Shown here: one piece after another, positions 1 to 64,000 of the stretch | Layout of the letters: each line of letters opens with the position of its first letter | How positions within the stretch are numbered: position 1 is the stretch's first letter | Sequence record: MH791404.1 | DNA: 64,000 nt | Direction: 5' to 3' (one strand) | The notes under the pieces: model-generated | Databases searched by the model: none | Told to the model about the DNA's origin: nothing | What the model saw: only the letters and a program-made list of their open reading frames with translations | Position numbers and translations under genes: made by a program

Positions 1-285
1 TATTTTTCGAAGTACTGCACAGGGTCTTATTGGCGAAAAGGGGTTGGTGGTCGAGATGCAGAAGCACTCCCACGAAACAAACCACTTGAGTTCCTTAACG
101 AACAGTGTGGTTTGGTAAATGTAGGTGTTCGATATTTTGTATGTACTTGTTGTGGTACTGCACAAGACGAAGACCAACTTGTTGGTAATGTGTTTGCTGG
201 GAAATATTGCAAAACCTGCTATGACAAAGAGCCACAAATTCGCAAATCTATTGCTGAAAGCAAAAAACCCGGTTTTTACGACTAA
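1..285 (+). CDS. 3' part of Cys-rich hypothetical protein (5' end outside window)
   Basis: Frame +1 is open from base 1 to TAA 283-285: ...YFVCTCCGTAQDEDQLVGNVFAGKYCKTCYDKE...; not in the ORF track because it has no start in the window. Confidence 0.6.
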   Translation, partial: YFSKYCTGSYWRKGVGGRDAEALPRNKPLEFLNEQCGLVNVGVRYFVCTCCGTAQDEDQLVGNVFAGKYCKTCYDKEPQIRKSIAESKKPGFYD

Positions 286-300
286 ATAAAAGGAAATAAT

Positions 301-1302
301 ATGATTTTTGTAAAATATAACTCTCTTGAGAACCACTATCGTCAAAACGTCATCGACTCTTTTGCAACTTCCGGATATACTGCAAAGGGTGTTGAATGGG
401 TTGCAATGGAAAAGATTCATGGTACTAATTTTCAACTTGCTGTAAATGATGAACATGTACAGGCTGGTCGTCGAACTGATCTTCTTGGTGATTTTGACCA
501 GTTTTATGAAGCAGACCTGATTGTAAAGAAATATCATGATAATGCCCGAAAAGTATACAACTTTGTTAAACAAAAACACCCAGAAGTTGATCAAGTTACA
601 ATCTTCGGGGAATATGCCGGTAATCTTACTACTGGAAAAATGATTCAAAAAGAAGTAGAGTATGGAGATCAAGACTTTTATGTGTTTGATATCTTCATTT
701 TCTCTGGTGAAACTGGAATGTACCTCTCCCACGATTTCGTTATGGATGCAATCGATGGGATCTTCAAACATGCCCCTGTTATCTACCGTGGGGATTTCGA
801 TGGTGTAACAAAACTCCCGAACGACTTCCAATCAGTTGTTATCCCAAGCAACAAAGCAGGAAAATTCGATCTTGTTGAAGGAACTGATAACATTGCGGAG
901 GGGTTTGTTGCGAAGACAGTAGACCCACATTATACCCGTCAAGGTCGGACTATTTTCAAATCTAAAAACTCCAAGTTTACAGAGAAAGGGAAATCTGACA
1001 AACCGGTAAAGGTAAAAGAGCCTCTGGGTGAATCAGATCTTGCTATGGTTCATGAGATTGCTGAATATATCAACGTGAATCGTCTTAAAAATGTCCTCAG
1101 TAAGATTGGGATCCCTACCACCAAAGAGTTTGGTAAGGTTTCTGGTAACCTCTCGAAAGACGCAATTGAAGATTTCACGAAGGATACCAGCAAAAATCTA
1201 CGAGATGCAGAACGTCCTTCTGATGTAGGTAAAGCAGTGAACAACCTAGCAGGGGAACTTGTTCGGGAACACTGGATGAATATCCTTGATGGAAATTTCT
1301 AA
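301..1302 (+). CDS. rnlB: RNA ligase 2 (gp24.1)
   Basis: 333 aa; N-terminus KYNSLENHY, nucleotidyltransferase motif I EKIHGTNF, plus EGFV and KSKN motifs as in T4 Rnl2; AGGA RBS. Confidence 0.95.
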   Translation: MIFVKYNSLENHYRQNVIDSFATSGYTAKGVEWVAMEKIHGTNFQLAVNDEHVQAGRRTDLLGDFDQFYEADLIVKKYHDNARKVYNFVKQKHPEVDQVTIFGEYAGNLTTGKMIQKEVEYGDQDFYVFDIFIFSGETGMYLSHDFVMDAIDGIFKHAPVIYRGDFDGVTKLPNDFQSVVIPSNKAGKFDLVEGTDNIAEGFVAKTVDPHYTRQGRTIFKSKNSKFTEKGKSDKPVKVKEPLGESDLAMVHEIAEYINVNRLKNVLSKIGIPTTKEFGKVSGNLSKDAIEDFTKDTSKNLRDAERPSDVGKAVNNLAGELVREHWMNILDGNF

Positions 1303-1313
1303 AAATAAATGAA

Positions 1314-1350
1314 AAAAGGCTTGCCAATGGGTGAGCCTTTTTGATATCTT
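1314..1350 (+). promoter_or_regulatory. Stem-loop terminator overlapping a sigma70-like promoter
   Basis: AAAAGGCT...AGCCTTTT hairpin after rnlB contains TTGCCA (1321); TATCTT follows at an 18-nt spacing. Confidence 0.5.
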
Positions 1351-1386
1351 ATCCATATCGAAACAAGAGACAAAAAGGAACGAACC

Positions 1387-2022
1387 ATGAACAACGAAAA
1401 ATTCAATGAAATTATGGAAAACGTAGTTGGTATGGTTGAAGCCGGTTTTGTTTCTAAGGCCGGTCAGAAACGCGCCCTGAACGAATGCGCAAAAATGATG
1501 GAACTGGTGCGGGCCGAATTCTCTTCTTTCTATCTGGACTCCATCAACATCGAACAGCGTAATATGAATCTTCCGGAACACGAAGCAGCGGTAGACCTTT
1601 ATTATGCACAACCAAACACCGCGACTTTCGCCAAATATCTGGTAAAAGCAGAAAAAGCAATGCCTTGGATGGATAAAGCTCTGTGTGAAGAATTGGTTTC
1701 TATGGGTGAACAGGTTGTTGCTATGATTGCAACAGTTAAAAACGCTCCCATCAACCAACCAGAACCGAAAGTTAGCGAGAAGGAAGCCGTTATCAAGAAA
1801 AACATCATGGAGATCATGGAACTTCGGGGTGAACAGTTCAACCGGTGTCTTCGTTTGGATGAGATGTTTGGTCGGATGATGGTAACCGCTAACGTTCACC
1901 TTGTTCGTGGACACAAAGGTACTGTGTTTGTTCGCGCCTTCTACTACGTTTGTGGACACCTGACTCCCCTGAATGTCATCATTGCTGCTATGGAAGAAGC
2001 AGCAAAAAAAGAAACAAAATAA
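1387..2022 (+). CDS. Hypothetical protein
   Basis: 211-aa ORF with AGGA RBS; no family recognised. Confidence 0.8.
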   Translation: MNNEKFNEIMENVVGMVEAGFVSKAGQKRALNECAKMMELVRAEFSSFYLDSINIEQRNMNLPEHEAAVDLYYAQPNTATFAKYLVKAEKAMPWMDKALCEELVSMGEQVVAMIATVKNAPINQPEPKVSEKEAVIKKNIMEIMELRGEQFNRCLRLDEMFGRMMVTANVHLVRGHKGTVFVRAFYYVCGHLTPLNVIIAAMEEAAKKETK

Positions 2023-2043
2023 CTTTAAATTGAGGAATGAAAA

Positions 2044-2763
2044 ATGAAAAAGCGGTTTGTTAGTTTTGCTATCTTAGGTGCTATGTGTGCTATTAGTGTG
2101 GTACAGGTTAATGCGGCATCTTTTGACTGTGAGAAAGCATCGAGTAAAATAGAGCGAACTATTTGTGCAGACGAACGGCTGAGTGAATCAGATGAGAAAC
2201 TGAATTCTGTTTATAAAGAAGTTCGAAAAATTAACCCAGCGATCATCGAAGGTCAGCGAGATTGGGTCAAACGTCGTAATAAAGCATCTTCAATCGAAGA
2301 ACTTGACCAACTCCATGAAACACGGATCCAAGAACTTGAATCCATGCTTAAACCAATCATCGAACAAGATGATGAAAGTGTATTCACCCGTTCTGAACAA
2401 CCAAAAATCAAGAAAGTGTCTGTTGTTGAAAATAAAAACGTAGTGAAAGACATTAAATATTATGTCGATGAAGTACAACGCACTGGTGGAATGACTAATA
2501 AGGATGGATTCTTTTCTGCAAAAGTAGTGGGAAAGGGTTATCCTAGTTGGTTAAAAGATTGTGGGATGGTTGTAGGAGAAGCACACGGTACAAAATATTT
2601 CATTAATGACGCCAATAAATATGGTCAATTTGATATCTATATTCAGAACGAATTGAGCTTTAAAAATGTTGCTGCGAACATGATGATCAAATATATGGTG
2701 GATTCCGTAAAAGGTGATTTGGGTCTTGTTAAAATCATGTGTGATTCCGGAGAATTGTATTAA
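2044..2763 (+). CDS. Secreted LprI/DUF1311-like (lysozyme inhibitor family) protein
   Basis: Signal peptide MKKRFVSFAILGAMCAISVVQVNA, then ASFDCEKASSKIERTIC...LNSVY...QRDWVKRRN typical of LprI domains. Confidence 0.7.
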   Translation: MKKRFVSFAILGAMCAISVVQVNAASFDCEKASSKIERTICADERLSESDEKLNSVYKEVRKINPAIIEGQRDWVKRRNKASSIEELDQLHETRIQELESMLKPIIEQDDESVFTRSEQPKIKKVSVVENKNVVKDIKYYVDEVQRTGGMTNKDGFFSAKVVGKGYPSWLKDCGMVVGEAHGTKYFINDANKYGQFDIYIQNELSFKNVAANMMIKYMVDSVKGDLGLVKIMCDSGELY

Positions 2764-3029
2764 TGAACCAAAAAGCTCGTGAATTGATGATAGAGCTATT
2801 CAATAGCGGGATCGGGTGTAAGTTGGTATCTTCATCCACAAGCTCTTATATCGACGTACAGGGGCATATGGTGAGGGTTTCAGACCATGGGGGTCACTCC
2901 AAATTCAAAGGAACTCAGATCAGGAAAGACCATGGCTATAAAAAGACCAAATATGGTATGATCTTTGGGTATAACGAGATTGGGATGGCAGTAAAATATC
3001 TCAAATCCCTAAATACATTAACAAACTAA
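2763..3029 (+). CDS. Hypothetical protein
   Basis: 88 aa; TAATG-coupled to the upstream gene. Confidence 0.75.
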   Translation: MNQKARELMIELFNSGIGCKLVSSSTSSYIDVQGHMVRVSDHGGHSKFKGTQIRKDHGYKKTKYGMIFGYNEIGMAVKYLKSLNTLTN

Positions 3030-3041
3030 GAGGAATGCGAA

Positions 3042-3914
3042 ATGGCATTGAATTATGTAGAAGAACCAGTAGAAAAAGAAAATAAACCAAAAAAGTCTAC
3101 TGCGAAAAAACAAAAAGAACTTGACCTCGGGGTAATCAACGAAATTGTTGATGCTAATACCGCACCAGAAGCGAAAGCGAAAATTCAAGCATATGCTAAG
3201 GAATGTGGTTTTAAAATTAGCAAGTCTAATACTTCGGTTGACGATATGATCGTTAAACTCCTTGAAATGGCGGACGCCAAAGAGAATGAAAAACTGGACC
3301 TTGCACCGGAACCGAAAGAAAAAACCCCTTTTGTCGAACCAGTTGTAGTCGATGACGAATTCGACAATGTAGATGAGGTTATTGAACTTGGTGTGGTTGA
3401 ATCAATCAAAATTGATGATGGGGTGGTTAATATCAATACTCCCAACGATGTTAAAATTGAATTCACTCCACCGAAACAACCAGAATATATTGATTCTTCT
3501 GGGTTTAAAACTCTTGACGAATTAATTGAAGATGAAAAGAAGTTCGTTAAAGAAAAAATGAAATTTGAAATTNNNNNNNNNNNNNNNNNNNNNNNNNNNN
3601 NNNNNNNNNNNNNNNNNNNNNNNNNNNNNNNNNNNNNNNNNNNNNNNNNNCAAGATACCCAAGAACCGGATTTGACTTATGGTTTCAAGCCGAAAGTAAA
3701 TCTGATTGGGGCTGTTGGTAACCAATACCTCAATTGCCCGTATTGGATTCTTGATTGGATCCTTGAGAAAGGACCGTCTTGGAAGAGTATTATTGATACT
3801 CATGAACGCGAACCGGATAAAGCACTTCTGAAAACAGTTCTTTATTACATCCAGATTAATGGTAGTGTGACATTGCGCGAGAGTCGTAATTCTCGTTTCC
3901 ATACCATTTACTAA
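3042..3914 (+). CDS. inh: Inhibitor of prohead protease (Inh); contains N gap 3573-3650
   Basis: KAKIQAYAKECGFKISK near the N-terminus and YYIQINGSVTLRESRNSRF at the C-terminus match T4 Inh; CTAAATA at 3009 upstream. Confidence 0.85.
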   Translation: MALNYVEEPVEKENKPKKSTAKKQKELDLGVINEIVDANTAPEAKAKIQAYAKECGFKISKSNTSVDDMIVKLLEMADAKENEKLDLAPEPKEKTPFVEPVVVDDEFDNVDEVIELGVVESIKIDDGVVNINTPNDVKIEFTPPKQPEYIDSSGFKTLDELIEDEKKFVKEKMKFEIXXXXXXXXXXXXXXXXXXXXXXXXXXQDTQEPDLTYGFKPKVNLIGAVGNQYLNCPYWILDWILEKGPSWKSIIDTHEREPDKALLKTVLYYIQINGSVTLRESRNSRFHTIY

Positions 3915-3919
3915 TATCT

Positions 3920-3944
3920 AGCCATCCTACGGGGTGGCTTTTTT
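3920..3944 (+). terminator. Rho-independent terminator after inh
   Basis: AGCCATCC-TACG-GGGTGGCT plus T run; identical to 46507-46530. Confidence 0.85.
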
Positions 3945-3995
3945 GTATCCCTAAATACTAATTGACCATTTTGGTCAATATAATAAGGGTGTTAA

Positions 3996-4217
3996 ATGGA
4001 ATACAATTTCATCGAAGTTAATGAAAATACTTTTGTTCTTACTGGATATTTCGGTTCTTATAATTTGATTGAAAGGTGGAAAAGACTTGAAGAAGATGAC
4101 CATTTGATGATCGAGAAGATAAAGGAATATTTGGAGAGGGGAGATATTGTGGTTGTACATGATGTACAAGAAGATTTATTCGTTAAACTAGATGGAGATA
4201 AATTTTACGTTTTTTGA
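3996..4217 (+). CDS. Hypothetical protein
   Basis: 73 aa; AAGGG RBS; CTAAATA at 3951. Confidence 0.7.
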   Translation: MEYNFIEVNENTFVLTGYFGSYNLIERWKRLEEDDHLMIEKIKEYLERGDIVVVHDVQEDLFVKLDGDKFYVF

Positions 4218-4311
4218 TTTCGTATTGTATCAGACATTACGAATGTTTTTAACTTTTTATACTTAGGTGGTCGAGAGATCACCTTTTTGTATATTTTATA
4301 TACAAAATAAA

Positions 4312-4432
4312 ATAGTTTCACTTGCAATCAAAGTATAAAATCTCTATAAGTATTTATATAGAAGATCTATAATTAGAAAGAGTGTGAGCGAAGCGAACAG
4401 GCGGCTACGCCGTCTCACTACGTTCGAGATCT
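4312..4432 (+). repeat. 121-bp dispersed repeat, copy A
   Basis: Reverse complement of 46540-46660 with 3 mismatches; contains TTGCAA-N17-TATAAG (4322-4350), TATAAATA on the minus strand and a GC-rich hairpin region. Confidence 0.95.
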
Positions 4433-4472
4433 ATTTATTTATAATGCTATTTAGGTGTGTTAAAATATCATC

Positions 4473-5033
4473 ATGAAAAGGAAAATTGTAACTCTTATAG
4501 GAACCAGATATCCTAACGAAGAGTATAAACAGTTGATGATAAGAATTGGAAAAGCTTTTTCTGATCGTGGTTATGGTGCTAGATCTGGTGGTGCCATTGG
4601 TTCTGATACGCTTTTCCTAACCGAATATGACCCAGCATTAACCATTGTATATCGTCCTGATGATAGACCCGGTTGTGTTAATGTCAAAAATCATGAAAAC
4701 TATTATGAATTTGAATTGCTTGCTTCCCGTGTTCATGGGTCTGGTATTGGATGGGAATTTATGCCAATTGGTCACCAAGAATTACACGCTAGGAACGTTC
4801 CTCAAGTTATGGGATTAAATCTCAAGTCTTATTCTGACTTAGTTGTATTTTGTGCGGAAGAATCGATACATGGTACTGTATCTGGTGGAACTGCTACTGC
4901 GGTTAAAATAGCAAGAAGCCTAAATATACCTACCCTAAACATTATGAACCCGGTTCAAAGATCAAAACTTTGTAAGTGGTTAGGTATTGATGATATACCA
5001 GTATTAGAAAAGGTTGACATTTTCAATCTCTAA
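4473..5033 (+). CDS. SLOG-superfamily (DprA/Smf-like) protein
   Basis: VTLIGTR...RSGGAIGSD...RN..VMG...SDLVVF...GGTATAVKIARSLNIP pattern of phage DprA/SLOG proteins. Confidence 0.7.
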   Translation: MKRKIVTLIGTRYPNEEYKQLMIRIGKAFSDRGYGARSGGAIGSDTLFLTEYDPALTIVYRPDDRPGCVNVKNHENYYEFELLASRVHGSGIGWEFMPIGHQELHARNVPQVMGLNLKSYSDLVVFCAEESIHGTVSGGTATAVKIARSLNIPTLNIMNPVQRSKLCKWLGIDDIPVLEKVDIFNL

Positions 5034-5071
5034 ATATTGTTGTGGAATAATAACAATAAACGAGGTTGAAA

Positions 5072-5416
5072 ATGAAAAGCTCACCACGTAAGATCGCCAG
5101 AACTGCGCATGATGCGATTCGACGGTTTAATTTAATACTAGGCGACACCGATACATTGTGGAAAGAAGAACCAGAAAAAGTTAAACGGGTTTGGACTAAA
5201 CATGTAACATATATAATCGATCACCCTGATTCTGACGCTCGAACTGTTCATGAGCTTTGGAGAAATTATAAAGAGGGAGAAGGTTGGATATTTGGTGAAG
5301 ACAAATCTAGAGACGAGAAAACCCACCCATGTTTGACATCTTACGATGAACTACATGAAATAGAAAAGATGAAATATTATATTTTCATCGAAACTGTTCT
5401 TGAGCAATCAAAATAA
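5072..5416 (+). CDS. RyR (ryanodine receptor repeat) domain protein
   Basis: HELWRNYKEGEGWIFGEDKSRDEKTHPCLTSYDELHEIEKMK matches the RyR consensus H..W...K...GW..G..KD...KTHPCL.PY..L; GAGG RBS before ATG 5072. Confidence 0.8.
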   Translation: MKSSPRKIARTAHDAIRRFNLILGDTDTLWKEEPEKVKRVWTKHVTYIIDHPDSDARTVHELWRNYKEGEGWIFGEDKSRDEKTHPCLTSYDELHEIEKMKYYIFIETVLEQSK

Positions 5417-5450
5417 AAAAGCCCCGACCTAAAAAGGTTGGGGCTTTCTT
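5415..5450. terminator. Bidirectional terminator between RyR gene and gene 24
   Basis: A run, GCCCCGACCT...AGGTTGGGGC, T-rich tail between convergent genes. Confidence 0.8.
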
Positions 5451-5494
5451 TTATCCAGAATAAAGCTTCTACGTCTTTTTATCTGGAAAATTAA

Positions 5495-6724
5495 TTATGC
5501 GTAATCTTTCATTTCAACCATGCACATACGAGCCAATTGAGACTTGTTTGCGGCACCTACCCAATCTTCACCGTCATATACCTTAGCCGGGTTAGATTCA
5601 ATTTTTCTGAAATCTGGGCTAGTAGATAGAGCGTATCTTGAGATAATACCAACTACAGGTTGTAGTGCGTCCGGATCGGCAGCAACCATAAAAGTCCCCG
5701 CTTCATCTTCTTCGATATAAGGACTGTAATAAACAGCACTTACTGTATCAACACCTTCATCAAATTTAGCCTTAACACCAACCAACATATAATGAACAGG
5801 AGTCTTTGAATCAACAACCAATTTCATTTTAGTACCGATAATTCGGTGTTGATCGTCAACTAGTCCAGACGTTTGTATAAGTGCGGCCACATGAGCAGAA
5901 GCAAGAATATAAGTCGGTTTGAATGTGGTATCTAACGTAATTTGAGCAGCCATACGACACGCACGAGCCACCAAATCACGACCAGCGAAATATTCAGTAG
6001 TTGCTACATTATACGGAGTTGCTTTAACTTCTTTGGTGGCAACAGTTACCAGCTTCATGATAATATCGCTGTTAATTTCTTCTGCGATGGCGACAGACAA
6101 TAGATCTTCTACTGCGGCATCACCATCCATATTCATACCACCCATATCTTGAAGAAGTTCTAGAGTGATGTTAGATTTTAGTTTGCGACTACGAACAACG
6201 GATTTCCATTTGTTCATTACATATCTGGTTTTTTGGATTTCTTTATCTTCTTGTGTGTTCGGTACAATTGCGTCAACAACAAGACGAAGGTTACCAGTAA
6301 AGACATTCTCAAAAAGAGAATTCAAATCACCGGAGTAATCACCATCATTGATAACTTGGAACACATAACCTTCACTGGCAAAATATGTTTTTGATACCAT
6401 ACTAGCACTACCGGCTGGTAATGCAGCAACGGCGGCCATATCAAATTCACCACCATAATTACGGTTGTCAAGGTTAATATCCCGATGACTTTGATTGTCT
6501 TCGCTAATATACTCGTAACGTACACCAAATACGTTTGCTACTGGGTCTGTAGTTGGTTGAACACCAGCAAGCTCATCATAAATTTTATTAAATGTTTTGC
6601 GAGTTAGTGAAACTAAAGAAGGGCGACCCGTTACGATATCACCACTACTAGATTCAACCAACCGCCCGGACATACCAGACTCTTTAATTAGGTCTTGTAT
6701 TTTTTTGGAGACTACTTTAGCCAT
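5495..6724 (-). CDS. 24: Capsid vertex protein gp24
   Basis: 409-aa gp23 paralog (LTRKTFNKIYDELAGVQPT...RKLKSNITLELLQD...YYSPY) directly downstream of gene 23. Confidence 0.92.
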   Translation of the reverse strand: MAKVVSKKIQDLIKESGMSGRLVESSSGDIVTGRPSLVSLTRKTFNKIYDELAGVQPTTDPVANVFGVRYEYISEDNQSHRDINLDNRNYGGEFDMAAVAALPAGSASMVSKTYFASEGYVFQVINDGDYSGDLNSLFENVFTGNLRLVVDAIVPNTQEDKEIQKTRYVMNKWKSVVRSRKLKSNITLELLQDMGGMNMDGDAAVEDLLSVAIAEEINSDIIMKLVTVATKEVKATPYNVATTEYFAGRDLVARACRMAAQITLDTTFKPTYILASAHVAALIQTSGLVDDQHRIIGTKMKLVVDSKTPVHYMLVGVKAKFDEGVDTVSAVYYSPYIEEDEAGTFMVAADPDALQPVVGIISRYALSTSPDFRKIESNPAKVYDGEDWVGAANKSQLARMCMVEMKDYA

Positions 6725-6810
6725 TTTTAAGATTCCTCTTTTTCTTTTATTTAGGGCTCATTCATTGGTTGACTGTATGAACTCTATCTAGTATTATTTA
6801 GACCAGTAAG

Positions 6811-6841
6811 AAAAACGAAAAGGGAACCCGAAGGTTCCCTT
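6811..6841 (-). terminator. Terminator after gene 23
   Basis: On the minus strand: AAGGGAAC-CTTCGG-GTTCCCTT plus T-rich tail (cUUCGg tetraloop). Confidence 0.85.
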
Positions 6842-6857
6842 ATTTTTGGATTTGCTA

Positions 6858-8540
6858 TTAGGCACCCAGAACACGTACACGACGGTAGAAGGAGTTCTTA
6901 CCGAAGATTGCAGCACCCGGCATTCCGGAAGTGATCTTGGAGAAGCCTTTGTTCTTGGAACCGTCAGCGAACGGGTGCAGTTTAACACCGTAACGGGTCT
7001 TGAAGCCAAGAATGGTAGCGAAGGACTTAGGATCCACACCACGCAGCGGGCTCAACGGGACGTATGGGCAGTAGTACAGACCTGCATCCAGTTCGGAGCT
7101 ACCCTTGAAGCCTACAGTGAAGTAATCTTCAACAGCGTACTGGTCGATGAAGACACGATACTTACCAGCCAGAACACCAGCGAACTGAGATACGGAGGTA
7201 TCAGTGTTCAGCTTGGTAGTACCAGCAGCAGCCGGAGAAACCAGTTGGTCGGTGGAACCGAGCATTACGGCAACGTTACGGGAACAGATTACGAAGTTAC
7301 CGTTACCACGACCGGTTTGACGACCGATTTCAGCAGCTTCCTTATCGATTTGGGTAACCAGAGCCTTGGCGCTCTCACCTTGCCAACGAGCACCACGAAT
7401 GTCGTTCGGGTCGGCAAAGTTGAAGACACCAGCTTGACCACCATGTTGGTTAGTCCAACCGGTCTTACCAATTTGAGCGGTAGCGTTGATCCACAGGATC
7501 ATTTCACGGTTGATTTCTAGCATGATTTCGTTAGCCAGAATGCTGGACAGTTCGCTATCTGCATCCAGACCATGAACGTTACGCAGGTCCTGAGCCAGTT
7601 CGATGGAGTACTGAGCTTTCAGTTGACGAGCCTTAGCTTCAACTACTTGCTTATCAATACGGAAACTCATTTCAGGCCACGGGTTATTGCTGGAACCATT
7701 AAAGTTCTCTTGCAGTTCCGCCATGGAGGTAGCCATACCTTCACCGATTTCAACCGCGATCTTGTCGTGGATTAGTTTCAGGTAACCAGCGGTTTTAACG
7801 TCAGCAGCAGTACCAGCAGTATAAGCGGTAACAAACTGAACAACCTTAGTACCGGAGTTGGAATAAGCGTCTACTTCTTCATCCAGTTGGAAGCGAGCCA
7901 GATCACCGATTGCATAGGTTCCGTCTTTATCAAAAGCAGGAATCAGTGGGGCAGTGGCACCACGACCAGAGAAGCTGGAATCAGGTGCATATTGCGGGTG
8001 AAAAGCTTCGCGAGCTTGAGCATCCAGCGCATCAGTACCATAGATGGCACGAAGGGTGAATACCTGACCAGCGGAAGAGGTCATCGGCTGAACACCACAG
8101 ATATCAAAGGCAATCAGGTTGCTGATAGCACGACGAGCCAGACCCATAACAGCCGGACCGACGTTGGTGATGTTACCGGAAGCTTCACCAGAGGCGATCT
8201 TAACAGCATCATAACCGTGGTCACCGACGATGTTAGCTTCGGTTAGCATGGTTTCCATCTCTTCACCGGTCAGTTCGCGACCTTCTGCCAGAGCAGCGGC
8301 TTGAGCTTCGTTCAGCATCTTTTTGGCTTCTGCCAGTTGAGCTTTACGACCTTGAACGTCAACCATGGAGTCGATTACGGTTTGGTCGGTATATGCAGCA
8401 CCGTCGTTACTCTTGATGTCTTCATATTGGTTTTCCATCAGACGAGCGACGATATCCTTGCGCTTCATGGTAGCAATTTCCGGCATACCTTCTTTTTCAA
8501 GCAGCGGTTTCCACTTAGCGATAATAGCGGTCTTAGACAT
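6858..8540 (-). CDS. 23: Major capsid protein gp23
   Basis: KWKPLLE, LTEANIVGDHGY, GPAVMGLARR, LIAFDICGVQPM, EMSFRIDKQVVEAKARQLKAQYSIELAQDL, GLYYCPYVPL, GFKTRYG. Confidence 0.99.
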   Translation of the reverse strand: MSKTAIIAKWKPLLEKEGMPEIATMKRKDIVARLMENQYEDIKSNDGAAYTDQTVIDSMVDVQGRKAQLAEAKKMLNEAQAAALAEGRELTGEEMETMLTEANIVGDHGYDAVKIASGEASGNITNVGPAVMGLARRAISNLIAFDICGVQPMTSSAGQVFTLRAIYGTDALDAQAREAFHPQYAPDSSFSGRGATAPLIPAFDKDGTYAIGDLARFQLDEEVDAYSNSGTKVVQFVTAYTAGTAADVKTAGYLKLIHDKIAVEIGEGMATSMAELQENFNGSSNNPWPEMSFRIDKQVVEAKARQLKAQYSIELAQDLRNVHGLDADSELSSILANEIMLEINREMILWINATAQIGKTGWTNQHGGQAGVFNFADPNDIRGARWQGESAKALVTQIDKEAAEIGRQTGRGNGNFVICSRNVAVMLGSTDQLVSPAAAGTTKLNTDTSVSQFAGVLAGKYRVFIDQYAVEDYFTVGFKGSSELDAGLYYCPYVPLSPLRGVDPKSFATILGFKTRYGVKLHPFADGSKNKGFSKITSGMPGAAIFGKNSFYRRVRVLGA

Positions 8541-8612
8541 TTTTGTTTTCCTTTTTGGATTTGAAATTTAATTTTCTGGGAGAAGAACCATTTCTTCTTT
8601 CCCTTACAAATA

Positions 8613-8619
8613 TATTTAG
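8613..8619 (-). promoter_or_regulatory. Putative late promoter CTAAATA of gene 23
   Basis: Motif about 70 nt upstream of the gene 23 start; recurs upstream of most structural genes. Confidence 0.7.
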
Positions 8620-8652
8620 GGGAGTTATTTCTAGTTATTTTTATAACTCCCC
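8619..8652 (-). terminator. Hairpin after gene 22
   Basis: GGGGAGTTAT...ATAACTCCCC 10-bp stem. Confidence 0.6.
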
Positions 8653-8665
8653 GTTAAACAGAAAA

Positions 8666-9499
8666 TTACCAGTGCATGAACTCTTGCACAGACTCATCGA
8701 TTTTTGATTTGGGTTCTGGCTTTTTATCTTTCTTACCTTTTTCGCCTTTCTCACCCTTTTCATCTTTGTCGTCTTTCTGACCTTCGTCATCATTGAAGTT
8801 AAGATTTTCGTTTAGAGGTTTCTGATTAGGTTCTTGTTCTTTCTTCTGAGAAACCATTTCAACCAGAGCACTTACACGAGTACCGAATTGTTCAGCAGAA
8901 CCAAACGAAATTCCTTCACAAAGAGTTTTAACTTGTTCTTGTTGAACCATAGTCAGATCTTTAATAGACTCGGCAATAACAGCTTCACGTTCTTTAGCTT
9001 GAATACTTTCGGTCAGAGCAGAGTTTTTACTAACCAGATCGTTAATCATGCTTTGGGCTTCTTCCAGTTCAGCAGCTTGTTCAGCAACGATGTCAACTGC
9101 ATCCTCTGGAACAACAACATGATGAGACACAAATAGTTCTTTCATACCAGCAAGCAGACTTTCAGCAAGTTGGGCTTGGATACCAGTTTCAATAGCTACT
9201 TTGTTATCTTCCATAAAGCTTTCTGCTAGATGTTCGAAATAACTATCCATGGTTTTAATCAGTTCTGCATTCTTTGCTTCGGCAGCTTCTTGAACCAGTT
9301 CATCGGATTTAGCGGCTAGGGCTTCGATGTGCGATTCTGCGAGCTGTACGGCTTCTTCACGCAGTTTGGTTTGAAATACTTGGGTCAGTGCGTCAACTAC
9401 ACCCTCGCTCAAATTGAGCCCTTGCAGAGCGCCAGAAATGGCATCTGCTTGTACAGTGATATTTTTAGATTCACTGAGCAGTTGGTCTTTAATAGACAT
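8666..9499 (-). CDS. 22: Prohead core scaffold protein gp22
   Basis: MSIKDQLLSES, AVQLAESHIE, ESLLAGMKELFVSHHVVVPED; acidic coiled coil; synteny. Confidence 0.93.
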   Translation of the reverse strand: MSIKDQLLSESKNITVQADAISGALQGLNLSEGVVDALTQVFQTKLREEAVQLAESHIEALAAKSDELVQEAAEAKNAELIKTMDSYFEHLAESFMEDNKVAIETGIQAQLAESLLAGMKELFVSHHVVVPEDAVDIVAEQAAELEEAQSMINDLVSKNSALTESIQAKEREAVIAESIKDLTMVQQEQVKTLCEGISFGSAEQFGTRVSALVEMVSQKKEQEPNQKPLNENLNFNDDEGQKDDKDEKGEKGEKGKKDKKPEPKSKIDESVQEFMHW

Positions 9500-9520
9500 T
9501 GGTTTTTCCTTATTTGAAAG

Positions 9521-10246
9521 TTAACTTTTCAATGCTTCGATTAATTTTAGAATCTTTGCATCGTCTGTATTATTTAGGGTAGGTTTTTGATCGGTTTTTG
9601 ATTCGTTAACTCGGTATGCGTTTGTATACGCATTAGGTGCGCTTGGTCCCCAAACAACATCCACCCCAACAGTTAAACGATAACCTTCTTGAACTTCATT
9701 TAAACCGCGAGAATTACGCTTTAAAGAACCAAGACCACGAGAACTAACACCCGGAATCCAACCAGCTCTAATAAGAGCAGCGACCTTATCACCTTCCGCA
9801 TGGTCTCCTTCTACAATACGAGCACGACCATAAACGTCATTACCTTTCCACCAGAGCTTTTCAATGACCAAAGCTGACTTGGATGGATCTGGATAAGAAC
9901 GATCACCGGGGTGATTTAGCTCACCAAGAGATTGTTTAGACGCAACCTGATCTTTAATGTATCTTTCTACGGCTTTTTCCATTACCCGTTTTGGATAAAT
10001 ACGACCATTACCATTAGGAACTTCCGCTTGGAGGAAAATACCCTCGATATAAAGATTACCAGTACCTTTGTCATCCACTGATTCAATAAGGTAACATTCT
10101 TTATTGGGAACCCCGGATTCATTTTTCTCGGTTAGATTAGTATCAGTCCTATATTCGGTGCTCCAATGCTCAATTAAAAGCATATTTTTTGAAGGTTCAC
10201 CGTTGTCTCTACCTTCCCAGTTTTCTACTAGAATATTTTCATACAT
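9521..10246 (-). CDS. 21: Prohead protease gp21
   Basis: LYIEGIFLQAEVPNGNGRIYP, LGELNHP, GVSSRGLGS, VWGPSAPNAY. Confidence 0.97.
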   Translation of the reverse strand: MYENILVENWEGRDNGEPSKNMLLIEHWSTEYRTDTNLTEKNESGVPNKECYLIESVDDKGTGNLYIEGIFLQAEVPNGNGRIYPKRVMEKAVERYIKDQVASKQSLGELNHPGDRSYPDPSKSALVIEKLWWKGNDVYGRARIVEGDHAEGDKVAALIRAGWIPGVSSRGLGSLKRNSRGLNEVQEGYRLTVGVDVVWGPSAPNAYTNAYRVNESKTDQKPTLNNTDDAKILKLIEALKS

Positions 10247-10248
10247 GA

Positions 10249-10725
10249 TTAGAGCCCCATCGAATGGCGCTTACGCATAGCCTTTTTATATTTCTTATTA
10301 GCTCGAATCTGAATAGACGGGTTAGCTCTTTTGGTTTTAACCGCATGTCTAGCAATTTGACGACGCTGTGACTTACTTAATCCAGTGGTTTGTGTCGCTC
10401 TACGTTTACGGGTTTCACGGTCATGGATACGTGTAACAGTACCGGCAGCATTTACACGCTTCACAAGAACTTCATCAAGTTCCTCAGACTCTTCCAAAAT
10501 ACTTAGGATCGCCAATGCTTCAATCGCATTTTCAGAAATCATATTTTCTGCAATTGTCAAAGAGTCATCTTCACCAAATACAGATTTAAGGTGTTGTGCT
10601 TTTTCGGGAGCAGTTGATTCAACGCATTCAGCGATTAACGAAAGGAGTACGTCGTACTCCAAATCGGTTTCAAGAATGCGAGAACCTTTTACTCCCCATT
10701 TGGAAATTACTTCTTGTTTTTCCAT
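10249..10725 (-). CDS. 68: Prohead core protein gp68
   Basis: Basic C-terminus RKRRATQTTGLSKSQRRQIARHAVKTKRANPS as in T4 gp68. Confidence 0.93.
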   Translation of the reverse strand: MEKQEVISKWGVKGSRILETDLEYDVLLSLIAECVESTAPEKAQHLKSVFGEDDSLTIAENMISENAIEALAILSILEESEELDEVLVKRVNAAGTVTRIHDRETRKRRATQTTGLSKSQRRQIARHAVKTKRANPSIQIRANKKYKKAMRKRHSMGL

Positions 10726-10753
10726 TTTATTTTCCTTATGGGGTTGTTAAAAA

Positions 10754-10909
10754 TTATTCTTGTTCGTCTTCGAAGGGGGCTAAGGATGCTCCCATCTGAA
10801 CCCGCATATCATGAGTTTTAGCGGCAATACGTGAAAACATTTCAGTTTCGAATGCACCTTTAGCGGCAATAAGATCACCAGCTCGTGCTGCATTAATAAA
10901 TTCTTCCAT
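10754..10909 (-). CDS. 67: Prohead core protein gp67 (51 aa, below ORF-track cutoff)
   Basis: Hand translation MEEFINAARAGDLIAAKGAFETEMFSRIAAK...; resembles T4 gp67 N-terminus; lies between 20 and 68; CTAAATA at 10923-10929. Confidence 0.85.
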   Translation of the reverse strand: MEEFINAARAGDLIAAKGAFETEMFSRIAAKTHDMRVQMGASLAPFEDEQE

Positions 10910-10934
10910 CACTCTATACCTTTATTTAGTGTTG

Positions 10935-12512
10935 TTAAAAATCAGCGAGACCATCTTCTGGATTTGGTGGATTGAGAATTTCGGATTTCATTTCTTCCTC
11001 AATCTTCTTCGCCTCTTCTTCAATTTGTTTATCTGTCATTTTCATTATGTCTTTCATAATTGTATTATGAGACATATATTTTCCGACAATGTTATTTTGA
11101 ATGAGACTACTAACCACATCTACTCTACGTTGAAGAATCTCAATATCTTTAAGTTCTTCATAATAAGAATCTTTGGCATATACAATCTTGATGTTATTCT
11201 TTTCTTCATCCCATTCTTCCTGACTCATAATACCTTTTAGAATAAGGTTTGTAACAAGTGGGTCATAGAAAATTGGGTCAAATTGGCGTTGCATACCACG
11301 AACCAATTTAGAAAACAACAGCTCATCACGAGATATTTCCCCACCATTTGAGAATGTAACACCACCAGATTCCATTGGAAGACGACTAAGAGGCAATTTC
11401 ATTGCTTCATACACTTTACGGTTGAACCAACGAACGTCGTCCATTTCACCAATAGACTGAGCACCCGGAAGAGTAGAAATCTCGGTAGAAGCCTTACCAT
11501 CGCGACGCATCAACCAGAAATCTTCTGTCATGCTTAGGTTATTGGCTGCTGTTTTAACCTTACCAGTTGAACTGTCATAGATAACCCGGTTTTTAAAACC
11601 TTGCATGACTTTGTTTACGTGTTCGGTTGCTTTTTTCGGTTGCATATTACCAACGTCAATATAAAAAATACGACGTTCTGGTGCGCGTGATACGCGATAT
11701 ATAACCAATGCATCCTCTAACATTTTCAAAATGTTAGCTGGCTTTATTGCAGCATGTAAATGCCCTATAATGGATCTACCATCACAAGATACTTTGCCAC
11801 TATGAGCATAAACCATCGCATCGCGGGGAATAACGATATGGTTTGTATTGGCTTGGTTTATATTATAAGTCGAACATTCAGTACCAGAATAAGTAAAATA
11901 TTCACGATGACCTTTATAAATGCTATTGCCACCTTCAACCTCTTTAAAGTTTTCTCTGTGATAATATACAGCTCGTGGGTCTAACAACCGAAGTTCTTTA
12001 ATACCTTCTTTTTGGCGTTTCGGATCGATCATTTTATGGAAATAGATCCGACTATCAACATACCAACGGCGATATAATCTCTTACCTTCTTTTTCGAAGT
12101 TCAAAAGAGACAATATTTCTTCAAATTCTTCCTGAACCCGGTCTTTAATGGATTTATTCCATTTAGTTGCATCCAGATCCAATGAAACAGTATTCTTTTC
12201 GTCTTCTTGAACAATTGCATCGTTTACGATTTCATCAATCGCATTATCAACTTCGTGATAATTTGTTAGAGCGCGATATTGATCTATAAGTTGACGAGTT
12301 GAATTAATTTTTTGTTCAGTACCATATGCATAAGCTTGATATGCACGACTTGGTGCTGATGTATCGGTTCTATCAATAGAATTTGCACCATCGGGATTGT
12401 CTGGTGCGGAGAAACTATCAATACCCGATTTGAGTTCTATATCTAGTTCCTTATCGTCATCTTTCGCCCACGGACGAAGAAAACTTGGAACAGTAAAACG
12501 ACCATTGAACAT
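10935..12512 (-). CDS. 20: Portal protein gp20
   Basis: YHEVDNAIDEIVNDAIV, RRWYVDSRIYFHK, LEDALVIYRVSRAPERRIFYIDVGN, MTEDFWLMRRDG. Confidence 0.99.
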   Translation of the reverse strand: MFNGRFTVPSFLRPWAKDDDKELDIELKSGIDSFSAPDNPDGANSIDRTDTSAPSRAYQAYAYGTEQKINSTRQLIDQYRALTNYHEVDNAIDEIVNDAIVQEDEKNTVSLDLDATKWNKSIKDRVQEEFEEILSLLNFEKEGKRLYRRWYVDSRIYFHKMIDPKRQKEGIKELRLLDPRAVYYHRENFKEVEGGNSIYKGHREYFTYSGTECSTYNINQANTNHIVIPRDAMVYAHSGKVSCDGRSIIGHLHAAIKPANILKMLEDALVIYRVSRAPERRIFYIDVGNMQPKKATEHVNKVMQGFKNRVIYDSSTGKVKTAANNLSMTEDFWLMRRDGKASTEISTLPGAQSIGEMDDVRWFNRKVYEAMKLPLSRLPMESGGVTFSNGGEISRDELLFSKLVRGMQRQFDPIFYDPLVTNLILKGIMSQEEWDEEKNNIKIVYAKDSYYEELKDIEILQRRVDVVSSLIQNNIVGKYMSHNTIMKDIMKMTDKQIEEEAKKIEEEMKSEILNPPNPEDGLADF

Positions 12513-12593
12513 ATGAGTAATCCTTTTATTTTATCTATATTTATTTAGGGCAATAAAATTAAAAGGATATGGGGTATTTCTACCCCAATCATT

Positions 12594-13082
12594 TTATTCC
12601 CACCAGTCCAAAGCCATAATAACTTCAAACATTTCAACCTCAGACCCAGTATCCCAGTCCAAAGCAAGTTCGGAAATTTGGGTAGGCCAAGTACCATAAA
12701 CTGTATAAGAACGAGTGCGCTTACCAGTACGGTCGAGTTGATGTACGGTTGCTTCCTTCTTATACACGGTTGGAACTTCACCATTGATATTACGACCAAG
12801 GGATTGAGCTATATTTTGCCACTCAATAAATTGTTGACGTGTGTTGTGTTCGGTGTCATTATAGACTGTGAGTGTCCAGTCATCGAATGTACGGTCACCA
12901 GCCAGTTTGAGCTTTTTATTCTGATAACCCAGAATTACGGGTTCTACAGTTGCACCCGGCATAGAAGCAGCTTTACATTTAAATGAAAAGTCTTGCCCCA
13001 TGAAAGGAATTTCAATCTCAAACAGGTTAGGGCGAGCCAGATCACCGTTAGAAAACGCACGGCTTACATCAGTAAGATCCAT
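12594..13082 (-). CDS. 19: Tail tube protein gp19
   Basis: GDLARPNLFEIEIP, AGDRTFDDWTLTVYND; 162 aa. Confidence 0.97.
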   Translation of the reverse strand: MDLTDVSRAFSNGDLARPNLFEIEIPFMGQDFSFKCKAASMPGATVEPVILGYQNKKLKLAGDRTFDDWTLTVYNDTEHNTRQQFIEWQNIAQSLGRNINGEVPTVYKKEATVHQLDRTGKRTRSYTVYGTWPTQISELALDWDTGSEVEMFEVIMALDWWE

Positions 13083-13149
13083 TTTAAACCTCTTTGTATT
13101 CTTTAATTATTTAGGGTGGTTAAAATGGGGGATATTATCCCCCACTCTA

Positions 13150-15186
13150 TTAGTTTTGTGGACCAACCAACTCATCGAAGTTAGCGGAAGTTCCCACGGC
13201 GGAGAAGTTCAGGCTAACATAGTTGATAGACCGTGCTGGTTTGATTAGAATAGTTGCAACAAACTCGTTGCGGTCAATAACCGCTGGGGTGTTGTTTGTC
13301 TCATCACACACGACACGGAAATCATAGATACCACCAAGAGACTTGATAGAATCTAGGTAGGAATTGACCTCACTGCGGAAAGAGTTACGAGTGAACGCAT
13401 CGTTATTCTCAAACAGCTTATATTTCGCACTTTCAGAGATAGACTTCTTCAACAGGTTGAACAAACGACGGACGTTGATCCGATCGAATGGGGTTGGTTG
13501 AAGACTCATAGTCTTATCACCATACAGAATGAAACCTTGACCGGGGAATCCAACTACTGGGTTCATACTGTTTTGATACAGCTCATCACGATGTGCTTGA
13601 CGAGTCTCGATAGCCAGCTTACGAACGTCTAGGATCTGACCACGGTTAAAACCAGCCGGAGACATCCATGGTTGGGCTACTGTGTCTGTACGAGCACACA
13701 AACCAGCCATATCAGCAGACAGCGGGATCCAACGGTTGGTGTCGTTGTATTTGTCATATTGCAGCTTGTAGTTTGCAGATGTAGAACTGTAGGTGGTTCC
13801 TATGTTCATGTTATCATCAACCACAACACCCGAATCGGTAACACCACGACGCCATTCAACCATCTTCTTAACCGAAGTTGCTACAGGTAGGTTTACCATG
13901 TATTCGCGGGGTGGGCTGATCCAGCCAAGACAATCCTGACGCTCATCACAGATGGCGGCAACGGATTTCTGTACAGTTGATGCAATTTCTACACCTTCAC
14001 CAGCACAAGAACCGGCAATAAACAGGTTTACATCTACGTGCTCACGGTCGGAGAACATATCCCAACCTTCGATCCAATCACCGGCAGAAGCAGTCGAGTT
14101 ACCACTATTACCGCCACCGAATGTAAGGATTCCGGAATATTCCGTAGGCCACGACTCAGCAACACCTTGAATAAAGGTGGAATATCCATTAATGAAGAAT
14201 TCATCAACATAGATACTGGAACCGTATATATCGCGGTCATTCTCTTTTACTGACAGAACACGAGATTCAACAGCAGAACCACCAACAAAAACAATCATTG
14301 CGAACTGGTCTTTTGTTTGTGGACCATATTCCAAATAAGAGCTTGGGGTGATATTACCAAAACTCAAACCACTTGGGAAAGTTTTCAGGTTTACTGTATT
14401 AACAGAAGAAATCTTACCATCAACACCAAACTTGTAATAATCTTTGTACGCAATAAATGCGACTTGGATATTATCACCGGTCAGACCGGCATAACGAGAA
14501 GCAACAACCGGAATACCATAGGATTCACACATATCGATGTATGTTTCGGTCGTTTCGTCTCTACGAAGCAGGGATTCACGGGAATATTCATCATTACGGA
14601 TATAAATCTTACTATCTTGACGAATACCATTCAGTACAGCCGTTGCAGATTGACCACTACCGGGACCACCAGAGGTAAATTGGATCTGCCATCCATTTTG
14701 AAGGGCTGGGTAATCGTTAAGTTCTTTTGCCTTTTTGACTACTTCGGCAGTAGAGAATCTAACGAAGGTAATACCACCAACGGAGTTAAGTGCGGACACT
14801 TTACCAGTGGTGATAGTTGCACCATTTTGGAGAATTTTAACATCGTCACCAATACGATAATCAACACCCGGAGATGTAATAGTATAATCAATTGTTTCAA
14901 AAAACGGACTAGAGTTACGTGCTGTATCTTCATCAAGAATACGGACGGTACGAAGATCGTTACCATATTTCAGGAAGTTGATCGCACTGAGAACGCTATC
15001 AGCAGTTTGATTATCAGGACGACCGAAACGGTCGATAAGATCGGTCTCGGAAACTAGTTGAGAAATTTGATATGCAGGACCCCACTGGAATTTACCAGCT
15101 AGAGCCGCCCGTCCAGTAGATGAACGGGCAATAGTAGTTTGCATATTATTCTCTTTAGCTTCTACACCCGGAGAAAGTAATGCCAT
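13150..15186 (-). CDS. 18: Tail sheath protein gp18
   Basis: MALLSPGVEAKE, AGKFQWGP, PWMSPAGFNRG, FDRINVRRLF, IKPARSINYVSLNF. Confidence 0.99.
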   Translation of the reverse strand: MALLSPGVEAKENNMQTTIARSSTGRAALAGKFQWGPAYQISQLVSETDLIDRFGRPDNQTADSVLSAINFLKYGNDLRTVRILDEDTARNSSPFFETIDYTITSPGVDYRIGDDVKILQNGATITTGKVSALNSVGGITFVRFSTAEVVKKAKELNDYPALQNGWQIQFTSGGPGSGQSATAVLNGIRQDSKIYIRNDEYSRESLLRRDETTETYIDMCESYGIPVVASRYAGLTGDNIQVAFIAYKDYYKFGVDGKISSVNTVNLKTFPSGLSFGNITPSSYLEYGPQTKDQFAMIVFVGGSAVESRVLSVKENDRDIYGSSIYVDEFFINGYSTFIQGVAESWPTEYSGILTFGGGNSGNSTASAGDWIEGWDMFSDREHVDVNLFIAGSCAGEGVEIASTVQKSVAAICDERQDCLGWISPPREYMVNLPVATSVKKMVEWRRGVTDSGVVVDDNMNIGTTYSSTSANYKLQYDKYNDTNRWIPLSADMAGLCARTDTVAQPWMSPAGFNRGQILDVRKLAIETRQAHRDELYQNSMNPVVGFPGQGFILYGDKTMSLQPTPFDRINVRRLFNLLKKSISESAKYKLFENNDAFTRNSFRSEVNSYLDSIKSLGGIYDFRVVCDETNNTPAVIDRNEFVATILIKPARSINYVSLNFSAVGTSANFDELVGPQN

Positions 15187-15198
15187 TTTATTTTCCTT

Positions 15199-17121
<1,923 letters not shown>

Positions 17122-17427
17122 TTATCCCTCAAAAACATACCTATAGAATGAACCTCTGGGGATATCTAACACATTAGTAAATTTGATAACCGAGTTTCCG
17201 ATGATATATTTGTCACCAGAAACATCATATCCTAATTTAGAAAATATATAGGTGTATAATTCTCTAACCAGTGGATAATTAACAACTTGAACTCTAACAC
17301 CATTTCTGTGTGTTAGAATATCCCACGATGTACTAATTAGATAGTCATTAAATTCCGTTCTATCTAGGTCAATATAAGCCCTTAGATGTTCTTCTGTTTT
17401 TATATGTTCTCGCCAATTAATTTGCAT
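17122..17427 (-). CDS. Hypothetical protein inserted between genes 16 and 17
   Basis: 101 aa from ATG 17427 (MQINWREHIK...), overlapping the gene 16 stop; GAGG upstream. Confidence 0.7.
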   Translation of the reverse strand: MQINWREHIKTEEHLRAYIDLDRTEFNDYLISTSWDILTHRNGVRVQVVNYPLVRELYTYIFSKLGYDVSGDKYIIGNSVIKFTNVLDIPRGSFYRYVFEG

Positions 17428-17929
17428 TTTTAACCTCTTCTGATTCACCATCAATAACAAGAGATTGAGCCTGTGTTTGGGTTCCTTCTCTTAGCATTAG
17501 TTCAGCAGGGGTTCCCATAAAAACAGTAGCGTTTTCAATATTCATACTCGGGCTAGGAGTTTCTGGTTTATTTCCACCAGTTTTTGTTTTCTCGGCTGTA
17601 ATTGCGTCCATTTCTTTATGGAGCTTAAGAATTTCCTTTGTATTAGCAGTCCACGTTCCCATTAACTGAGTGAACGCATTAACTTGGTTTGGACTCTCTG
17701 AATTCTTTGCATTCTCCAATGCAATTGCCGCCATAGCCATAATCATTTGTTGTTGTTGGTTTAATGCTTGTCTAGCCAAACTGTAATCGTCTGATAGGTC
17801 TTTTGCTCTATCTAACGGGTTGGATTCCACCGGAAGTAATACAGTTGGTTCATACACAACAACTTCGCCACCATCAAATCCGGGCAACCCAGACACATCA
17901 AGTAGACTTTTCATATCTAATTCACTCAT
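17417..17929 (-). CDS. 16: Terminase small subunit gp16
   Basis: LLDVSGLPG, VESNPLDRAKDLSDDYSLARQAL, FMGTPAELM as in T4 gp16. Confidence 0.95.
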   Translation of the reverse strand: MSELDMKSLLDVSGLPGFDGGEVVVYEPTVLLPVESNPLDRAKDLSDDYSLARQALNQQQQMIMAMAAIALENAKNSESPNQVNAFTQLMGTWTANTKEILKLHKEMDAITAEKTKTGGNKPETPSPSMNIENATVFMGTPAELMLREGTQTQAQSLVIDGESEEVKNAN

Positions 17930-17930
17930 T

Positions 17931-18743
17931 TTAATTCTCTCTTGGTTTTGATGGTTCTGGATCTACGGGGATTGGTACTCCAGCAGAGCAAGTTTCTATA
18001 TAATCCCCATTCCATGTATTCGGTGTGGAATCGAAAGGAACCACTTGTGAGTCAACGGATTCATAAGCTTCAACCGGTAGTCTTTTCATATTCCCAAAGA
18101 AATCAAGATATGTTGTTTTAATCTCACCCTTAAGGTCTGCAAAGTTCGCATACATCCAACCATCCAGTTCAAAGAATAAGGTCCATTCTAGACGACGACG
18201 TTCTCCCCGGTCTCCTTCTAATTCTTCTGACATAGAAACAGATTGAATTGTTATCTGAATATCTCTATTGACGGGGGTTTTACCGTCATGAAGTTCAACA
18301 ATTTTGCATGGGAAGTTAGGTTGGAAATATGGTAGAATTTGCTCTACGATGGTATGCATATCAGTTTCATATCTGGTATGAATAGAAACCTCAAAAGTAA
18401 ATTTCCAAGGTACTGGGTTGAAAATATTATATGACTTATTGTTTTGGTCAGATGCTTGTCTTCCCTGCATACCTGTTTTATACTGGGAGTTATACATCAT
18501 ATCCACCATATGGATATTTATTCTAGGGAGAATGGTTTCACCACGAGCCATTTCACCATCATAATTGTTACTAAACGCATTGTTAAGCTTTATGATAAAT
18601 CGCTCTTTTGATGCGTTTGTAATTGGTACTTTATTATAAAACTTTTGGTCTCCCCGTGTACGTTCTACTTGTACACCGCTAAGGAGGTCCATTAGCAAAA
18701 CCGTATATCTACGCATTGAGCTATTATAGAAATATCCAAACAT
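17931..18743 (-). CDS. 15: Tail terminator/sheath stabiliser gp15
   Basis: MFGYFYNSSMRRY, KVPITNASKE, ILPRI, IVEQILPYFQP. Confidence 0.97.
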   Translation of the reverse strand: MFGYFYNSSMRRYTVLLMDLLSGVQVERTRGDQKFYNKVPITNASKERFIIKLNNAFSNNYDGEMARGETILPRINIHMVDMMYNSQYKTGMQGRQASDQNNKSYNIFNPVPWKFTFEVSIHTRYETDMHTIVEQILPYFQPNFPCKIVELHDGKTPVNRDIQITIQSVSMSEELEGDRGERRRLEWTLFFELDGWMYANFADLKGEIKTTYLDFFGNMKRLPVEAYESVDSQVVPFDSTPNTWNGDYIETCSAGVPIPVDPEPSKPREN

Positions 18744-18805
18744 AATTTACACTCCATATGTATTTATTGTATTTAGGGAAGCGGGGTTTCCCCCGCCTTT
18801 ATATT

Positions 18806-19597
18806 TTATCTAAAGTCAAGATCACTGAATGGGTCTTTATTAGTTTGACCATTAACAAATGGTTGATATGGAGCTTCTGCAACCGGGGCACCAGTACCAA
18901 TTAACACATCAAATTCTTCTACAAAATCATCTGCTTCGTCAGAAACAAAATCATCTTCTTCATATTCAAGAATCGATGTATCAACTCTTTTATCGAGTTT
19001 ACGAACTGGGTCGAGTGCCGGATTCATAATATAATCAGACGGACTAAACTCCGGTTGAATCTCTTCACCAGAATATATGAATTTCTGTGCTGTGATTTTA
19101 TACAGGGTTTCTTGTCCATTTTGATAGAATGGGTTATTTGGTTCAACCCAAGTTACTTCGAAAAGGGCATTATTCATAGGGAAATATATTAAGTCTCCCT
19201 CCCTTGCCTTCTCTCCATCCCCTTGTCTATTAAACAGTTCTGGGGATACAGAGAATTCAGCCTCATCATTTACACTCATACCAAATTTTGAGAAAAATTC
19301 TTGACGTCCCTGATACCCTTCAAAGTTTTCCAAATACATAGCAACCCGGAAAGCGTTGTTGAATTTGGATTGCATATCTTCCCCGTACAAAAGGTCAAGT
19401 TTCACCAGTTCCCTTCGAATATAGAAAACCTCAATTCCTTTCATTTGGATTGCTTCTGACATTAAATGTCTAGCAAATGCTTGTGTATAGCCATGACCAT
19501 AATTATTAACATGAGGATTCAATACTTCTTTCTTATTAGTTGAATCCTCATATCCGGAACCATCTTCTAGTCTGGCAAATAGATTAGAATCGTACAT
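18806..19597 (-). CDS. 14: Neck protein gp14
   Basis: MYDSNLFARLE, EAIQMKGIEVFYIRRE, FFSKFGM, EGDLIYFPM. Confidence 0.97.
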   Translation of the reverse strand: MYDSNLFARLEDGSGYEDSTNKKEVLNPHVNNYGHGYTQAFARHLMSEAIQMKGIEVFYIRRELVKLDLLYGEDMQSKFNNAFRVAMYLENFEGYQGRQEFFSKFGMSVNDEAEFSVSPELFNRQGDGEKAREGDLIYFPMNNALFEVTWVEPNNPFYQNGQETLYKITAQKFIYSGEEIQPEFSPSDYIMNPALDPVRKLDKRVDTSILEYEEDDFVSDEADDFVEEFDVLIGTGAPVAEAPYQPFVNGQTNKDPFSDLDFR

Positions 19598-19600
19598 ATA

Positions 19601-20521
19601 TTACCCCATAATAATTGGATCTGGACCAGCCAACAGAAGCAATTCCTCTCGAAGAGTCTCAATTTCTTGTTTGGCTTCTTGGATTAGTCTAGTTCCGTCA
19701 ACAGTTACTCCACCGGGGAGTTGCATCCCTTGGTGTTTAGCCATTATATTCCCCCAAACCTCTTTAACGAACGCCGTGGACATATCTTTAACCCACCTGT
19801 TGTTATATACCTTCTGGTCTGGGAAGTCGTTCCTTGCGCTTCCTATGACGCTTTGGGGGAGTTTCTTGTATGGGTTAGACCATTTATTTTCTAAATCTGA
19901 TGCAGGTACACCGTGACCTATTGGTAAAGCACTACCTATATCGTTAAATGCATATTCGTCAAGGTCTACGAAGTTTTGAACATATGCTTCAATAACCATC
20001 ACATCACCTTTTTTGAGGTTGTTGTGTGTGATCTGTAGAATCCCAGATTTGGTATCAAAATCATAATCCGGTAGTGGATTTAATTGGTCTTGTAGGAGTT
20101 TCTGATAGGAACTAAATGCAGCAAAATATCCAACGGAACCGATTGTCCCAAAAGGTCCATGGTAGCAAGAACCAACGCCACTCGTTGCTAACCCAGTAAT
20201 GAAACTAGCAAACCAGTTTAGAGGAACACCACCACCCAACAGAGTCATATTACCGACCATACTACGCAGAATTCTAGTTACTGCGAATACTGGGTATTCA
20301 CTCAAATCGATATACCCGGTCATGGCTTGTTCTTCGGTTAGAATACAGGTTATAAAGGCCCGGTTTAGTGCATCGTGGTGGTAATCTTTATAAAGTTCAA
20401 GAGCCCGCCCGATACTGTCATAGATCTGAGTTTCTGTAACCTCAATATTTATAATTGGAGCACCTAACCGACGAAGAATATTATCTTTTAGTTCTTTAGG
20501 GTTATTACAGGTATTATACAT
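19601..20521 (-). CDS. 13: Neck protein gp13
   Basis: NPKELKDNILRRLGAPIINIEVTE, YNNRWVKD, KHQGMQLPGGVTVDG. Confidence 0.97.
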   Translation of the reverse strand: MYNTCNNPKELKDNILRRLGAPIINIEVTETQIYDSIGRALELYKDYHHDALNRAFITCILTEEQAMTGYIDLSEYPVFAVTRILRSMVGNMTLLGGGVPLNWFASFITGLATSGVGSCYHGPFGTIGSVGYFAAFSSYQKLLQDQLNPLPDYDFDTKSGILQITHNNLKKGDVMVIEAYVQNFVDLDEYAFNDIGSALPIGHGVPASDLENKWSNPYKKLPQSVIGSARNDFPDQKVYNNRWVKDMSTAFVKEVWGNIMAKHQGMQLPGGVTVDGTRLIQEAKQEIETLREELLLLAGPDPIIMG

Positions 20522-20562
20522 TTTATCTTCCTTTAATAGTTTACAATGGTATTTAGAGAAAA

Positions 20563-20592
20563 GCCCCGAACGAATAAACGAACGGGGCTTTT
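20563..20592 (-). terminator. Terminator upstream of gene 13
   Basis: AAGCCCCG...CGGGGCTT stem with flanking A/T runs. Confidence 0.65.
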
Positions 20593-20594
20593 AA

Positions 20595-20738
20595 TTATTG
20601 TTCTTTATTTTTGTTAGCCTCTTTATCTTCTTCATTCTGCTTCTGTTTTTTGGTGATTGCTTCCGCCGCCACCTTAAGCAACTGAGTTAGAATTTCGAGA
20701 CCTATTGTCCTAAAGAATAAAAGTACAGCGGTTTGCAT
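20595..20738 (-). CDS. Small 47-aa hypothetical protein
   Basis: Hand translation MQTAVLLFFRTIGLEILTQLLKVAAEAITKKQKQNEEDKEANKNKEQ; AGGGG RBS. Confidence 0.55.
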   Translation of the reverse strand: MQTAVLLFFRTIGLEILTQLLKVAAEAITKKQKQNEEDKEANKNKEQ

Positions 20739-20749
20739 TTTAATGCCCC

Positions 20750-22246
20750 TTAAGATATTTGGATCCTAGTTGAGCGAGTGGTTACTTGACCATAACTGTT
20801 CTTATAAATGGCGTAGTAGAAAATTGATGTGTCTAGAGTTGGGGTAACTTCTATCTCTAGATTTTTAGAATTACCTACTTCAACACCCCTTGAGGTTTTC
20901 CATTGAACTGTGGAAAATCTATCACAATCCGATTCTATCACGACCGTATCACCAACTTGCGCGTTATATATAACTTGCGGTTGTTTCGTTATTTTAGGCG
21001 CAACCGTACTCCACCAAATTGTATCACCGACGATATCAAGAACCAGTTTTCCATCAGTAGATACCAATTTTCCATTACCCTGATTTGAAATATTAAATAG
21101 ATGACTGTTTCCATCCATGTAAATTTCAAATTGTTCAATGGTGATGTTATTACTATTTAACCCGAATACAGTATTGAGCCCTGTATCAAGACTAAGATAT
21201 GGATCTGTTATTCTTGCGTAGACTTCACCGTTTACATACAACCTTATATTTTGAGCAAATCCGTTAGATACATCAAACCAAACAGATACACCAATACTGT
21301 TATTTCTTGGTAATGGTCTTTTCAATGGTTTGGTGTGATAAACACCATCAGGAGTTTTAACCCAGAATGTGTTAGTTTCTAGATTTATGCCCATACCAGT
21401 AGAAATACCACCAACGTTTTTTGAAGCTATCACTAGTTCTGTAGCGATATCACCAATAACAAGGCCACCAGAAACTTTATGTGTCTTGTTCGCAACCATC
21501 AAAGAACCAGTGGTAGAGAATCCAGCGTCTCTATTTAAAATAATTGCTTCGTTGGTTAAAACGTGGGGGGTTGGTTGATAATCGATCAGGATATTTGTAT
21601 TTGTAACCATAGGTGAATCAAAAGAGAAATCACCATTTGTGTTATATCTAACTCCAACACCAAAGTTAAATTGTATTAGACAGTCTTTCTTTGCGGTGAA
21701 AGTAGAGTATATACGGGTTCTCTCATCACCAATTAATGGATTATTATCAAATTTAGTTTTAAATGTTAGATAATTATCAATGGGGTCACCATTGTCCATG
21801 TATATATCAGCAAGTACACCACTATGAACCAACGTAAGATCGTTGTTTTTAACCATAACGCTTGCGGTATAAGTTTTTCCAGCCTTTAACGAAATACGGG
21901 TTTGGAAGAACATTCGACTATCAATAGTTCTGAATGTATATCCTTTCGTATTTTCATTATCTTGGTTGAAGCTTATAGCAAAAGCGTTATTTCCCGTATT
22001 TGTCGAGTTATTATAAACGGTATAGCATGGTGGAACGTTTCCAATAACAACCCCGTCAGAATAACAAAAAATATCAGTACCATTCAACATTCGACTATTT
22101 GCTAATAGGTTTTCGTCGCCAAGGTCATAAGCTCTATGCCATGCCCCATTAGAAAAAACCCACGGTACGGACCTATGCCAGTTATTTTTATAAATGGATG
22201 GGATGGTGTCATGCACCACCCCATTTTTATACACTTTGTTAGCCAT
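20750..22246 (-). CDS. Putative virion adhesin (lectin/CBM-like beta domains plus C-terminal Ig-like domain)
   Basis: 498 aa directly downstream of wac; beta-rich; C-terminal APKITKQPQ...GDTVVIES...VQWK Ig-like pattern. Confidence 0.55.
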   Translation of the reverse strand: MANKVYKNGVVHDTIPSIYKNNWHRSVPWVFSNGAWHRAYDLGDENLLANSRMLNGTDIFCYSDGVVIGNVPPCYTVYNNSTNTGNNAFAISFNQDNENTKGYTFRTIDSRMFFQTRISLKAGKTYTASVMVKNNDLTLVHSGVLADIYMDNGDPIDNYLTFKTKFDNNPLIGDERTRIYSTFTAKKDCLIQFNFGVGVRYNTNGDFSFDSPMVTNTNILIDYQPTPHVLTNEAIILNRDAGFSTTGSLMVANKTHKVSGGLVIGDIATELVIASKNVGGISTGMGINLETNTFWVKTPDGVYHTKPLKRPLPRNNSIGVSVWFDVSNGFAQNIRLYVNGEVYARITDPYLSLDTGLNTVFGLNSNNITIEQFEIYMDGNSHLFNISNQGNGKLVSTDGKLVLDIVGDTIWWSTVAPKITKQPQVIYNAQVGDTVVIESDCDRFSTVQWKTSRGVEVGNSKNLEIEVTPTLDTSIFYYAIYKNSYGQVTTRSTRIQIS

Positions 22247-22257
22247 CGTAAACCCTT

Positions 22258-25200
22258 TTAGTTGATGAATTCGAAGAACACATCACCTTCTTTAGGACTG
22301 GTCGGTGCGTCTGTAGCAAAATCACCGTAGTAATACGCTCTTGTCCACTGACCATCTTGTCTTACGTACTTGTTTCCGTCTGCTGGTGCTTCGAAACTAT
22401 CCTTTGTGAGGACTTTATCGTTATTGATTGTTACCTCAGATGTGGTAATACGAACCGGTAGATCGGTGTCACCAATTGCGATAAACTTTTCTGTAGAAGG
22501 TTGCGATATACTAATTATGTTCTTATCGACATTATTTACCTGTGTGGTAATACCGAAACTATTATTGGCACCTACTTCTGCAAGCTTGAGGTTAGTTACC
22601 TTACCGTCAAACTTCATGAACGTTCTACTATCACCAATAACCATTAGCTTATCGACACCAACTGTATCCACCTTGGCTACGTTATATCCACCAATGATGA
22701 AATCGCTGGTTTCACCAACAGAAACATCCTTGGTTGGGTCTATACCGTCATGGATTAGAGTCCATTGCCCACCCTTACGAGCGTAGAAATTCGCGTTGTT
22801 TGGTGCGTCATGTGCGTCGGTCCAAACTTTCTTAGCATCAGAACCAACACCAACAAACAGATTCCCAGTAGAATATACATTCACTGGTGTGGTTGTGTCG
22901 CCGATCACTATTTTGGTTTGGGTACTTTCTAAAAGAGAACCATAAGATGTAGAAATTTTACTTTCTAATTTGAAATCGGATACAGTACCACGAAGGTTTA
23001 TTTTCCCTGTAGTTCCACCAATTCGAGTTGTTACGGTTGCAGAATCAACGGTAAATGCAGTAATCGTACCACTATTGGTTTTTGCCATTATAGATACGTT
23101 TTCTGCTAGGGTTATATTTCTTTCGCCTACGGCTTGCCAGAAACCAACACCATCGTCATTTACCCGAGCGTATGCCAATCCGGACTGTGGTGCATCACCA
23201 ATAATACCAGTACCAGAACCACCCTGTTCAACGACCATCCATTGGTTGTTCTTACGAGCGTAAAAACTACCATCTGCGGGTGCATCCATACCTTGGTGCC
23301 AAACCTTAAACCGATCAACCCCAGTACCTTGAATATAAAGGTCCGTTGCAAATACGTTAGTAGTTTCAATATCACCGTATGTCAATATTCCACCAAAGTT
23401 ATTGACCACGTTTAGATGTTTACCCATACCAACATTCATCTTAAACGCTTTGTCTTGGTCCATAATCAATTCGCTGACATTTCCCTTAAATGCGAGGTTT
23501 GTATTAGCAGAACCAATATTTATTGTAGTGTTATCTAATTTAATAACATCTGCGCCTGCATAACCAATTACCGCATTCTGGTTTAGGGTAAATCCATTCT
23601 CTGGGTTAACGTCGGTGATATATTTTTTGTAGTTCCCAATATGCAGAACATCAAATTCACCGGTTGGTGTGTTATACTTGAAAGAATCGATATCCTTACC
23701 AACCATAACTATATTCTTATCACTCTGACCAACTTTTATAGTTTGATCGGTAGAGCCAAGAATAGTTTTCCCATATTTTCTGATATCAGAGGTTGTATCA
23801 AGAGAAATATTTCCGATAATGTCGCCGACTATACGGAGTTTGGTTGTTCCGTTATGACCAAAGGTCGGGATATATTTCCCATCAGAACCAGTAGAATAAG
23901 AAACAAGTGTGGTTCCGTCGATGGCGGTAATCTTATTGTTATCACCAACCACAAAGTTAGTGGTAAACAAATCTCGCCATACCCAGTTAGCACCATCATA
24001 TTCTCGCGACCATACGGCACCAAGCCGAGTTTCTGTTGGGTTAGGGATATATCCAGCACCATTCTTATAATCACGGTACATCTGTTCATACATATCTTTC
24101 GATGCTTGATATGAACCAATTCTACGGTAATCGTCGTCAGCGACGTTTTTTGTCCCTTCTACCTTGATAACCAAACCTGTGTTTGGATTACCTACGGTAT
24201 TTTGTAGATCCTCAATAGAAGTTCTATATTCGACGTTAACAGTAGTTGATATACTCGAAACACGACCATCAAGATCTTCGAAATGTTCTTTCTCTCTCTG
24301 GTCTACTTCTTTAACTTTTCCCTGCAATCCATCTAGAGGACTAGATCCTAGAATACCTTCGTTATTCTCCATACGGACACGTAGATCATTAATTCTACCC
24401 CAAGCGGTGGTATCCAGTGTGGAATCACTAGCCGAACCAAGAGAACGAGCCAAGTCATCAGACAGACCCTCGGTTTGTTTGGCGATACCACTAATATAAT
24501 CTACGTCTTTCTTGACATGTAAAGAATAATCGTATAGATTACCTACGGTTTGATAAGAATCGGTTTGTACATCAAGATACTGGAGAGGGAATTCACCGTA
24601 TCCAGTGTGTTCTACAAGTTCTTGAACCAAAGGTGAATTTGTTTCGTCGGCCATTTCTAAATCGCCGATACGAGAATAAATGTTCCTTGTTGGATCAGGG
24701 TCTTGTCCAAGTTCGGTTCTAATCTGGTTAACTTCTTCCCTCAAAGATGCAGGAGTTGAGTCTTCCCACCATTTTTCAAGAGAAGTAACACGAACATCAA
24801 GGTTGACACCAGTGTTATAGTTACGTTCGATCTGACCTTTCACCCCCGAAGAAAGTGAGCCGGGTGATGGAACACCATCAATATCAAAATCTTTATAATT
24901 ACCCAACATTTTTTTGATATGAAGGTCATCTGCTCGGAGAGTTCGGAATCTAAGAGATGGATCCCCAACTCCGATATTATCTGAAATTGACTGGATTTTT
25001 GCGTCGAGGATTACATCGGTTTCTTTGATTTCTTCAAGGATTCCGCTATGGACATCCATTTCGGTTTCCAAATCACCAACTCGTTGATATAAATCTCGCC
25101 CATCACCAGCATTAATTATATCATCATGAATATTCACCTTGTCGATAACTTCCGACATCTTAGAAAGGATTGTTTCTTGGTTTTTATCCAATATCTCTAC

Positions 25201-25383
25201 GTTAGCAGAAATTTGAGTAGAGGGACGGTTTAAAACGCCCCCTTTATCACCAACAATAGTAGGATCCGCCCCTTGTGGCTGCTCACCATTTTTAATCCAT
25301 TCAACCTGCTTTTGACCAGAACCAGCAACAGGCATATCAGAAGTATATTTCAGGTCATCCAATACAGGTTTAATAATTTCCAT
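22258..25383 (-). CDS. wac: Fibritin (Wac), extended, with multiple foldon-like motifs
   Basis: N-terminus VLDDLKY..EWIKNGE..GAD..GVLNRPSTQISANVEILDKN matches T4 Wac; coiled coil; five foldon-like motifs. Confidence 0.9.
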   Translation of the reverse strand: MEIIKPVLDDLKYTSDMPVAGSGQKQVEWIKNGEQPQGADPTIVGDKGGVLNRPSTQISANVEILDKNQETILSKMSEVIDKVNIHDDIINAGDGRDLYQRVGDLETEMDVHSGILEEIKETDVILDAKIQSISDNIGVGDPSLRFRTLRADDLHIKKMLGNYKDFDIDGVPSPGSLSSGVKGQIERNYNTGVNLDVRVTSLEKWWEDSTPASLREEVNQIRTELGQDPDPTRNIYSRIGDLEMADETNSPLVQELVEHTGYGEFPLQYLDVQTDSYQTVGNLYDYSLHVKKDVDYISGIAKQTEGLSDDLARSLGSASDSTLDTTAWGRINDLRVRMENNEGILGSSPLDGLQGKVKEVDQREKEHFEDLDGRVSSISTTVNVEYRTSIEDLQNTVGNPNTGLVIKVEGTKNVADDDYRRIGSYQASKDMYEQMYRDYKNGAGYIPNPTETRLGAVWSREYDGANWVWRDLFTTNFVVGDNNKITAIDGTTLVSYSTGSDGKYIPTFGHNGTTKLRIVGDIIGNISLDTTSDIRKYGKTILGSTDQTIKVGQSDKNIVMVGKDIDSFKYNTPTGEFDVLHIGNYKKYITDVNPENGFTLNQNAVIGYAGADVIKLDNTTINIGSANTNLAFKGNVSELIMDQDKAFKMNVGMGKHLNVVNNFGGILTYGDIETTNVFATDLYIQGTGVDRFKVWHQGMDAPADGSFYARKNNQWMVVEQGGSGTGIIGDAPQSGLAYARVNDDGVGFWQAVGERNITLAENVSIMAKTNSGTITAFTVDSATVTTRIGGTTGKINLRGTVSDFKLESKISTSYGSLLESTQTKIVIGDTTTPVNVYSTGNLFVGVGSDAKKVWTDAHDAPNNANFYARKGGQWTLIHDGIDPTKDVSVGETSDFIIGGYNVAKVDTVGVDKLMVIGDSRTFMKFDGKVTNLKLAEVGANNSFGITTQVNNVDKNIISISQPSTEKFIAIGDTDLPVRITTSEVTINNDKVLTKDSFEAPADGNKYVRQDGQWTRAYYYGDFATDAPTSPKEGDVFFEFIN

Positions 25384-25417
25384 TAGTTTTTACCCCATTA
25401 GTTTTATATATTAGTAT

Positions 25418-26770
25418 TTAGGTTGTTTGGTATATGTCATTAACACCCCAAACATGCCATATAATACAGTTGTCACCCGTGGTATGGAAATAAGTACCAT
25501 TAGCGTTAAACCTACCAATCCACCAAGTAGAATCGGTGTCTGCAATCCACCAAGCGTTAGCGAAATTATCTTGAAGGATAGAAATTTGAGCCTTCGATAT
25601 ATAGTTAGACTTCATATGTCTACCATCATCACCAGAGGATACAACTATTAACCCATCGTAATTCCACCACGGTTGTGACATATTAAAGTCACCACTTTTA
25701 TGACCACCATATGGAGCAGCATTAAAAATCAATTGTCTATCAGTTCTATTAAGAGTTACTGCACTTCCACGATTAACCTTTCCATTTATTTGGTTTTGTT
25801 TATCCTCGAATGCTCCAACTGCCCAATCATATCTAACAACCGCATTAGGTGAACCATCTTGGGGATTTGTAAGATATATATTTGGGGTAATCAATGCACC
25901 GGTCATTGTTCCCCCAGTTTTTGCAACTAAGGTTGTTGCTCCATGAGAACTTAACGCTTTATTCGTTGCCCCTTGCACAGCAACGTCTGTCAATGCAACA
26001 ATACCCCACTGGGAAGACGATGCAATTGGAAGAGTTGCTGGGCTAATGGCTACGTCAGTTGCAGTACGGGCATTAGACTCGGCTTGAGTTGCCATTTTTA
26101 CTGTACCAACTCTTGATTGAGTTGCACGAGTCTCAATAAAGCCTTTCGGGCTAACTGCTACACCGTTATGTAAAGCCGCATTAATTACTGGGGATGGGGA
26201 AATCTTAACTATCCCAGAGGTCAATTCAGTTGCACCGGAATTTGCAGTAACTGCGAACTTATCTATCATTGCCTTAACAACATCAGGACTTGTTGCAGTA
26301 GTTGAATCAGTCCCTTGTTGTCCAATGGTAATCGTCGATAATTTCAACGTACCGGCTTTTGTGGTAGAACCAATTGCTTTTGTTCTGATGATATCCCATA
26401 TACCAGCCGTATTAATGCCTATAGATGCGCTTGCTGCTGTTTCTAGACGTTCCGCGCTGGTAGCGTACCTAACTAGACCCTTAACCGTTTCTGATGCATC
26501 TGGGCGCACCCATTTGGCTTGTAGGGTCTTGGGAGTAACGATTGCATCAGCCACGGTTCCTGCCAATACTTCCGCTTCCGTCGCAATCCTGAGAATACCC
26601 ATTTTTGTTTCGGTCGCTTTCATATCCTCATACCTTCCAATTGCATGGGGTTGTATGAGTTCAGCCATTTTTTGTACATCATTAGTTGTTGCTGGGAAAT
26701 TAGTGGTGCTAGGGTCTAGCACCACATCAACAGCTTTAGAACTAATATGTTGTTCTGTATTATTAATCAT
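25418..26770 (-). CDS. 12: Short tail fibre gp12
   Basis: MINNTEQHIS..DPSTTNFP..DVQ; repeated ASET.KG.(L/V)R.AT..E motifs. Confidence 0.9.
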   Translation of the reverse strand: MINNTEQHISSKAVDVVLDPSTTNFPATTNDVQKMAELIQPHAIGRYEDMKATETKMGILRIATEAEVLAGTVADAIVTPKTLQAKWVRPDASETVKGLVRYATSAERLETAASASIGINTAGIWDIIRTKAIGSTTKAGTLKLSTITIGQQGTDSTTATSPDVVKAMIDKFAVTANSGATELTSGIVKISPSPVINAALHNGVAVSPKGFIETRATQSRVGTVKMATQAESNARTATDVAISPATLPIASSSQWGIVALTDVAVQGATNKALSSHGATTLVAKTGGTMTGALITPNIYLTNPQDGSPNAVVRYDWAVGAFEDKQNQINGKVNRGSAVTLNRTDRQLIFNAAPYGGHKSGDFNMSQPWWNYDGLIVVSSGDDGRHMKSNYISKAQISILQDNFANAWWIADTDSTWWIGRFNANGTYFHTTGDNCIIWHVWGVNDIYQTT

Positions 26771-26772
26771 TT

Positions 26773-27744
26773 TTAACCAATCCTTTTCCAGTAATAAAGT
26801 GTTGTTACCGTGGTATCAATTGCAACTTTATCTTCTTTGAAAAACATTTCCCAATATCCGTAACCATAAGATGCAGGAGATCCAACAACCCAATCGATGG
26901 TCATCCCATATTCTGACCATGGTTCTGGTGTGTGATCACGAAGGTCTCTATATGTGAAGTTTATAGAATCACTAGAAAGTTTAGTAACATCCCTCACATA
27001 TAAACCATCCACTTCAAATTGTTTAAGTAAATCGAATACTTTATCTCTAACAAATGTCGGACTTACACCATCTGCAACTTCAATTCGAGTACCAAATACA
27101 TCAAGAACAACAGGCATACCAGAAATTGGAGAGGAAATAGCACCAGAAAAGGTTAATGTATCGATTTGTGGTTTTCCGCCGGGGTCCGTATTATCTATAT
27201 TTATAATAACAGAACCTTTATTAAGTCTTCCCACATATGCAGCATCGGAAATTGCGTTTTCAACTGTCTTGAACTTGTTATGACTTCTGGCATCTTGGAT
27301 TGTTAGGTTACCGATACCACCAACAACAGATAACGTCTCTAATGTCGGGTCTCCATTAAATTCGTGGTCTGATGCTTTTCTACTCTTGATCATAGAAGCC
27401 ATTCGACTTCTAGTCATATCTGTGTTTGTTCTACCGTCAAACATAGTCACGGTTACAACAGACGAATCCAAAGAACTTAGTTCCGCGCCTGATGTGGAAT
27501 TGACTTCTTTAACACGACATCTGAAATAACCATGATTATATGATGCGTTTGATGGAAGAACTCTTAGATTATCAGTTGCCGCACTAGCATCAACAACGGC
27601 AGTCCAAGCATTGCTATCTACGGAAGATTCCCAAGAATATCTAAGTTCTGCATCTACGTTGTTTGTACTTGCTAAAATAGAAAGCTGGTATGAACTACCA
27701 GCATAATATGTTAGGCTTCTTGGTTGTTGAAAAATACTTATCAT
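26773..27744 (-). CDS. 11: Baseplate wedge gp11 with N-terminal Ig-like extension
   Basis: C-terminal about 220 aa (PQIDTLTFSG, DVFGTRI, YGMTI, GYGYW, YYWKRI) matches gp11; start at the TAATG overlap with gene 10. Confidence 0.85.
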   Translation of the reverse strand: MISIFQQPRSLTYYAGSSYQLSILASTNNVDAELRYSWESSVDSNAWTAVVDASAATDNLRVLPSNASYNHGYFRCRVKEVNSTSGAELSSLDSSVVTVTMFDGRTNTDMTRSRMASMIKSRKASDHEFNGDPTLETLSVVGGIGNLTIQDARSHNKFKTVENAISDAAYVGRLNKGSVIINIDNTDPGGKPQIDTLTFSGAISSPISGMPVVLDVFGTRIEVADGVSPTFVRDKVFDLLKQFEVDGLYVRDVTKLSSDSINFTYRDLRDHTPEPWSEYGMTIDWVVGSPASYGYGYWEMFFKEDKVAIDTTVTTLYYWKRIG

Positions 27745-29882
27745 TATTCTACCCTTAGCCATCTATGGGCGGTGGTTGTAGGTTGGATCACAGAGAACGG
27801 GTTTACTGTTTCGTTTGGTCTGGTATAGACATAATCCTCTCTGTATTTCTTATAACCCGGACCACTCTCGTCTGGGTCGTATTGACACCCACCAACAAGA
27901 ACATCACCATTCGGATCTGCAATAAGCGCCTTTTCCGTACTTTTTGTTCCGGGGGTATTGTCAACCGCAAGGGTTACGTCGTTTTCACCAAAAATACTAC
28001 CAGCACTGTGTCTTGGTTGTCCGTTAATATCCAAATCTTGGTTATTCAGACCGTATATCGGATCGTTTGGATTCTGACTATTCCACCCAGCAACAACCTT
28101 ACCCTCTGCCCAACGAACCCAAGTACCAATCCCCATATAGGTTGCTGGGTTGTTCGGGTTATGTGCGTTTTCGTAGATAGTACCAACTGGATAAAACATA
28201 TCAAACAGCATTGCAATAGAGTTTGCAGGAACGTTGATCAAATCGTTAGGATCTGGTTGTACTGTCTTTGGGGTTGGATTGAAAGGATCAGAATATCTAA
28301 TTTTCCCGGTCAAAGTAACAGGAACAGTATTGATATACTTTTTGTCTGTCTCTTTGATAATATCGTCAAGTTCAAGCAACGAACCAATATCATTATTAAA
28401 CCAACGAATCGTAATAACGTCTTCATGGTTGAACGGTTCGTTCACCACAATATCACGCATATAACCGTTCTCATCTTCGATAGGTCCAAAATCAACACCA
28501 GTAGGAACCCAAACACCACCATTAGCAATACAAGATTCTTGAGTTAAGCTATCCGCACCCTCACAAGTAAAAAACGGTATATCACCCTGTCCAGATTTAA
28601 CCAATTGACGACCGTTGACAATCATCTCTAGAGTTTTTGGGTTAAAAGTCTCACTTGGTTGGAAGCCAAATTCGGAAAGGTTAAATCTAAATTTAGCAGA
28701 CAGATCCCCAACAAACCGACGCCCTGTTTCAGAAACATAATCTACAGGAACATATTGGTCGGAATAAACCCGAATAGTCGCAGTTTCGTAAGAACTTCTA
28801 TATGTAGCCAAACCGTCTAAGAAAGTTTCGATAACAACAACATCACCAGCTTCGCACGGCTTTTCTAGCTTAATGGTATAACCATCAAGGTCTGTTATTT
28901 TGCTAACACCAACATAATATGAAAATTTTGACGCGATTTTCATTTGAGCTAGAATGTCAGGGGTTTCATTCACAGAAACATATTCGCTGGTCAGCTTATC
29001 GAATTTCATTAGGTATGTTTTATCGTTATAAACACAAACCAAACGGTCTTCGTTAAGTGGTTTCTTATTAAGGTCAAATTTTATGTATGTCTTTTTATCA
29101 GACTCTTTGGAATAAAAGGATACTATAGTATTCCCTTCAACTGTTCCAAATCTAGTTCCCTTACCAACAATAGTACCCCACCTATCGCTATCGATTTGTA
29201 CCGGGTTAATATCAATCTTGGCTGGGTCTGCAACAGTCTTTTGAACAATAGACCCATAGTTTGATTCGGGACCGTATTCCTGACCGTAATAAAGAATGTT
29301 ACCGCGCTTATATACGTTAATCGAGTTTCTGTTATAACCAGACGAGAATATATTTTGAAAATCGGTTTGACCTTCGGTGGCAATAAATTCTTTTTTGGCA
29401 ACAGTTGCTATGTCGTTGGATCTAATTTCACCAACATATTTACTTGGTACATAATCCCAGTTACCGGGAGAGCAATATACAAGCTCAACGTCCATGAAAT
29501 TGTTTTCTAATCTGTGTGTACCAGAAGACCCTTTGATGGTATTAAATCCACCGGGAACAAGAATTACTGGGTTTCCACCCCAAGTTCCCATTACATCACG
29601 AACACGAATAACCTTACCATAATCGGCTGGTGTTCCACTCGGAAGATTGACAGTAATACGACCGGTTGTTGTATTAATTACCCACGCCTGACCCATAATA
29701 GCCGATAGAGTTTTTGTGTGGTCGCTATATGGTTTCCATGCACCAGCAGCATGAGGAATGTTACCATCCCCCAAGTTGTAGTAAAGTTCATTAAAGTTGT
29801 CGTTTGTCTTCTGACCACCTTTTCTAAGGTAATCACCGGTTCCGTCATCAACACGATTACCAATAATAATTTGCTGTTTCAT
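27744..29882 (-). CDS. 10: Baseplate wedge gp10
   Basis: MKQQIIIGNRVDDGTGDYLRKGGQKTN, AGAW, FDMFYPVGTIYENAHNPNNPATYMG, HRWLRVE. Confidence 0.96.
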   Translation of the reverse strand: MKQQIIIGNRVDDGTGDYLRKGGQKTNDNFNELYYNLGDGNIPHAAGAWKPYSDHTKTLSAIMGQAWVINTTTGRITVNLPSGTPADYGKVIRVRDVMGTWGGNPVILVPGGFNTIKGSSGTHRLENNFMDVELVYCSPGNWDYVPSKYVGEIRSNDIATVAKKEFIATEGQTDFQNIFSSGYNRNSINVYKRGNILYYGQEYGPESNYGSIVQKTVADPAKIDINPVQIDSDRWGTIVGKGTRFGTVEGNTIVSFYSKESDKKTYIKFDLNKKPLNEDRLVCVYNDKTYLMKFDKLTSEYVSVNETPDILAQMKIASKFSYYVGVSKITDLDGYTIKLEKPCEAGDVVVIETFLDGLATYRSSYETATIRVYSDQYVPVDYVSETGRRFVGDLSAKFRFNLSEFGFQPSETFNPKTLEMIVNGRQLVKSGQGDIPFFTCEGADSLTQESCIANGGVWVPTGVDFGPIEDENGYMRDIVVNEPFNHEDVITIRWFNNDIGSLLELDDIIKETDKKYINTVPVTLTGKIRYSDPFNPTPKTVQPDPNDLINVPANSIAMLFDMFYPVGTIYENAHNPNNPATYMGIGTWVRWAEGKVVAGWNSQNPNDPIYGLNNQDLDINGQPRHSAGSIFGENDVTLAVDNTPGTKSTEKALIADPNGDVLVGGCQYDPDESGPGYKKYREDYVYTRPNETVNPFSVIQPTTTAHRWLRVE

Positions 29883-29884
29883 TT

Positions 29885-30811
29885 TTATGCCCCAATTGCA
29901 TCGATAGATTTTATATATACGTCTATCGTTGACTGACTAATGTTTTTTATGGTCAGTAAAACAGAATTACCTGTGATGCTATAAGAAGCTTCAAATAAAA
30001 GGTTTTCTTCCGCTTTATCTGGTGTTTTGGTTCGCAGTCTAGCGTATTCAGTAGAATAAACTTTTGTATCTGCGGTACTGGTATTATTTACCATCAGTAA
30101 AGTTTCGCATGATTCTTGAAGGGCACCAACGCCACGTTGAGTAACAAAGATCATGTGTTTAACCGCGTTGAATTGTGGCTTACTAAACAAAACCACGTTT
30201 CGGTCAGCACCAACCGCGATCCCAGTAATAGTGGCGCTATATGAAGTTGCAGAGTCACCATAAATCGATTCAAGCTTATAATTCCATTTCGAACCTGCTG
30301 GACTTGCTTCTGCTACCCATAGGGTTAATTTGAAATTGGAACGGTTTACAACCAATCTATTCCCACTAGCCCCGATGGTATCACCAGAACCACTAGTCCG
30401 AATAATCACTTCTTTACCAGCACCAAACCCCACAGAACCGTCTGTATTGACGAATTCTACACATTCCCCACCATGACCACTACCTTGAGGGAGAGTTATA
30501 GTAAGGTCTCCTGTACCGTCTCTGATAACAGATAGGTCGTGCATAGAACCAAATTCTACTGGGTTGCCAGACGGCTGTTCTGCCCCTGCATAGTATGCCC
30601 GAGTGTGTTTTTGATAATATCCAGTACCATGGAGGGTCTGAACGCGATTACCAAAACCAGAAGTCTTACCAATTCTGTAGTCCCCGAACACGTTCCAAAT
30701 ACTGTTTATATCTTGGTTTAATTTTAAGCCGCCGTCATGAAGGGTATCACCGGTTCCTTCTTGACCACGGACGCCAGTATCAACTAGCTCTTTAGGCTTT
30801 TGTACAGACAT
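29885..30811 (-). CDS. 9: Baseplate wedge / tail fibre connector gp9
   Basis: PKELVDTG...TGDTLHDGGLKLN, LHGTGYYQKH. Confidence 0.94.
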   Translation of the reverse strand: MSVQKPKELVDTGVRGQEGTGDTLHDGGLKLNQDINSIWNVFGDYRIGKTSGFGNRVQTLHGTGYYQKHTRAYYAGAEQPSGNPVEFGSMHDLSVIRDGTGDLTITLPQGSGHGGECVEFVNTDGSVGFGAGKEVIIRTSGSGDTIGASGNRLVVNRSNFKLTLWVAEASPAGSKWNYKLESIYGDSATSYSATITGIAVGADRNVVLFSKPQFNAVKHMIFVTQRGVGALQESCETLLMVNNTSTADTKVYSTEYARLRTKTPDKAEENLLFEASYSITGNSVLLTIKNISQSTIDVYIKSIDAIGA

Positions 30812-30863
30812 TATTTTATATCCTTTATTTTATAGGGTTCACCCTTGTATTTAGGAGAAAATA

Positions 30864-30891
30864 AAAAACCCGACCTAATGGTCGGGTTTTT
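30864..30891 (-). terminator. Terminator after gene 8
   Basis: AAAAAACCCGACC-TAAT-GGTCGGGTTTTTT. Confidence 0.8.
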
Positions 30892-31875
30892 TCAGAAACT
30901 AAACACCACGTTAAATTCTTCCGTTTGATCTCTAGAACGAATTACAGGTTGTCTATTATCCATATAGATAATATTCCCACTATGTCTTTCTAACTGAGAT
31001 GGATCATAACTGAGTGCAGTTGCTTTTACATCCGGATCTGCTGGTGTATTTTTAACCAAAAGTGGATTATTTATAATCCCCATCTGCCGAAAACCAGTGT
31101 TACCGATTTTACTTGATGCGGGGAAATTATAACTATCAAAATATGATCTAAACCTAAGTGTATTACATTTTATTCTACCAATAAGGTTATAATCATTTGG
31201 ATACCAAGTTATAACGTGTTGGTATCCCCATACATCAGGAGATGTTTTTAGTTCATCTGGAGTTGGTACTACGATATATTCATTTGAACAATCGTTTATC
31301 GCAACGTCGGTTGGTATTGTGTATAGGTATTCCCATATATAACCATCTTGCATGTTTACGCCATCAGAACGTCCTATCGGGAGTATGCTGAATATTGATG
31401 GAGTCCATTTACCACCAACTTTCAAACACTCTTCCTTGTCTTTAATGGTTTGAATTGAACACATACCATCTGATGGTACATCAACACAACGATATACCAT
31501 CCACCCAGATCCAATTTCAGTTGTATTATACGGGGCTGAGTTGGTAACTACAATGTCACCGATATGGAAAGTGTATGGGTCTGCATATCTCTGGTCCCCC
31601 CAATCCTTACGGGGCACTACTGGACGAATAAGCTCTTTTTGGATCTTAACAGCTCCCAGCATTCTAGACCAAACATCAGAATACCCCTCTGACGTATCAT
31701 CGGGATATGGTGGTGCAAATTTTGGGTCTGATTCATTATCAGCCCATGCTTCACTTCTCCCGAAATATGCATAGAGGGTATTTTGTGTATTACCATCTCC
31801 GATAAGAGAATAAAAGTTTAAAAGGTTAGCGACCCGAAAGTCGCTAGTAACCATTGCTCTATAAATCACTGACAT
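30892..31875 (-). CDS. 8: Baseplate wedge gp8
   Basis: MSVIYRAMVTSDFR, FGRSEAW, PRKDWGD, GWMVYRCVDVP, DGYIWEYLYTIP. Confidence 0.97.
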   Translation of the reverse strand: MSVIYRAMVTSDFRVANLLNFYSLIGDGNTQNTLYAYFGRSEAWADNESDPKFAPPYPDDTSEGYSDVWSRMLGAVKIQKELIRPVVPRKDWGDQRYADPYTFHIGDIVVTNSAPYNTTEIGSGWMVYRCVDVPSDGMCSIQTIKDKEECLKVGGKWTPSIFSILPIGRSDGVNMQDGYIWEYLYTIPTDVAINDCSNEYIVVPTPDELKTSPDVWGYQHVITWYPNDYNLIGRIKCNTLRFRSYFDSYNFPASSKIGNTGFRQMGIINNPLLVKNTPADPDVKATALSYDPSQLERHSGNIIYMDNRQPVIRSRDQTEEFNVVFSF

Positions 31876-34800
31876 TATTGTTCTACCTTAACTTGGGTAG
31901 GTGGTACTGGCACAAGGAGTTTACTTACATCACGAGGATTGCCTATATCATCCTTAAGCCGTTTTTCTGACAACCGTTTAAGGTCAGAATACCTACTACT
32001 GAAATCGCTAAACAGGGGACTACCATCAAGCCTACGTGCCGATGGGGTATAAACAACACCGTCAACAGTCCAGTTCTGTTCATCTTGGTCATAATTCCTG
32101 ACCTCAAATACATTACCGGTACTTGTATCAATTGCGTTATTCCACTCAGACACATCAAATGGCGTTTGTGGTTGTTCCACTTCCATTAATTCCCCAGTTA
32201 TCGGGTCGAATAGAGGTACTGGATCTGTAAACGAACCATTGGGGTCTGGTACTGTTCTATATTTAGGGGTTAGGCTAGGTAAACCAGAATCCCACCGATA
32301 TGATTTATTTATATCGACGATAGTCTCTATGTGTTTCATAGAAATACCCCCGTTAACCATAACAGTTAGTAGAGTAATACCAACAAATCCAAATCCAACT
32401 GGATGAACAAACCGAATAACATCATCCTTATACCGAGATGTGTTCAATTCAGAACGAATTCTCATCATATAGTAAGATCTGTTTCTGTTTATATAATCTA
32501 TGTCGGAATATGCTAGCTCTTTACCCTTAACTCCCCGAGTAACTTCACCAACAAAAGAACTAGATTCAGATTTTATTTCTTGCCCAACTTCCAACTTCCC
32601 AATAAGGTTATGAATCGTTATTTTCCATCTTAATTGACCATCAACAAACTGACGTTCAATATAGGTAACGTTGGCTCGACCAGTTTTGGTAAATATCGTT
32701 CTTCCAACAAGATCAGTACTGATATTAGACGACTTAACCAGTATATCATAATCTATCCCAACTTGAGATTCGATTTCAATATCTACATCGGCATCATATA
32801 GCAGTTTGAACAAGAACTTATAACTATCCAGAGTTCCCTTTGAGCTATAAAAGTTATTGGCGTTGGCTTCGAAGAATTTAACAACCTCATCTCTCTTGTT
32901 TTGGTCTAGATATATATTTCGTCGTCTCATCTCAGACCACAAAAATACAAAAGAATCTTTCTCTCTCGGGTATTTTAGTTTGATGAAATTGAGAAGTTTA
33001 CCATACATCGAATCAGTACCTTCTGATAGGAATTGAAGATAATATTCAGCAAACTTAGAGTAATTTGAGTCGTTGAAATAATGTTCAGGTCCCATAATTC
33101 TCAACATAGGTGCGATATTTGGATCAATTATACCTGTATCATCCTTCTTCTCTTCAACAACTTCTCTTTCTTGGTTTATCAAAGAAGCTTGCAACGCGAT
33201 ATATTCTGGTCTCCAAAATACAGATGCTTCATCCCTAACACGATAAGGGAACTCATAGTATCCAAATATCTCCCCACCAAGACCATTCTCTCTATTGTAG
33301 GCAGTGTGAATCAAAATACCGTTACAATACTTACTAAAGTTTTTGAAATTGATATTGTTCAGATAAAATTTTACAGAACCTTTATTCCAAACTTCTTTGT
33401 TATATTCCCGTGTAGGGTCTATGTTATATTGGTATTTGGTGGAAGGTGTTATAAGAACTATTCGGTTTTCATGGTTTTTCCAAACCCTCTCCCCAGTCAT
33501 AGCCATATAATCAAACCCAGCCTCGTTATAATATCTAGCTGGTCTTAAGGAGAAAACATCACCATCTTCGGTTTCCCATTGATACATGAAAACTTTCTTT
33601 TCACTAAGATATCCAAAATCGGAACTGTATTTTACCGCATAGGTCACATCATCCGGGTATTTATTAACGGTATCAAGATCTTCGATAGTATTGGTGTATT
33701 TATAAGTTGCACCGGATACAAATAATTTAGTACCATCAACACTCATATCGGAATATTTGTGTTCGATATTATACCGTTCATCCTCAGTATTTCCAAACAC
33801 TCTTTCCCATGACCCACCATCCGGAACAGAAGGCTTTACTATCTGCCCATCTTCTTGGTAAAGGTCAAAAATATTAGGATATGCAAAATCATCAACAAAC
33901 CGACTATATTTCACCGGGTCTACTATCTTTTGTACTGGATCGGAATAGATATCAGCAATAAACTCAAACGAGTCATGGCTATCACTTGGTACAAAGTTGA
34001 CTTTCATTTGCATTCCATGGGTTCTACCTTGGAATACTCTAGATTCCCATCTAGTAGAAACTTTACCAACGTGTGTACCGTCAGGAAGGAAAGTTACCAT
34101 CTCACGACCAACGTCAATACCATTTACAAAATTAATATCTTCTGTTGGGTCGGAGAAATTCATATTTCCCAACATGAAATCTTCTTTCTTGTATTTTTCG
34201 TTGAGGCGATATACACCAGAATATACAGATTTCTTTACGTTTTTCGGATCTCTTTTATCTTTCCCTGCATCTACTTCACCGGATACCAGCGCATAACAAA
34301 CCTCGTTAAGTACATCCATTTTCTTAACTACTACGTTTGGATTATCACAGATCGTAAAGACTTCCGGATCCCATATGATATTACCTTCGCTATCGGTTGG
34401 ACCACCAGATACACGTATACGTCTAGCAACACCATTTGCAGCGGCATATAGCCACATATTAGAGGACGTTTGAGATTCTACTTTTCTTCTGATATCGTCT
34501 GGGTACTTGGCAAAAGTCCCAAAGAACATAGTAGGAAATGGGATAGACGAATCAGTATCCATCTTAACAAATGTAAGCTGATCATCCGACCAAAAATGAA
34601 GGTCTGAGCTAAATCTTACTTCATCAACATTTCGTCCGTAAAAAGCAAAATCATAACCAAGAAGGAAAGATGTATTCCTGTTTTGGCTCATTACGGTATT
34701 ACCGGTTGGATATCCAACGCGATCAGAAATAGCTTGGTAGTAATACCAGTTCTGCCCACCGTCATTAGTTACCTTACAGTAGTTTTGATATTTTTCAAAT

Positions 34801-35378
34801 GCGTATACAACACGACGGTTTGCGCCAAGGTAAACGCTATTAATATCCCGACAAATTTTTGATACAGAACCCAAAATCTCATGGTATTCATCGTCACTAG
34901 TAACAAAATTTTCTATATTCGTGACGTTTGAGATACTAGGATCGTATATAAAGTTTTCATTCATCAAACTAGCCTGAATCACATCACTATTGAGGTTGAT
35001 ATAATCCATCTTGTTTTTATGCAACTTCATATCAATAAACTTAAACGATGGAATGAATTTCTCCATGGTAGTTATTTGATATGCGTTTGTTGTGAATGAT
35101 TCTATTACATCACTAACAACCCAATCAGACGGCTCCAAACCGGGATGAGTTGTAGATATTCTAAATTTATATTTTGTATCTGGAATGAGAGATGAACTGA
35201 AAAATTCGGGGGAATATTCCACCCCCAATTGTGTCCAACTATCTACCCCAGTACCTGAAACGATGGTGTATTCGACAATATAAAAATAGTTCGAACCTAC
35301 ATCATCCCATTTTAGGTGAACGAAGTTCGCGCCGAGCATGGCGACGCGAAGACTTGTTATTGTTGGAGCTTTTATCAT
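31875..35378 (-). CDS. 7: Baseplate wedge initiator gp7
   Basis: MIKAPTITSLRV..L.ANFVHLKWDDVGSNYFY, SKGTLDSYKFLFKLLY, RFVHPVGFGF. Confidence 0.96.
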   Translation of the reverse strand: MIKAPTITSLRVAMLGANFVHLKWDDVGSNYFYIVEYTIVSGTGVDSWTQLGVEYSPEFFSSSLIPDTKYKFRISTTHPGLEPSDWVVSDVIESFTTNAYQITTMEKFIPSFKFIDMKLHKNKMDYINLNSDVIQASLMNENFIYDPSISNVTNIENFVTSDDEYHEILGSVSKICRDINSVYLGANRRVVYAFEKYQNYCKVTNDGGQNWYYYQAISDRVGYPTGNTVMSQNRNTSFLLGYDFAFYGRNVDEVRFSSDLHFWSDDQLTFVKMDTDSSIPFPTMFFGTFAKYPDDIRRKVESQTSSNMWLYAAANGVARRIRVSGGPTDSEGNIIWDPEVFTICDNPNVVVKKMDVLNEVCYALVSGEVDAGKDKRDPKNVKKSVYSGVYRLNEKYKKEDFMLGNMNFSDPTEDINFVNGIDVGREMVTFLPDGTHVGKVSTRWESRVFQGRTHGMQMKVNFVPSDSHDSFEFIADIYSDPVQKIVDPVKYSRFVDDFAYPNIFDLYQEDGQIVKPSVPDGGSWERVFGNTEDERYNIEHKYSDMSVDGTKLFVSGATYKYTNTIEDLDTVNKYPDDVTYAVKYSSDFGYLSEKKVFMYQWETEDGDVFSLRPARYYNEAGFDYMAMTGERVWKNHENRIVLITPSTKYQYNIDPTREYNKEVWNKGSVKFYLNNINFKNFSKYCNGILIHTAYNRENGLGGEIFGYYEFPYRVRDEASVFWRPEYIALQASLINQEREVVEEKKDDTGIIDPNIAPMLRIMGPEHYFNDSNYSKFAEYYLQFLSEGTDSMYGKLLNFIKLKYPREKDSFVFLWSEMRRRNIYLDQNKRDEVVKFFEANANNFYSSKGTLDSYKFLFKLLYDADVDIEIESQVGIDYDILVKSSNISTDLVGRTIFTKTGRANVTYIERQFVDGQLRWKITIHNLIGKLEVGQEIKSESSSFVGEVTRGVKGKELAYSDIDYINRNRSYYMMRIRSELNTSRYKDDVIRFVHPVGFGFVGITLLTVMVNGGISMKHIETIVDINKSYRWDSGLPSLTPKYRTVPDPNGSFTDPVPLFDPITGELMEVEQPQTPFDVSEWNNAIDTSTGNVFEVRNYDQDEQNWTVDGVVYTPSARRLDGSPLFSDFSSRYSDLKRLSEKRLKDDIGNPRDVSKLLVPVPPTQVKVEQ

Positions 35379-35380
35379 TT

Positions 35381-37336
35381 TTAAATTACCACCGAGTTCA
35401 TTTCAATTGTTGTGTATTGAGGACGTAGGTTATTCTCAAAAACGATCAATGTACCATCTGACGGGAATATATTAAGTGAAGTTGGTTCACTATGTAATTC
35501 AATATATGCCGCAATAAACTGATCTGGATCTTTATTGAGAACGCCAAGGTCGAATGTGATTTGGTCTATTTCATAATTTATAGATCCAACTACATAGTAT
35601 TTACTGCGCCCATCAATTTCTTTCCTATCAAAGTCGCTTCCGGTATATTCTTGAACACCAGATATATGACCAGCAGCAAAGGGTCCAACCAACATCAACC
35701 CAGTATTTTCGCTGTGTACCCCAGACGGATCAGGAATATCGTTCTTCTTAGTACCAACATAATGAACATCATAACTTGTTGTTGTGTTATGGATATATTT
35801 TATTTCGGTGCTATAGATAGAGCCTTCAACTAGGTCGTTATTGTACTGAATACCATTCATCGGACTAACTAGATAGTTGTCTATTTCTCGAACAAGTCCA
35901 ATTTTTGTTTCAGTACCAAGAATAGACACATCAGTATTATCAATACGACTGTTCATTTTGGATGTATAGAAACCAGCGTTGAAGATTTCAACCTCTTCCG
36001 TATAATAACGGTCTATGGAATTCAAGATCTGACCTTGTAACCATTCTTCTGTTTGTGGGAGTTGGTTTATTGCGTAGGTAACCTTGGCATTGGTTTTCAC
36101 ATACATATAATTTGGACTATGAACAACCGGCGTAATCGTACTAACGTTAAACGGTCTCAGATAGTTTTGGATGTCTTCTTTCTGCACAGTAGTCAGATAT
36201 AAACCATCTTGAGGCTTTATCGCAATGAATGCATAACCCGGCTTTTCTGGGTTGGTATAACACTGGATAGCCTGAACGATATTTCCAAATCGACTAGATA
36301 TGAAAGTTTCGTAGTCGGAAGCAGTAACACAACGACGCTGTGTCTCTCTCATTACCGGACCTAGTGAACGAATACGTTCTATATCCTCAACTTCACCACC
36401 ACCAATAGATCCGACATAATTCACATCGTTGATTCCGTCAGGATGAGTTGGGTTTTCTCTAATCTCTTCAACAACCAAGTTAGGAATTGTATCCACATAA
36501 TCAAAACCACGAGAACCATTAGCGGCGGTTCCTTTGGTGCTTATATATTCCAAAACGATGGTATCCCCTACAGAAGGCTTTAAACCACCAACGTAGTTAC
36601 TGCGGAGCATACCGTTAGTATCAACGGTAGAGTCGCCTTCCCCGAAATATATTTCAGTGAAACTATCAATTGTTTCTCGTTGATAAAAAACAGTCGAAGT
36701 ACCACCAACACGAACAATCGGTTTATTAGACCAGTCTTCCCATTTAGCCCCATTCACATAAACGTTAACATATCTACGGTCAATATTTGGATCCTGAATT
36801 ACAATAGTTCCATCCTGTCCAAACGTCATTTGGTTTCTGATAATTCTACCTTGAACCAAGTTAAGATCGGTAATATATCGTTTATCTATACCACGTATTA
36901 CCTCAACGTCTTCCCAAGTGACATAATCATAAAATTCAACTTCTTCAATAGAAGCAGTAAATTTAGTACCCTTCGGAATTGTAATAGAACGAGGACTACT
37001 ATCAATCGGGCTATAATACGCTTGGATCTGTATCATATTAGTACTAGCACTCATACCCCAAGGCATATATCCATTATCTTGTGCGTGTTGAACCACAGAA
37101 GAACGAAGGCGGGCAGTTTGGTTGTACCCTTCAAATAAAGCCCCGTTCGCAAATTGCTGATGATACAGCATAGCATAAGCCATAGATTCGATTAGAACAG
37201 TCAATCTTGACCCTTCAAAATCATAATCTTTAAATTCATATTGGTTTTTAAAGAAATCCCGTAATCTGGTTTTGAAACCTTCAAAGGTACTCTCTTTGAA
37301 TACGTTTGGGATTTCAACTGAGTTAATATTAGCCAT
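35381..37336 (-). CDS. 6: Baseplate wedge gp6
   Basis: DYDFEGSRL, TARLRSSVVQHAQDNGY, RCVTASDYETF, KPGYAFIAIKP. Confidence 0.97.
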   Translation of the reverse strand: MANINSVEIPNVFKESTFEGFKTRLRDFFKNQYEFKDYDFEGSRLTVLIESMAYAMLYHQQFANGALFEGYNQTARLRSSVVQHAQDNGYMPWGMSASTNMIQIQAYYSPIDSSPRSITIPKGTKFTASIEEVEFYDYVTWEDVEVIRGIDKRYITDLNLVQGRIIRNQMTFGQDGTIVIQDPNIDRRYVNVYVNGAKWEDWSNKPIVRVGGTSTVFYQRETIDSFTEIYFGEGDSTVDTNGMLRSNYVGGLKPSVGDTIVLEYISTKGTAANGSRGFDYVDTIPNLVVEEIRENPTHPDGINDVNYVGSIGGGEVEDIERIRSLGPVMRETQRRCVTASDYETFISSRFGNIVQAIQCYTNPEKPGYAFIAIKPQDGLYLTTVQKEDIQNYLRPFNVSTITPVVHSPNYMYVKTNAKVTYAINQLPQTEEWLQGQILNSIDRYYTEEVEIFNAGFYTSKMNSRIDNTDVSILGTETKIGLVREIDNYLVSPMNGIQYNNDLVEGSIYSTEIKYIHNTTTSYDVHYVGTKKNDIPDPSGVHSENTGLMLVGPFAAGHISGVQEYTGSDFDRKEIDGRSKYYVVGSINYEIDQITFDLGVLNKDPDQFIAAYIELHSEPTSLNIFPSDGTLIVFENNLRPQYTTIEMNSVVI

Positions 37337-37757
37337 TTGATAGTTCCATTTTTAGTTCAACAACAGTTGATAAATTTGTGATAAGAGAATAATAAATAGA
37401 AACTATATATTCGTTTCTGTCGTATAAAGGAACGACTTGTACCTGCCTCAATTTTACACGAGGTTCATAGTTTCTTATTGCATCATATATACTTCGTTCA
37501 ACCGCACTAGTTGACGCATCATTCATTAATTCAAATAGTTCTGCACTAATATCACAGCCGAAATCAGGATCAAACGGTTTTTCACGCTTCCTAGTTGCTA
37601 TAATACCAGCCATTGACAATTGCACAGCACCGATGTTCTGTGTCATAAGAACATCGTTTGTCTTTATATCACGACGAAAATTAGGGTCTATATCTGTATA
37701 ATAGACAGTTTTCTCGTTGGTGATAATTTTTAATCTGTTTCCAAAAAATCCAGCCAT
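37329..37757 (-). CDS. 25: Baseplate wedge gp25
   Basis: YTDIDPNF, GIIATRKREKPFDPDFGC, AIRNYEPRV; GAGG RBS before ATG 37757. Confidence 0.95.
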   Translation of the reverse strand: MAGFFGNRLKIITNEKTVYYTDIDPNFRRDIKTNDVLMTQNIGAVQLSMAGIIATRKREKPFDPDFGCDISAELFELMNDASTSAVERSIYDAIRNYEPRVKLRQVQVVPLYDRNEYIVSIYYSLITNLSTVVELKMELSNG

Positions 37758-37765
37758 AATAAACC

Positions 37766-38068
37766 TCAAACAACAAATACATTAGATGAACATTCCACAA
37801 TAACTTCCCCTTCTGTACAAAGATCTGCTAATTGCGCAACCCGTTTCCCTTCGATGAATACTTTCGCGCTACTGGCGATAACAAGTCCAGACTTCGGACT
37901 TGGGTCATCACCGGGCTTTATGTGAGTAATCACCCTATCATCTTCTCTAACTAGAATTTGTTTTCCGTTAGCAAAAACCGTAGTTGTGGTTCCAATAACC
38001 TGACTTGGTAACCAAGGCCCCGGCCCAACAGTTTTTGCGCCATTTAATACTAAACCTGCCATTTTCAT
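37766..38068 (-). CDS. 5.4: PAAR-type spike tip gp5.4
   Basis: About 100 aa; VFANGK, H.KP, SSAKVFIEGKRVAQLAD, SSNVF. Confidence 0.85.
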   Translation of the reverse strand: MKMAGLVLNGAKTVGPGPWLPSQVIGTTTTVFANGKQILVREDDRVITHIKPGDDPSPKSGLVIASSAKVFIEGKRVAQLADLCTEGEVIVECSSNVFVV

Positions 38069-38577
38069 ATCCCCAATTTTGGAAAAGGCCCAGACGAAGA
38101 TACATACGCTCTAAATTTTACAACCCAACCATCAAAAGAACCTATGATAGTCATATTTATAGAATCCCTAACTGTTTTTCTAACTGGTAGTACAGGATCT
38201 GTAATATCGTCATAAACCAATGTCTGTGTATAAGTAACAACCTTTTTTAATTCGCTTGGTGGATTAAATGCTATGAGGTCACAAGTAGTTGGTTCTGGTA
38301 AAGAAGAGAACGAATTTGTTTGTGATATCTGTAGAGATGTCCTATCTCTATACTTTAGAACCAAATCTACTTTCCCATCAAAATAGTCATTGACTTTCCC
38401 ATGCAATCTGTTACCATCAAGAAAAATTCCATCTGGTGATAGGTCTTCTGACGGAACCACCGTAAAACTCACCAGTTGTTCAGATGCGGTTAGTGTATAG
38501 CTAAACAAGCTATCCACAGAAGTTTCTCCATCAAAAATGGTTGACTTCCAGTTGGTAGGTGTGTTAATTTGTGCCAT
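38065..38577 (-). CDS. 5.1: gp5.1-like baseplate protein
   Basis: NRLHG, LKYR, PVRKT...IIG..W..KFRAYV as in T4 gp5.1; GGAGG RBS. Confidence 0.75.
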   Translation of the reverse strand: MAQINTPTNWKSTIFDGETSVDSLFSYTLTASEQLVSFTVVPSEDLSPDGIFLDGNRLHGKVNDYFDGKVDLVLKYRDRTSLQISQTNSFSSLPEPTTCDLIAFNPPSELKKVVTYTQTLVYDDITDPVLPVRKTVRDSINMTIIGSFDGWVVKFRAYVSSSGPFPKLGI

Positions 38578-38636
38578 ATAAAAATCCTCCATTATGGAGT
38601 ATTTAGGGTTGTTCATATAAAATAGAGGGTAAAAAT

Positions 38637-39002
38637 ATGTTGATGTACAATAAATTCAAATTCAAAAACGAAGAAGCAATGGAAAAATTTATCCAGCTTG
38701 GAAAAAAAGATGGCAACGAGGAAAATAATCGCACCATAGTGGAAACACTTGGTATGGATATCTTTTTTGTAGATGAAAAACAGGTAAATGGGATACATAA
38801 AATAGAGGGATATGAAAAGCTCAATGAATTCAGCCCAATTTTAACTTTACAAGAAATGCAAGAATGCCTTATGATAGTAGAATCAGATGATGAATCATAT
38901 GAACCTCCGAAGGTAAACAAAACCAAAAATGATTTATTGGTTTTGCGCAAAGAATTGATGAAGCAAGTACATCGAATTGACGAGATGTTGGAATCTCTAT
39001 AA
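38637..39002 (+). CDS. Hypothetical protein, antisense insertion in baseplate cluster
   Basis: 121 aa; GAGGG RBS; opposite strand to neighbours. Confidence 0.75.
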   Translation: MLMYNKFKFKNEEAMEKFIQLGKKDGNEENNRTIVETLGMDIFFVDEKQVNGIHKIEGYEKLNEFSPILTLQEMQECLMIVESDDESYEPPKVNKTKNDLLVLRKELMKQVHRIDEMLESL

Positions 39003-39013
39003 GGAAAATAAAT

Positions 39014-39289
39014 ATGAAACTAATTTATGTAGGAACTAATTTTGCTGGTTTTAAAGAAAATCAGGTTCATAATTTTCGAGTTCGTCGAGAACTAAAAAAC
39101 TTTATCGAAAAGAACTTTGATAAAGTTGAAGACGAAGAACTTCTGATGGAAGTAAAGATGAAAGAAACCATTTATTGGGATTTCTGTCCATTTGAAATTG
39201 ATGTAGGTGGCGGCACTCTATCTTTTGTGTGGGGACTTGAAAAAGAAGCACTCCAAGAATATATCAAACGAAGTGCAGACGACATCTAA
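39014..39289 (+). CDS. Hypothetical protein
   Basis: 91 aa; AAGGA RBS. Confidence 0.75.
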   Translation: MKLIYVGTNFAGFKENQVHNFRVRRELKNFIEKNFDKVEDEELLMEVKMKETIYWDFCPFEIDVGGGTLSFVWGLEKEALQEYIKRSADDI

Positions 39290-39292
39290 AAC

Positions 39293-39321
39293 AAAAGGGA
39301 TCCCGATTTGGGATCCCTTTT
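39293..39321. terminator. Bidirectional terminator
   Basis: AAAAGGGATCCC-GATTT-GGGATCCCTTTT; near-identical to 62986-63014. Confidence 0.85.
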
Positions 39322-39323
39322 CG

Positions 39324-41162
39324 TTAGTTAATACTAACAGTAGAACCACTAATCTCGGTCGTACCTTGAGAGGTAATAAGAGATTGAGCAGCTTGCGATT
39401 TATAGTCACCAGATACAGTAACTGTATAATCACCAAAAACATTAAGGTTCATATCACCTTCTACGTTCTCGTTGCAATTACCTTGAACTGTTGCAGTTAA
39501 ATTCCCTTCTATATCACTAACAACACTACCACCGACAGATAGGGTCACATCAGCGTCTATACGCGATTCTAAGCCACCGTTAACAGTTTGCTTAACGTTC
39601 CCCTTCACCGACTGTTCAACGTTACCATAAACCGATTCAGATACGTTTCCTTTGACAACCTGAGTCAAGTTTCCATCAACTTGCTGGGTACAGTTACCCA
39701 TAACGTATACAGTCGCGTTACCTTCAACAACTACCTGATAATCACCCTTTACGTTGATCATCCGGTTTGCCATATCGATAACATAGTCATCACCCATAAC
39801 TTTGTTTACTTGACGACCACCACCAGAAATCTCAATATACGTCCCTGATGTATGTTTCAGGTTATATCGTTCTTTCCCCGGAGTATCATCAAATTCCTGA
39901 ATATGACCACTCTCCGATTCATATACATGGTTATATGGGTATTCAGCAGCATATGCGCTAGGTGGTTCTTCGAAAAGAAGACCATCAGTACGAGGTGGTG
40001 GTGGAACGGACGGATCATCTGGGTCTACTTCGTCAGCAAAAACAACCGGAGAGGACAATGCCATAATAGAACGCTTCATTCTCCCAGATATTGGGATAAT
40101 AGGCGGTTCCTCTGGTTTTGGTTTTACTCCATAAGACTCTAGGTTTCCGGTTAAAATAATCTTGGCAACCCGATTCGCTCGACCCGGAGTTTGTCTAGCC
40201 CAAAGAGAGTCGAGCATACCATTATATGCATCTCGCCAACGTTCTTCATACATAGCGTTTAGTGTATTTTTGAATTTCGCTAATCCGCCAGCCCCCATCT
40301 GAAACGCCATATTTTCTAAAGCCATTTGACGACTTCTATTTTCTTTGACGTAGACACGACGTATATTTTCGAATCTCATCATATCAGCACGAGTCTTTTG
40401 GATATCCTCGTTAAACAGCTTTGTAACGTCTTCTGGGGAGATCACACCCCCTTGTACAGGATGACCCAACTGTTGGGTTAGAATCGCATCTATACGGGCT
40501 ACGTTTCGTGTATTCTCATGTATGATTAGATGACCAATACCTATGGTTGGATATCCAAGAGAATCGAGATACCATTTGTTCCTAACCCCTTCGTCCCCCT
40601 TCAACATTTTTTCAATTGTGAAATCCGGATCGTCATCTGCGATTGCATCGTCAAATGATTTGTCATCAGGGGCTAATGCACCAGAAGTATTTTCATCCTG
40701 AGTATAAACCGATAACGGCTTTCCATCAATAGACACCGGGGCAGTTCCATGAATACCAGCCCCTTTTTGTCCACCACCGGCTAATATATTAACGTCGTTA
40801 CCAATATAACGAGGGTATTGACCTGTTGGGTCACAGAATCCCCGTAGAGTATTTGGTTTTTGGACATAAGATCCGGGGATAGAAAAAAGTATTAAACCAT
40901 CCTGTTTAAATTCATCCTTGAAAACCCCCATAACCCACACACCCTCTACTAGGTTTGTTGGGCTATTTCCCACACCAGATATAGAGGCTGAATCCGTTGA
41001 CGTGGCACAGCGCATCCAAAGAAGTTCATCAGTAGGTATACCGATTAAATCATCTTTTGATTTTTGATCAGTATGATATCCCATCACACGAACTCTATAT
41101 CTCCCTTGACTAAGAGGATCAAACCGATCCTCTACAACTCCAAAAAAGAATTCAAATTTCAT
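39324..41162 (-). CDS. 5: Baseplate hub / tail lysozyme gp5
   Basis: FFGVVEDRFDPLSQGRYRVRVMG (OB fold), T4-lysozyme domain DEG..D..GYPTIGIGHL, EYPYNHVYESESGHIQEFDDTPG, 8-residue beta-helix repeats. Confidence 0.98.
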   Translation of the reverse strand: MKFEFFFGVVEDRFDPLSQGRYRVRVMGYHTDQKSKDDLIGIPTDELLWMRCATSTDSASISGVGNSPTNLVEGVWVMGVFKDEFKQDGLILFSIPGSYVQKPNTLRGFCDPTGQYPRYIGNDVNILAGGGQKGAGIHGTAPVSIDGKPLSVYTQDENTSGALAPDDKSFDDAIADDDPDFTIEKMLKGDEGVRNKWYLDSLGYPTIGIGHLIIHENTRNVARIDAILTQQLGHPVQGGVISPEDVTKLFNEDIQKTRADMMRFENIRRVYVKENRSRQMALENMAFQMGAGGLAKFKNTLNAMYEERWRDAYNGMLDSLWARQTPGRANRVAKIILTGNLESYGVKPKPEEPPIIPISGRMKRSIMALSSPVVFADEVDPDDPSVPPPPRTDGLLFEEPPSAYAAEYPYNHVYESESGHIQEFDDTPGKERYNLKHTSGTYIEISGGGRQVNKVMGDDYVIDMANRMINVKGDYQVVVEGNATVYVMGNCTQQVDGNLTQVVKGNVSESVYGNVEQSVKGNVKQTVNGGLESRIDADVTLSVGGSVVSDIEGNLTATVQGNCNENVEGDMNLNVFGDYTVTVSGDYKSQAAQSLITSQGTTEISGSTVSIN

Positions 41163-42397
41163 TGTATATCCTTCCCTCTAGTATCGGAATCAGATATCAA
41201 TTCTAAGTTCATGATATAAGAGCCCTGTGTACAGACATGATTTATTGAGTTGATAAGCCAGCGTCCTGCATCTTTTGATGTCATTTCACCATTCATATCA
41301 CCAGCAATAATATTTACGACTTGACCACAACTCAGATCCGAATTACCGGCAACTTGAATAAGCATTCTTTTTGCGTTTAGTGATGTTCGGTTTGTTGCTC
41401 TTATACCAAGAGAGTTACCATTAGAACCCATATTGATATACTTATACATCTGATCTTCTGTTGTGAAATAAACACATGCATTTCTTTCTGGTTTTATATC
41501 ACCACCAAACCACGGTTCTGGGTTTAATGTTGGATATACATCTTTTACAGACGTGTAATCCTGATAATTATTTGTATATAGCTTTTTATCCAAAGACATC
41601 GAATGAACGTTAACGCCTAGACCACCATTCCTATATTGTTCTGGTATGTTGTATCCCTTAACACGCTGCATCTTGATTATCTTGTTATACATTGTAGTGT
41701 CGTGGGTTGCTTCGAATATCAGGTCAACAACCGGGTCTCCAACCATCATGGATGTACCAGTTCTGAATTTGGCTCCATCTACATCCTCATAAAAGTAGAA
41801 ATTACTATCACCCTTTGAATTAACATCTGATGATTGTGCAGAAGAAGCTAAGAAATTAATAACTGATATCGGTGTTAAATTTGGGATTACAATATCCCGG
41901 TTATAAAGCGTTGGTTCGACAAATATGGTTTCGTCAGTGAACCCAATCACCCGGAGCATATCAGAAACGATTGCATGAATGGATGTCCCTTTATAACTTT
42001 TACTGATCCGACTATATTCATTCTTGTGATCTTGTTCGGATACAAGATGAAGTCTTACAAACTTTTGAGTTTGTGTATTTGGGTTTGTAATATCTTCGTA
42101 ACGAGTAACTTTGAATATTTTAGAATACGTTTTTGCATCCACCCCGTTTAAATGTACGGATCTAAAACTTATTTGTACCTTCTCATCACCTCTTGGATTA
42201 ATTGAGTTTATTAAATTCATGAAATCAACAAATTCAAGGGTGCCTTTCAGCAACCCTTGACTAATCCCTTCATATATGGAGAAGGATTTGAATATATCAG
42301 TTATATCAAATCCTTCACTATCAAGGCTTTGAAAGAAAACAATACGCTCAATGGTAAAGTTTTCATACGCCGCCGTACTGCGTCTACTTATTCCCAC
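41159..42397 (-). CDS. 27: Baseplate hub gp27-like protein
   Basis: 412 aa; G.LEF.D.MN..N..GDEKVQISF similar to gp27; FYFYED.DG; adjacent to gene 5. Confidence 0.7.
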   Translation of the reverse strand: MGISRRSTAAYENFTIERIVFFQSLDSEGFDITDIFKSFSIYEGISQGLLKGTLEFVDFMNLINSINPRGDEKVQISFRSVHLNGVDAKTYSKIFKVTRYEDITNPNTQTQKFVRLHLVSEQDHKNEYSRISKSYKGTSIHAIVSDMLRVIGFTDETIFVEPTLYNRDIVIPNLTPISVINFLASSAQSSDVNSKGDSNFYFYEDVDGAKFRTGTSMMVGDPVVDLIFEATHDTTMYNKIIKMQRVKGYNIPEQYRNGGLGVNVHSMSLDKKLYTNNYQDYTSVKDVYPTLNPEPWFGGDIKPERNACVYFTTEDQMYKYINMGSNGNSLGIRATNRTSLNAKRMLIQVAGNSDLSCGQVVNIIAGDMNGEMTSKDAGRWLINSINHVCTQGSYIMNLELISDSDTRGKDIQ

Positions 42398-42950
42398 GGA
42401 TACGCTCCATTAATCTTGTGTATTCATCCATAAACCTACCCAAATCTGACGGATTTAAAACGTTTATGGTTCTCTTGGATTCGTTGGTTGCTAATTCATG
42501 TTCTATGGCAGTAACAGGGACTAAAGTCCCGACATACTGTTTATATAGATGAGCGGTATCCCCTTCATCATACCAAACACCAGAACCAACCGGATATTCT
42601 TTCATACGAAAATACATCTCACCATTTTCATCAATATGATATAAAACAGTTCCCTCTTTTGCTGGTAGGTTTTTATATTTTTGCGCTGTATATTGATGAA
42701 CTATTTCTTCTTCACATATCCAATCATAAAAAGGATCGTATACTTGGTTAAGAAATAGTAGGATCCAATAATATTTCGTATCCCCATATAAATCGTAGGA
42801 AACAACTTCTGGTCTAGGAGAACCAGAGACGATATATTTTCTTACAATGAATTTGCTTAAAATATCATCAAAATAGTTTCCATGTGGACGAAATATATCA
42901 GCAGTTGGAGCCCCATTATATTTTATAGGGGGGAAATAGTTAAATAGCAT
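42384..42950 (-). CDS. 53: Baseplate wedge gp53
   Basis: MLFNYFPPI.Y, GSPRPEVVSYDLYG..KYYWILL..N..YDPFYDW, NESKRTI. Confidence 0.96.
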   Translation of the reverse strand: MLFNYFPPIKYNGAPTADIFRPHGNYFDDILSKFIVRKYIVSGSPRPEVVSYDLYGDTKYYWILLFLNQVYDPFYDWICEEEIVHQYTAQKYKNLPAKEGTVLYHIDENGEMYFRMKEYPVGSGVWYDEGDTAHLYKQYVGTLVPVTAIEHELATNESKRTINVLNPSDLGRFMDEYTRLMERIRGNK

Positions 42951-44011
42951 TATCTCTTACCTCCATACGAACCGAAGAAGAATTCACCAGAATCAGGATT
43001 ACCCAAATCTGATGTAAGAGCTTCCCAGTAATCGCGATAAACCGGACGAAGTTCTGTAACAGTTATTTCTAGATCTATTGCGACGGAATCCGCAGCCGTT
43101 GACGCGAATGTATCATATATTTGGTCTGGGGTTTTGTTGATCCGGATATTACTAATACCGGCTGGACCCATTGCGAATTTAGGTGTAAATCTAATCTTCT
43201 GTTCTTGACTTTGACTTACCCTTTCTTCTATAAACCACAAAGGGGGTACTTCGAGATATGTATAACCTTCACCCGCACCAAGTTCTGAATCCGTACCAAT
43301 TCCAAGAGAAGCAAGATCTACAGCCCCTTTGTTTTCGGCAGCACTAAGAACCATAAAAGTTTTAATTATTTGTCCAACCTCTTTTAATTCTGCCATAGAC
43401 CTCGGTCGGAATTGAAATATAAATGTTTGGGAACGTACACCAGTACCACGATACATTTGGGCGGCTCGATCACCAAGCAAATTACCAGTTACCTGAGAAT
43501 TATATCGCTGTGCAATACCACCAGTAGAGACGATAACCTTTTGAGCCATCGCGTTTACAACGGCTTTACCACCATTTGCAATACTATCCAATGTACCATC
43601 TCTTTCTGATGCATTTGCCTGATAATTCATAACTATATCTTGTAGAAAACCTCCATCATTGTCCTCATAATTATGGCTGATATTTTCATTCATGTTTGGC
43701 ATATATAGTTGAATAACAGCCAAAGTCTGTTCGTTAAATTTCCCTTTGACAGAACGCATAGAACGCTCATGGATATCACTATTCTTTAAGCCCCCATTGG
43801 TAGGCTTAACAGCGTAAAACACGAGGTATGAGGAATGCTTATTATCACTACCTTTCATAGTTAATGGGTACTGCAAAGCCTTTATACCGGGGGTTTTAGA
43901 GTTTTTATTTTCAATGATTAAATCTGTACCTTCCGATTTAACATCTGTTAAGGGGTTGAAATTTCCGCCACTAGTCCCCATATTAGCAGCTTTCAGAATA
44001 TTAACTTTCAT
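42950..44011 (-). CDS. 48: Baseplate tail-tube cap gp48
   Basis: MYRG..VRSQTFIFQFRPRS..EL, P.LWF, GPAGISNIRINKTPD, LEITVTE. Confidence 0.85.
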   Translation of the reverse strand: MKVNILKAANMGTSGGNFNPLTDVKSEGTDLIIENKNSKTPGIKALQYPLTMKGSDNKHSSYLVFYAVKPTNGGLKNSDIHERSMRSVKGKFNEQTLAVIQLYMPNMNENISHNYEDNDGGFLQDIVMNYQANASERDGTLDSIANGGKAVVNAMAQKVIVSTGGIAQRYNSQVTGNLLGDRAAQMYRGTGVRSQTFIFQFRPRSMAELKEVGQIIKTFMVLSAAENKGAVDLASLGIGTDSELGAGEGYTYLEVPPLWFIEERVSQSQEQKIRFTPKFAMGPAGISNIRINKTPDQIYDTFASTAADSVAIDLEITVTELRPVYRDYWEALTSDLGNPDSGEFFFGSYGGKR

Positions 44012-44035
44012 TTTAAACCTCACATTGTTTACTTT

Positions 44036-44057
44036 TATTTAGGGTTTGCCCTAAATA
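44036..44057. promoter_or_regulatory. Back-to-back divergent late promoters (palindrome)
   Basis: TATTTAGGG-TTTG-CCCTAAATA; CTAAATA on both strands, facing genes 48 and 4. Confidence 0.7.
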
Positions 44058-44079
44058 CTTTCATATAGGAGAAATTATT

Positions 44080-44550
44080 ATGGCAGGAAACAAAACATAT
44101 AAGGGTCAATACTTCGTTAAAAATCGTGAGAAATATCGCGGAGACCCGAAGAAAGTTACATATCGTAGTTCATGGGAAAAGTATATAATGGAGATGCTGG
44201 ATAATANTCCNGANGTNNGATATTGGAATAGTGAATGTATGGTTATCCCGTATTTTTCTAATGCTGATGGAAAGAAACGGCGTTATTTTATGGATATGTG
44301 GATACAGTGGTCGGATGGTTCTATTTCTCTCTGGGAAGTTAAGCCTAAAAAAGAATGCTTTCCACCAGTACCACCAAAAAGAAATACATTAAAAGCAAAA
44401 AATGCTTATATTCAAGCTGTGTATACATGGCAAGTCAATAACGACAAATGGAAAACCACCGCAGAATTATGCAAGAAAAAAGGGTGGAGATTTAATATAA
44501 TTAATGAAGACTCATTGAAAGCAATGGGTTTCAAAGGACTTACTAAATGA
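44080..44550 (+). CDS. 4: Head completion nuclease gp4
   Basis: YKGQY..KNREKYRGDP..VTYRSSWE, W.SE...IPY, RRYFMD, EVKP; a few N bases. Confidence 0.95.
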   Translation: MAGNKTYKGQYFVKNREKYRGDPKKVTYRSSWEKYIMEMLDNXXXXXYWNSECMVIPYFSNADGKKRRYFMDMWIQWSDGSISLWEVKPKKECFPPVPPKRNTLKAKNAYIQAVYTWQVNNDKWKTTAELCKKKGWRFNIINEDSLKAMGFKGLTK

Positions 44551-45545
44551 TATTCGAAATAACGGAACGTGCAGAGTCCACAACAGAAAAACGCAATAGA
44601 AAACAATGGATTGATGTTGGTGTTGATTATATGAACGCCAAGAAAAAGAACCCAAGTCTTACTGCAAAGAAATATGCAGAGGAAAAAGGGTTGAATTATG
44701 AAACATTCAGTAGAGCTATGCGCAGACACAGAGAAGAAATAAAGACTTATTATTCTCTGATAAACCCAAATAAGAATAAACAACAATGGATTGAGCTTGG
44801 TGTTGATTATTTGACACAAAAAGAAAAGAGTAGCATTACTCTAAAAAATTATATTGAAGGACGTGGACTTAATAAAGAAACCACGGAACGGGCATTCAGA
44901 AGATTCAAGCAAGATATTCTACTGGCTAAGAANTTAAAAGANGCNCAAATAAGCGGAAGAAAACTATCTAAAGCCGAAAAATATCAGATGNTNTTGGCTG
45001 ACTTTAGAAATAAAGTAAGNCAACACGAAAAAGAGCCTGTNAAGTCTCAGAAGAAGTCNACGGAATGGTTTAACAATTTCATAAAGAAAAACGTTCGTGG
45101 NCACCAAGTAACAAGACCAATTGCTGGTCGATTGTATACTTTCGCATATGACGCAAAACATAAGGCAACACTACCATACTGGGATAAATTCCCCCTGATC
45201 GTATATCTTGGCCTAAGTGCAAAACACAAAGGTTTGATGTTGGGTCTCAACCTTCACTACATCCCGATCAAAGCCCGTAAAGAATTTATGGAAGAGTTGC
45301 TGAAACATGCAACCACAGAGAGGATTACCAACCGTACATCCCTAAATATCAACTGGGGTAAGGTTAAGGGAATGAGAGGTGCAGACCATATGATCAAAGC
45401 GTATTTGCCGGGTCATATTAAGGGTCCATTAATGGAGATTAAACCGCAGGATTGGAGTTCTGTTATTAATCTACCGACTCAACGGTTTGTATCTGGTGTT
45501 CCTCCGAAGACCTATAATACGAATTCCGTTTGGAGATCATACTAA
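44547..45545 (+). CDS. 2: DNA end protector gp2 with duplicated N-terminal helical module
   Basis: [33 protein letters not shown]; scattered N bases. Confidence 0.95.
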
Positions 45546-46501
45546 TGAACTTAATACCACCTATTCCAACCATAGATACGTTGCAAAATGCGTTTGACCG
45601 GACACTTGAGTCCGGTCTTAATTCACTAACAAATTTATCAATAGATGCATCAGATGAGATCCCCGATCTAACTAGGTTTATGCGGAAAGTTGAGAATACC
45701 GATTTGGCTAGACCAAACATGTTTATTGTAAGGTTCGGAGATTTCCGAACCTCTATATTCAGTGATGGTGTTTTTGATAGGGATTTACCGATATTTCCGG
45801 ACTCAAGCAGCGGGATGGACGTCAATGATAGTCTTTTCTCTGGTACAAGTTATGCTTGGCATAGAGTTCAGGACATTGCTTTGGGACAAGCACACAAAAT
45901 CCTCACGCCTAGCATGAAGAAGATTTTTGGTGCTTGGGATCCGTCCTTGATCCGGATCATACCGGGAGCAGGAGAGATCCTTGATGGATTTCTGGGAACC
46001 GATTATGATGTAAACCGCGATCTTGCACTTATGGTAAAAAGCGTCGGACTCCCTAGTTCTACTTTGGAAACGACAATCAACCGTACAGACAAACTACCTC
46101 GACACGAAGTAAGAGGTAGAAACTACGGAACCATGAGTATGACGTTTTACTGTTCCCCTTCTTATGAGGAACGTTCTTTGATGTTAACATGGCAGAATAC
46201 AATTGTCAACCCAAGAAATGGACAATTTGGATTTTATAATACGTATGCAAAGGATATTGACGTCATCACGTTAGACCGTCATGGAGTTAAGCAATCCACT
46301 GTACATAATACAGGGTGCTTTCCCATAGAGGTAGGTGAAGTTCAACTAGATTTTGAGAACAATTCTCAGGTAGCAACCTTTACCGTCACATTCGCTGTAT
46401 CAACTACAGTGCATGTTCCTACTAAGGGTGAAGAGAACACCATCGACTCTATAGAGAGTATCATAAGACGTACTACAGGCGTTGTGAAAGCCATTCGTTA
46501 A
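45545..46501 (+). CDS. 54: Baseplate tail-tube initiator gp54
   Basis: DLARPNMF, LMVKSVGLP, W.N.IV.P.NG, LDRHG, LDFENNSQVATFTVTFA; TAATG-coupled to gene 2. Confidence 0.88.
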   Translation: MNLIPPIPTIDTLQNAFDRTLESGLNSLTNLSIDASDEIPDLTRFMRKVENTDLARPNMFIVRFGDFRTSIFSDGVFDRDLPIFPDSSSGMDVNDSLFSGTSYAWHRVQDIALGQAHKILTPSMKKIFGAWDPSLIRIIPGAGEILDGFLGTDYDVNRDLALMVKSVGLPSSTLETTINRTDKLPRHEVRGRNYGTMSMTFYCSPSYEERSLMLTWQNTIVNPRNGQFGFYNTYAKDIDVITLDRHGVKQSTVHNTGCFPIEVGEVQLDFENNSQVATFTVTFAVSTTVHVPTKGEENTIDSIESIIRRTTGVVKAIR

Positions 46502-46506
46502 TACTA

Positions 46507-46530
46507 AGCCATCCTACGGGGTGGCTTTTT
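46507..46530 (+). terminator. Terminator after gene 54
   Basis: AGCCATCC-TACG-GGGTGGCT-TTTT; identical to 3920. Confidence 0.85.
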
Positions 46531-46539
46531 CATATCTAC

Positions 46540-46660
46540 AGATCTCGAACGTAGTGAGACGGCGTAGCCGCCTGTTCGCTTCGCTCACACTCTTTCTAAT
46601 TATAGATTTTCTATATAAATACTTATAGAGACTTTATAGTTTGATTGCAAGTGAAACTAT
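46540..46660 (-). repeat. 121-bp dispersed repeat, copy B (inverted relative to copy A)
   Basis: Reverse complement of 4312-4432 with 3 mismatches. Confidence 0.95.
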
Positions 46661-46733
46661 CTAAGATTAAGTCTTGAAGAACATCATGTTACAATGTACT
46701 AAATAAGTATAGATCTATAAGGGATTTTTAACT

Positions 46734-47519
46734 ATGACAAACAAAACCACAATTGACAAGAGTGTACTTCTTGCTGCTATGCAGAAAAACGTACAGCAGA
46801 CCAATGTAACTTTATCAGATGGTAGAAAGATCAAGGTTCGTGCTTTCTTGATGAAAGAAATGAAACTGTTGATGTTAGCTAACGAAGCCAATACTGGAAT
46901 CGATGATGCAATCATCCAAATCGTAAAAAACTGTATCCTAACTGATAATGTTGATGTAGACCTTTTACCTGTGTTTGACTTGGAAGCAGTTTATCTAGCT
47001 TTGTATAAGTTATCAAAAGCAAGTCCTACTGTTCCGGTTATGTTTACTTGCGCCAACGAAATTCTTGATGAAGATGGTAATGTTCAATATGACCAATATG
47101 GTGAAATTATTCGTTGTGGCTCTGATATCAAAGTAAACGTAAACTTGAATAACGCTAAATTGTCGGATGCACCAGATAACAAAATTGTTCTGAATGAGAA
47201 CATGACAGTTTATATGAGATATCCTAATATCAGCGAGGTTGAATATTTCAACGTAGAAGTTGAGTCCGACTTGTTTAACTTAATCAATCGCTGTATTGAC
47301 GAAGTTCATATGGGAGATCAGGTTGTTAAGGTTGGTGTTGATATTCCGTATGAGGATATTTCTGAAATTATGGAATACGCCGATTCAGTTGCTTTGACCA
47401 AAATGGGTAAATTTGTAACATCCCTCCCCCAACATACTCTAAATATACCTGTAAAGTGTAAAAAATGTGGACACCAAGAAATTGTTACACTTAAAGGGGT
47501 AGAAAGTTTTTTCGCATAA
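46734..47519 (+). CDS. 26: Baseplate hub assembly protein gp26
   Basis: KVRAFLMKE, NC, MRYP, CID, PVKCKKCGH...LKGVESFF, compared with T4 gp26 PIKCPECG...RGLKEFF. Confidence 0.88.
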   Translation: MTNKTTIDKSVLLAAMQKNVQQTNVTLSDGRKIKVRAFLMKEMKLLMLANEANTGIDDAIIQIVKNCILTDNVDVDLLPVFDLEAVYLALYKLSKASPTVPVMFTCANEILDEDGNVQYDQYGEIIRCGSDIKVNVNLNNAKLSDAPDNKIVLNENMTVYMRYPNISEVEYFNVEVESDLFNLINRCIDEVHMGDQVVKVGVDIPYEDISEIMEYADSVALTKMGKFVTSLPQHTLNIPVKCKKCGHQEIVTLKGVESFFA

Positions 47520-47683
47520 CGCTTGTTAACCATACCATATACGATCATTTTAATACGGTATATAAGCTTAGAAAAGATGGATGGAGCCATTCGGATCTTG
47601 AGGATATGACCCCCTTTGAATTTGGTGTTTATGTTCACCTCTACCTAAACGATCTCAAAGAACAGGCGAGAGAAAAGGACTAA
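47507..47683 (+). CDS. -1-frame extension of gp26 (gp51 C-terminus-like), likely via programmed frameshift
   Basis: T TTT TTC at 47507-47513; -1 frame open to TAA 47681 (FRITLVNHTIYDHFNTVYKLRKDGWSHSDLEDMTPFEFGVYVHLYLNDLKEQAREKD) with no usable early start codon. Confidence 0.7.
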   Translation, partial: FFRITLVNHTIYDHFNTVYKLRKDGWSHSDLEDMTPFEFGVYVHLYLNDLKEQAREKD

Positions 47684-47686
47684 GTG

Positions 47687-49552
47687 ATGATTGACAAGCA
47701 GAAACAGAACGAACTTGATAAATCGGTTCGAGATGTCACGGATGCTATGGATATTGTTTCTGATTCGATGCTTAAGTTGGACGACAAGACAGAAAAGTTG
47801 TCCAACTCAACAAAAGACCTTACCGCGTCTTATGATATTACCTCTGATTCCAGTCTGGAAGTCGCACAAGAACAAGAAAAATTAGCGAACCAGATAAAAG
47901 GTGCCAGAAAGGATAATAAGCGTAGTAATAAGGTTGAAAACGAATTAGTTTCAGCTAGACGAAAGCAACTGGAAGACATTTTAAATAATAAACAACCCCT
48001 AGTGGATTATAGCCAAGGTGTAAAAAGTCAGAACCCGGAACAGGGGGAAACTGCCAAACCTATGCAGGAAGACACTAGGGAGACTTTGAAAGAATTTATA
48101 CAACGCGAAGTTGGTGATCGTCGTGAATTTGTGGAAAATTTCAAAGAAGAAAATCAAAAAACTGGTAAATTTGTTCGAGAGATAGCAAAAAAAGCTAATA
48201 TAGTTGATCGAATGAAGAAATCAGAAACATCAGCAACAGCGAAAATACTTGGTCATACTATGTCCGCTGGTATCGGTATGGTTACTGGAACCATAAACGA
48301 TTTGTTATCAACTATTCCCGGTTATAATCAGGCCGCTAATGCAACGAAGTTTGTTGGTGGGTCTATTATTGATGCACATAACGCACGTAAGGAAAAGAAA
48401 TTAGATGCAAAAGCGAATGCGGCTTATGAAGAGAAGAAGGCTGATGCTACTTCTAGATTCCAACAGATCCCACAAAACAAACCAGAAGACAAAGTAAAAA
48501 CAGATAGAAATAACCAAGAGCAAAAGAAAGAAAGACAAGAAAATGGAAGAGAACGAGAGAACAACGAAAAGCGTCATAAAAGCTTAATCGATGTTCTTAA
48601 AGGTATCCAGATGTCCATGTTGATCGGTAAACTGATTGGTGGTGTTGGATTTGTTCTTAGTGGTCTTGTTTCTGGTATCAGTGTTCTATCTGGTGCGGTT
48701 CTTGGTTTGGCCCCTATGATTGCGGGTGCCCTATCTGCTGCTGTTGGTGGTTTAATTGCTAAGTTTTCGGGGTTGTTTGATAAGATACCGGGATTGGGAA
48801 GTAAGACCCCTACACCATCGTCTGGTTCTGGTGGTGTTAATCCAAACGATGTGTCTAAGGATCCTAAGAAGTCTCCGAAAACTACACAACCGGATGGAAA
48901 GAAGCCACCTACACCAGAACCAAGACCGGGGCAACCAGCAAAAATTGAGACACCTAAAACAAAGACACCTACCCCTAAAGGGAAGGCTGGTATTTTGTCA
49001 AGGGCTGCTGATCTTGGTAAAAAGGGTTGGTCTGTTGCTACCGATGCTGCAAAATCAGCCTCAAAATTTATACCAAAAAGCGCATTAACTGGTGCCGGTA
49101 TGGCGGTACGTGTCGCCGGTAGAGCAATTCCTTTTGTTGGTGCTGGCTTGATGGCTTATGAGTTGTATAACTTCGCCAAAGAGAATCCAGATCTGTTGGA
49201 TAAGGGTGTTGATGCTGCGAAGGGTGCTTGGGAAAGTCTTACCGGGTCATTGTTTGGAAAAGCTAATGCTAGTGAAGCTCAACCGGAATCTAAATTAGGG
49301 AATGAAATTAAGGCGGGTGAAAATGAGCCTGTATTTAAAACCCTTGAGAAAAGAAACCAAGAGGTTGAAGAATTCCGAGCTAAACAACAACGTGAAAAGG
49401 AAGAACGAGATGCACGACGTCAAGAAGGTGCGTTAATGGCTGCTGTAAATAATACCACATATAATAGTATGAATTCCGTTCTACCGTCTGGTTTTGGTGA
49501 ATTTAGACCAGACCAACCACAATATTCATATGGGGTTCAACCGTCAACATGA
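47687..49552 (+). CDS. 29: Tape measure / baseplate hub gp29-like protein
   Basis: About 620 aa, helical and low complexity; GRAIPFVGAGLMAYELY segment; lies between 26 and 3. The call is mainly synteny and composition. Confidence 0.7.
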   Translation: MIDKQKQNELDKSVRDVTDAMDIVSDSMLKLDDKTEKLSNSTKDLTASYDITSDSSLEVAQEQEKLANQIKGARKDNKRSNKVENELVSARRKQLEDILNNKQPLVDYSQGVKSQNPEQGETAKPMQEDTRETLKEFIQREVGDRREFVENFKEENQKTGKFVREIAKKANIVDRMKKSETSATAKILGHTMSAGIGMVTGTINDLLSTIPGYNQAANATKFVGGSIIDAHNARKEKKLDAKANAAYEEKKADATSRFQQIPQNKPEDKVKTDRNNQEQKKERQENGRERENNEKRHKSLIDVLKGIQMSMLIGKLIGGVGFVLSGLVSGISVLSGAVLGLAPMIAGALSAAVGGLIAKFSGLFDKIPGLGSKTPTPSSGSGGVNPNDVSKDPKKSPKTTQPDGKKPPTPEPRPGQPAKIETPKTKTPTPKGKAGILSRAADLGKKGWSVATDAAKSASKFIPKSALTGAGMAVRVAGRAIPFVGAGLMAYELYNFAKENPDLLDKGVDAAKGAWESLTGSLFGKANASEAQPESKLGNEIKAGENEPVFKTLEKRNQEVEEFRAKQQREKEERDARRQEGALMAAVNNTTYNSMNSVLPSGFGEFRPDQPQYSYGVQPST

Positions 49553-50106
49553 TACATAATCAAGCACACATAACAAACATGCGTCTGGAAATCCCAGACG
49601 CAAACACAACCGCCAACTTTGTAACATCAGCTCAATCTGTTGTTCTTCCAACTATGGAAATGGATATAACAAGGGTTTCGATAAATCAGATGACGTCCGG
49701 ACTTATGCCGGGTTCGAAGATCATTTACGAACCATTTAGGATTAGATTTTTGATTGATGAAAATTTCGAATCTTATAAAGAGTTGTATCAATGGATGATC
49801 TCTGTTACTGATAGTAGAACTTTCAATTCCACCGCCCATCTACCGGGTGCTAGACCTAGATCTATTTTGGTTCATATTCTGGATAACTCAAAAAAGAATA
49901 TAGTATTGACTTTCAAGTTTCATGACCCATTCCCGAGTTCATTGGACGATATAGAATTGTCCTATGTTGATGACGGAAACCCAGCCCTTATAGGTAATGT
50001 AACATTTAGTTACTCATCTATGAGTGTTGTTGGTGTAAACGATTTGGAAATCCTACCAAAACAAAACCCGGTCGGTATCGGTGCAGGACACCCATTCCAA
50101 AAGTAA
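49549..50106 (+). CDS. 3: Tail completion / sheath stabiliser gp3
   Basis: NQA..TN..L.IP..NTT.NF...AQSV.LP, YEPF.IRF.IDEN..SY.ELYQWM. Confidence 0.93.
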   Translation: MIHNQAHITNMRLEIPDANTTANFVTSAQSVVLPTMEMDITRVSINQMTSGLMPGSKIIYEPFRIRFLIDENFESYKELYQWMISVTDSRTFNSTAHLPGARPRSILVHILDNSKKNIVLTFKFHDPFPSSLDDIELSYVDDGNPALIGNVTFSYSSMSVVGVNDLEILPKQNPVGIGAGHPFQK

Positions 50107-50159
50107 AATCTAAAGGTGCTTCGTCTTGAGGTATAATAAACAAAAAGATGAGGTACTAT

Positions 50160-50891
50160 ATGATATACGCTATTTCTGGTTTGAAACGGACGGGTAAAGA
50201 CACAGCCTCGAAGTTCATCCAAGAACTTACTGGGGCTGTTCCATATGCTTTAGCTCACCCAATTAAAAAATCCATCCATAATGGATTACAACGTATTCAG
50301 AAAACAAAAGATATCAGCTTTGCTGATGTTAATGGAGAAACTGAATATGACCGAGAGCAAGATTTGGGCTTGACTACTTTAGAATTAAAGAGTCTTCTGA
50401 ATAATGCTATAATGTTCTGCCATAGACACAACAATTTCACATTCGGTGAAATGCACAAACTTTTCAATTCTGTCTCTGAATTTAGATCTAGTGACAAAAT
50501 GACAATAAAAGATATGTTGTGTATTGGCTTTGCTGAATTCTTTGGTAATAAGAAAAAAGCAGCAGAAATTGAAAATAAATATAAATGGTCTATTCGTAGA
50601 CTGATGCAAGTTCTTGGTACGGATCTAGTTGTCAATGTAAGACGTGATTATTGGTTAGAGTGTATCCCGGATGATGGGAAAGACATCATTATAACCGATG
50701 TCAGACAGGCTCACGAAATGCAATTTTGTCGTGATAATGGTGCTAAAGTAATCTTTATTTGTAAGACTGGAATCGTATCAACCGATTCACATATCACCGA
50801 GCGTGGTTTAGAACCATCAGCAAGTGATATTATAGTTTTTAATGATGGTACATTAGAAGCTCTTAAGAAAAATATCAAATCAATTGTTTAA
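50160..50891 (+). CDS. 1: dNMP kinase gp1
   Basis: ISGLKRTGKDT, SIRRLMQVLGTD, ITDVRQAHE, DSHITERGL; GAGG RBS. Confidence 0.95.
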   Translation: MIYAISGLKRTGKDTASKFIQELTGAVPYALAHPIKKSIHNGLQRIQKTKDISFADVNGETEYDREQDLGLTTLELKSLLNNAIMFCHRHNNFTFGEMHKLFNSVSEFRSSDKMTIKDMLCIGFAEFFGNKKKAAEIENKYKWSIRRLMQVLGTDLVVNVRRDYWLECIPDDGKDIIITDVRQAHEMQFCRDNGAKVIFICKTGIVSTDSHITERGLEPSASDIIVFNDGTLEALKKNIKSIV

Positions 50892-50904
50892 TAGGAAAAA
50901 TAAA

Positions 50905-51129
50905 ATGCAAGAACAAATTCAAAAACTGTCTAGTGACATCATCGTACTGAAAGCCCGTATTTTTGATATGAGTGAAGAATCAGTAGCAATTAGTCAACAA
51001 AATGCTAAAATCTTTAGTATGCTCGCAGAAGCACTCGAACTAGACAAAGAAGAATCTTCCGACATTCAGTTCTATCTGAATAAAATCAATCATCTGAAAC
51101 AAAATCAGGTTGAAGTTGTAAAAGAATAA
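50905..51129 (+). CDS. 57A: Tail fibre assembly chaperone gp57A
   Basis: QKLSSDIIVLKARIFD compared with T4 QKLSAEIVTLKSRILD; follows gene 1. Confidence 0.85.
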   Translation: MQEQIQKLSSDIIVLKARIFDMSEESVAISQQNAKIFSMLAEALELDKEESSDIQFYLNKINHLKQNQVEVVKE

Positions 51130-51134
51130 TGTTA

Positions 51135-51165
51135 TAAAGGGGTTGCTATTAAGCAACCCCTTTAT
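51135..51165 (+). terminator. Terminator after 57A
   Basis: ATAAAGGGGTTGCT-ATT-AAGCAACCCCTTTAT. Confidence 0.8.
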
Positions 51166-51168
51166 TTT

Positions 51169-51324
51169 ATGGAAGATATTCAAATGGATGACTACTTTGA
51201 TTTTGATCTAGAACGGATGCGAATCGCAGTTGAAGGAGATACAATCTATAAACCAGAAGGTATGACCGTGCGGGAGTGGTTGGATTGGTTAAAAACAGTT
51301 GACAACGAAAACAAAGAGATGTAA
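51169..51324 (+). CDS. Small hypothetical protein (51 aa)
   Basis: Hand translation MEDIQMDDYFDFDLERMRIAVEGDTIYKPEGMTVREWLDWLKTVDNENKEM. Confidence 0.55.
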   Translation: MEDIQMDDYFDFDLERMRIAVEGDTIYKPEGMTVREWLDWLKTVDNENKEM

Positions 51325-51368
51325 CCTATAGTTGTTGCCTAAATACTGTTTTATAAAGGAATGATTTT

Positions 51369-52382
51369 ATGTCTAAGATGTTTAATGAGCTGTTTGAATC
51401 TATGACTCAAGCAGTCGCGATGAAGGCTCTTGGTTTGACTGGTAAGTTTACTGATGACCAACTAAAGGCTGCATATCGCAAGGCAGCAAAGGATAACCAC
51501 CCAGACCGTGGTGGTTCCACCGAAAAAATGCAGGCAGTAAACCAAGCTTACGAAGAACTGAGAAAATCTGGTTCTCCTGCAACCCAAGAAGCTACATGGG
51601 CACAGCGAAAACAGAAACAGGAAGAAGAGAAACATGTTGTAACTAACTTCGTAACCCATATGTTTGACAAGTTTTTTGATACTCAGGCTTATCTCGACTA
51701 CTTCCAAAAGATGAGCGGTAAAAAGTTCACATTTGAACGTAAAATTACCGTTGGTACTTGGGGAACTTCTTCTGTCGATTATAAATTTACGTCGGAAGAC
51801 CGTACAGTTTTCTTTGATCTGAATGCAATGGCTCATGTGTTTATCACCAAAGCTCTGGGTGCAGGTATTGATAAACCTGAGTTGGATAAGATGGGTGTTT
51901 TCACTGAGGTTCTGATTGACCGTAAAAAAGTAAAAATGACCCAAAGCAATTACAACCAATCCGAAACTGAAAAGTTTATGAAGGATCCGAAAATCCTTTT
52001 CCCAGAAACCAAGCTAAAGAAAGCTTTTTCTGGTGATAAAAAGGTTAAACCGCTCAAGAAAGCCGATTATGTTCTTTTCGTCAAAAAAGAACTTGAAGGA
52101 AAACATTTGGGCGGTGATGATTTCGCAGTTGACATTGGTAACGGTTCCGTGATTTATTTTTCTCGTATGACATGGATGCGAAAGGGTGTATGGAATATCA
52201 GTGGTCGTACAGGAACAAAAGAACGTTGGTCTGTAACTACTCCGTTCTATGAAACTGAAACACCGGAAAACATGGATGTGATGAAAGAACTTGTACAGAC
52301 TATGAAATCTCATAGTTCTTCTGGTGGTGCTCAGATGGAAGCTCTTGTCAAGAAATTTATGTTGAAAGCTAACAAAGTTTAA
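51369..52382 (+). CDS. J-domain (DnaJ-like) protein
   Basis: LGL...QLKAAYRKAAKDNHPDRGGSTEKMQAVNQAYEEL with intact HPD; CTAAATA at 51339. Confidence 0.9.
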   Translation: MSKMFNELFESMTQAVAMKALGLTGKFTDDQLKAAYRKAAKDNHPDRGGSTEKMQAVNQAYEELRKSGSPATQEATWAQRKQKQEEEKHVVTNFVTHMFDKFFDTQAYLDYFQKMSGKKFTFERKITVGTWGTSSVDYKFTSEDRTVFFDLNAMAHVFITKALGAGIDKPELDKMGVFTEVLIDRKKVKMTQSNYNQSETEKFMKDPKILFPETKLKKAFSGDKKVKPLKKADYVLFVKKELEGKHLGGDDFAVDIGNGSVIYFSRMTWMRKGVWNISGRTGTKERWSVTTPFYETETPENMDVMKELVQTMKSHSSSGGAQMEALVKKFMLKANKV

Positions 52383-52443
52383 AATTAAAAACAGGAGATT
52401 ATAGTGTTATAATCTCCTTATAAAATAACAAAAGGAAAGATAA

Positions 52444-52668
52444 ATGATTTTTATTGCTGATATTGTAGATCCGTCTGAATTTGGTGGTGCGTCTCGTACC
52501 GTTATTGACACCAAACTGATCAAAGGTCTCTCTGAGAAGAACGGTGTTTCTTATATCACCTTTGATGTTCGTGGAACCGATAAGCAAAAAACGATTGCAG
52601 TCCATCAGGATTTCGAAGCAATTTTCTCATATATGCAGTTTGATGAACGGATCAAACTTAGCCAGTAA
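52444..52668 (+). CDS. Hypothetical protein
   Basis: 74 aa; AAGGA RBS. Confidence 0.7.
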   Translation: MIFIADIVDPSEFGGASRTVIDTKLIKGLSEKNGVSYITFDVRGTDKQKTIAVHQDFEAIFSYMQFDERIKLSQ

Positions 52669-52728
52669 AACGTATTAACACCCCTAGCGATTTTCGTTAG
52701 GGGTTTATTTTTTTTGATAGGATGGTTT

Positions 52729-52866
52729 ATGAAAGTAGTTCTTAAAAATGGTCAAGAAATCGAAGCGAAAGATGTAGTAAAATCAAAATACGATCACCTT
52801 GTTGTTACTGAACGTGCTGCATTTTGGATTGATAACAAAGAAATCAAAACCGTGGTTTGGTGGTGA
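52729..52866 (+). CDS. Small hypothetical protein (45 aa)
   Basis: Hand translation MKVVLKNGQEIEAKDVVKSKYDHLVVTERAAFWIDNKEIKTVVWW; AGGA RBS. Confidence 0.55.
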   Translation: MKVVLKNGQEIEAKDVVKSKYDHLVVTERAAFWIDNKEIKTVVWW

Positions 52867-52867
52867 T

Positions 52868-53857
52868 ATGGGTAGTTTTAATACTGTTTGTTCTGTTAGT
52901 CGTCAAATCGTTCAAGGTGGTGATAAAGTTCGCTTGATCCCAGTTGCTGGTAAACACTGTATTAGTGCTTTCCCACTTACTGCGGTGTATGACGATTATG
53001 GTGAGTTTGACATTGATGATAATCTTGCGTTAGAATGCTTAATGAAAAACGTATCCATGTTTAACGATGGTGTCTCTAAAGAGAACTTAGCCCATGGATT
53101 TTATCCATACGATGAAAATCGTTGGACAATCCCAGACCTATGGAGCAAAACAAAATACGAGACTTCTTTTATTGTAGTAAAGTCTGATGTATACGATCTC
53201 GTTTCGGAGTTTGGTATTACTTGTTGGTGGGAGAAACCTGTATACGACGTTTCTGATGCAGATGACTGGCTACCGGTAACACCGGAACGAGTCGCTAGAC
53301 ATCTTAAAACTCTCCAAGAAAGACTGAAAGAGTTGATCGAAGATAGTGAAGACCCAGAAGATGATATCCTTGTGAATCATGTTAAGATCATGATTGATAA
53401 TGTTCATATTGGTAATGCAAAACATTATGAACTTAGCAGATTGATTAAAACTCAAGATCAGATTAATGATTATGCTCATCACGACGATACAACTTATGCA
53501 ATCTTCAAAAATATTGAAGAATTTGCAAAATTAGAAAATTTTTATGCTGGTTGTAATAACTTGGATATTGTGCTAACATCACAGGAATATGGTCGTCAGA
53601 CATGCAAGCAGTTTGAAAAGGTTCGTATGATGACAAAAATCCAGATTGCTGGGTTTAACCAAACAGAAAAAATTCAGTTGACTCCGGTTGAATGGGATGT
53701 TAAGATTCCTTACTCTATGGTTGTGGAATCAACTAAACCAAATTGGTCAAATGAAGTTGATTTGATTCGAGTTGGCGACTGTCTTGAAATTACGGACTCT
53801 AAATACAATGAGTTCAAAGAGTATAAGCATGATGATGTTTATCTGAGTGAGAAATGA
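52868..53857 (+). CDS. Hypothetical protein
   Basis: MGSFNTVCSVSRQIV...FPLTAVYDDYG; ATG 52868 with GGTG RBS preferred over the track's 52799 start. Confidence 0.8.
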   Translation: MGSFNTVCSVSRQIVQGGDKVRLIPVAGKHCISAFPLTAVYDDYGEFDIDDNLALECLMKNVSMFNDGVSKENLAHGFYPYDENRWTIPDLWSKTKYETSFIVVKSDVYDLVSEFGITCWWEKPVYDVSDADDWLPVTPERVARHLKTLQERLKELIEDSEDPEDDILVNHVKIMIDNVHIGNAKHYELSRLIKTQDQINDYAHHDDTTYAIFKNIEEFAKLENFYAGCNNLDIVLTSQEYGRQTCKQFEKVRMMTKIQIAGFNQTEKIQLTPVEWDVKIPYSMVVESTKPNWSNEVDLIRVGDCLEITDSKYNEFKEYKHDDVYLSEK

Positions 53858-54107
53858 TATGATGTTTTTAGAAACAGAAAAAGTAAATTTGGTGGGAAGA
53901 ATACACCCGCTAGATATAGCAAACCAAATATGTTCTGTTCAGCCTATAGACCCTGAGCCATTTCGAAAACTATATGAGCGGGCTAAAGAGAACGAACGTA
54001 TTAAGATTCGGCTTTCTAAAGCTTTTATGGTCCCTGTATCGAGGATAGATGCATACTGTGTGGAAGCGTATCGACTTGGTATAAAAGAAAGTAAAAATAA
54101 AAGTTAA
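53847..54107 (+). CDS. Hypothetical protein
   Basis: 86 aa; contains DIANQICSVQP. Confidence 0.65.
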   Translation: MRNDMMFLETEKVNLVGRIHPLDIANQICSVQPIDPEPFRKLYERAKENERIKIRLSKAFMVPVSRIDAYCVEAYRLGIKESKNKS

Positions 54108-54144
54108 ACATCCTTTCTAACTGTGATATGATGTTTATATAAAT
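54095..54144 (+). promoter_or_regulatory. 50-bp promoter cassette upstream of tRNA-Leu(TAA), copy 1
   Basis: GTTAAAC-N17-TATGAT; one mismatch to 55261-55310. Confidence 0.75.
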
Positions 54145-54146
54145 GA

Positions 54147-54239
54147 GCGTGAGTGGCGAAGTTGGTTGAAACGCATCGGACTTAAAATCCGATACTGCAT
54201 AATGGCACATCGTGGGTTCGATTCCCACCTCACGCACCA
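54147..54239 (+). tRNA. tRNA-Leu(TAA)
   Basis: GCGTGAG acceptor stem, TCGGA-CT-TAA-AA-TCCGA, long variable arm, GTTCGA, encoded CCA. Confidence 0.92.
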
Positions 54240-54294
54240 AATACGAGATGATAAACCCAAATTCCTTTTTGTTGAATGAGCTTTTGAACGTAAA

Positions 54295-54480
54295 ATGAGT
54301 TTATCATCTCCAAAATTCAAAATTCAATATGAGATGCTTAATATGAACGTATACATCAGAAATTACATGCGCGATGTCCTTTGGAGTAGTATCTTCAATG
54401 AAGATCACTGTAAAGGTAAATGTGTTAAGATTATGCGTGGTAAACATTTGAAGCCTTTCTATCAAAAATCGAGATATTAA
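54295..54480 (+). CDS. Possible small hypothetical protein
   Basis: 61-aa ORF ending 1 nt before the next start; start uncertain. Confidence 0.35.
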   Translation: MSLSSPKFKIQYEMLNMNVYIRNYMRDVLWSSIFNEDHCKGKCVKIMRGKHLKPFYQKSRY

Positions 54481-54481
54481 A

Positions 54482-54871
54482 ATGAAAGTGAAGCTTGGTG
54501 CCTATAACCTTAATGAAAAAAGTTCATTGGTTAATACGAATGGTGTAAAATTCATTTTGAATGAACAAGTTATAGATGAGTTTTCTAAAAAACTACCTAT
54601 TCTAATCAATTTTGGTCAAAAATGTTTTAACATCGATAATGTCAGAGATACACCAGATCCGGTTGGTATTCTAAATTCCATAGAAACTTACAAGAAAGAT
54701 AATATCATTATTGTTACTGGTGATATAGAAATAACCAATGACAAAGTGTATGATGTTCATGGATGCCTTCCTTCTTTTTGTGTTCGGTCTCTGGCTAATG
54801 GTGACGGTGATACTTATAAAGTTATCGAGATCGTTGCGTGGGATATGGAAATATATGAAGGTTTATCATGA
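54482..54871 (+). CDS. Hypothetical protein
   Basis: 129 aa; ATGA-coupled to the next ORF. Confidence 0.7.
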   Translation: MKVKLGAYNLNEKSSLVNTNGVKFILNEQVIDEFSKKLPILINFGQKCFNIDNVRDTPDPVGILNSIETYKKDNIIIVTGDIEITNDKVYDVHGCLPSFCVRSLANGDGDTYKVIEIVAWDMEIYEGLS

Positions 54872-55266
54872 ATAAACATGATATTCATCTCATTGGTATT
54901 AGTAAGTTTATCAAGAAAGGTCTTACTGTGGTTCAATCAAGTTTGGTCTTCAAACAAACCAGCGAAGAATGGAAAAATATCCATGGTGTTGATGTAGACA
55001 AAATTTATTGCTATATTAACAATGATGGTAAGGATATCTATGCAATTGGTAGACTTAGATCCTGTTGTGGACCTTGGTTGAGTGTTAGTTGTCGGTCTCT
55101 CCATAAAAAAGGTTATATAGCATTTGACTTTAACGATGAAATTGAGATACCATATGGTTCGGGGATGAAAACTGCTTATAGGGTATTGTTTTCTGACACC
55201 CCTAAATACGAGTATGATGAAGAAGCCAGACATCCAGTCGCTTACTTCGAAAAATACTTCAAATAA
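54868..55266 (+). CDS. Hypothetical protein
   Basis: 132-aa ORF. Confidence 0.7.
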   Translation: MNKHDIHLIGISKFIKKGLTVVQSSLVFKQTSEEWKNIHGVDVDKIYCYINNDGKDIYAIGRLRSCCGPWLSVSCRSLHKKGYIAFDFNDEIEIPYGSGMKTAYRVLFSDTPKYEYDEEARHPVAYFEKYFK

Positions 55267-55310
55267 AAGTTAAACATCCTTTCTAACTATGATATGATGT
55301 TTATATAAAT
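55261..55310 (+). promoter_or_regulatory. 50-bp promoter cassette upstream of tRNA-Arg, copy 2
   Basis: Duplicate of 54095-54144. Confidence 0.75.
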
Positions 55311-55311
55311 T

Positions 55312-55388
55312 GCGCTGTTAGCTCAGTTGGATAGAGCAACGTTCTTCTAAAGCGTGGGTCACTGGTTCGAATCCAGTACGGCGCACCA
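55312..55388 (+). tRNA. tRNA-Arg(TCT)
   Basis: ACGTT-CT-TCT-AA-AGCGT anticodon arm; GGTTCGAATCC; CCA. Confidence 0.95.
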
Positions 55389-55472
55389 CGGGATGTGGTG
55401 AAATTGGCAGACACACTAGATTTAGGTTCTAGCGCCATAGGCGTGACGGTTCGAGTCCGTCCATCCCGACCA
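55389..55472 (+). tRNA. tRNA-Leu(TAG)
   Basis: CTAGA-TT-TAG-GT-TCTAG; variable arm; CCA; abuts tRNA-Arg. Confidence 0.95.
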
Positions 55473-55473
55473 A

Positions 55474-55549
55474 GCGGGTAAGGTGTTTATGGATACATGC
55501 AAGCCTTCCAAGTTTGAGTAGACCGGATCGTTACCGGCTACCCGCTCCA
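55474..55549 (+). tRNA. tRNA-Gly(TCC)
   Basis: GCGGGTA acceptor stem; CAAGC-CT-TCC-AA-GTTTG; atypical T loop (GATCGTT); CCA. Confidence 0.85.
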
Positions 55550-55560
55550 AGATTTAAAAT

Positions 55561-55630
55561 TGATGTGTTACAGCTATCAGCTCACCGTTGAAAGAATACG
55601 GATAAGTCGGCTCGACTAAAGAACATATCA
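55561..55630 (+). ncRNA. Cloverleaf-like structured spacer (tRNA-like ncRNA or degenerate tRNA)
   Basis: TGATGTGTT/AACATATCA closing stem around three short hairpins; no canonical T loop or CCA. Confidence 0.4.
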
Positions 55631-55633
55631 TTT

Positions 55634-55710
55634 GGCCCCTTAGCTCAGTTGGTTAGAGCAACCGACTCATAATCGGTTGGTCACTGGTTCGAGTCCAGTA
55701 GGGGCCACCA
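55634..55710 (+). tRNA. tRNA with CAT anticodon, Ile2 (lysidine)-type
   Basis: GGCCCCTTAGCTCAG...ACTCATAATC...AGGGGCCACCA closely follows E. coli tRNA-Ile2 (ileX) as recalled. Confidence 0.85.
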
Positions 55711-56074
55711 AATANNNNNNNNNNNNNNNNNNNNNNNNNNNNNNNNNNNNNNNNNNNNNNNNNNNNNNNNNNNNNNNNNNNNNNNNNNNNNNNNNNNNNN
55801 NNNNNNNNNNNNNNNNNNNNNNNNNNNNNNNNNGATATTATATCGAATTCCATATCTAAACTATCTGTTATTTATTGGTCCGATACACCTCCTTGGATAA
55901 AAGAAAATAAGATATCATGGTGTGTTGATAAAGAACGGTTGATAGATTATAATAATAAGAGCTGTTAAGAGTCCCATCGCTTCTAAAAATATCAAAAGGG
56001 ATGTTGATGCGCGTATGTAGCCGGGTTATAATGACCAAGATTCATGAAGGGTGAAAGACCACCCTAAATATCAT

Positions 56075-56152
56075 AGCGGGGTGGAGAAGTCAGGAGTTCT
56101 CGCCAGACTCATTATCTGGAAATCGGTGGTTCAAATCCACCTCCCGCTTCCA
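56075..56152 (+). tRNA. tRNA-Met(CAT), initiator-like body
   Basis: AGCGGGGTGGAG, CCAGA-CT-CAT-TA-TCTGG, GGTTCAAATCC, CCA; CTAAATA at 56064-56070. Confidence 0.88.
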
Positions 56153-56153
56153 A

Positions 56154-56229
56154 TGGCGTGTAGTTCAGTAGGTAGAACAGCGGACTGTTAATCCGTATGT
56201 CGTGGGTTCGAATCCCACCTCGCCAGCCA
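56154..56229 (+). tRNA. tRNA-Asn(GTT)
   Basis: GCGGA-CT-GTT-AA-TCCGT; GGTTCGAATCC; GCCA. Confidence 0.95.
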
Positions 56230-56235
56230 AATTCT

Positions 56236-56326
56236 GGATGTTCGGCTACGATGGCGGTGTAGCGGCGGACTGTAAATCCGTTCCCTCTGGGTAAACAAGT
56301 TGGTTCGAATCCAACAGCATCCACCA
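56236..56326 (+). tRNA. tRNA-Tyr(GTA)
   Basis: GCGGA-CT-GTA-AA-TCCGT; long variable arm; CCA. Confidence 0.92.
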
Positions 56327-56480
56327 AATAGAAGAAGTTAGAAGACGTTCTGATAAAATCCTCGGAGACGATGCCCCCTTGCGGTTTTAAACCGTTACGG
56401 ATAAGCACGGGGTAATCCAAATCAACCATTATAGGGATGTGGTCATCTGGTATGTAAAATACAGTTGGTTTGGAACTTTT

Positions 56481-56556
56481 CGGTGATTAGCGCAGTTGGT
56501 AGCGCGTCTGGTTTGGGACCAGAGGGTCACAGGTTCGAGTCCTGTATCACCGACCA
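56481..56556 (+). tRNA. tRNA-Pro(TGG)
   Basis: CGGTGAT acceptor stem; TCTGG-TT-TGG-GA-CCAGA; CCA. Confidence 0.95.
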
Positions 56557-56834
56557 CTTAGCACAAAGAACGGGTAACGACGTATGCCCCGGAATAAGCC
56601 AGCCATAGAGAATCTGGATATCCTGAAACGTGCCTTTAGGTTTCAGGCGGGATTGGTAGTATAAAGACGATATGGTAACTACTCCTTGACAAGCAGGGTT
56701 GAACTTGAGGTAACTGTCCTTTACCAAACAACGAACAGATGGACAAAATCAGTTGAACGTCCTTCCTCCTTGTGATAGCATGTCAACTACATTAGGATAT
56801 AATCACAGTCTAACGATCCTGATTATAATCCGCT

Positions 56835-56910
56835 GCCGAATTAGCTCATCTGGTAGAGCACAGCCTTTGTAACGCTGGGGTGGTCCGTTCGAGTCGGACA
56901 TTCGGCACCA
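56835..56910 (+). tRNA. tRNA-Thr(TGT)
   Basis: GCCGAAT acceptor stem; CAGCC-TT-TGT-AA-CGCTG; GTTCGAGT; CCA. Confidence 0.92.
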
Positions 56911-57170
56911 AATTTTGGATTCTCGTCAATAGTCCGGTCTATGAGAATCGACGCTTTAAGTAGCCCACCGGTATTTGTAAAAAATCTAGTGAAAGCTAGA
57001 AAATAAAAACCGAACCCCGACCTCTCCCATTACTCAAATGGTGATGTAGGTTCCTTCCCTGTAATAAGGTTCTAGTCCGTGACGGGTAAAAGGTTACATA
57101 GGGAGTATTGCTTGTGAATGACCACTGATTCAAGCCATCACATAAGCTCGTCCGTTATGACGTTAAATAT

Positions 57171-57351
57171 AAGGCTTAGATTCCCATAAGGGCCTAAGCG
57201 TAAAAGTAACGAGCAAGCNNNNNNNNNNNNNNNNNNNNNNNNNNNNNNNNNNNNNNNNNNNNNNNNNNNNNNNNNNNNNNNNNNNNNNNNNNNNNNNNNN
57301 NNAAAAGGCTTAGATTCCCATAAGGGCCTAAGCGTAAAAGTAACGAGCAAG
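57171..57351 (+). repeat. 47-nt direct repeat flanking an N gap
   Basis: AAGGCTTAGATTCCCATAAGGGCCTAAGCGTAAAAGTAACGAGCAAG at 57171-57217 and 57305-57351; gap 57219-57302. Confidence 0.85.
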
Positions 57352-57452
57352 ACCGTTTTGCAGGCGTAGCCCATTGGGGTGATGATGTTTGTATGTTGGG
57401 CTCGGATAGCCAATGCTATTAAGTCCGGTGATGGTGCGACCGGATCGATTCT

Positions 57453-57521
57453 AGGGTGTTAGTATAGTGGTATTATGCCGGATTCCAAATCCCTGGGGTT
57501 CGAATCCTCAACGCCCTGCCA
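57453..57521 (+). pseudogene. Truncated tRNA-Trp(CCA)
   Basis: Acceptor, D and T arms and CCA intact; only TCCC lies between the anticodon loop and T stem (69 nt total). Confidence 0.7.
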
Positions 57522-57742
57522 ATTTACGGAACCACATCAACAAGTATGTGCCTTGGTGGTTCGACCTGCTTTGCAGCCGCACATGAAGCTAAAACTTAAA
57601 AAGAGAGGTTGTATATGTCACCGCTAAACGCAAGCCGTTAGGACGTAAAGGTAAAAATAGTGTTTTTGTAAATGGTTATACCAATAATGGTATTCCGGTT
57701 TTATGTAATGTATTTTATCAGTTTGAAACAAATGGTATTCCA

Positions 57743-57937
57743 TTGGATATTCTGATAGAGAAATTTTATAATTCCGGTTATATTATTGATTGGGTTTCTT
57801 TCGTTAATGATGCTTTCAAGATCGGATGGAAGAAAGAAACTGTAATAAAAAAGATAAAGTATGCATTTGATGATATTGAGATAAATGATTCAAATGAAAT
57901 ACTAAACCGTGTGATTAAATACATAGAAAGCCTGTAA
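57743..57937 (+). CDS. Hypothetical protein (true start uncertain; frame open from 57593)
   Basis: ETNGIPLDILIEKF...IDWVSFVNDAFKIGWKKETVIKKI; no ATG in frame. Confidence 0.55.
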   Translation: MDILIEKFYNSGYIIDWVSFVNDAFKIGWKKETVIKKIKYAFDDIEINDSNEILNRVIKYIESL

Positions 57938-57947
57938 GGAATGATAT

Positions 57948-58199
57948 ATGGGTAAGACATTTCGTCGTAAAAATGAAAAACATCTGGACAGTTGGTATGG
58001 TGATGAACTTAAAGTGAATCGGGATCTGGGAGATAAATATCCTAGTTATCCAGAATCGGGTGTCAAAGATCGTTATAATACATTGAGTCGTCAGCGAGAT
58101 CGTAAATTGAAACATGATATCATGCACGGTAATCACGATGTTTTTGTTGATGATGATTACGAAATGAAAAAGGCTAACGCCGGTTATCAATATAGTTAA
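57948..58199 (+). CDS. Hypothetical protein (MGKT.RRK family of T4-type phages)
   Basis: 83 aa; AAGGA RBS. Confidence 0.75.
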   Translation: MGKTFRRKNEKHLDSWYGDELKVNRDLGDKYPSYPESGVKDRYNTLSRQRDRKLKHDIMHGNHDVFVDDDYEMKKANAGYQYS

Positions 58200-58209
58200 G
58201 ATTTTAAAG

Positions 58210-58449
58210 TGTACGCGCCCCAAGAGTGGCGCAGCGGCGTCAAACAATACGAGTCAAGGGTAAAGGTGATACCCTGTATTGTCACTAGACGAAAAGAGAC
58301 CATATTGCCTCGATTATGGTCCCCGTTTTAAAGAGGGTGGTGTGACCTACCACTATCACAAGGTTGTTGTCTGACACCAAAGACAACGTTCGGCAACGGG
58401 GACTTTATCTTGCTTTGACTGGCTTGATATAGTCCCCGTTTTTCTTTTT
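58210..58449 (+). ncRNA. Highly structured non-coding leader ending in a terminator
   Basis: Eight stems seen by eye, ending in AACGGGGACT/AGTCCCCGTT plus T run; no ORF. Confidence 0.65.
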
Positions 58450-58467
58450 ATTAACGGAGAATTTGAT

Positions 58468-58653
58468 ATGTTGACTGGAATTTTTATTGTGTATTTGATT
58501 GGTGTTCTGGTATTCATTACCGCATTTGTGATTACCGATCATCAAGACCGAGAAGAGGATAGGACCCCTACTTTTAAAGAAGTTATGGATTATCTTTCTG
58601 TATCAGCAATTTGGCCCGTTTTGATTGCTATGTCGATTATTCGTAGTCTTTAA
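58468..58653 (+). CDS. Small membrane protein
   Basis: 61 aa with two hydrophobic segments; GGAG RBS. Confidence 0.75.
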   Translation: MLTGIFIVYLIGVLVFITAFVITDHQDREEDRTPTFKEVMDYLSVSAIWPVLIAMSIIRSL

Positions 58654-58692
58654 TCCCTAAATATGTTCATATCAACTATAGGAGAGTTTTAA

Positions 58693-58902
58693 ATGGCTAA
58701 GAATATTCATGAGAAAAGTCATGCCCGTGAGGGTCGTGGTGGTGCCAATGGTGGTAATGAAAAATGGTATAACTCCAAACTGTGGGAAAACGTAGAAGCC
58801 AAACAGGTTAGTCTGGATGCAAAGCCGGATGAACTGTTGAAAGAGAAAGAAGGTGAAGACCTTCGAGCAAAACAGCGTCGTATGTTCGCGATGGCTTATT
58901 AA
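58693..58902 (+). CDS. Hypothetical protein
   Basis: 69 aa; AGGAG RBS; CTAAATA at 58657. Confidence 0.75.
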   Translation: MAKNIHEKSHAREGRGGANGGNEKWYNSKLWENVEAKQVSLDAKPDELLKEKEGEDLRAKQRRMFAMAY

Positions 58903-58930
58903 AATAAACTAATAAGAAGGTAAAACAGAT

Positions 58931-59485
58931 ATGATGATATCGCCAAACAGTTTCTTTAGAGACGAATATGTTAGTATGGTAAACAAAAAATTAAAATTAT
59001 TTAAAAGTTCCGAATATCTAGACAGGAGTCGATTGATGATATCTCCTGATGCATTCCAACAAGAGTTGGGGACTATATGCTTGGATATGGGAAGACAAAC
59101 AGGAAAAACATCTGCTGCTATTATGTTGTTAGAAGAACATAAAGACGCTTTGTATGTTGTTCACAACCATCCTACTATCAGATCTATATTGTCGGTGGCA
59201 CCACATTTAAAAGACCAAGTGTTGTCAATTAGCGACTTTGTTAATAGGTTTTATTCTCGTGGTACATACAATCATGTTATTCATGGAAGTAGGATTGAAA
59301 AATATAGTATGATCATTATTGATGAACCCTATTTCACATGTACCAATGGTCAGAGACAATTCACTAATCGTAGTAGTTGTTCATATCACTTGGATGGTGG
59401 TAAACAAATAAATACCACATACGGTCTAATTAGTTATGCCGCATTCAGGATGGAATCATTAATCGTTAAATTAGGAATGCAATGA
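58931..59485 (+). CDS. P-loop NTPase-like protein
   Basis: Walker-A-like MGRQTGKT and Walker-B-like IIIDE. Confidence 0.6.
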   Translation: MMISPNSFFRDEYVSMVNKKLKLFKSSEYLDRSRLMISPDAFQQELGTICLDMGRQTGKTSAAIMLLEEHKDALYVVHNHPTIRSILSVAPHLKDQVLSISDFVNRFYSRGTYNHVIHGSRIEKYSMIIIDEPYFTCTNGQRQFTNRSSCSYHLDGGKQINTTYGLISYAAFRMESLIVKLGMQ

Positions 59486-59883
59486 AAATAGCTTATAAAT
59501 ATGATATGAAACGAATCTCAGATAGAGTATCTAGATTTGTGACTCTTGGATTAAAGACGGTTGCAAAGATCCACTATCTCCATCTTACAACCAACAATTA
59601 TGCGCTCCATATGGCACTTGATGAGTTCTATAAGGAATTCCCAGATGACTACCTAGATTCGGTTGCAGAGAGCGCCTTGGCTAACGACATCGAGTTGGTA
59701 TACAATCACTTTGAAGTTGCGTCAGACGACGCTCTGGGTGTGTTACAGGGACTTTACGACAACGGTTCTGAGTTGGCTGAGTTACTTGATGGAAAACCAG
59801 AGTTCAAAGGAACCCTAAACGCACTTGAGGATTCGTTGGAATTCATTAAGCTGGTGATCTACAAGGTAAAACGTTTCAAATAA
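59482..59883 (+). CDS. Dps/ferritin-like four-helix protein
   Basis: KIHYLHLTTNNYALHMALDEFYKEFPD..D..AE pattern. Confidence 0.65.
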   Translation: MKIAYKYDMKRISDRVSRFVTLGLKTVAKIHYLHLTTNNYALHMALDEFYKEFPDDYLDSVAESALANDIELVYNHFEVASDDALGVLQGLYDNGSELAELLDGKPEFKGTLNALEDSLEFIKLVIYKVKRFK

Positions 59884-59887
59884 AAAC

Positions 59888-59928
59888 ATCCCTCGTCTAT
59901 TGACGGGGGATTTTCATTTGTGTATAGT
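59888..59928 (+). promoter_or_regulatory. Sigma70-type promoter within a terminator-like stem-loop
   Basis: TTGACG (59900)-N17-TATAGT (59923) overlapping ATCCCTCGTC/GACGGGGGAT. Confidence 0.7.
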
Positions 59929-59961
59929 GAAGAAACTATAAGAATAAAAAGGGATATAAAG

Positions 59962-60213
59962 ATGTACGATGTAAAACGTGTTATTGAAATCTGCGAAGAA
60001 GCTTACGAAAAGGTAGAAGTTGTTGATATGGGTAACTATACCAAGATCAAAACTTTCTACACTAAAGTTTGCTTTTTTGATGAACCATGTGAAATGGTAT
60101 GTGAATATATTGTTGGTGTTATGGAATCCGGTATTGTTGTTACTAGATTCAAAGACAAACGGATGATGGTATTCAAGACGATTGAAGAGTTTTCTTATTG
60201 GGTAGGTGCCTAA
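59962..60213 (+). CDS. Hypothetical protein
   Basis: 83 aa from ATG 59962; AGGG RBS. Confidence 0.7.
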   Translation: MYDVKRVIEICEEAYEKVEVVDMGNYTKIKTFYTKVCFFDEPCEMVCEYIVGVMESGIVVTRFKDKRMMVFKTIEEFSYWVGA

Positions 60214-60246
60214 ATACCAAGGTAACCAACCTATAGGAAAACAAAA

Positions 60247-61098
60247 ATGAAAATGAAATTTAGTGAATTCGTTCAATTGGAAGAAAAATTGATGGTATTC
60301 GGAAAGAAGGCATACCCTAAGTTTAACAACGTCTTGATCTTGGCTGGTGGGGCTGGATCTGGGAAGGGGTTTGTTACTTCTAAACTTGTTGGTCTAGAAG
60401 GTATTACCCTAGACGTAGACCGTGTAAAAGAGCTTGCTATGGCTTCCACAAAGCTAGCAGGGCGCATTAAAGCAGAAACCGGGCACGATATATCCAAGTT
60501 TGACTTGAAGAAGCCAGAAAACGTTTCTACTCTGCATAGCCTTCTATCTGATGTATACAAGACAACCAAGAACATGGATAAACGTGTTTTTAATGGTGTA
60601 TTGGCTGCACCAGAGGATCGTAAACCTAATTTGATCTTTGACGTTACCCTTAAAGATATGGGTAAGATGGCTCAAATTGCAAAACAGGTTCGTGAACTAG
60701 GTTATAACAAGGAAAACGTTCATATCGTGTGGGTGATGAATGATATCAACGTTGCTATGAAACAAAACGCCGAACGTTCCCGTACTGTACCGGTTGAAAT
60801 TCTTGTTGCAACCCATGAGGGTGCAAGTATGACCTTCAAAAACCTAATGGCTATGGGTGAAGGTGCCCGGAGTTATGCCGATGGTGATTGGTATATTGCA
60901 TTCAATAAAATTGGTGTTGACTCTTCTATTGTTAAATCTGGTAAAGGTGGTTCTTATGTTAAAGAAGCAAACTACATAAGAGTTAAACAACAGGGTAAAG
61001 CTCCGATGAAAGCAACTGAACTTGATAAACAGATTGTGAATAAGATTTCTGATTATATTCCAAACCCAGAAACATGGGCTATGGTAATGAAGAAATAA
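60247..61098 (+). CDS. P-loop kinase-like protein with capsid-targeting-like N-terminus
   Basis: LAGGAGSGKGF Walker A; LIFDVT; N-terminus MKMKFSEFVQLEE; CTAAATA at 60210. Confidence 0.7.
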   Translation: MKMKFSEFVQLEEKLMVFGKKAYPKFNNVLILAGGAGSGKGFVTSKLVGLEGITLDVDRVKELAMASTKLAGRIKAETGHDISKFDLKKPENVSTLHSLLSDVYKTTKNMDKRVFNGVLAAPEDRKPNLIFDVTLKDMGKMAQIAKQVRELGYNKENVHIVWVMNDINVAMKQNAERSRTVPVEILVATHEGASMTFKNLMAMGEGARSYADGDWYIAFNKIGVDSSIVKSGKGGSYVKEANYIRVKQQGKAPMKATELDKQIVNKISDYIPNPETWAMVMKK

Positions 61099-61151
61099 AG
61101 GTACTAAATAAAAGGGGCATAATGCCCCTTTATCGTTTTGAGGTATTATAA

Positions 61152-61919
61152 ATGAAATTTTATTCTAAAGGTTCGTCTGTCACCTTGAGTTCAGAAATTA
61201 CCACAGAAGGTGCAACCTATGTGTGGAAAAAGGGATCTACTGTCATTTCCGGTAAAACAGAAAAAGACCTTATTCTTAGTTCTTTCGGTGCTTCTGATGT
61301 TGCCACTTATACAGTAACTGCAACGGTAGATACTACCGACACAGACACTGTTTTTGAAATCGGTATGGCTGAATTGGACCTTACACCACAACCACTACAG
61401 ACCATTACCCTTGAGGAAGGTGATAGTTTTTCGTCTACTATGACAGCAGTCGTTAAATTTACCCCTGATACCGCTGGTGATAACAAGTCTGATTTTACGA
61501 TCAAATATCAATGGAAGAAAGGACCCATTAACGTATCCGGTGCAACTTCTGCGGTATTAACAAAAAGCAACGTCGTTGTTGCGGACTCTGGTAATTATCT
61601 GGTCGAAACGACTCTTATGGATAAAACTACTTCTGGGCAAATGATTTCGACTAGAATGGTTGACCTAACCGTTATTACGAAGGTTCTTGAGTCTTTATGG
61701 AAAGTTATCCCTCTTGAGTATAGAGGAACTAGCTTTACTTGGATTGGGTACTGGGTTATTGACGAAATAAAGAAAAATCCATCTTGGTTTACAGACTATA
61801 GTTCTCTGAAATATAAAGACGAAATAGAAACCATAGTTAAAGCGTTTGATGAATATGGAGAAGTTGAACTTCAAGAATCCAGAAATGGTCGGATTCTAAA
61901 GGTAAGTGACTTAAAATAA
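61152..61919 (+). CDS. hoc: Highly immunogenic outer capsid protein Hoc (two Ig-like domains)
   Basis: Two Ig-like repeats (TYVWKKG, KYQWKKG) plus C-terminal PL.YR.TSFTWIGYWVIDEI...EVELQESRNG of T4 Hoc. Confidence 0.88.
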   Translation: MKFYSKGSSVTLSSEITTEGATYVWKKGSTVISGKTEKDLILSSFGASDVATYTVTATVDTTDTDTVFEIGMAELDLTPQPLQTITLEEGDSFSSTMTAVVKFTPDTAGDNKSDFTIKYQWKKGPINVSGATSAVLTKSNVVVADSGNYLVETTLMDKTTSGQMISTRMVDLTVITKVLESLWKVIPLEYRGTSFTWIGYWVIDEIKKNPSWFTDYSSLKYKDEIETIVKAFDEYGEVELQESRNGRILKVSDLK

Positions 61920-61942
61920 AAAGAGCCTTCGGGCTCTTTTTT
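61920..61942 (+). terminator. Terminator after hoc
   Basis: AAAGAGC-CTTCGG-GCTCTTT plus T run. Confidence 0.9.
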
Positions 61943-61984
61943 CATTTCCTAATCTCTAAATATGTTATATTAAGGAGAATTGAA

Positions 61985-62401
61985 ATGAAATATGAAAACA
62001 GTAAAGGTATAGATAGACAAAATATGCCTCAAATTGCAGCCGAGAACGTCCCCGGATTTTTGGATTGGTGTACAACAAACGGGGTTGGGTTTATTAAGGA
62101 AAGGGTTAAAGTAAAGACTTTACTTCCGACTCAATCAGAGTATAATGAAGAAAAAGTGGAAAAGATGAGAAGTGCACCATATAGTGTGTTATCAAAACCT
62201 ATTGTTGTTTCTGATGATAACTACATTCTAGACGGACACCATCGGTATAGTGCATTGTTAGCCAATGATGGTGATAACCTGATTGAAATATATCGGGTTC
62301 GTTGTGATATTGTGGATCTATTGATTGCTGCTCATAAGTTTCCATTAACATTTTATAAAGGGCTCAAAGAGAGTCGTAAAAAGTTTTCTGATTTTATCTG
62401 A
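61985..62401 (+). CDS. ParB/Srx-like N-terminal domain protein
   Basis: PTQ..., PIVVSDDNYILDGHHRY. Confidence 0.75.
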   Translation: MKYENSKGIDRQNMPQIAAENVPGFLDWCTTNGVGFIKERVKVKTLLPTQSEYNEEKVEKMRSAPYSVLSKPIVVSDDNYILDGHHRYSALLANDGDNLIEIYRVRCDIVDLLIAAHKFPLTFYKGLKESRKKFSDFI

Positions 62402-62409
62402 GGTATGAT

Positions 62410-62985
62410 ATGTCTAGTTTGCATTTCCATCATTCCGCAATGAATGCGGGAAAGAGTTCTCATTTATTGCAAGTTGCTTATAATTATGAAGAAAGGGGGA
62501 TGGGAGTTTTAGTTTTAAAACCTTGCATTGATACTCGTGATGGGGAAATGGTTTCTTCACGATTGGGGGTTTCTCGTCCATCAATTATGTTTTCTGATAA
62601 GGAGAATTTAACTGATCTTTATTTGAGTTATAAGATCGGAAAGAAAATAGATTGTATTCTTATCGATGAAGCCCAATTTATGACGGTCGAACAAGTAAAG
62701 CAACTGGCTTTTATTGTTGATAACTACGATGTTCCTGTTATGTGTTATGGTCTTATGTCTGACTCCAATGGAGAGATGTTTGATGCAAGTCGTCAACTTG
62801 TGGTTATGGCTGAACAAATTGTGGAACATAAAACAATTTGTTGGTGTGGTTCTAAAGCAACGATGAACCTTCGTGTTGATGAGAACGGCAAAAAAGTTAT
62901 TGGTGATCAAGTTTGTATTGGTGGGAACGATAGATATATTTCTGTTTGTCGTAAACACTGGGTTGCTGGTATGAGTGGAAAATGA
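62410..62985 (+). CDS. tk: Thymidine kinase
   Basis: SAMNAGKS, KP..DTR, ILIDEAQF, YGL..D..G.MF, CWCGSKA, YISVCRKHW. Confidence 0.97.
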   Translation: MSSLHFHHSAMNAGKSSHLLQVAYNYEERGMGVLVLKPCIDTRDGEMVSSRLGVSRPSIMFSDKENLTDLYLSYKIGKKIDCILIDEAQFMTVEQVKQLAFIVDNYDVPVMCYGLMSDSNGEMFDASRQLVVMAEQIVEHKTICWCGSKATMNLRVDENGKKVIGDQVCIGGNDRYISVCRKHWVAGMSGK

Positions 62986-63014
62986 AAAAGGGATCCCTAT
63001 TTGGGATCCCTTTT
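62986..63014. terminator. Bidirectional terminator between tk and e
   Basis: AAAAGGGATCCC-TATTT-GGGATCCCTTTT. Confidence 0.85.
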
Positions 63015-63018
63015 TGTT

Positions 63019-63519
63019 TTATGCGAATGGATAACCTTTGTAAGTACCAGTCTCAATAACGTCTGTAACTCTCTTAGCACGATTTGGTGTCTGTCTCGCC
63101 CAAGCACTAGCAAGACCGTGCTTCTTTGCTTCTACCCAGTTCTTGGAGCGCATAGCGCGAAGCATCGACGGGAAGCCATTTACACCTTTGGCCCCCATCT
63201 GAAAAACCATATTTTCCAATGCGGTTTTTCTGACTTCATCTAATCCAACATATGTAGACCATAAATCGACATACCCTTTCATAGAATTTCTAACTACTTC
63301 AAGATCTTTAGCAAAAAGTTGACTTTCTTCTGATTGAGTAATCTTACCGTCGGTAATAACCCTCCCAACATGGGAACTTAACTCACGGTTAATTTCCCCC
63401 ATATCTTTCGTACGAAGTTTCTTTATTAAATGACCAATACCGATAGTCGGATATCCTTCGGTATCCCAATAAACAGTAAGCTTCGAACCCTCGTCGAATT
63501 TAAGCATTTTTTCTAACAT
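63019..63519 (-). CDS. e: T4-type lysozyme (endolysin e)
   Basis: MLKFDEG..VYWDTEGYPTIGIGHL (E11/D20/T26), ALENMVFQMG..GV..F, S.WARQTPNRAKRV. Confidence 0.95.
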   Translation of the reverse strand: MLEKMLKFDEGSKLTVYWDTEGYPTIGIGHLIKKLRTKDMGEINRELSSHVGRVITDGKITQSEESQLFAKDLEVVRNSMKGYVDLWSTYVGLDEVRKTALENMVFQMGAKGVNGFPSMLRAMRSKNWVEAKKHGLASAWARQTPNRAKRVTDVIETGTYKGYPFA

Positions 63520-63540
63520 ATAATATTCTCTCTAAAATTA

Positions 63541-63560
63541 TGGACTCCCGAAGGAGTCCA
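63541..63560 (-). terminator. Hairpin after tail-fibre-like gene
   Basis: TGGACTC-CTTCGG-GAGTCCA on the minus strand. Confidence 0.7.
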
Positions 63561-63565
63561 AATTA

Positions 63566-64000
63566 TTAAGTTATCCGCTGTGCCAATGTTACGTTCCAAG
63601 AACCCCAACCGTCGCCGTTTTGGGAATTTGCTCTAGAAACACCCATCAGACGCCATGTACCATAGTTACAGGCAACCATATTAGTACCTTCCGCGTTCGA
63701 GAATGCAATCTGAGTACCTTGGAGAACAGTCCCCGGACCTTGTGGACCAAGGTTGGATTTGACTGTGACCATCGCATATGAACCAATATCCATATTGCCG
63801 CCGCCGTTGACGACTGATCTCAGTATTACACCATCTGGAATTGGGTTACTTGGTGAATAAACTCGTTGACCTACGTCGTGAACACCATTTCCTGTAACGT
63901 TGGTTCCAGCATTCAATGCACCCGTTAATGCAAGGTTTCCACCAGTGTCCAGTTGCATCCGAAGAGCAGTTTCACCGCCGGAACCATTTGACGTTGCAAA
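63566..64000 (-). CDS. C-terminal end of a tail-fibre-like protein (extends beyond window)
   Basis: Frame open to the window edge; LDTGGNL.LTG...QRVYSPSNP fibre motifs and a Gly-rich tip (GTWRLMG). Confidence 0.65.
   Translation of the reverse strand, partial: FATSNGSGGETALRMQLDTGGNLALTGALNAGTNVTGNGVHDVGQRVYSPSNPIPDGVILRSVVNGGGNMDIGSYAMVTVKSNLGPQGPGTVLQGTQIAFSNAEGTNMVACNYGTWRLMGVSRANSQNGDGWGSWNVTLAQRIT

What the first reader, a model, noticed from the sequence alone, without database searches (positions are those of the whole stretch)
4312..4432. 121-bp inverted repeat bracketing the whole 42-kb morphogenesis module
Seen: 4312-4432 is the reverse complement of 46540-46660 with only 3 mismatches. 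Each copy has a sigma70-like promoter (TTGCAA-N17-TATAAG), a T4-consensus TATAAATA on the opposite strand, an AT-rich half, and a GC-rich half with nested stems (GTGAG/CTCAC, GGCG-GCTA-CGCC, GAAC/GTTC) and GCGAAGC. Both loci also share an identical terminator (3920, 46507). Known: d(GCGAAGC) forms an unusually stable DNA mini-hairpin, and mobile promoter/stem-loop cassettes (PeSL) occur in RB49-like phages. Inference: a mobile regulatory or replication-origin cassette whose inverted copies could invert genes 24 to 54 by recombination.
Basis: partly seen in the sequence, partly recalled or inferred. Interest (0 to 1): 0.75.

Follow-up and report, generated by a model that had tools for sequence, protein, structure and literature searches.

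The report
Six-copy promoter-plus-RNA-hairpin cassette in phage
The 121-bp inverted repeat is real, but it is two of six fixed, evenly spaced copies of an undescribed ~115-bp cassette (bacterial-type promoter, AT-rich leader, conserved RNA hairpin) in a group of T4-like Aeromonas phages, and no sequenced relative shows the proposed 42-kb inversion.

Summary
Window 4312-4432 is the reverse complement of 46540-46660, with 3 mismatches in 121 nt. The window is Aeromonas phage Assk (Ceceduovirus, T4-like).

The repeat is not a private bracket of the morphogenesis module. Assk carries six copies. They sit at the same six intergenic sites in phage 65-type relatives (Ishigurovirus).

Each copy has three parts:
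- a sigma70-like promoter (nTGnAA, 16-17 nt spacer, TATAAG/T);
- a nearly invariant AT-rich leader;
- a ~40-nt imperfect hairpin.

Compensatory changes and G-U pairs support the hairpin on the promoter strand only, so it is most likely RNA.

Copies within one genome resemble each other more than their orthologues do, which points to gene conversion. The six copies are spaced more evenly than chance (P about 0.001).

All 14 or more related assemblies are colinear across both copies, so none shows an inversion isomer. I found no sign of mobility, and the shared terminator is a separate three-copy direct repeat.

Best reading: an early-promoter and structured-leader cassette. An R-loop replication origin remains a live rival. 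This is a new variant of the promoter/stem-loop cassettes known in T4-like phages.

The parts
4312..4432 (+). Cassette copy c1. Its promoter strand (called E+ in this report) is the window + strand. It lies between a 73-aa ORF with its terminator and the DprA-like gene.
   Evidence: covariance-model score 147 bits
4322..4350 (+). Sigma70-like promoter: -35-like TTGCAA (4322-4327), 17-nt spacer, -10-like TATAAG (4345-4350). The inferred start is near 4357.
   Evidence: Sequence. In phage 65-type copies the -10 is TATAAT with a 16-nt spacer. The start site is inferred, not measured.
4343..4362 (.). Dyad TCTATA-N8-TATAGA over the -10 and the inferred start. It is operator-like, and it also creates TATAAATA on the opposite strand (4351-4358).
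   Evidence: The model matches its own reverse strand weakly over this half.
4386..4425 (+). Imperfect RNA hairpin (the 'rod'): GAGCG/CGUUC outer helix, AG.GA/UC.CU inner pairs, CGGC-UAC-GCCG triloop hairpin.
   Evidence: RNAalifold. Single-sequence folds of six divergent copies all give it. 95.9% of cells are paired and 6 pairs have compensatory changes.
46540..46660 (-). Cassette copy c2. E+ is on the window - strand, antisense to the flanking + strand genes.
   Evidence: 145 bits. Phage ZPAH1 has the same orientation at this site.
46622..46650 (-). Promoter-like -35/-10 of c2, pointing left into the gp54 terminator.
   Evidence: Mirror of c1.
46547..46586 (-). RNA hairpin of c2.
   Evidence: Identical core. 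Mirror of c1.
46614..46621 (+). TATAAATA late-promoter consensus on the opposite strand of c2, 113 nt upstream of the baseplate hub gene. It is the only + strand consensus site ahead of that operon.
   Evidence: This motif is absent from phage 65-type copies and from Assk c3.
3920..3945 (+). Intrinsic terminator after the inh gene. It belongs to a three-copy terminator family and is not part of the cassette.
   Evidence: (D9)
46507..46532 (+). Same terminator hairpin after gp54, about 10 nt from the hairpin end of c2.
   Evidence: (D9)
4265..4290 (+). A different intrinsic terminator just upstream of c1.
4473..5033 (+). DprA-like gene, followed by a RyR-domain gene at 5066-5416. This is the cargo downstream of c1.
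   Evidence: the DprA match is weak, below the Pfam cut-off; RyR 1.5e-10
45530..46501 (+). gp54-like baseplate-tail tube initiator.
46734..47519 (+). Baseplate hub subunit (Pfam T4_baseplate).
   Evidence: 2.5e-54

Best explanation
The inverted repeat is two members, in opposite orientation, of a six-member family of a ~115-bp transcription-initiation cassette. The family is kept at six fixed intergenic sites in Ceceduovirus and Ishigurovirus phages.

Proposed mechanism:
1. Host RNA polymerase with sigma70 starts about 7 nt after TATAAG/T (inferred).
2. The transcript begins with a 20-27 nt invariant, purine-rich AU leader, followed by a ~40-nt imperfect hairpin. The covariation of the hairpin is shown.
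3. Where a gene follows (c1, c5, c6, perhaps c4), this forms its 5' leader. At c5 sites the hairpin ends 2-15 nt before the Shine-Dalgarno sequence. The likely role is to set mRNA stability or processing, or to bind a regulator (inferred).
4. At c2 and c3 the same promoter fires against the local genes. There it gives a short or antisense RNA (inferred).
5. At c2 the palindromic AT-rich half also supplies a TATAAATA late promoter for the baseplate hub operon (inferred).

Gene conversion between copies keeps them alike within a genome. Bracketing of the 42-kb module is a by-product of where two of the six sites lie.
For: Copy number and placement:
- Six copies in Assk.
- 116 places in 21 Aeromonas phage records, none annotated.
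- Orthologous sites in phage 65, ZPAH1, avDM6, CC2 and AS-zj.

Promoter:
- The hexamers are kept, with a coupled change: TATAAG with a 17-nt spacer versus TATAAT with a 16-nt spacer.

Hairpin:
- 95.9% of cells paired; 6 pairs with compensatory change; covariation 0.184 against 0.078 in shuffles; 29-48% paired in slid controls.
- Independent folds of six divergent copies give the same structure.
- G-U pairs occur only on the promoter strand. RNA folding energy is -20 kcal/mol (z -1.8) on that strand and -14.8 (z -0.3) on the other.

Context:
- A Shine-Dalgarno sequence and ATG lie directly after the hairpin at c5 in three lineages.
- Upstream terminators are present at c1 and c4.
- Concerted evolution of the copies.
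- No tblastn-detectable MotA in at least 16 of the 21 element-bearing records, while AsiA is annotated. This favours an early sigma70-type promoter over a MotA-type middle promoter.
Against: - No transcription data exist. The start site and promoter activity are inferred from sequence only.
- The -10 lacks the final T in Ceceduovirus copies, so the simple consensus scan did not call the promoter.
- Two of the six sites (c2, c3) are conserved in antisense orientation with no downstream gene. A promoter for downstream genes does not explain these.
- About 65 nt of the AT-rich half are almost invariant between genomes that are about 76% identical in core genes. That is more constraint than a promoter normally needs.
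- Even spacing around the genome is not predicted by this reading.
- The pair counts were made on an alignment fitted to the structure.
Confidence: 0.5

Rival explanations
1. The six copies are R-loop type replication origins, like T4 oriF and oriG but sharing one sequence. The promoter makes a primer RNA that stays hybridised in the AT-rich stretch. The hairpin marks the end of the hybrid or helps load the replisome.
For: - T4 oriF and oriG are about 100 bp, made of a promoter plus a downstream A+T-rich unwinding element. T4 has at least 5 origins, some near switches in transcription strand (PMC3016281).
- Here there are six copies, spaced evenly (CV 0.21, P 0.0013).
- Orientation is independent of the local genes (c2, c3, c4). 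This suits an origin and not a gene promoter.
- c1, c2 and c4 lie near strand switches.
- The site number and order are conserved across genera.
Against: - The AT-rich stretch after the inferred start is only about 27 nt, against about 50 bp in T4.
- T4 unwinding elements need no specific sequence, whereas this one is nearly invariant.
- T4 origins share no common motif.
- The spacing test was post hoc, and phage 65 is syntenic, so it is not an independent case.
- There are no replication data.
Confidence: 0.2
2. The functional product is the RNA itself: a ~100-120 nt small RNA (AU-rich leader plus hairpin) acting in trans, or as an antisense or early 'anti-late' transcript. The mRNA-leader cases would be secondary.
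For: - At c2 the promoter fires straight into the reversed gp54 terminator, in both Assk and ZPAH1, which would give a short transcript.
- c3 is antisense to the alc operon and is conserved.
- The whole leader and the hairpin are under sequence constraint.
Against: - The reversed terminators have weak U-tracts.
- At c5 a Shine-Dalgarno sequence follows within 2-15 nt with no terminator.
- No Rfam family matches.
- No target was identified.
Confidence: 0.12
3. One reading: the inverted pair is a recombination substrate that flips genes 24-54, so that two genome isomers coexist, or the cassette is a mobile element.
For: - The arms are 121 bp and 98% identical in a phage type with very active homologous recombination (established for T4).
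- Concerted evolution shows that the copies do exchange sequence.
- A flip would leave one copy driving the DprA-like gene and the other firing antisense into gp54, so it might be tolerated (inference).
Against: - All 14 or more assemblies, including phage 65, have the same orientation across both copies.
- The sites are fixed and syntenic across genera.
- There are no terminal inverted repeats and no target duplications.
- There are no copies in bacterial genomes, and none in IMG/VR beyond phages 65, CC2 and AS-zj.
- No recombinase gene is annotated next to either copy.
Confidence: 0.05
4. The AT-rich half is mainly a DNA binding platform for a phage protein, such as a repressor on the TCTATA-N8-TATAGA dyad. 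The family would be a co-regulated set of sites, and co-evolution with the protein would explain the lineage-wide changes.
For: - Near-invariance of about 65 nt.
- Dyads over the -10 and the inferred start, and at TCTATAATTAGA.
- TATAA motifs recur about every 11 bp.
- All copies of a lineage share the same substitutions and single-base deletions.
Against: - No candidate protein was identified.
- Gene conversion explains the shared changes equally well.
- It does not account for the strand-specific hairpin.
Confidence: 0.1

Closest known systems
PeSL (promoter-early stem-loop) cassettes of T4-like phages RB49/phi1, PST/T4 and nt-1/KVP40 (PMC2839356, PMC4122927)
   Same: - Small, conserved, dispersed intergenic cassettes in T4-like genomes that combine a sigma70-like promoter with a stem-loop.
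- The copies can recombine.
- c1 heads a variable accessory-gene spot between inh and gene 24. The cargo differs in phage 65.
   Different: - In PeSLs the stem-loop is a terminator just upstream of the promoter, and the unit ends in a Shine-Dalgarno sequence and start codon. Here the conserved hairpin is downstream of the promoter, has no U-tract, and covaries as a leader structure.
- There are only six copies, at fixed and evenly spaced sites, two of them antisense to the local genes.
- About 65 nt are nearly invariant.
- The PeSL papers do not cover Aeromonas phages.
T4 oriF/oriG R-loop replication origins (PMC3016281)
   Same: A unit of about 100 bp made of a promoter followed by an A+T-rich stretch; a handful per genome; some near strand switches.
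   Different: - T4 origins share no sequence motif, use MotA middle promoters, and need no specific unwinding sequence.
- Here there is one conserved sequence, no detectable MotA, a shorter AT-rich stretch, and an added conserved hairpin.
- Origin activity is untested.
Leader RNA hairpins placed just after phage early promoters (lambda nut boxB, HK022 put); comparison from my own knowledge
   Same: A conserved RNA stem-loop transcribed immediately downstream of early promoters, strand-specific, with conserved unpaired bases.
   Different: There is no sequence or Rfam similarity. No boxA-like partner or N-like protein was identified. Antitermination was not tested.
Bacterial intergenic repeat families such as ERIC and Correia elements; comparison from my own knowledge
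   Same: Conserved units of about 100-150 bp in intergenic DNA, in either orientation. Some carry promoters and fold as RNA.
   Different: There are no terminal inverted repeats or target duplications, only six copies, syntenic sites, and no copies in bacterial genomes.

Membership tests
PeSL cassette | Sigma70-like early promoter (-35, about 17 nt, -10) | tested here: met
   nTGnAA, 16/17 nt, TATAAT/G in all full copies. This is sequence evidence only.
PeSL cassette | Stem-loop terminator immediately upstream of the promoter as part of the unit | tested here: not met
   Upstream hairpins exist at c1, c4 and c5, but they are unrelated to each other and lie outside the conserved unit. c3 and c6 have none; the c6 element starts at the upstream gene's stop codon. 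The conserved hairpin is downstream of the promoter.
PeSL cassette | Unit ends in the Shine-Dalgarno sequence and start codon of a downstream gene | tested here: inconclusive
   True at c5 sites. About 40-100 nt away at c1 and c6. No gene follows at c2 and c3.
PeSL cassette | Many copies clustered in hyperplastic regions, next to indels | tested here: not met
   Six copies, evenly spread. Three lie beside core late genes (inh/24, 54/hub, 35).
T4-type R-loop origin | Promoter directly followed by an A+T-rich unwinding element within about 100 bp | tested here: inconclusive
   The promoter is followed by about 27 nt of AT-rich leader and then a GC-rich hairpin. This is shorter than the T4 element.
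T4-type R-loop origin | MotA-dependent middle promoter | tested here: not met
   There is no TGCTT box. The ORFs at the position syntenic with T4 motA lack MotA domains. tblastn with T4 and Aeromonas MotA matches 43 Aeromonas records. The 38 that were listed are all ~160-190 kb genomes or fragments, none of them an element-bearing phage. At most 5 of the 21 element-bearing records could therefore match.
T4-type R-loop origin | Persistent R-loop and origin activity in infection | not testable with these tools
   Needs marker-frequency or plasmid replication assays.
Invertible DNA segment | Both orientations of the bracketed segment occur | tested here: not met
   One orientation only in 14 or more assemblies across two genera. 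Minor isomers within a population are not testable here.
Invertible DNA segment | Site-specific recombinase encoded nearby | tested here: not met
   None is annotated or found beside either copy.
MITE-like mobile element | Terminal inverted repeats, target-site duplication, variable insertion sites | tested here: not met
   The ends (TAGTTTCA... and ...GTTCG) are unrelated. The flanks show no duplication. The sites are syntenic across genera.
d(GCGAAGC) DNA mini-hairpin | G-C / C-G stem of two pairs closing a GNA loop, functioning as single-stranded DNA | tested here: inconclusive
   The motif is present. C-G changes to U-A in 4 sequences, and the loop is GAA or GTA. However, it shares bases with the covarying RNA helix, and DNA folding is no better than shuffles.
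Any Rfam RNA family | Match at or near the gathering score | tested here: not met
   Only tRNAs reach the gathering score in the window. The best match in the element has E 0.16, far below threshold.

The most novel reading that the evidence does not exclude
The six copies are the phage's replication origins: a single conserved origin sequence (promoter, AT-rich hybrid zone, structured primer RNA) placed at near-regular intervals of 26-49 kb around a 232-kb T4-like genome. In T4 itself the origins are heterogeneous and share no motif.
Probability: 0.2. Interest if true: 0.8.

Novelty: new variant of a known kind. Interest (0 to 1): 0.5.

Why it matters
T4-like phages are a model for how large virulent phages organise transcription and replication. 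Outside T4, their regulatory DNA is almost unannotated. This family is an undescribed non-coding element with three notable properties:
- It is conserved across two genera at fixed sites.
- It contains an RNA structure supported by covariation.
- It is spaced more evenly than chance.

It is easy to test by TSS mapping and marker-frequency sequencing, using available phages (Assk, CC2, 65) on Aeromonas laboratory hosts.

If the copies are promoter-leader cassettes, they define a co-regulated early regulon. That regulon would include the operon that carries asiA. If they are origins, they would be the first sequence-defined origin family in a T4-like phage.

The repeats also damage short-read assemblies (N and poly-A runs in two GenBank records). 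That is of practical use to annotators.

Tried and rejected
- **Rfam.** The gathering-threshold search of the whole window and the permissive search of the element found nothing relevant.
It is 92.7% paired, but covariation equals the shuffles (0.063 against 0.057). I rejected it as the main fold. An alternative conformer is not excluded.
- **DNA-level hairpins.** Folding energy is about -8 kcal/mol on both strands, with z near 0.
- **Late promoter as the conserved function.** TATAAATA is missing from Assk c3 and from all phage 65-type copies. There are only 10 sites in the window against 6.5 expected.
- **Host or mobile origin.** There are 0 hits in GTDB genomes and only 2 short metagenome contigs, both phage 65-like. 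IMG/VR hits beyond phages 65, CC2 and AS-zj were pattern noise.
- **Apparent partial deletions of c1 in AS-zj and Aszh-1.** These are N or poly-A assembly artefacts, not empty sites.
- **MotA middle promoter.** No MotA was detectable.
- **Literature.** The PeSL papers, the T4-relatives genome review and the phage P19 paper do not mention this element.
- **Technical limit.** Loci fetched by accession were not exported to the Python sandbox. The genome-wide census was therefore done with the DNA search and cmsearch instead of local BLAST.

Full report
**Observation**

The window is Aeromonas phage Assk, MH791404.1 positions 143413-207412. Assk is a T4-like Ceceduovirus of the family Straboviridae.

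The repeat finder gives arms 4312-4432 and 46540-46660, 121 nt, 98% complementary. The three mismatches can be read. The 35-nt GC-rich core occurs exactly twice in the window, against zero in shuffles.

The shared terminator is a different matter. It is a direct repeat (D9). It lies 390 nt from copy 1, and it occurs a third time after gene 34. It is therefore a reused late-gene terminator and not part of the unit.

**The pair belongs to a family**

BLAST of the 121 nt finds 116 places in 21 Aeromonas phage records: six in Assk, nine in AP1, four in phage 65. None is annotated.

In the rest of this report, E+ means the strand of the element that carries the promoter. Pattern and covariance-model searches locate six Assk copies:

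| Copy | Record position | E+ strand | Context |
|---|---|---|---|
| c1 | 147.7 kb | + | window copy 1; upstream of a DprA-like gene |
| c2 | 190.0 kb | - | window copy 2; between gp54 and a baseplate hub gene; antisense to both |
| c3 | 81.1 kb | + | in a minus-strand early operon; antisense to it |
| c4 | 122.2 kb | - | after the gene 35 terminator |
| c5 | 32.2 kb | - | 10 nt before a Shine-Dalgarno sequence |
| c6 | 219.9 kb | - | the element's first TAG is the stop codon of the upstream gene |

The same six sites, in the same circular order, carry copies in Ishigurovirus relatives (phage 65, ZPAH1, avDM6) and in CC2 and AS-zj. At its gp54-hub site, phage 65 has two truncated AT-rich halves that converge on two triloop hairpins.

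There are no copies in 185,579 bacterial genomes. Only two short metagenome contigs match, and both are phage 65-like.

**Anatomy**

On the E+ strand each copy reads, in order:
1. TAGTTTCA;
2. a -35-like nTGnAA;
3. a 16-17 nt spacer;
4. TATAAG (Ceceduovirus and ZPAH1) or TATAAT (phage 65 type);
5. a nearly invariant AT-rich stretch with the dyad TCTATA-N8-TATAGA and the motif TCTATAATTAGAA;
6. a GC-rich domain ending in GTTCG.

The simple sigma70 scan does not call the promoter, because Ceceduovirus copies lack the final T of the -10. In phage 65-type copies the -10 is a perfect TATAAT with a spacer one base shorter.

These phages have an annotated AsiA but no detectable MotA. An early, -35-dependent promoter is therefore more likely than a T4-style middle promoter.

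**Structure**

RNAalifold proposes a nested imperfect hairpin: GAGCG/CGUUC, AG.GA/UC.CU, and CGGC-triloop-GCCG. Six divergent copies folded separately all give the same structure.

| Structure tested on the 22-sequence alignment | Cells paired | Covariation score (shuffle mean) |
|---|---|---|
| Nested hairpin | 95.9% | 0.184 (0.078) |

For the nested hairpin, six pairs show compensatory changes, and controls with slid partners pair only 29-48% of cells. The GCGAAGC mini-hairpin has one compensatory change, C-G to U-A in four sequences, but it shares bases with the outer helix.

G-U pairs occur only on the promoter strand. As RNA that strand folds to -20 kcal/mol (z -1.8), against -14.8 (z -0.3) for the other strand. 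As DNA neither strand beats shuffles.

The structure is therefore most likely RNA made from the cassette's own promoter. One caveat applies: the alignment was fitted to the model, which favours that model.

**Evolution**

In the AT-rich half, paralogues within Assk are 80-97% identical and paralogues within phage 65 are 85-95%. Orthologues between the two phages are only 71-81% identical. All phage 65 and avDM6 copies share two single-base deletions.

This is concerted evolution. The likely cause is gene conversion between copies, although co-evolution with a binding factor would also fit.

Crossing-over between c1 and c2 has left no trace. Every relative is colinear across c1 and across c2, on matching strands. 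Phage 65 has the same layout.

**An unexpected property**

The six Assk copies are spaced 49, 41, 26, 42, 30 and 44 kb apart on the circular map. The coefficient of variation is 0.21. Only 0.13% of random placements are as even. This test was post hoc. The phage 65 result (P 0.009) is not independent, because the two genomes are syntenic.

**Interpretation**

The shared feature of all six copies is a promoter that transcribes an AU-rich leader and a conserved hairpin.
- At four sites this forms the 5' leader of a downstream gene.
- At c5 in three lineages the hairpin abuts the ribosome-binding site.
- At c2 and c3 the orientation is conserved but antisense.

I therefore rank the explanations as follows:
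- an early-promoter and structured-leader cassette first (0.5);
- an R-loop origin second (0.2), because it explains the orientation-independence, the copy number and the even spacing, and because T4 oriF and oriG are units of about 100 bp made of a promoter plus an AT-rich stretch;
- a stand-alone RNA product (0.12);
- a protein-binding platform (0.1);
- an inversion switch or mobile element (0.05).

At c2 the palindromic AT-rich half puts TATAAATA on the coding strand 113 nt before the hub gene. This is the only consensus late-promoter site ahead of that operon. It is probably a local secondary use, since phage 65-type copies lack it.

**Comparison with known systems**

PeSL cassettes are the nearest described kind. 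In PeSLs, however, the stem-loop is a terminator upstream of the promoter, and copies are many and clustered in plastic regions. Here the conserved hairpin is a downstream leader, and there are six fixed copies.

No paper found in the held library describes this element. I rate it a new variant of a known kind, of moderate interest. The main open question is whether these are origins.

Noticed in passing
Assk genome: c5 32.2 kb, c3 81.1 kb, c4 122.2 kb, c1 147.7 kb (window 4312), c2 190.0 kb (window 46540), c6 219.9 kb: The six copies are spaced far more evenly than random points on a circle. The gaps are 26-49 kb, CV 0.21, P 0.0013. No explanation has been tested.
   Followed up: partly
L021 5361-5561 (phage 65, between gp54 and the hub gene): Two truncated AT-rich halves of the cassette face each other across two adjacent triloop hairpins (GGGC-TTT-GCCC and CGCC-AAA-GGCG). 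This is a symmetric composite in place of the single inverted copy seen in Assk and ZPAH1.
   Followed up: partly
window 3920-3939 and 46507-46526; L004 26106-26125: The same 20-nt terminator hairpin follows three late genes (inh, gp54, gp34).
   Followed up: yes
window 39293-39325 and 62986-63018; also 40291-40556 versus 63191-63456: A second reused terminator (AAAAGGGATCCC...GGGATCCCTTTT) follows both the gp5-like hub gene and the lysozyme gene. Nearby 84-88% repeats look like the paralogous lysozyme domains of these two genes (D4, D11, D12, I3).
   Followed up: no
window 57171-57217 and 57305-57351; 54084-54144 and 55250-55310: There is a perfect 47-nt direct repeat in the tRNA region. There is also a 61-nt, 90% repeat ahead of two tRNA genes, which may be a promoter or processing unit (D6, D3).
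   Followed up: no
L031 and L032 (c1 region of AS-zj NC_048673 and Aszh-1 MN871442): The GenBank records carry N or a 20-nt poly-A run inside copy 1. This is assembly damage caused by the dispersed repeat.
   Followed up: yes
L003 30950-31096 (-): An unannotated 48-aa ORF with a Shine-Dalgarno-like AAGG starts about 15 nt from the promoter end of c3. The same start context is kept in a metagenome contig (L029).
   Followed up: partly
L004 21985-22105 (-), downstream of c4: A possible 39-aa ORF with an AAGGA ribosome-binding site follows c4. A T4-style GTTTAC-N18-TACTAT promoter lies between them and is conserved in avDM6.
   Followed up: no
whole clade (21 records): AsiA is annotated, but MotA is not detectable by tblastn or Pfam at the syntenic position. 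These phages may therefore switch off -35-dependent promoters without a T4-type middle activator.
   Followed up: partly
window 4436-4443 (-): A second TATAAATA lies on the minus strand just outside the right edge of c1. It points away from any minus-strand gene.
   Followed up: no

Follow-up and report, generated by a model that had tools for sequence, protein, structure and literature searches.

The fibritin of Aeromonas phage Assk is a member of the published AehI type of long fibritins and does not represent a new type. Our analysis refines this known but structurally undescribed type: profile comparisons point to a T4-like fibritin that is extended by units in which a beta module is closed by a hairpin of the foldon type. 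The gene, wac, lies in a window of 64,000 nucleotides (record MH791404.1; the window is the whole stretch of DNA that was analysed), and its product is 100% identical to the Assk 'fibritin neck whiskers protein'. The features of wac and of its downstream partner are these, in window coordinates:

22258..25383, minus strand: wac (fibritin, neck whisker), AehI-type long fibritin; a single ORF of 1041 aa plus stop
25204..25383, minus strand: N-terminal collar-attachment domain, aa 1-60 (approximate), by T4 fibritin homology
24055..25203, minus strand: segmented alpha-helical coiled-coil shaft, aa 61-443 (approximate), by T4 homology and periodicity
23977..24054, minus strand: F1, aa 444-469, probable decayed foldon, where the C-terminus of the original fibritin lay; end of the Fibritin_C match
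23632..23976, minus strand: beta module M1, aa 470-584, ending in VLHIGN, without a terminal hairpin motif in Assk
23287..23631, minus strand: beta module B2, aa 585-699, ending in KVWHQG, by hhalign to B3 and B4
23230..23286, minus strand: foldon-type hairpin F2, aa 700-718, motif profile 40.2 bits
23197..23229, minus strand: glycine-rich linker between F2 and F3, aa 719-729, from its sequence; G724 and G726 are invariant in eight fibritins
23128..23196, minus strand: foldon-type hairpin F3, aa 730-752, motif profile 30.6 bits
22810..23127, minus strand: beta module B3, aa 753-858, ending in KKVWTD, by hhalign M2-M3 and B3-B4
22753..22809, minus strand: foldon-type hairpin F4, aa 859-877, motif profile 40.7 bits
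22393..22752, minus strand: beta module B4, aa 878-997, by hhalign M2-M4 and M3-M4
22336..22392, minus strand: foldon-type hairpin F5, aa 998-1016, motif profile 40.2 bits
22261..22335, minus strand: conserved C-terminal tail, aa 1017-1041, the best-conserved segment
20750..22246, minus strand: downstream partner gene, 498 aa, Aeh1p218 homologue (37% identity, E=1e-110)

Assk Wac as a long fibritin of the AehI type

The wac product matches phrog_9687 over its full length (E=0), and phrog_1056 also matches it. The gene order is gp11, gp12, wac, the 498-aa ORF and gp13, wac being flanked by gp12 (short tail fibre) and gp13 (neck), as expected of a T4-like fibritin. Plus-strand ORFs that overlap wac, such as that at 23641-24114, were taken as chance ORFs within a conserved gene. 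Assk Wac is collinear over its whole length with Aeh1 Wac (NP_944095; 30% identity, E=2e-145); the two proteins have 1041 and 1035 aa, their four motif positions coincide, and the C-terminal 570 aa of the Assk protein give a full-length alignment with Aeh1 Wac (E=4e-71). It is thus about twice as long as T4 fibritin and has an Aeh1-homologous C-terminal domain, the combination that marks the AehI type by length. The adjacent downstream gene of the gp218 type that goes with this class is also present, the 498-aa ORF matching Aeh1ORF207w (= Aeh1p218). In Aeh1 as in Assk, wac lies between gp12 and gp13 with the gp218-type gene downstream, and such a gene also directly follows the long wac of S13 and VmeM-32. 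The phages differ in that Aeh1 belongs to Ceceduovirus and Assk to Cinqassovirus, in that their Wac proteins are only about 30% identical, and in that three further small ORFs stand between the partner gene and gp13 in Aeh1, where Assk has one. A word-indexed homologue search returned only six close relatives and an exhaustive search was used instead. The AehI-type fibritin is treated by Letarov and Krisch 2013 (PMC3797505) and reportedly by Letarov et al. 2005; the texts covered by our literature search contain no description of internal foldon-type motifs in this type.

The initial annotation had described a fibritin of about twice the T4 length, and this holds: T4 fibritin 2bsg aligns with residues 7-407 of the 1041-aa protein (E=2e-26). 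Its figure of 487 aa for T4 Wac agrees with PDB chain 2bsg_A, and all eight strings that it quoted are present in the ORF, at positions correct to within a few bases. Residues 7-73 align to the N-terminus of T4 fibritin (2ibl, 1ox3; E about 2e-11), and W29, N32, G33, E34, N52 and R53 of this collar domain are invariant across eight long fibritins. The Pfam Fibritin_C profile matches aa 388-474 and scores 35.8 bits there, the cut-off being 21. Hydrophobicity has a period of 3.5 residues (z=3.9) in the coiled-coil part, and no such period is found in aa 470-1041. Behind the collar domain, the coiled coil extends to about aa 443 and gives way to an all-beta half of four modules, M1 to M4, that resembles a tail fibre, which bears out the earlier description of a fibre-type beta half punctuated by foldon-type motifs. 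T4 fibritin (2bsg, 1aa0, 1rfo; PF07921) shares the N-terminal domain and the coiled coil by homology, and its foldon is matched at residues 3-22; it differs in having 487 aa and one terminal foldon, whereas Assk Wac has some 600 extra beta residues with four internal motif copies and one that is probably decayed, and none at the very C-terminus.

The predicted model of the 498-aa partner contains tandem sandwiches like those of ConA, LamG and galectin together with an Ig-like domain. The confidence of this model is moderate (pLDDT 66.6, pTM 0.49), its overall TM-scores are low, and a search with the protein against Pfam gave no family match. A lectin-like predicted fold is unusual for a pure chaperone.

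Hairpins and beta modules of the distal half

On the evidence of sequence profiles, F2, F3, F4 and F5 are genuine foldon-type elements that are related to the T4 foldon. The motif pattern has four matches in Wac, where none is expected (at least one match arose in just three of 20,000 shuffles), and no other match lies in any of the six reading frames of the window. From 17 natural copies of F2-F5 a profile was built that finds the 27-residue T4 foldon, 1rfo, in the PDB with E=2.1e-7; it retrieves 567 PDB chains at E<=1, and the best 60 of these 567 are nearly all foldon peptides or foldon-tagged constructs. F5 is the copy nearest to the T4 foldon and aligns directly with the foldon of 2bsg and 1rfo, while F2 and F3 taken together give an alignment with 8wro, an engineered chain with foldons in tandem (E=1e-3). 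The acidic residue and the P, Y, R and W of the motif align with foldon positions 5, 7, 13, 15 and 20, where the foldon residues make inter-subunit contacts. The match spans foldon residues 3-22 and leaves the last five unmatched. Nor is a complete 27-residue foldon found at the extreme C-terminus: F2 to F4 lie within the chain, and 25 residues come after F5.

A check against the Fibritin_C profile had been proposed with the initial annotation, and it gave a divided answer. Taken singly, F5 alone registered (13.4 bits, below the 21-bit cut-off; E=0.088; profile positions 72-91), and F2, F3 and F4 gave no match to Pfam Fibritin_C. Because the pieces are too short for such a search, the single-piece test was replaced by the reciprocal search of the PDB with the motif profile, and it is this search that recovers 1rfo.

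Conservation follows the same elements. Invariant columns among the eight fibritins are enriched in the motifs (15/106 vs 20/492, p=3e-4), and the motifs and the C-terminal tail are the best-conserved segments of Wac. Six such columns fall in F2 (D700, P702, D704, Y708, R710 and W715), five in F5 (P1000, D1002, Y1006, R1008 and W1013) and two in F4 (A860 and W874); F3, whose turn is four residues longer in the alignment than that of the other copies, keeps W749. The tail is 76% identical to that of Aeh1, 64% to that of VmeM-32 and 44% to that of S13, compared with 25-30% overall, and its residues Y1017, Y1019, P1027, G1033, D1034 and F1037 are invariant in the eight fibritins.

The modules and their motifs were compared as units M2 (aa 585-718), M3 (753-877) and M4 (878-1016). 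All three are mutually related in profile-profile comparison, with probabilities of 98-99% and E values of 1e-13 to 1e-21 (M2-M3, 99.4%, E=3e-21; M2-M4, E=9e-14; M3-M4, E=3e-13), and the modules are still related once the motifs are removed (B2-B4, E=8e-7; B2-B3, E=1.6e-4; B3-B4, E=3.5e-6). The strings that end the modules lie at aa 579-584 (VLHIGN), 693-698 (KVWHQG) and 851-856 (KKVWTD). As far as such comparisons can tell, M2, M3 and M4 are diverged repeats, closed by F2, F4 and F5 respectively, with F3 as an extra tandem copy after F2. The repetition of beta modules that had been noticed earlier is thus borne out for these three, and for M1 only weakly, its similarity to the other modules standing at E about 2e-3. 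In S13-like relatives a canonical motif is present at the end of M1, where Assk has none.

Five foldon-like motifs had been counted at the outset, and F1 is the one that does not survive: the likeness of its sequence is not above chance, and F1 as a true foldon in Assk was rejected. Foldon similarity was absent by the motif profile, by a single-piece Pfam search and by a PDB search with F1 alone, and the conservation of F1 is poor, with only 8-23% of its residues identical in distant relatives. The Fibritin_C match that covers F1 extends to profile position 92 of 93. The canonical motif copies of S13-like relatives align at the F1 position, and for this reason F1 is probably the decayed original foldon, a positional homologue only.

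We also predicted the distal half (aa 430-1041) as a monomer with AlphaFold2, from an input alignment without the row of the S13 protein. The model has a mean pLDDT of 54 and a pTM of 0.20, and because of this low confidence it was used for secondary structure only; a PDB fold search with it gave no significant match. Local superposition on the foldon 2ww6 covered 20 columns at an rmsd of 1.5 A and was not significant. All five motifs share one register in the model, each as an arm with a tight hairpin, at a pLDDT of about 50-60.

The hairpin in other phage fibres

The foldon-type hairpin is not confined to fibritins; by the same kind of profile evidence it recurs widely as a repeat in the tail fibres of phages. 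In an exhaustive profile search, about 50 unrelated, non-fibritin tail-fibre representatives (P0015-P0066) carried the motif, with 2-14 copies each that are often in tandem with a period of about 23-29 aa. Ten fibre representatives were examined; their scores against Pfam Fibritin_C are 53-110 bits, their best stretch reaches as far as profile positions 89-92, and the domains found in these proteins are T4_gp9_10_N, collagen, Peptidase_S74 and Phage_tail_C. One motif-bearing representative is located in a baseplate gene cluster, and a natural protein of solved structure with the motif is the JBD30 baseplate chain 8rk3_a (E=2e-6), in which an internal copy lies at about residues 125-145. Literature searches on foldon-like repeats in tail fibres and on the salt-bridge residues of the foldon returned nothing usable. 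The tail fibres and 8rk3_a have the motif in common with Assk Wac by profile; they differ in that their hairpins are often consecutive and sit on tail or baseplate domains, whereas those of Assk are spaced by beta modules on a neck whisker. These matches carry a warning for annotation: where Fibritin_C matches a tail-fibre protein, the match points to the hairpin repeat and not to a fibritin.

Proposed roles in registration, folding and contact with the host

The reading that we prefer, and judge reasonably probable, is that in this AehI-type protein of modules and foldon-type hairpins the hairpins act as clamps for shaft building and registration, folding starts at the C-terminus and F1 has decayed. 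The motifs match foldon residues 3-22 only, are internal and are an ordinary repeat of fibres; therefore they resemble shaft or clamp repeats rather than terminal nucleators. Each motif in the trimer would form a foldon-like layer of three hairpins around the fibre axis, a clamp that would keep the three chains in register wherever a beta module ends, so that the motif would be an element of shaft building and registration and not an autonomous folding nucleus. Folding would probably begin C-terminally, with F5 and the conserved tail, and would require the 498-aa protein that is encoded downstream, in line with what is reported for Aeh1. The AehI fibritin is reported to be found in inclusion bodies unless it is co-produced with the downstream gp218, and the chaperone statement for gp218 of Aeh1 rests partly on unpublished data (PMC3797505). 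By homology with Aeh1, Assk Wac probably depends on its 498-aa partner for folding. F1 would then probably be the relic of the foldon of an ancestral fibritin of T4 length, which may have acquired units of module and hairpin either by duplication or, through recombination, from a motif-bearing fibre gene; the architecture itself suggests that the fibre grew by duplication or recombination at a shared motif.

A reading that is compatible with the clamps makes the distal half chiefly a fibre that binds the host surface, with the 498-aa protein as a lectin-like partner or tip adhesin on the conserved tail, for which gp38 on the T2 long tail fibre offers an analogue. We regard it as a tentative possibility. 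Letarov and Krisch suggest host recognition or cell-surface contact for the AehI fibritin (PMC3797505), and along the lines of their suggestion for Aeh1 the long distal half plausibly adds a role in cell-surface contact to the whisker. The resemblance of the predicted 498-aa structure to carbohydrate-binding sandwiches, the constant adjacency of a gp218-type gene to long wac, and the position of the 25-residue tail as the most conserved part of Wac all favour it. The moderate quality of that model, its low TM-scores and the lack of Pfam matches weigh on the other side, and a literature search for virion proteomics of these phages returned nothing usable that would place the 498-aa protein in virions. 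We know of no receptor role for T4 fibritin, and this too counts against a host-binding fibre. In a broader and still speculative picture, possible although doubtful, stacked, three-hairpin trimeric shafts would be built from a widespread repeat of about 20-25 residues, of which the T4 foldon would be a solitary copy at a terminus, and AehI-type whiskers would be second host-contacting fibres with a lectin-like partner of the gp218 type at the tip.

The initial annotation had seen the whisker as nucleated at several points, with five independent foldons that each trimerise by themselves and allow autonomous folding. In favour of this view, the foldon likeness of four motifs is significant and their aligned key residues are retained, and fibritins of the JS98 type, which likewise have more than one motif (two), fold unaided (PMC3797505). 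Multiple nucleation nevertheless conflicts with the reported dependence of the AehI fibritin on gp218, in the absence of which the protein is insoluble, and solely the T4 and JS98 fibritins are reported to fold by foldon motifs alone; autonomous folding is thus on record for T4 and not for the AehI type (PMC3797505). JS98 fibritin also differs in its spacer, which is short and of coiled-coil pattern in a protein that folds without help (PMC3797505), whereas in Assk beta modules, each about 100-120 residues long, serve as spacers. F1 has no detectable foldon similarity and is poorly conserved, the last five foldon residues are absent from the match, and the motif is a plain repeat, often in tandem, of many fibres. 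We consider self-trimerisation at each motif improbable.

We give little credence to the alternative that the motifs are intrachain staples, each completing its own beta module and resembling the foldon through a common hairpin design without a shared trimer role: the motif always follows a conserved KVW... strand at the module end and the low-confidence monomer model sets each hairpin beside its own module, but the aligned residues are those of the foldon inter-subunit contacts, and F2 directly precedes F3, separated from it by nothing more than a glycine linker, while in other fibres as many as 14 copies form arrays, often in tandem and with spacers that are short or absent; such arrangements hardly suit a staple of a larger module.

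The foldon is among the most used trimerisation tags. Divergent copies of the motif occur in at least about 60 cluster representatives and, provided that they trimerise, would amount to a collection of variants ready for use; the suggestion in the initial annotation that natural foldon variants of this kind may be useful for protein engineering is a plausible one.

Wac of Assk as an AehI-type fibritin

The whole finding lies within the wac gene of Aeromonas phage Assk (MH791404.1; Straboviridae, Emmerichvirinae, Ceceduovirus), an open reading frame of 1041 aa at window 22258..25383 on the minus strand. It is 100% identical to the Assk record across wac, where the product (Wac) is annotated as "fibritin neck whiskers protein". 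The motif strings quoted in the initial annotation were all found in this frame, at coordinates that were off by a few bases at most. The genes follow the T4 order: gp11-like, gp12-like, wac, a 498-aa ORF, a small ORF, gp13 and gp14.

At window 26773-27762 (minus strand), the gp11-like wedge protein of the baseplate (329 aa) is extended at its N-terminus by about 115 residues, which match a family annotated in PHROG as 'virion structural protein' and precede the gp11 domain (residues 116-328). Repeats in the gp12-like short tail fibre (450 aa, window 25418-26770, minus strand) are shared with proximal long-tail-fibre subunit families (phrog_972, two stretches).

T4 fibritin (PDB 2bsg, 487 aa) aligns with Wac residues 7-407 (E=2e-26), and the T4 N-terminal domain with the N-terminal 70 residues (E about 2e-11). 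Residues 61-443 have a hydrophobic periodicity of 3.5 residues (z=3.9) that is absent from residues 470-1041, which are rich in G, T and N. An AlphaFold2 monomer model of residues 430-1041, of low confidence (pLDDT 54, pTM 0.20), is nearly all beta, with 35% strand and 3% helix.

Wac is collinear over its whole length with that of phage Aeh1 (1035 aa; E=2e-145). Its C-terminal 570 residues align end to end with Wac of Aeh1, phiAS5, PX29 and relatives, at about 30% identity and E down to 4e-71, and 52-62% of this length aligns with Wac of Cronobacter phages S13 and LPCS28, Citrobacter phage Ci1 and Vibrio phage vB_VmeM-32. The claim that Wac is twice the T4 length is borne out but is not new, because the published AehI-type fibritins match it in length, homology and downstream gene: they are double the length of T4 gpwac, with a large fibrous C-terminal domain that is weakly similar to tail fibres and has a possible part in host recognition (Letarov and Krisch, PMC3797505). 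Wac of Assk is an already annotated member of this known class. In the record of Aeromonas phage Ah1 (MG250483.1 / NC_055733.1) the long wac is given as two CDS, wac_1 and wac_2, and the gene is seemingly split.

Foldon-type motifs and beta modules

The initial annotation listed five foldon-like motifs, here F1 to F5, all on the minus strand:

F1, Wac residues 444-469, window 23977-24054, minus strand, probable decayed foldon
F2, Wac residues 700-718, window 23230-23286, minus strand, foldon-type motif
F3, Wac residues 730-752, window 23128-23196, minus strand, foldon-type motif
F4, Wac residues 859-877, window 22753-22809, minus strand, foldon-type motif
F5, Wac residues 998-1016, window 22336-22392, minus strand, foldon-type motif

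Four of these, F2 to F5, stand as foldon-type. The motif pattern occurs four times in Wac and nowhere else in the window, and only 3 of 20,000 shuffles gave at least one match. As single sequences the motifs give weak scores (E from 1e-3 to 0.5), F5 aligning directly with the foldon of T4 fibritin chains and F2 and F3 jointly with an engineered tandem-foldon construct. A reciprocal profile gives a clear result. It was built from 17 natural copies of F2-F5 only, from Assk, 65, Aeh1, S13 and VmeM-32; every copy has P, R and W, and at least 90% have Y. With it the 27-residue T4 foldon peptide 1rfo is retrieved (E=2.1e-7), matching foldon residues 3-22. At E<=1 the profile matches 567 PDB chains; of the 60 listed, almost every one is a foldon peptide or a construct carrying a foldon tag, and one natural protein among the matches is baseplate chain a of phage JBD30 (8rk3, E=2e-6). 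The conserved acidic residue, P, Y, R and W align to foldon positions 5, 7, 13, 15 and 20, which we take to be residues of the inter-subunit salt bridge and hydrophobic core.

On Assk Wac the profile detects exactly four copies, each of 30-41 bits, at positions that are identical in 65, Aeh1 and phiAS5. An alignment of eight long fibritins has relatively more invariant columns in the motifs (15/106 versus 20/492, p=3e-4), and identity to the most distant relatives is 34-58% in F2-F5 versus 11-29% in the intervening modules. The Pfam Fibritin_C profile, put forward as a check with the initial annotation, has a single match on Wac (388-474, 35.8 bits); among the motifs as single pieces it picks up F5 weakly, at 13.4 bits and under the 21-bit cut-off, and does not match F1-F4.

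The fifth motif, F1, is not detected by the F2-F5 profile and alone retrieves no foldon from the PDB or Pfam. It is among the least conserved segments of Wac. F1 occupies the last part of the Fibritin_C match, and the low-confidence monomer model predicts a hairpin there. Its position in the alignment is that of a canonical motif copy in three S13-like fibritins, which also have a copy closing the first beta module (M1, 470-584), where Assk has none. We infer from these alignments that F1 is a decayed foldon of an ancestral fibritin of T4 length; the S13-like copies at F1 and at the end of M1 suggest that the ancestral protein had one hairpin for each module.

Modules M2 (585-718), M3 (753-877) and M4 (878-1016), which end in F2, F4 and F5, are homologous by profile-profile comparison (probability 98-99%), and the relation persists without the motifs (E from 1e-4 to 1e-6). 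The similarity of M1 to the other modules is marginal. The best-conserved segment of the protein is the tail of 25 residues past F5 (window 22261-22335, minus strand), with 76% identity to Aeh1 and 64% to VmeM-32, while whole Wac is about 30% identical to that of Aeh1; it is a likely partner contact site or folding nucleus. What is added to the known class is a reading of the architecture: repeated modules closed by foldon-type hairpins, four in all, with one probably decayed copy and a conserved tail.

The motif as a general fibre repeat

Wac aa 470-1041, searched exhaustively with HMMER, retrieved about ten long-fibritin representatives and about 50 other proteins, which match mainly at the motifs, chiefly F2-F3, in up to nine separate stretches each. 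These non-fibritin proteins contain 2-14 profile-detected motif copies, often in tandem with a period of about 23-29 residues. All ten examined with Fibritin_C score 53-110 bits; the best stretch ends at profile positions 89-92 in every case and falls within positions 60-92 in nine. Features of the motif-bearing fibres examined include PHROG tail-fibre families, T4_gp9_10_N, collagen, the Peptidase_S74 chaperone domain, Phage_tail_C and YadA stalk. The foldon-type repeat is widespread in phage fibres, which also adds to the known picture, and a literature search of incomplete coverage found no paper on it. One metagenomic protein in a baseplate gene cluster (P0018, L005:2864-4888) has about 14 foldon-type hairpins after an N-terminus of the T4 gp9/gp10 type.

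Folding of the whisker and the downstream protein

The initial interpretation of a segmented, multiply nucleated trimeric whisker is partly supported. Each motif would join those of its two trimer partners in a foldon-like layer of three hairpins, keeping the chains in register where each beta module ends. Multiply nucleated self-assembly is the weaker reading, because AehI-type fibritin is insoluble without co-production of Aeh1p218, the product of the gene directly downstream (PMC3797505), and because the motif is used elsewhere as an ordinary shaft repeat. Small foldon motifs alone suffice for folding only in the fibritins of T4 and JS98, and JS98-type fibritins have two (PMC3797505). Folding of Wac would instead depend on the downstream 498-aa protein and probably start at F5 and the conserved tail, and the distal half may contact the cell surface.

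The 498-aa ORF (window 20750..22246, minus strand) directly follows wac and is 37% identical to Aeh1p218 (E=1e-110), which is termed a fibritin chaperone in the literature (PMC3797505); S13 and VmeM-32 have a homologous or similarly placed gene after the long wac. A Pfam search of the protein found no family. Its model (pLDDT 66.6, mostly >70 from residue 120 on, with low confidence in the first ~100 residues) resembles tandem ConA/LamG/galectin-type sandwiches followed by a C-terminal Ig-like domain. The best fold matches are a CBM-rich arabinoxylanase (E=3e-7), laminin LG4-5 pairs, galectin-8 and a Bacteroides carbohydrate-binding protein, and Ig-domain arrays are also among them. The predicted fold would be odd for a pure chaperone and looks more like a glycan-binding virion protein, which fits the idea of a putative glycan-binding partner of Wac.

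Elsewhere in the window, ten tRNA genes (Leu x2, Arg, Gly, Met x2, Asn, Tyr, Pro, Thr) are clustered at 54147-56910 on the plus strand. The coding strand and GC skew change sign at about 44000: between about 5500 and 44000 nearly every large ORF lies on the minus strand, and beyond that point on the plus strand.

What the first reader, a model, noticed from the sequence alone, without database searches (positions are those of the whole stretch)
47492..47686. Programmed -1 frameshift would make gp26 and a gp51-like protein from one gene (G/GT-like tail chaperone pair)
Seen: gene 26 ends GAA AGT TTT TTC GCA TAA, with a canonical X XXY YYZ heptamer (T TTT TTC, 47507-47513) and AGGGG 8 nt upstream of the P-site codon. 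The -1 frame is open for 57 codons (FRITLVNHTIYDHFNTVYKLRKDGWSHSDLEDMTPFEFGVYVHLYLNDLKEQAREKD), has no early start codon and stops 3 nt before the tape-measure ATG. Known: lambda G/GT-type tail chaperones are made by frameshift immediately upstream of the tape-measure gene. T4 gp51, as recalled, is a gp26 paralog ending ...[51 protein letters not shown], which resembles this extension. Inference: a 261-aa gp26 plus an about 316-aa gp26/51 fusion, implying T4's 26/51 pair is a duplicated, frameshift-free G/GT system.
Basis: partly seen in the sequence, partly recalled or inferred. Interest (0 to 1): 0.88.

Follow-up and report, generated by a model that had tools for sequence, protein, structure and literature searches.

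The report
Frameshift site in T4-like tail chaperone gene
This Aeromonas T4-like phage almost certainly makes a short and a long tail/hub assembly chaperone (T4 gp26-like and gp51-like) from one gene, by slipping back one base on a conserved run of T; the site is real and widely conserved, but the idea was already published in 2022.

Summary
The window is Aeromonas phage AS-zj/Assk (Ceceduovirus). Its gp26-like gene (46734-47519) ends with an in-frame T_TTT_TTC heptamer (47507-47513). The -1 frame then stays open to 47683, next to a 622-aa tape-measure-like gene.

The -1 piece is homologous to the C-terminal tail of T4-type gp51. T4 gp51 is itself a gp26 paralog plus that tail.

In 93 related loci (70 non-redundant, median 36% identity) the heptamer and a homologous -1 ORF were always present. 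These loci cover cyanophages, a pelagiphage, and vibrio-, Pseudomonas-, Xanthomonas-, Ralstonia- and Aeromonas phages. Synonymous-site constraint is strong, and an upstream GAGG motif is enriched. The -1 piece has no conserved start codon, and the +1 frame is closed. T4-type phages with a separate gene 51 lack the heptamer. AS-zj has no separate gene 51.

The best explanation is a programmed -1 ribosomal frameshift that gives a short and a long assembly chaperone, analogous to lambda G/GT.

Homology to lambda-type chaperones was not detected. No fusion product has been observed. The core idea is already in the literature (Vladimirov, Gautam and Davidson, Virology 2022), which I could not read. 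[quoted passage not shown] GenBank records still leave the site unannotated.

The parts
45545..46501 (+). gp54-like baseplate-tail tube initiator (tube-family protein), the gene upstream of the chaperone gene
   Evidence: Annotated in Assk and CC2. Hits PF06841 and phrog_45 'tail tube'.
46506..46527 (+). terminator-like hairpin after gp54
   Evidence: Consensus scan only.
46614..46621 (+). TATAAATA, a T4-type late-promoter consensus upstream of the chaperone gene
   Evidence: It is the only + strand copy near the locus. None lies between the gp26-like gene and the 622-aa gene, so the two are probably co-transcribed (inference).
46734..47519 (+). gp26-like gene (short chaperone form, 261 aa; PF12322 T4_baseplate, with four conserved Cys)
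   Evidence: PF12322 at E 2.5e-54, with the match running to the last residue. phrog_150 at E 7e-59. AF2 model with pLDDT 90. It is the only PF12322-like ORF in the whole AS-zj genome.
47495..47499 (+). AGGGG, a weak Shine-Dalgarno-like motif 7 nt before the heptamer
   Evidence: In relatives, GGAGG or GAGGG lies 9-10 nt upstream in 37 of 67 loci. The Glu codon there is GAG in 37 loci and GAA in 15, against a background GAG share of 0.24 (p 5e-13).
47507..47513 (+). slippery heptamer T_TTT_TTC (X_XXY_YYZ), the proposed -1 shift site
   Evidence: Conserved in 93 of 93 frameshift-type loci. Synonymous-site constraint shown. Among the long ORFs of this genome the in-frame heptamer occurs 3 times against 20.7 expected.
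47507..47683 (+). -1 frame extension (58 sense codons from the heptamer, then TAA), homologous to the gp51 C-terminal tail; would be read only after the shift
   Evidence: phrog_634 at E 1.7e-11. Extension HMM at E 9.6e-21, and the T4-type gp51 HMM matches it at positions 199-247 of 249. Substitutions fall 578/313/1280 on codon positions 1/2/3 of the -1 frame. No conserved start codon.
47687..49552 (+). 622-aa gene in the tape-measure (T4 gp29) position; function inferred
   Evidence: Annotated as hypothetical. phrog_11300, unknown function. 68 of 83 relatives have a large ORF starting within -11 to +6 nt of the extension stop. Some of these hit PHROG tape-measure and lysin families. No similarity to T4 gp29 was detectable.
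49549..50106 (+). gp3-like tail completion / sheath stabiliser, the gene downstream of the putative tape measure

Best explanation
One late transcript carries the gp26-like gene, the extension and the 622-aa gene.

Most ribosomes terminate at TAA 47517-47519 and make the 261-aa short chaperone. A minority slip back one base on T_TTT_TTC (47507-47513), with both Phe-tRNAs re-pairing in the -1 frame. In relatives an upstream Shine-Dalgarno-like GAGG/GGAGG probably helps the slip; here that element is a weaker AGGGG.

Ribosomes that slip read 56 more codons and make a protein of about 316 aa. Its added helical tail corresponds to the C-terminal tail of T4 gp51.

The short and long forms would act together as non-structural chaperones for assembly of the hub and tape measure. 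Lambda G/GT plays that role in other long-tailed phages, and gp26 and gp51 do so as two separate genes in T4.

Shown here: the site, its conservation, the coding status of the -1 frame, its homology to the gp51 tail, and the absence of a separate gene 51.

Inferred: that the shift happens on the ribosome, how efficient it is, and the chaperone function. The function is taken from T4 genetics as summarised in PMC3004832.
For: **The site and its conservation**
- The heptamer and open -1 frame are in the window.
- They are in 93 of 93 related loci that lack a separate gene 51. These span Kyanoviridae (cyanophages and the pelagiphage Mosig), three Straboviridae lineages (Ceceduovirus, Chrysonvirus, Schizotequatrovirus), Chakrabartyvirus, Otagovirus, a Xanthomonas phage and a Ralstonia phage.
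- The loci were retrieved with N-terminal peptide patterns, so the C-terminal site did not bias the sample.

**The heptamer, not the stop, is the junction**
- In several loci a -1 frame stop abuts the T run.
- In Mosig the zero frame runs 8 codons past the heptamer.

**Synonymous-site constraint**
- X is T in 70 of 70 loci, and the first Phe codon is TTT in 70 of 70.
- Z is C in 52 of 70, against a background TTC share of 0.33 (p 2e-15).
- GAG is enriched 9-10 nt upstream (p 5e-13).

**The -1 piece is coding and gp51-like**
- Third-position substitutions dominate.
- It has no conserved start codon.
- It is homologous to gp51 tails.
- hhalign of gp51 against window-type gp26 stops exactly at the junction.

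**Controls**
- 12 of 12 T4-type loci with a separate gene 51 lack any in-frame heptamer.
- The whole AS-zj genome has only one PF12322 gene and one tail-like piece.

**Ribosomal rather than transcriptional slippage**
- T6 runs in the slippery phase are depleted about 7-fold in AS-zj long ORFs (3 against 20.7 expected). Other phases are depleted about 2-fold.
- The run is T6 in 58 of 70 loci, although a synonymous TTT would lengthen it.

**Literature**
- Cyanophage and vibriophage 'gp51' is only about 20% of normal length (PMC3037559).
- gp26 and gp51 are listed as hub assembly chaperones (PMC3004832).
- T4-like tail chaperone genes with polyT sites are reported (ref. 76 of PMC12846349).
Against: - No protein, ribosome-profiling or transcript data were available, so the long product and its abundance are unobserved.
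- No conserved downstream RNA structure was found (mean z -0.88 against -0.56 for control segments).
- In the window itself the upstream motif is only AGGGG.
[quoted passage not shown] I could not read it.
- The 622-aa gene has no detectable similarity to T4 gp29.
- In Ralstonia phage RSP15 the pair is not followed by a tape-measure-like gene.
Confidence: 0.8

Rival explanations
1. Transcriptional slippage. RNA polymerase adds one U in the T6-T8 run in a fraction of transcripts. Standard translation of those transcripts then gives the same long protein.
For: The site is a homopolymeric T run, which is a weak rU:dA hybrid. The run is extended by the conserved T of the preceding codon. T6 runs in all phases are about 2-fold depleted in AS-zj genes. 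The title of the 2022 paper favours a non-translational mechanism, but I do not know whether it means this one.
Against: The run is only T6 in 58 of 70 loci, and C follows it far more often than codon usage predicts, although a synonymous T would lengthen the run. X is T in 70 of 70 loci, which fixes the run in the X_XXY_YYZ phase. No locus reaches T6 as TTT TTT without that T. An SD-like GAGG is enriched 9-10 nt upstream, and it has no role in transcription. Twenty T6 runs in other phases are tolerated inside AS-zj genes, whereas the slippery phase is 7-fold depleted.
Confidence: 0.1
2. Separate small protein. The extension is translated on its own as a 25-60 aa 'gp51', as many GenBank records annotate it. 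Translation would start by coupling or re-initiation at an internal or non-canonical start codon.
For: Records for phiAS5, Syn19, Sf-CH3, Mosig, RSP15 and pf16 annotate 40-59 aa ORFs there. In RSP15 an ATG overlaps the gp26 stop. A search of 1.84 billion representative proteins returned only short called ORFs as relatives of the extension.
Against: The first ATG lies anywhere from codon 4 to codon 36 of the -1 piece, and no start is conserved. Amino-acid conservation begins at the heptamer, upstream of most annotated starts. In the window the first start would give only 25 aa and drop half of the conserved columns. This model does not explain the constraint on the heptamer and on the wobble T before it. 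In T4-type gp51 the tail is covalently joined to a gp26-like domain.
Confidence: 0.06
3. No function. The open -1 frame is a decaying remnant of a former gene 51, or a chance ORF, and only the 261-aa protein is made.
For: It is unannotated in AS-zj, Assk and CC2. One chromosomal gp26 homologue in A. salmonicida lacks both the heptamer and the extension.
Against: It is conserved in 93 loci at 25-80% protein identity. Substitutions show purifying selection in the -1 frame (578/313/1280 on codon positions 1/2/3). The +1 frame is always closed quickly.
Confidence: 0.02

Closest known systems
T4 gp26 and gp51 (hub assembly chaperones; PF12322 family), assigned as the tail assembly chaperones of T4-like phages by Vladimirov, Gautam and Davidson, Virology 2022
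   Same: The window ORF is a member of PF12322. Its -1 extension matches the gp51 tail. The short and long forms correspond to gp26 and gp51. Citing papers report polyT sites in the short-form genes of T4-like phages, and a two-gene solution in some T4-like phages.
   Different: In T4 the two proteins come from two diverged, divergently transcribed genes with no slippery site. Here one gene must supply both. This phage's records do not annotate the long form.
Lambda G/GT tail assembly chaperones (Xu, Hendrix and Duda 2004), and their myovirus counterparts such as P2 E/E' (the P2 example is from my own knowledge)
   Same: A -1 shift near the 3' end of a small gene lying between the tube gene and the tape-measure gene. 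Two products share an N-terminus. The role is non-structural assembly. A long form in small amount is expected.
   Different: There is no Pfam, PDB-sequence or robust fold similarity. The short form is larger (about 240-260 aa) and has four conserved Cys. The extension is short (55-70 aa, helical). The heptamer is T_TTT_TTC rather than lambda's G_GGA_AAG (the lambda heptamer is from my own knowledge).
E. coli dnaX -1 frameshift (heptamer with an upstream Shine-Dalgarno-like stimulator; from my own knowledge)
   Same: An in-frame X_XXY_YYZ heptamer with an SD-like element about 10 nt upstream.
   Different: dnaX also uses a strong downstream hairpin, and none is conserved here. In dnaX the shift truncates the product, whereas here it extends it.

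Membership tests
Programmed -1 ribosomal frameshift site (tandem slippage) | In-frame X_XXY_YYZ heptamer in the overlap of the two frames | tested here: met
   T_TTT_TTC lies at 47507-47513. The -1 frame opens only 4 codons upstream of it.
Programmed -1 ribosomal frameshift site (tandem slippage) | Heptamer conserved among relatives beyond what the protein sequence requires | tested here: met
   93 of 93 loci have it. X is T and the first Phe codon is TTT in 70 of 70; on the first 67 loci the log10 probabilities are -13.1 and -10.8. It is absent in 12 of 12 two-gene phages.
Programmed -1 ribosomal frameshift site (tandem slippage) | -1 ORF is coding and conserved, and has no start of its own | tested here: met
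   Substitutions fall 578/313/1280 on codon positions 1/2/3. The first ATG is scattered between codons 4 and 36.
Programmed -1 ribosomal frameshift site (tandem slippage) | Stimulatory element (upstream SD-like motif or downstream RNA structure) | tested here: inconclusive
   Upstream GAGG/GGAGG is enriched in relatives (p 5e-13), but the window has only AGGGG. No conserved downstream structure was found.
Programmed -1 ribosomal frameshift site (tandem slippage) | Trans-frame protein observed, with the shift made on the ribosome rather than in the transcript | not testable with these tools
   Needs proteomics, ribosome profiling and RNA sequencing of infected cells. Indirect phase-specific avoidance favours the ribosome.
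Lambda G/GT-type tail assembly chaperone pair | Gene lies between a tube-family gene and the tape-measure gene | tested here: inconclusive
   Upstream is gp54, a tube-family protein. Downstream is a 622-aa gene followed by gp3. Its tape-measure identity rests on synteny, size and PHROG tape-measure hits in some relatives. It has no similarity to T4 gp29. RSP15 breaks the synteny.
Lambda G/GT-type tail assembly chaperone pair | Sequence or fold homology to known tail assembly chaperone families | tested here: not met
   No chaperone family hit in Pfam or by PDB sequence search. For the window model, Foldseek gave only a weak hit to the HK97 chaperone 2ob9 (E 0.75, prob 0.51). The T4-type gp51 model did not reproduce it.
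Lambda G/GT-type tail assembly chaperone pair | Non-structural proteins that bind the tape measure and tube during assembly | not testable with these tools
   For T4, gp51 is required for assembly but absent from the particle, and gp26 and gp51 are listed as hub assembly chaperones (PMC3004832). Nothing is known for this phage.
T4 gp26/gp51 family (PF12322 T4_baseplate) | PF12322 domain | tested here: met
   E 2.5e-54, residues 25-261. hhalign against the gp51 profile gives probability 97.5%.
T4 gp26/gp51 family (PF12322 T4_baseplate) | gp51-type C-terminal helical tail | tested here: met
   It is present, but in the -1 frame: phrog_634 at E 1.7e-11, and gp51 HMM positions 199-247. In the T4-type gp51 model, residues 196-249 (the last turns of the PF12322 domain plus the tail) form four short helices at pLDDT 90 or above. 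Pfam PF28602, which co-occurs on gp51, is not in the local Pfam copy and was not tested.
T4 gp26/gp51 family (PF12322 T4_baseplate) | Separate full-length gene 51 in one frame | tested here: not met
   Six-frame HMM search of the whole AS-zj genome finds a single PF12322 ORF and a single tail piece.

The most novel reading that the evidence does not exclude
The shift is translational and SD-stimulated, and it is the ancestral state of the whole T4 superfamily. T4's two-gene arrangement would then be a derived duplication in which each copy kept one product. The family has also spread beyond phages: a gp26 homologue with an intact heptamer and extension sits in a Photobacterium chromosomal contig beside terminase, resolvase and VapE-like genes. 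That placement raises the possibility that satellite-like elements carry their own chaperone pair.
Probability: 0.45. Interest if true: 0.5.

Novelty: already known. Interest (0 to 1): 0.4.

Why it matters
- **A missing piece of T4 biology.** T4-like phages were long the apparent exception to the rule that long-tailed phages make a short and a long tail chaperone by recoding. This site shows that most of them follow the rule.
- **An old puzzle explained.** It accounts for why cyanophage and vibriophage 'gp51' looked about 80% truncated (PMC3037559). It also gives T4 gp26 and gp51 a coherent role.
- **Annotation.** The recoded long form is missing or wrongly annotated as a tiny ORF in every record I opened. 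That includes a 2025 record and the reference genomes of this phage.
- **What remains open.** The assignment itself was published in 2022. What is still unsettled is the mechanism, ribosomal or other. The synonymous-site and phase-avoidance statistics here bear on that question.

Tried and rejected
- **Downstream RNA stimulator.** Folding 60 nt after the heptamer in 66 loci gave a mean z of -0.88, against -0.56 for control segments. I do not claim a structure.
- **Homology to lambda-type chaperones.** Pfam, NCBIfam and PDB sequence and profile searches found nothing. A weak Foldseek hit to the HK97 chaperone 2ob9 was not reproduced with the gp51 model, so I dropped it.
- **Tape-measure identity by sequence.** phmmer with T4 gp29 against 64 downstream proteins, and jackhmmer from the 622-aa protein, showed no link to gp29. 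PDB and Pfam searches were also empty.
- **An in-frame fused close relative.** None appeared among 37 gp26 homologues (all 239-261 aa), nor in a phmmer search of 1.84 billion representatives with the extension.
- **Literature.** Seven early keyword searches missed the prior paper. It surfaced only through the PRFect reference list. The paper itself, the KVP40 genome paper and the T4 genome review are not held.
- **A tool limit.** The first alignment that included the T4 proteins was too diverse for the search for related loci.

Full report
**Origin and anatomy**

The window is 100% identical to Aeromonas phages AS-zj and Assk (Ceceduovirus, Straboviridae). The local gene order on the + strand is:
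- gp4, gp2 and gp54 (a tube-family protein)
- the gp26-like gene at 46734-47519
- an unannotated 164-nt gap
- a 622-aa hypothetical gene at 47687-49552
- gp3
- dNMP kinase

A T4-type late promoter consensus lies at 46614-46621, after a terminator-like hairpin. There is no such promoter between the gp26-like gene and the 622-aa gene.

**The observation**

The gene ends AGT TTT TTC GCA TAA, so T_TTT_TTC at 47507-47513 is in the X_XXY_YYZ phase. The -1 frame has a stop at 47492-47494 and is then open to TAA at 47681-47683. The +1 frame closes after 3 codons. The first ATG of the -1 piece is its 34th codon.

**What the two pieces are**

- The 261-aa protein matches PF12322 (T4_baseplate) at E 2.5e-54, up to its last residue.
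- The 56-aa -1 piece, searched on its own, matches phrog_634 'baseplate hub assembly catalyst' at E 1.7e-11, profile positions 58-112.
- T4 gp26 and T4 gp51 were fetched from a record that tblastn returned. Both match PF12322 over its full length. gp51 carries about 48 further residues that match the same part of phrog_634.
- A profile of 65 T4-type gp51 proteins aligns to a profile of 37 window-type gp26 proteins at probability 97.5% and E 4.9e-12. gp51 residues 7-201 pair with window residues 25-261, so the alignment ends exactly at the window protein's C-terminus.
- An HMM of 64 -1 pieces, run against six-frame translations of the T4 and Proteus phage Pm5461 loci, hits only the gp51 tails. 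The alignment starts at the two Phe codons of the heptamer.

**Comparative test**

N-terminal peptide patterns retrieved 80 IMG/VR loci with 26-48% identity. I added named phages from GenBank and two metagenome or genome contigs. In total I examined 93 loci whose gp26-like gene is not accompanied by a separate gene 51.

What all 93 loci share:
- An in-frame T_TTT_TTN heptamer at the conserved Phe-Phe near the gene's end.
- A -1 ORF of 55-69 further codons wherever the locus was complete.
- A +1 frame that closes quickly.

The groups covered are:
- Kyanoviridae cyanophages and Pelagibacter phage Mosig
- Ceceduovirus, Chrysonvirus and Schizotequatrovirus
- Pseudomonas phages pf16 and Astolliot
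- Xanthomonas phage X1
- Ralstonia phage RSP15

In several loci a -1 frame stop directly abuts the T run. In Mosig the zero frame continues 8 codons past the heptamer. The heptamer, not the stop codon, is therefore the conserved junction.

Statistics on the 70 non-redundant loci (median pairwise identity 36% among the 67 clustered):
- The codon before the heptamer always ends in T, and the first Phe codon is always TTT. Given codon usage in the same genes, and computed on the first 67 loci, the log10 probabilities are -13.1 and -10.8.
- The second codon is TTC in 52 loci, against a background share of 0.33 (p 2e-15).
- The Glu codon five codons upstream is GAG in 37 loci and GAA in 15, against a background GAG share of 0.24 (p 5e-13). 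This creates GAGG or GGAGG 9-10 nt upstream of the heptamer.

The -1 piece is coding:
- In 61 moderately diverged pairs, substitutions fall 578/313/1280 on codon positions 1/2/3.
- It has no conserved start. The first ATG is anywhere from codon 4 to codon 36.

**Controls**

- Twelve T4-type loci with a separate gene 51 encode the same C-terminal motif without any in-frame heptamer. T4 itself uses GAG TTC TTT.
- I searched all 4895 six-frame pieces of the AS-zj genome, piece by piece. There is one PF12322 ORF and one tail-like piece.
- The two best hits of a T4-type gp51 HMM in that whole genome are these two adjacent pieces. They are collinear but lie in two frames.
- The phage therefore has no other source of a gp51-like protein.

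**Ribosome or polymerase?**

No conserved downstream RNA structure was found. Four observations favour the ribosome:
- The fixed X_XXY_YYZ phase.
- The preference for C after a T6 run. The run is T6 in 58 of 70 loci, although a synonymous T would lengthen it.
- The SD-like element upstream.
- Phase-specific avoidance of the motif in AS-zj long ORFs. In-frame T_TTT_TTN occurs 3 times against 20.7 expected, and one of the three is this site. T6 runs in the other two phases occur 11 and 9 times against about 19 expected.

These points are indirect.

**Function**

The pair lies between a tube-family gene and a large gene. In 68 of 83 relatives that large gene starts within a few bases of the extension's stop. 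Some of those downstream genes hit PHROG tape-measure and lysin families. The window's own 622-aa protein has no informative hit and no similarity to T4 gp29, so its tape-measure role is inferred from position and size.

T4 gp26 and gp51 are listed as hub assembly chaperones, and gp51 is absent from the particle (PMC3004832).

AF2 models are confident: pLDDT 90 for the window protein and 92.9 for a T4-type gp51. In the gp51 model, residues 196-249 form four short helices that span the end of the PF12322 domain and the tail. Neither model has a significant PDB neighbour. A weak hit to the HK97 tail chaperone was not reproduced. 'G/GT-like' therefore describes organisation and role, not demonstrated homology.

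**Prior knowledge**

- Sullivan et al. 2010 noted, without explanation, that cyanophage and vibriophage gp51 lack the first 200 or so residues.
- The PRFect paper cites Vladimirov, Gautam and Davidson (Virology 2022;566:9-15). It summarises that some T4-like phages carry one short and one longer fused chaperone gene instead of frameshifting.
- I could not obtain the 2022 paper. [quoted passage not shown]

The locus is nevertheless unannotated or wrongly annotated in every GenBank record I opened, including one from 2025.

**Verdict**

The feature is real and strongly conserved, and it is almost certainly functional. It is best explained as a -1 ribosomal frameshift that yields gp26-like and gp51-like chaperones. 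The kind is already known. What remains of value is the mechanistic evidence and the annotation gap.

Noticed in passing
L114:8001-8920 (Photobacterium damselae contig, 467 kb) and L113:8001-8732 (Aeromonas salmonicida contig, 1.1 Mb): gp26-family genes sit on large bacterial contigs. The Photobacterium copy keeps the heptamer and a 57-codon -1 extension, and lies beside terminase, resolvase and VapE-like genes. The A. salmonicida copy has neither heptamer nor extension, and lies beside CapR and two recombinases. These may be integrated or satellite-like elements.
   Followed up: partly
L089:2438-3351 (Ralstonia phage RSP15): The heptamer and extension are present, but the genes downstream are on the other strand and are not tape-measure-like. 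Adjacency to a tape-measure gene is therefore not universal. An ATG also overlaps the gp26 stop here.
   Followed up: partly
window:44080-44550: The gene annotated as gp4 'head closure' in CC2 matches the TnsA-like endonuclease N-terminal domain (PF08722, E 3.7e-19).
   Followed up: no
window:51369-52382: A 337-aa hypothetical protein has a DnaJ (J-domain) match (PF00226, E 6.9e-9).
   Followed up: no
T4 gp26, L006:3752-4375: T4 gp26 gives a weak hit (E 9e-4) to phrog_1140 'baseplate hub distal subunit' (gp28). This hints that gp28 may be a further distant relative of the gp26/gp51 family.
   Followed up: no
proteins P0038-P0135 (T4-type gp51): The precomputed Pfam list shows PF28602 together with PF12322 on gp51-type proteins. 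That family is absent from the local Pfam copy, so I could not test the window's extension against it.
   Followed up: no
The annotators had seen the tail similarity but attached it to the wrong frame or gene.
   Followed up: no
L101:34411-37103 (AS-zj record 34411-37103): DNA polymerase is annotated as two adjacent CDS that overlap by 4 nt.
   Followed up: no
AS-zj genome (L101-L105 and the window): T6 runs are about 2.5-fold rarer in long ORFs than synonymous shuffling predicts (23 against about 59), and no run is longer than T6.
   Followed up: partly

What the first reader, a model, noticed from the sequence alone, without database searches (positions are those of the whole stretch)
58210..58467. 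Attenuator/riboswitch-like leader with mutually exclusive terminator and antiterminator
Seen: a 240-nt ORF-free leader with nested stems (CGTC/GACG, ACAATAC/GTATTGT, AGGGT/ACCCT), further hairpins (GCGCC/GGCGC, GACCATA/TATGGTC, GTGGT/ACCAC, GTTGTCT/AGACAAC) and a terminator. The terminator's 5' arm AACGGGGAC (58395-58403) has two perfect 9-nt partners: GTCCCCGTT at 58432-58440 (terminator, followed by a T run) and at 58319-58327 (upstream, overlapping the GACCATA hairpin). Inference: a two-state switch controlling read-through into the small membrane-protein gene, or a stand-alone ncRNA. I recognise no known aptamer.
Basis: partly seen in the sequence, partly recalled or inferred. Interest (0 to 1): 0.75.

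Follow-up and report, generated by a model that had tools for sequence, protein, structure and literature searches.

The report
Knotted small RNA ending phage tRNA array
The region is not a conserved on/off switch. It encodes a previously undescribed, tightly folded RNA of about 235 bases that closes the tRNA gene array of a group of T4-like Aeromonas phages, and its function is still unknown.

Summary
The window is an Aeromonas T4-like phage (100% identical to phage Assk, Emmerichvirinae).

Comparison with four sequence lineages shows one conserved RNA, about 58215-58449 on the + strand. The lineages are window/CC2, phage 65/avDM6, Aswh_1/ZPAH1, and a new metagenomic lineage. The RNA has:
- five hairpins;
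- a helix (AGCGG/CCGUU) that closes a three-way junction;
- four long-range pairings, three of them with compensatory changes;
- an intrinsic terminator whose apical loop pairs with a bulge 160 nt upstream.

In the model-fitted alignment, 94.6% of cells are paired, against 37-45% in slid controls, and 38 of 80 pairs show double changes. No Rfam family matches. A model of this RNA finds nothing in the T4 rnaC/rnaD locus.

The proposed antiterminator is above chance only in the window (p about 0.01). It is weaker in CC2 and at chance in phage 65 and Aswh_1. The membrane gene it was thought to control is missing in two lineages. The upstream GTCCCCGTT copy is P3's 3' arm plus the junction-closing strand.

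Best reading: a stand-alone structured ncRNA made at the end of the tRNA operon, a positional analogue of T4 RNA C/D. Its function is unknown and is probably binding of a partner.

The parts
54147..57518 (+). tRNA array, the upstream part of the same gene island. It holds 10 ARAGORN tRNAs plus one weak tRNA-like (anticodon CCA) at 57453-57518.
   Evidence: In relatives the module below follows the last tRNA by 56-102 nt.
57948..58199 (+). Gene for an 83-aa basic protein (CC2_361 homologue, PHROG 1774, unknown function). It lies directly upstream of the RNA in every lineage.
   Evidence: A promoter-like site at 57876-57903 has a counterpart at the matching position of phage 65.
58215..58232 (+). 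P1 hairpin (GCGCC / GGCGC).
   Evidence: Fully compensatory replacements: GGGGUA/UACCCC, GUCCCG/CGGGAC, GGGGU/ACCCC.
58233..58237 (+). J helix, 5' strand (AGCGG). It pairs with 58323-58327 and closes the three-way junction that holds P2 and P3.
   Evidence: Predicted independently in the MFE. The second pair is G.U, A-U or U-A across lineages.
58238..58291 (+). P2 long hairpin:
- P2a 58238-41/58288-91, invariant
- P2b 58244-50/58276-82
- bulge 58251-56
- P2c 58257-62/58270-75
- apical loop 58263-69, with an invariant GGUG.
   Evidence: P2b and P2c are 100% paired, with 5 double-change pairs each. The internal loop AA / CACUA is invariant.
58292..58297 (+). Junction strand AAAAGA. It is part of the invariant core 58281-58297.
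   Evidence: Invariant except for one G/A change in lineage D.
58298..58321 (+). P3 hairpin (GACCAUA / UAUGGUC).
   Evidence: Compensatory in CC2, phage 65, Aswh_1 and lineage D. G.U pairs fit the + strand only.
58308..58311 (+). PK1 5' strand (CCUC in the P3 loop). It pairs with GAGG 58333-58336.
   Evidence: A U-A to C-G double change in 6 of 12 rows (pair 121-146).
58323..58327 (+). J helix, 3' strand (CCGUU). This is the conserved part of the upstream GTCCCCGTT copy.
58333..58336 (+). PK1 3' strand (GAGG).
58337..58353 (+). P4 hairpin (GUGGU / ACCAC). Loop bases GACC 58344-47 form PK2 with GGUU 58362-65.
   Evidence: P4 has 2 double-change pairs. PK2 is 100% paired, with C-G changing to U-A in lineage D (GAUC/GAUU).
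58362..58365 (+). PK2 3' strand (GGUU).
58366..58387 (+). P5 hairpin (GUUGUCU / AGACAAC). Loop bases CACC 58375-78 are complementary to GGUG 58265-68, a putative kissing loop.
   Evidence: P5 has 6 of 7 pairs with double changes and is 100% paired. Both kissing-loop strands are invariant in all lineages, so the pairing is inferred, not shown.
58395..58449 (+). Intrinsic terminator:
- stem 58395-58409 / 58426-58440
- apical stem 58412-14 / 58421-23
- apical loop 58415-20
- U tract to 58449.
Loop bases UGACU 58416-20 pair with the P2 bulge AGUCA 58252-56 (PK3).
   Evidence: The stem sequence is different in Aswh_1 and lineage D but remains a hairpin with a U tract. The apical stem covaries (GCU/GGC, CCA/UGG, UCU/AGA). 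PK3 pair 59-237 is C-G in 6 rows and U-A in 6.
58468..58653 (+). Neighbouring gene for a 61-aa protein with two hydrophobic segments (CC2_362 homologue). It is not part of the conserved module.
   Evidence: It is 33% identical to the phage 65 homologue. It is absent after the RNA in Aswh_1/ZPAH1 and lineage D.

Best explanation
Window 58215-58449 (+) encodes a discrete, compactly folded non-coding RNA of about 235 nt. It is the last element of the phage's tRNA transcription unit.

Shown:
- A fold conserved in four lineages: P1, a three-way junction (J, P2, P3), P4, P5 and a terminator hairpin.
- Tertiary pairings stitch these together: PK1, PK2 and PK3 with covariation, and an invariant GGUG:CACC loop pair.
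- The invariant unpaired core lies around P2a.
- The module is always [83-aa ORF + RNA + terminator], placed after the tRNA array.

Inferred:
- The RNA is made by read-through from the tRNA or 83-aa-gene promoter(s).
- It is ended constitutively by its own intrinsic terminator, whose loop docks on the P2 bulge.
- The terminated molecule is therefore the functional product.
- It acts as a stable structured RNA that binds a partner (protein, ribosome/tRNA-related factor or small molecule) through the invariant core.
- It is a positional analogue of T4 RNA C/RNA D and a small counterpart of the tRNA-island RNAs ROOL and GOLLD.

The 9-nt 'antiterminator' match in this genome is a by-product: the J 3' strand plus the P3 3' arm happen to resemble the terminator's 3' arm.
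For: - Structure: 94.6% of cells are paired against 37-45% for slid partners, 38 of 80 pairs show double changes, and 0 of 500 shuffles reach this (model-fitted alignment). On an independent MAFFT alignment the figures are 81.3% against 39-49%, with 29 double-change pairs. With three lineages only, 94.3% are paired.
- Strand: G.U pairs and the U tract fit the + strand only.
- Conservation: the RNA is about 75% identical in nucleotides between the window and Aswh_1, where the adjacent protein is 31% identical in amino acids.
- Composition: GC is 49% in the RNA against 36% in the flanking genes.
- Coding: no ORF is conserved.
- Terminator: its loop pairs with the P2 bulge, with covariation, and its stem is different in sequence in three lineage groups but is always a hairpin with a U tract.
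- Downstream gene: it differs between lineages or is absent.
- Position: the module follows the last tRNA.
- Synteny with T4: gene 1, then tRNAs, then small RNAs, then e.
- Literature: T4 RNA C/D are of unknown role (PMC3014915). ROOL and GOLLD lie near phage tRNA islands (PMC12286853).
Against: - There are no expression data, so the 5' end, the stability and even the existence of a discrete species are inferred.
- There are only four full lineages, all from one phage subfamily or close metagenomic relatives, so some covariation events may be single events.
- The kissing loop and P2a never vary, so those pairings are untested.
- No partner or target was found. There is no complementarity in the 64-kb window to the invariant core or to the 18-nt upper part of the terminator hairpin.
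- The RNA sits 18 nt before a gene in this genome, and the alternative pairing is thermodynamically strong here. A regulatory role in this lineage therefore remains possible.
Confidence: 0.55

Rival explanations
1. Riboswitch or attenuator. A sensor domain closed by helix J decides whether CCCCGUU pairs with the terminator 5' arm (read-through) or leaves it free to form the terminator. This would control the 61-aa membrane-protein gene and the genes after it.
For: - In the window the alternative duplex is -18.0 kcal/mol, reached by 1% of shuffles.
- In transcripts cut before the terminator 3' arm, AACGGG (58395-58400, six of the nine arm bases) pairs with its upstream partners at probability 0.7-0.9; the same pairing is seen in phage 65.
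- The layout resembles OFF riboswitches: the 3' strand of the junction-closing helix is shared with an antiterminator.
- The terminator ends 18 nt before the gene.
- The junction nucleotides are invariant.
Against: - The duplex is not above chance in CC2 (p 0.14), phage 65 (p 0.50) or Aswh_1 (p 0.63), and it sits at a different site in lineage D.
- Changes in the upstream copy follow P3, not the terminator arm.
- The membrane gene is missing in two of the four lineages, yet the fold is kept.
- P4, P5 and the terminator loop are part of the conserved fold.
- No Rfam aptamer matches.
Confidence: 0.13
2. A cis-acting 3' element of the 83-aa-gene / tRNA-operon transcript. The structure would stabilise or process the upstream RNA, or be the binding site through which the basic 83-aa protein controls its own mRNA.
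For: - The RNA is always immediately downstream of the 83-aa gene. A translated ORF (that gene or a micro-ORF) ends within 15 nt of P1 in every lineage.
- The protein is basic, with an arginine-rich N-terminus.
- There is a shared promoter-like site upstream of the gene.
Against: - A plain terminator hairpin suffices for 3' protection, so a knotted fold of about 190 nt with an invariant core is far more than that needs.
- The RNA is much better conserved than the protein (75% nt against 31% aa).
- A homologue of the protein in Aeromonas phage 1233 has no such RNA next to it.
Confidence: 0.2
3. A self-processing or catalytic RNA (new ribozyme), or a put-like RNA that modifies RNA polymerase so that it reads through the terminator(s) that follow.
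For: - The architecture is multi-pseudoknotted, with an invariant unpaired core.
- Downstream genes have no obvious promoter of their own. In Aswh_1 two terminator-like hairpins precede the next gene.
Against: - No known ribozyme or antitermination family matches.
- No cleavage-site signature was recognised.
- The idea rests on architecture alone.
Confidence: 0.08

Closest known systems
Phage T4 RNA C and RNA D (species 1 and 2 RNAs; rnaC, rnaD)
   Same: Small non-coding RNAs encoded at the distal end of the tRNA cluster of a T4-type phage, between gene 1 (dNMP kinase) and lysozyme e. They are on the same strand as the tRNAs, and their function is unknown (PMC3014915, PMC9697503).
   Different: - No sequence or structure similarity: the covariance model finds nothing in the T4 locus.
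- The T4 RNAs abut tRNA-Arg and carry tRNA-like ends (a T-arm-like hairpin in rnaC, a CCA-like 3' end in rnaD).
- This RNA is larger and pseudoknotted, is separated from the tRNAs by a protein gene, and ends in an intrinsic terminator.
- The neighbouring genes share no PHROG families.
ROOL and GOLLD RNAs
   Same: Phage-encoded 'ornate' RNAs with several pseudoknots, typically next to tRNA islands. They have no known protein partner or function (PMC12286853).
   Different: - They are 500-800+ nt, against about 235 nt here.
- Their Rfam models do not match.
- They form homo-oligomeric cages, which has not been tested here.
- They are widespread, whereas this RNA was found only in Emmerichvirinae-type Aeromonas phages.
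Transcription-terminating (OFF) riboswitches, e.g. three-way-junction aptamers with a P1 helix shared with an antiterminator
   Same: A three-way junction closed by a short helix, invariant junction nucleotides, tertiary loop contacts, and an intrinsic terminator just before a gene. In the window the closing helix's 3' strand can pair with the terminator 5' arm.
   Different: The alternative pairing and the downstream gene are not conserved. The terminator loop and two further hairpins belong to the conserved fold. No known aptamer matches.
3'-UTR-derived bacterial sRNAs
   Same: The RNA shares the terminator of an upstream protein-coding transcript and lies directly after a stop codon.
   Different: It is much larger and globular rather than a seed plus a terminator. 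No target complementarity was found in the window. The processing site is unknown.

Membership tests
Any Rfam 15 family | Covariance-model score at or above the family's gathering threshold | tested here: not met
   The only matches at or above gathering score in the window are tRNAs elsewhere. At E<=10 the region gives only noise of 11-17 bits.
Terminator/antiterminator riboswitch or attenuator | Conserved structured sensor domain directly upstream of an intrinsic terminator | tested here: met
   The terminator is present in all lineages.
Terminator/antiterminator riboswitch or attenuator | Mutually exclusive antiterminator pairing conserved across relatives | tested here: not met
   Best upstream duplex with the terminator 5' arm: window -18.0 (p 0.01), CC2 -14.0 (p 0.14), phage 65 -11.9 (p 0.50), Aswh_1 -8.6 (p 0.63), lineage D -14.7 at another site (p 0.04).
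Terminator/antiterminator riboswitch or attenuator | Consistent downstream regulated gene | tested here: not met
   The membrane gene is present in window/CC2 and 65/avDM6 (33% aa identity). It is absent in Aswh_1/ZPAH1 and lineage D.
Terminator/antiterminator riboswitch or attenuator | Ligand- or condition-dependent termination | not testable with these tools
   Needs single-round transcription or in-line probing.
Leader-peptide attenuator | Short translated leader ORF whose translation governs alternative hairpins | tested here: inconclusive
   A conserved 8-10 codon micro-ORF with an SD ends 6-8 nt before P1 in phage 65, avDM6, Aswh_1/ZPAH1 and L031. It is absent in the window, CC2 and lineage D, and no conserved alternative hairpins were found.
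T4 RNA C / RNA D | Encoded at the distal end of the tRNA cluster between gene 1 and e | tested here: met
T4 RNA C / RNA D | Sequence or structure homology to rnaC or rnaD | tested here: not met
   No hit of model R1 in T4 66000-76000 at E<=10.
T4 RNA C / RNA D | tRNA-like elements (T-arm, CCA-type 3' end) and processing from the tRNA precursor | tested here: not met
   Neither ARAGORN nor the Rfam tRNA model gives a signal in 58200-58450. The 3' end is an intrinsic terminator. Processing itself is not testable here.
ROOL / GOLLD | Match to the family model; size 500-800+ nt | tested here: not met
   No Rfam match. The length is about 235 nt.
ROOL / GOLLD | Phage-encoded, next to a tRNA island, multiple pseudoknots | tested here: met
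   PMC12286853.
ROOL / GOLLD | Homo-oligomeric assembly | not testable with these tools
   Needs native gel, SEC-MALS or cryo-EM.
Rho-independent terminator | GC-rich hairpin followed by a U tract on the transcribed strand | tested here: met
   Stem 58395-58409/58426-58440 with arm duplex -20.8 kcal/mol, then UUUCUUUUU. Equivalent hairpins with a U tract are present in all lineages.

The most novel reading that the evidence does not exclude
This is the founding member of a new class of compact, multiply pseudoknotted phage RNAs tied to tRNA islands. Its invariant core would form a specific pocket or active site. Examples: an RNA that sequesters a host factor or small signalling molecule during infection, or a new ribozyme acting on the tRNA-operon transcript. 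The conserved micro-ORF that ends at P1 in some lineages would couple its folding to translation.
Probability: 0.2. Interest if true: 0.85.

Novelty: new variant of a known kind. Interest (0 to 1): 0.62.

Why it matters
T4-type phages are among the best-studied viruses. [quoted passage not shown]

This is a second, unrelated and structurally far more elaborate RNA at the same kind of locus. It has a well-supported fold with testable tertiary contacts. At about 235 nt it is a tractable model for two questions:
- why phages place complex RNAs beside their tRNA genes, the same open question as for ROOL and GOLLD;
- how such RNAs fold, which could be studied by structure determination.

It also corrects a plausible but unsupported riboswitch call.

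Tried and rejected
- **Rfam.** Scans at gathering and at E<=10 on 64 kb, 1.9 kb and 261 nt found nothing.
- **Homology to T4 rnaC/rnaD.** Model R1 gave no hit. No PHROG families are shared between the two neighbourhoods.
- **More distant homologues.**
  - Four pattern scans of IMG/VR, one of metagenomes and one of GTDB genomes returned only the known phages, one phage-65-like contig and chance matches. Those with variable stems failed the model; the two from the first scan showed no similarity beyond the 17-mer in an alignment. L039 lies inside a 645-aa ORF.
  - blastn with the Aswh_1 copy found no new groups.
  - Lineage D came instead from homologues of the neighbouring 83-aa protein.
- **Trans targets.** The window holds no complement of the invariant core or of the 18-nt upper part of the terminator hairpin (58409-58426), allowing up to 3 mismatches.
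- **MotA-type or sigma-70 promoter hidden in the conserved terminator loop.** TGCTT-type sites are not enriched or positioned consistently and the spacing is wrong. Rejected.
- **Coding potential.** No frame stays open across lineages.
- **Minus-strand 'terminators' at P3**. These are the reverse complement of P3 plus the A-rich junction. No minus-strand gene is nearby.
- **Link to the 83-aa protein.** Phage 1233 has the protein but no RNA.
- **Not done.** Whole genomes of other T4-like Aeromonas phages (Aeh1, 44RR, phiAS4/5) were not scanned with the model. Absence outside Emmerichvirinae therefore rests on the pattern and blastn searches only.

Full report
**Identity of the window.** The 801 bases around the finding are 100% identical to Aeromonas phage Assk and 96% identical to phage CC2 (genus Ceceduovirus, subfamily Emmerichvirinae, Straboviridae). 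About 69% similarity extends to phages 65, 65.2 and avDM6. About 75% similarity extends, over the non-coding part only, to Aswh_1 and ZPAH1 (genus Ishigurovirus) (taxonomy). None of these records annotates anything under the element.

**Position.** The finding lies between an 83-aa gene (57948-58199) and a 61-aa gene (58468-58653), both on the + strand. It is downstream of a tRNA array at 54147-57518.

**Check of the observation.**
- The region folds at -89.5 kcal/mol, with z = -4.2 against dinucleotide shuffles.
- Short mechanical ORFs exist, but no frame stays open in all relatives.
- GC content is 49%, against 36% in the two flanking genes.

**Relatives.** Three lineages came from GenBank phages.
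- Searching with the neighbouring 83-aa protein gave five more protein clusters. Their contigs all carry the element.
- They add a clearly more divergent fourth lineage, 'D' (loci L022-L030; 125-133 bits against 220-283 for the others), and a truncated fifth (L031).
- Pattern scans of IMG/VR, JGI metagenomes and GTDB genomes found nothing further. Neither did blastn with the most divergent GenBank copy.
- Within the sensitivity of these searches, the family was detected only in Emmerichvirinae-type Aeromonas phages.

**Structure.** For example, P1 is GCGCC/GGCGC, GGGGUA/UACCCC, GUCCCG/CGGGAC or GGGGU/ACCCC, and P5 is GUUGUCU/AGACAAC, GUCUCUC/GAGGGGC, GGCGUCC/GGGCGUC or GCAUAAC/GUUAUGC. Comparison revealed five further pairings:
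1. Helix J, 58233-37 with 58323-27, closes a three-way junction around P2 and P3. RNAfold predicts it on its own. Its second pair is G.U, A-U or U-A in different lineages.
2. PK1 joins the P3 loop CCUC to GAGG 58333-36. One pair switches from U-A to C-G.
3. PK2 joins the P4 loop GACC to GGUU 58362-65. One pair switches from C-G to U-A in lineage D.
4. PK3 joins the P2 bulge AGUCA 58252-56 to the apical loop of the terminator, UGACU 58416-20. It is U-A in three lineages and C-G in two.
5. GGUG 58265-68 in the P2 apical loop is complementary to CACC 58375-78 in the P5 loop. Both are invariant, so this pairing is only inferred.

**Pair counts.**

| Alignment | Cells paired | Slid controls | Pairs with double changes | Shuffles reaching this |
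|---|---|---|---|---|
| Model-fitted, A7 | 94.6% | 37-45% | 38 of 80 | 0 of 500 |
| MAFFT, structure-blind, A8 | 81.3% | 39-49% | 29 of 80 | 0 of 500 |
| MAFFT, three lineages only, A3 | 94.3% | 39-49% | 24 of 67 | 0 of 500 |

The MAFFT alignment A8 is partly out of register for lineage D. G.U pairs and the U tract fix the + strand as the functional strand. The unpaired blocks 58235-58245 and 58281-58297 are invariant, except for one G/A change.

**The terminator belongs to the fold.** Its stem sequence is entirely different in Aswh_1 and in lineage D, yet it is always a long hairpin followed by a U tract. Its small apical stem covaries (GCU/GGC, CCA/UGG, UCU/AGA). Its loop keeps the motif that pairs with the P2 bulge. 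This argues that the terminated molecule is the product, and that termination is not merely one branch of a decision.

**Test of the switch.** I computed the best duplex between the terminator's 5' arm and everything upstream, and compared it with 500 dinucleotide shuffles.

| Lineage | Best duplex (kcal/mol) | p |
|---|---|---|
| window | -18.0 | 0.01 |
| CC2 | -14.0 | 0.14 |
| phage 65 | -11.9 | 0.50 |
| Aswh_1 | -8.6 | 0.63 |
| lineage D (a different site, the P3 5' arm) | -14.7 | 0.04 |

- The CC2 copy already differs by one base, because P3 covaried.
- The upstream 9-mer is a composite: the last three bases of P3, one spacer base, and the J 3' strand. Its changes track P3 and J, never the terminator.
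- The gene the switch was supposed to control is present after the RNA only in the window/CC2 and 65/avDM6 lineages (33% amino-acid identity). In Aswh_1/ZPAH1 and lineage D the next gene is the CC2_363 homologue.
A lineage-specific effect on termination therefore cannot be excluded.

**Context.**
- The module [83-aa ORF + RNA + terminator] always closes the tRNA array. In Aswh_1 the ORF starts 56 nt after tRNA-Asp, and in lineage D 102 nt after tRNA-Trp. In the window one more small ORF intervenes.
- A promoter-like site with an extended -10 sits at matching positions upstream of the ORF in the window (57876-57903) and in phage 65.
- The 83-aa protein is basic, belongs to PHROG 1774, and has no known function. 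It is far less conserved than the RNA (31% amino-acid identity between the window and Aswh_1). It also occurs without the RNA in Aeromonas phage 1233.
- The broader gene order is dNMP kinase (gene 1), tRNA array, small RNA, then hoc, tk and lysozyme. This mirrors T4's gene 1, tRNAs, rnaD, rnaC, then e.
- There is no homology to the T4 RNAs, and the neighbouring genes share no PHROG families.

**Comparison with known systems.**
- No Rfam family matches.
- By position, the closest known things are T4 RNA C and RNA D, whose roles are unknown (PMC3014915; PMC9697503).
- By kind, the closest are ROOL and GOLLD: ornate, pseudoknotted phage RNAs near tRNA islands, also of unknown function (PMC12286853). 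Those are two to four times larger and unrelated in sequence.
- The element resembles an OFF riboswitch in layout, but it fails two defining tests: a conserved alternative pairing and a consistent regulated gene.
- A large catalogue of candidate structured RNAs in viruses exists (PMC10690425). Its main text mentions no Aeromonas phage or T4-like element and no supplement was available, so I cannot say whether an unnamed entry covers this locus.

**Verdict.**
- The switch interpretation is not supported as a conserved property.
- The 'stand-alone ncRNA' alternative is supported.
- Confidence that this is a genuine, conserved, structured RNA on the + strand is high, about 0.9.
- Confidence in the mechanism I commit to is moderate, 0.55. 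That mechanism is a constitutively terminated, stable RNA that acts through a bound partner.
- The main rival is a cis role for the upstream transcript (0.2), followed by a lineage-specific riboswitch (0.13).
- I rate it a new variant of a known kind: orphan structured RNAs of phage tRNA islands.

Noticed in passing
window 57219-57302 (N run); repeats at 57171-57217 and 57305-57351: An 84-base run of N is present in the source GenBank record itself (Assk, marked UNVERIFIED). It is flanked by an exact 47-nt direct repeat, so it is most likely an assembly or scaffolding gap and not biology.
   Followed up: partly
window 57453-57518: A weak tRNA-like gene (Rfam 33.8 bits, anticodon CCA, shortened variable region) that ARAGORN does not call. 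Lineage-D relatives (L023, L025, L028) have a normal tRNA-Trp(CCA) as the last tRNA before the 83-aa gene.
   Followed up: partly
L002 3288-3320; L031 1207-1233; also L003, L005, L006 just upstream of the RNA: A conserved micro-ORF of 8-10 codons (M, Y/F/I, R, E, E, D or NEG, W, F, stop) with its own Shine-Dalgarno. Arg is coded by AGA, CGC or CGT and Asp by GAT or GAC, which points to selection on the peptide. Its stop codon lies 6-8 nt before P1. It is absent in the window, CC2 and lineage D, where the 83-aa gene's own stop lies 10-15 nt before P1.
   Followed up: partly
window 58395-58440 versus L002 (phage 65): The terminator hairpin is 46/47 identical between the window and phage 65. The rest of the RNA is roughly 78% identical, and the flanking proteins are 74% and 33% identical. 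The cause is unexplained: extra constraint or recombination.
   Followed up: no
window 56911-57742: A stretch of about 830 nt after tRNA-Thr with no ORF longer than 91 aa on either strand. It contains the N gap and the weak tRNA-like gene. No Rfam match other than that tRNA.
   Followed up: no
L023 162-473 and 992-1609; L025 1618-2313; L028 191-670: Inside the tRNA islands of the metagenomic relatives there are genes with weak Acb2/Tad1-hairpin and HNH_3 hits and with NADAR and T5orf172 hits. The island is mosaic and may carry counter-defence and homing-endonuclease-type genes.
   Followed up: no
window 58931-59485 and 60247-61098: Two P-loop proteins lie downstream of the RNA. One is a 184-aa protein with Walker A- and B-like motifs (seen by eye; PHROG 2586). 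The other is a 283-aa protein with a Zeta_toxin/AAA_33-type kinase domain. A DUF5856 protein lies between them. All are conserved in every lineage.
   Followed up: no
L003 3221-3361 (Aswh_1): Where the membrane gene is missing, Aswh_1/ZPAH1 have about 140 nt of extra non-coding sequence. It ends in a second terminator-like hairpin (3323-3340) just before the next gene.
   Followed up: no
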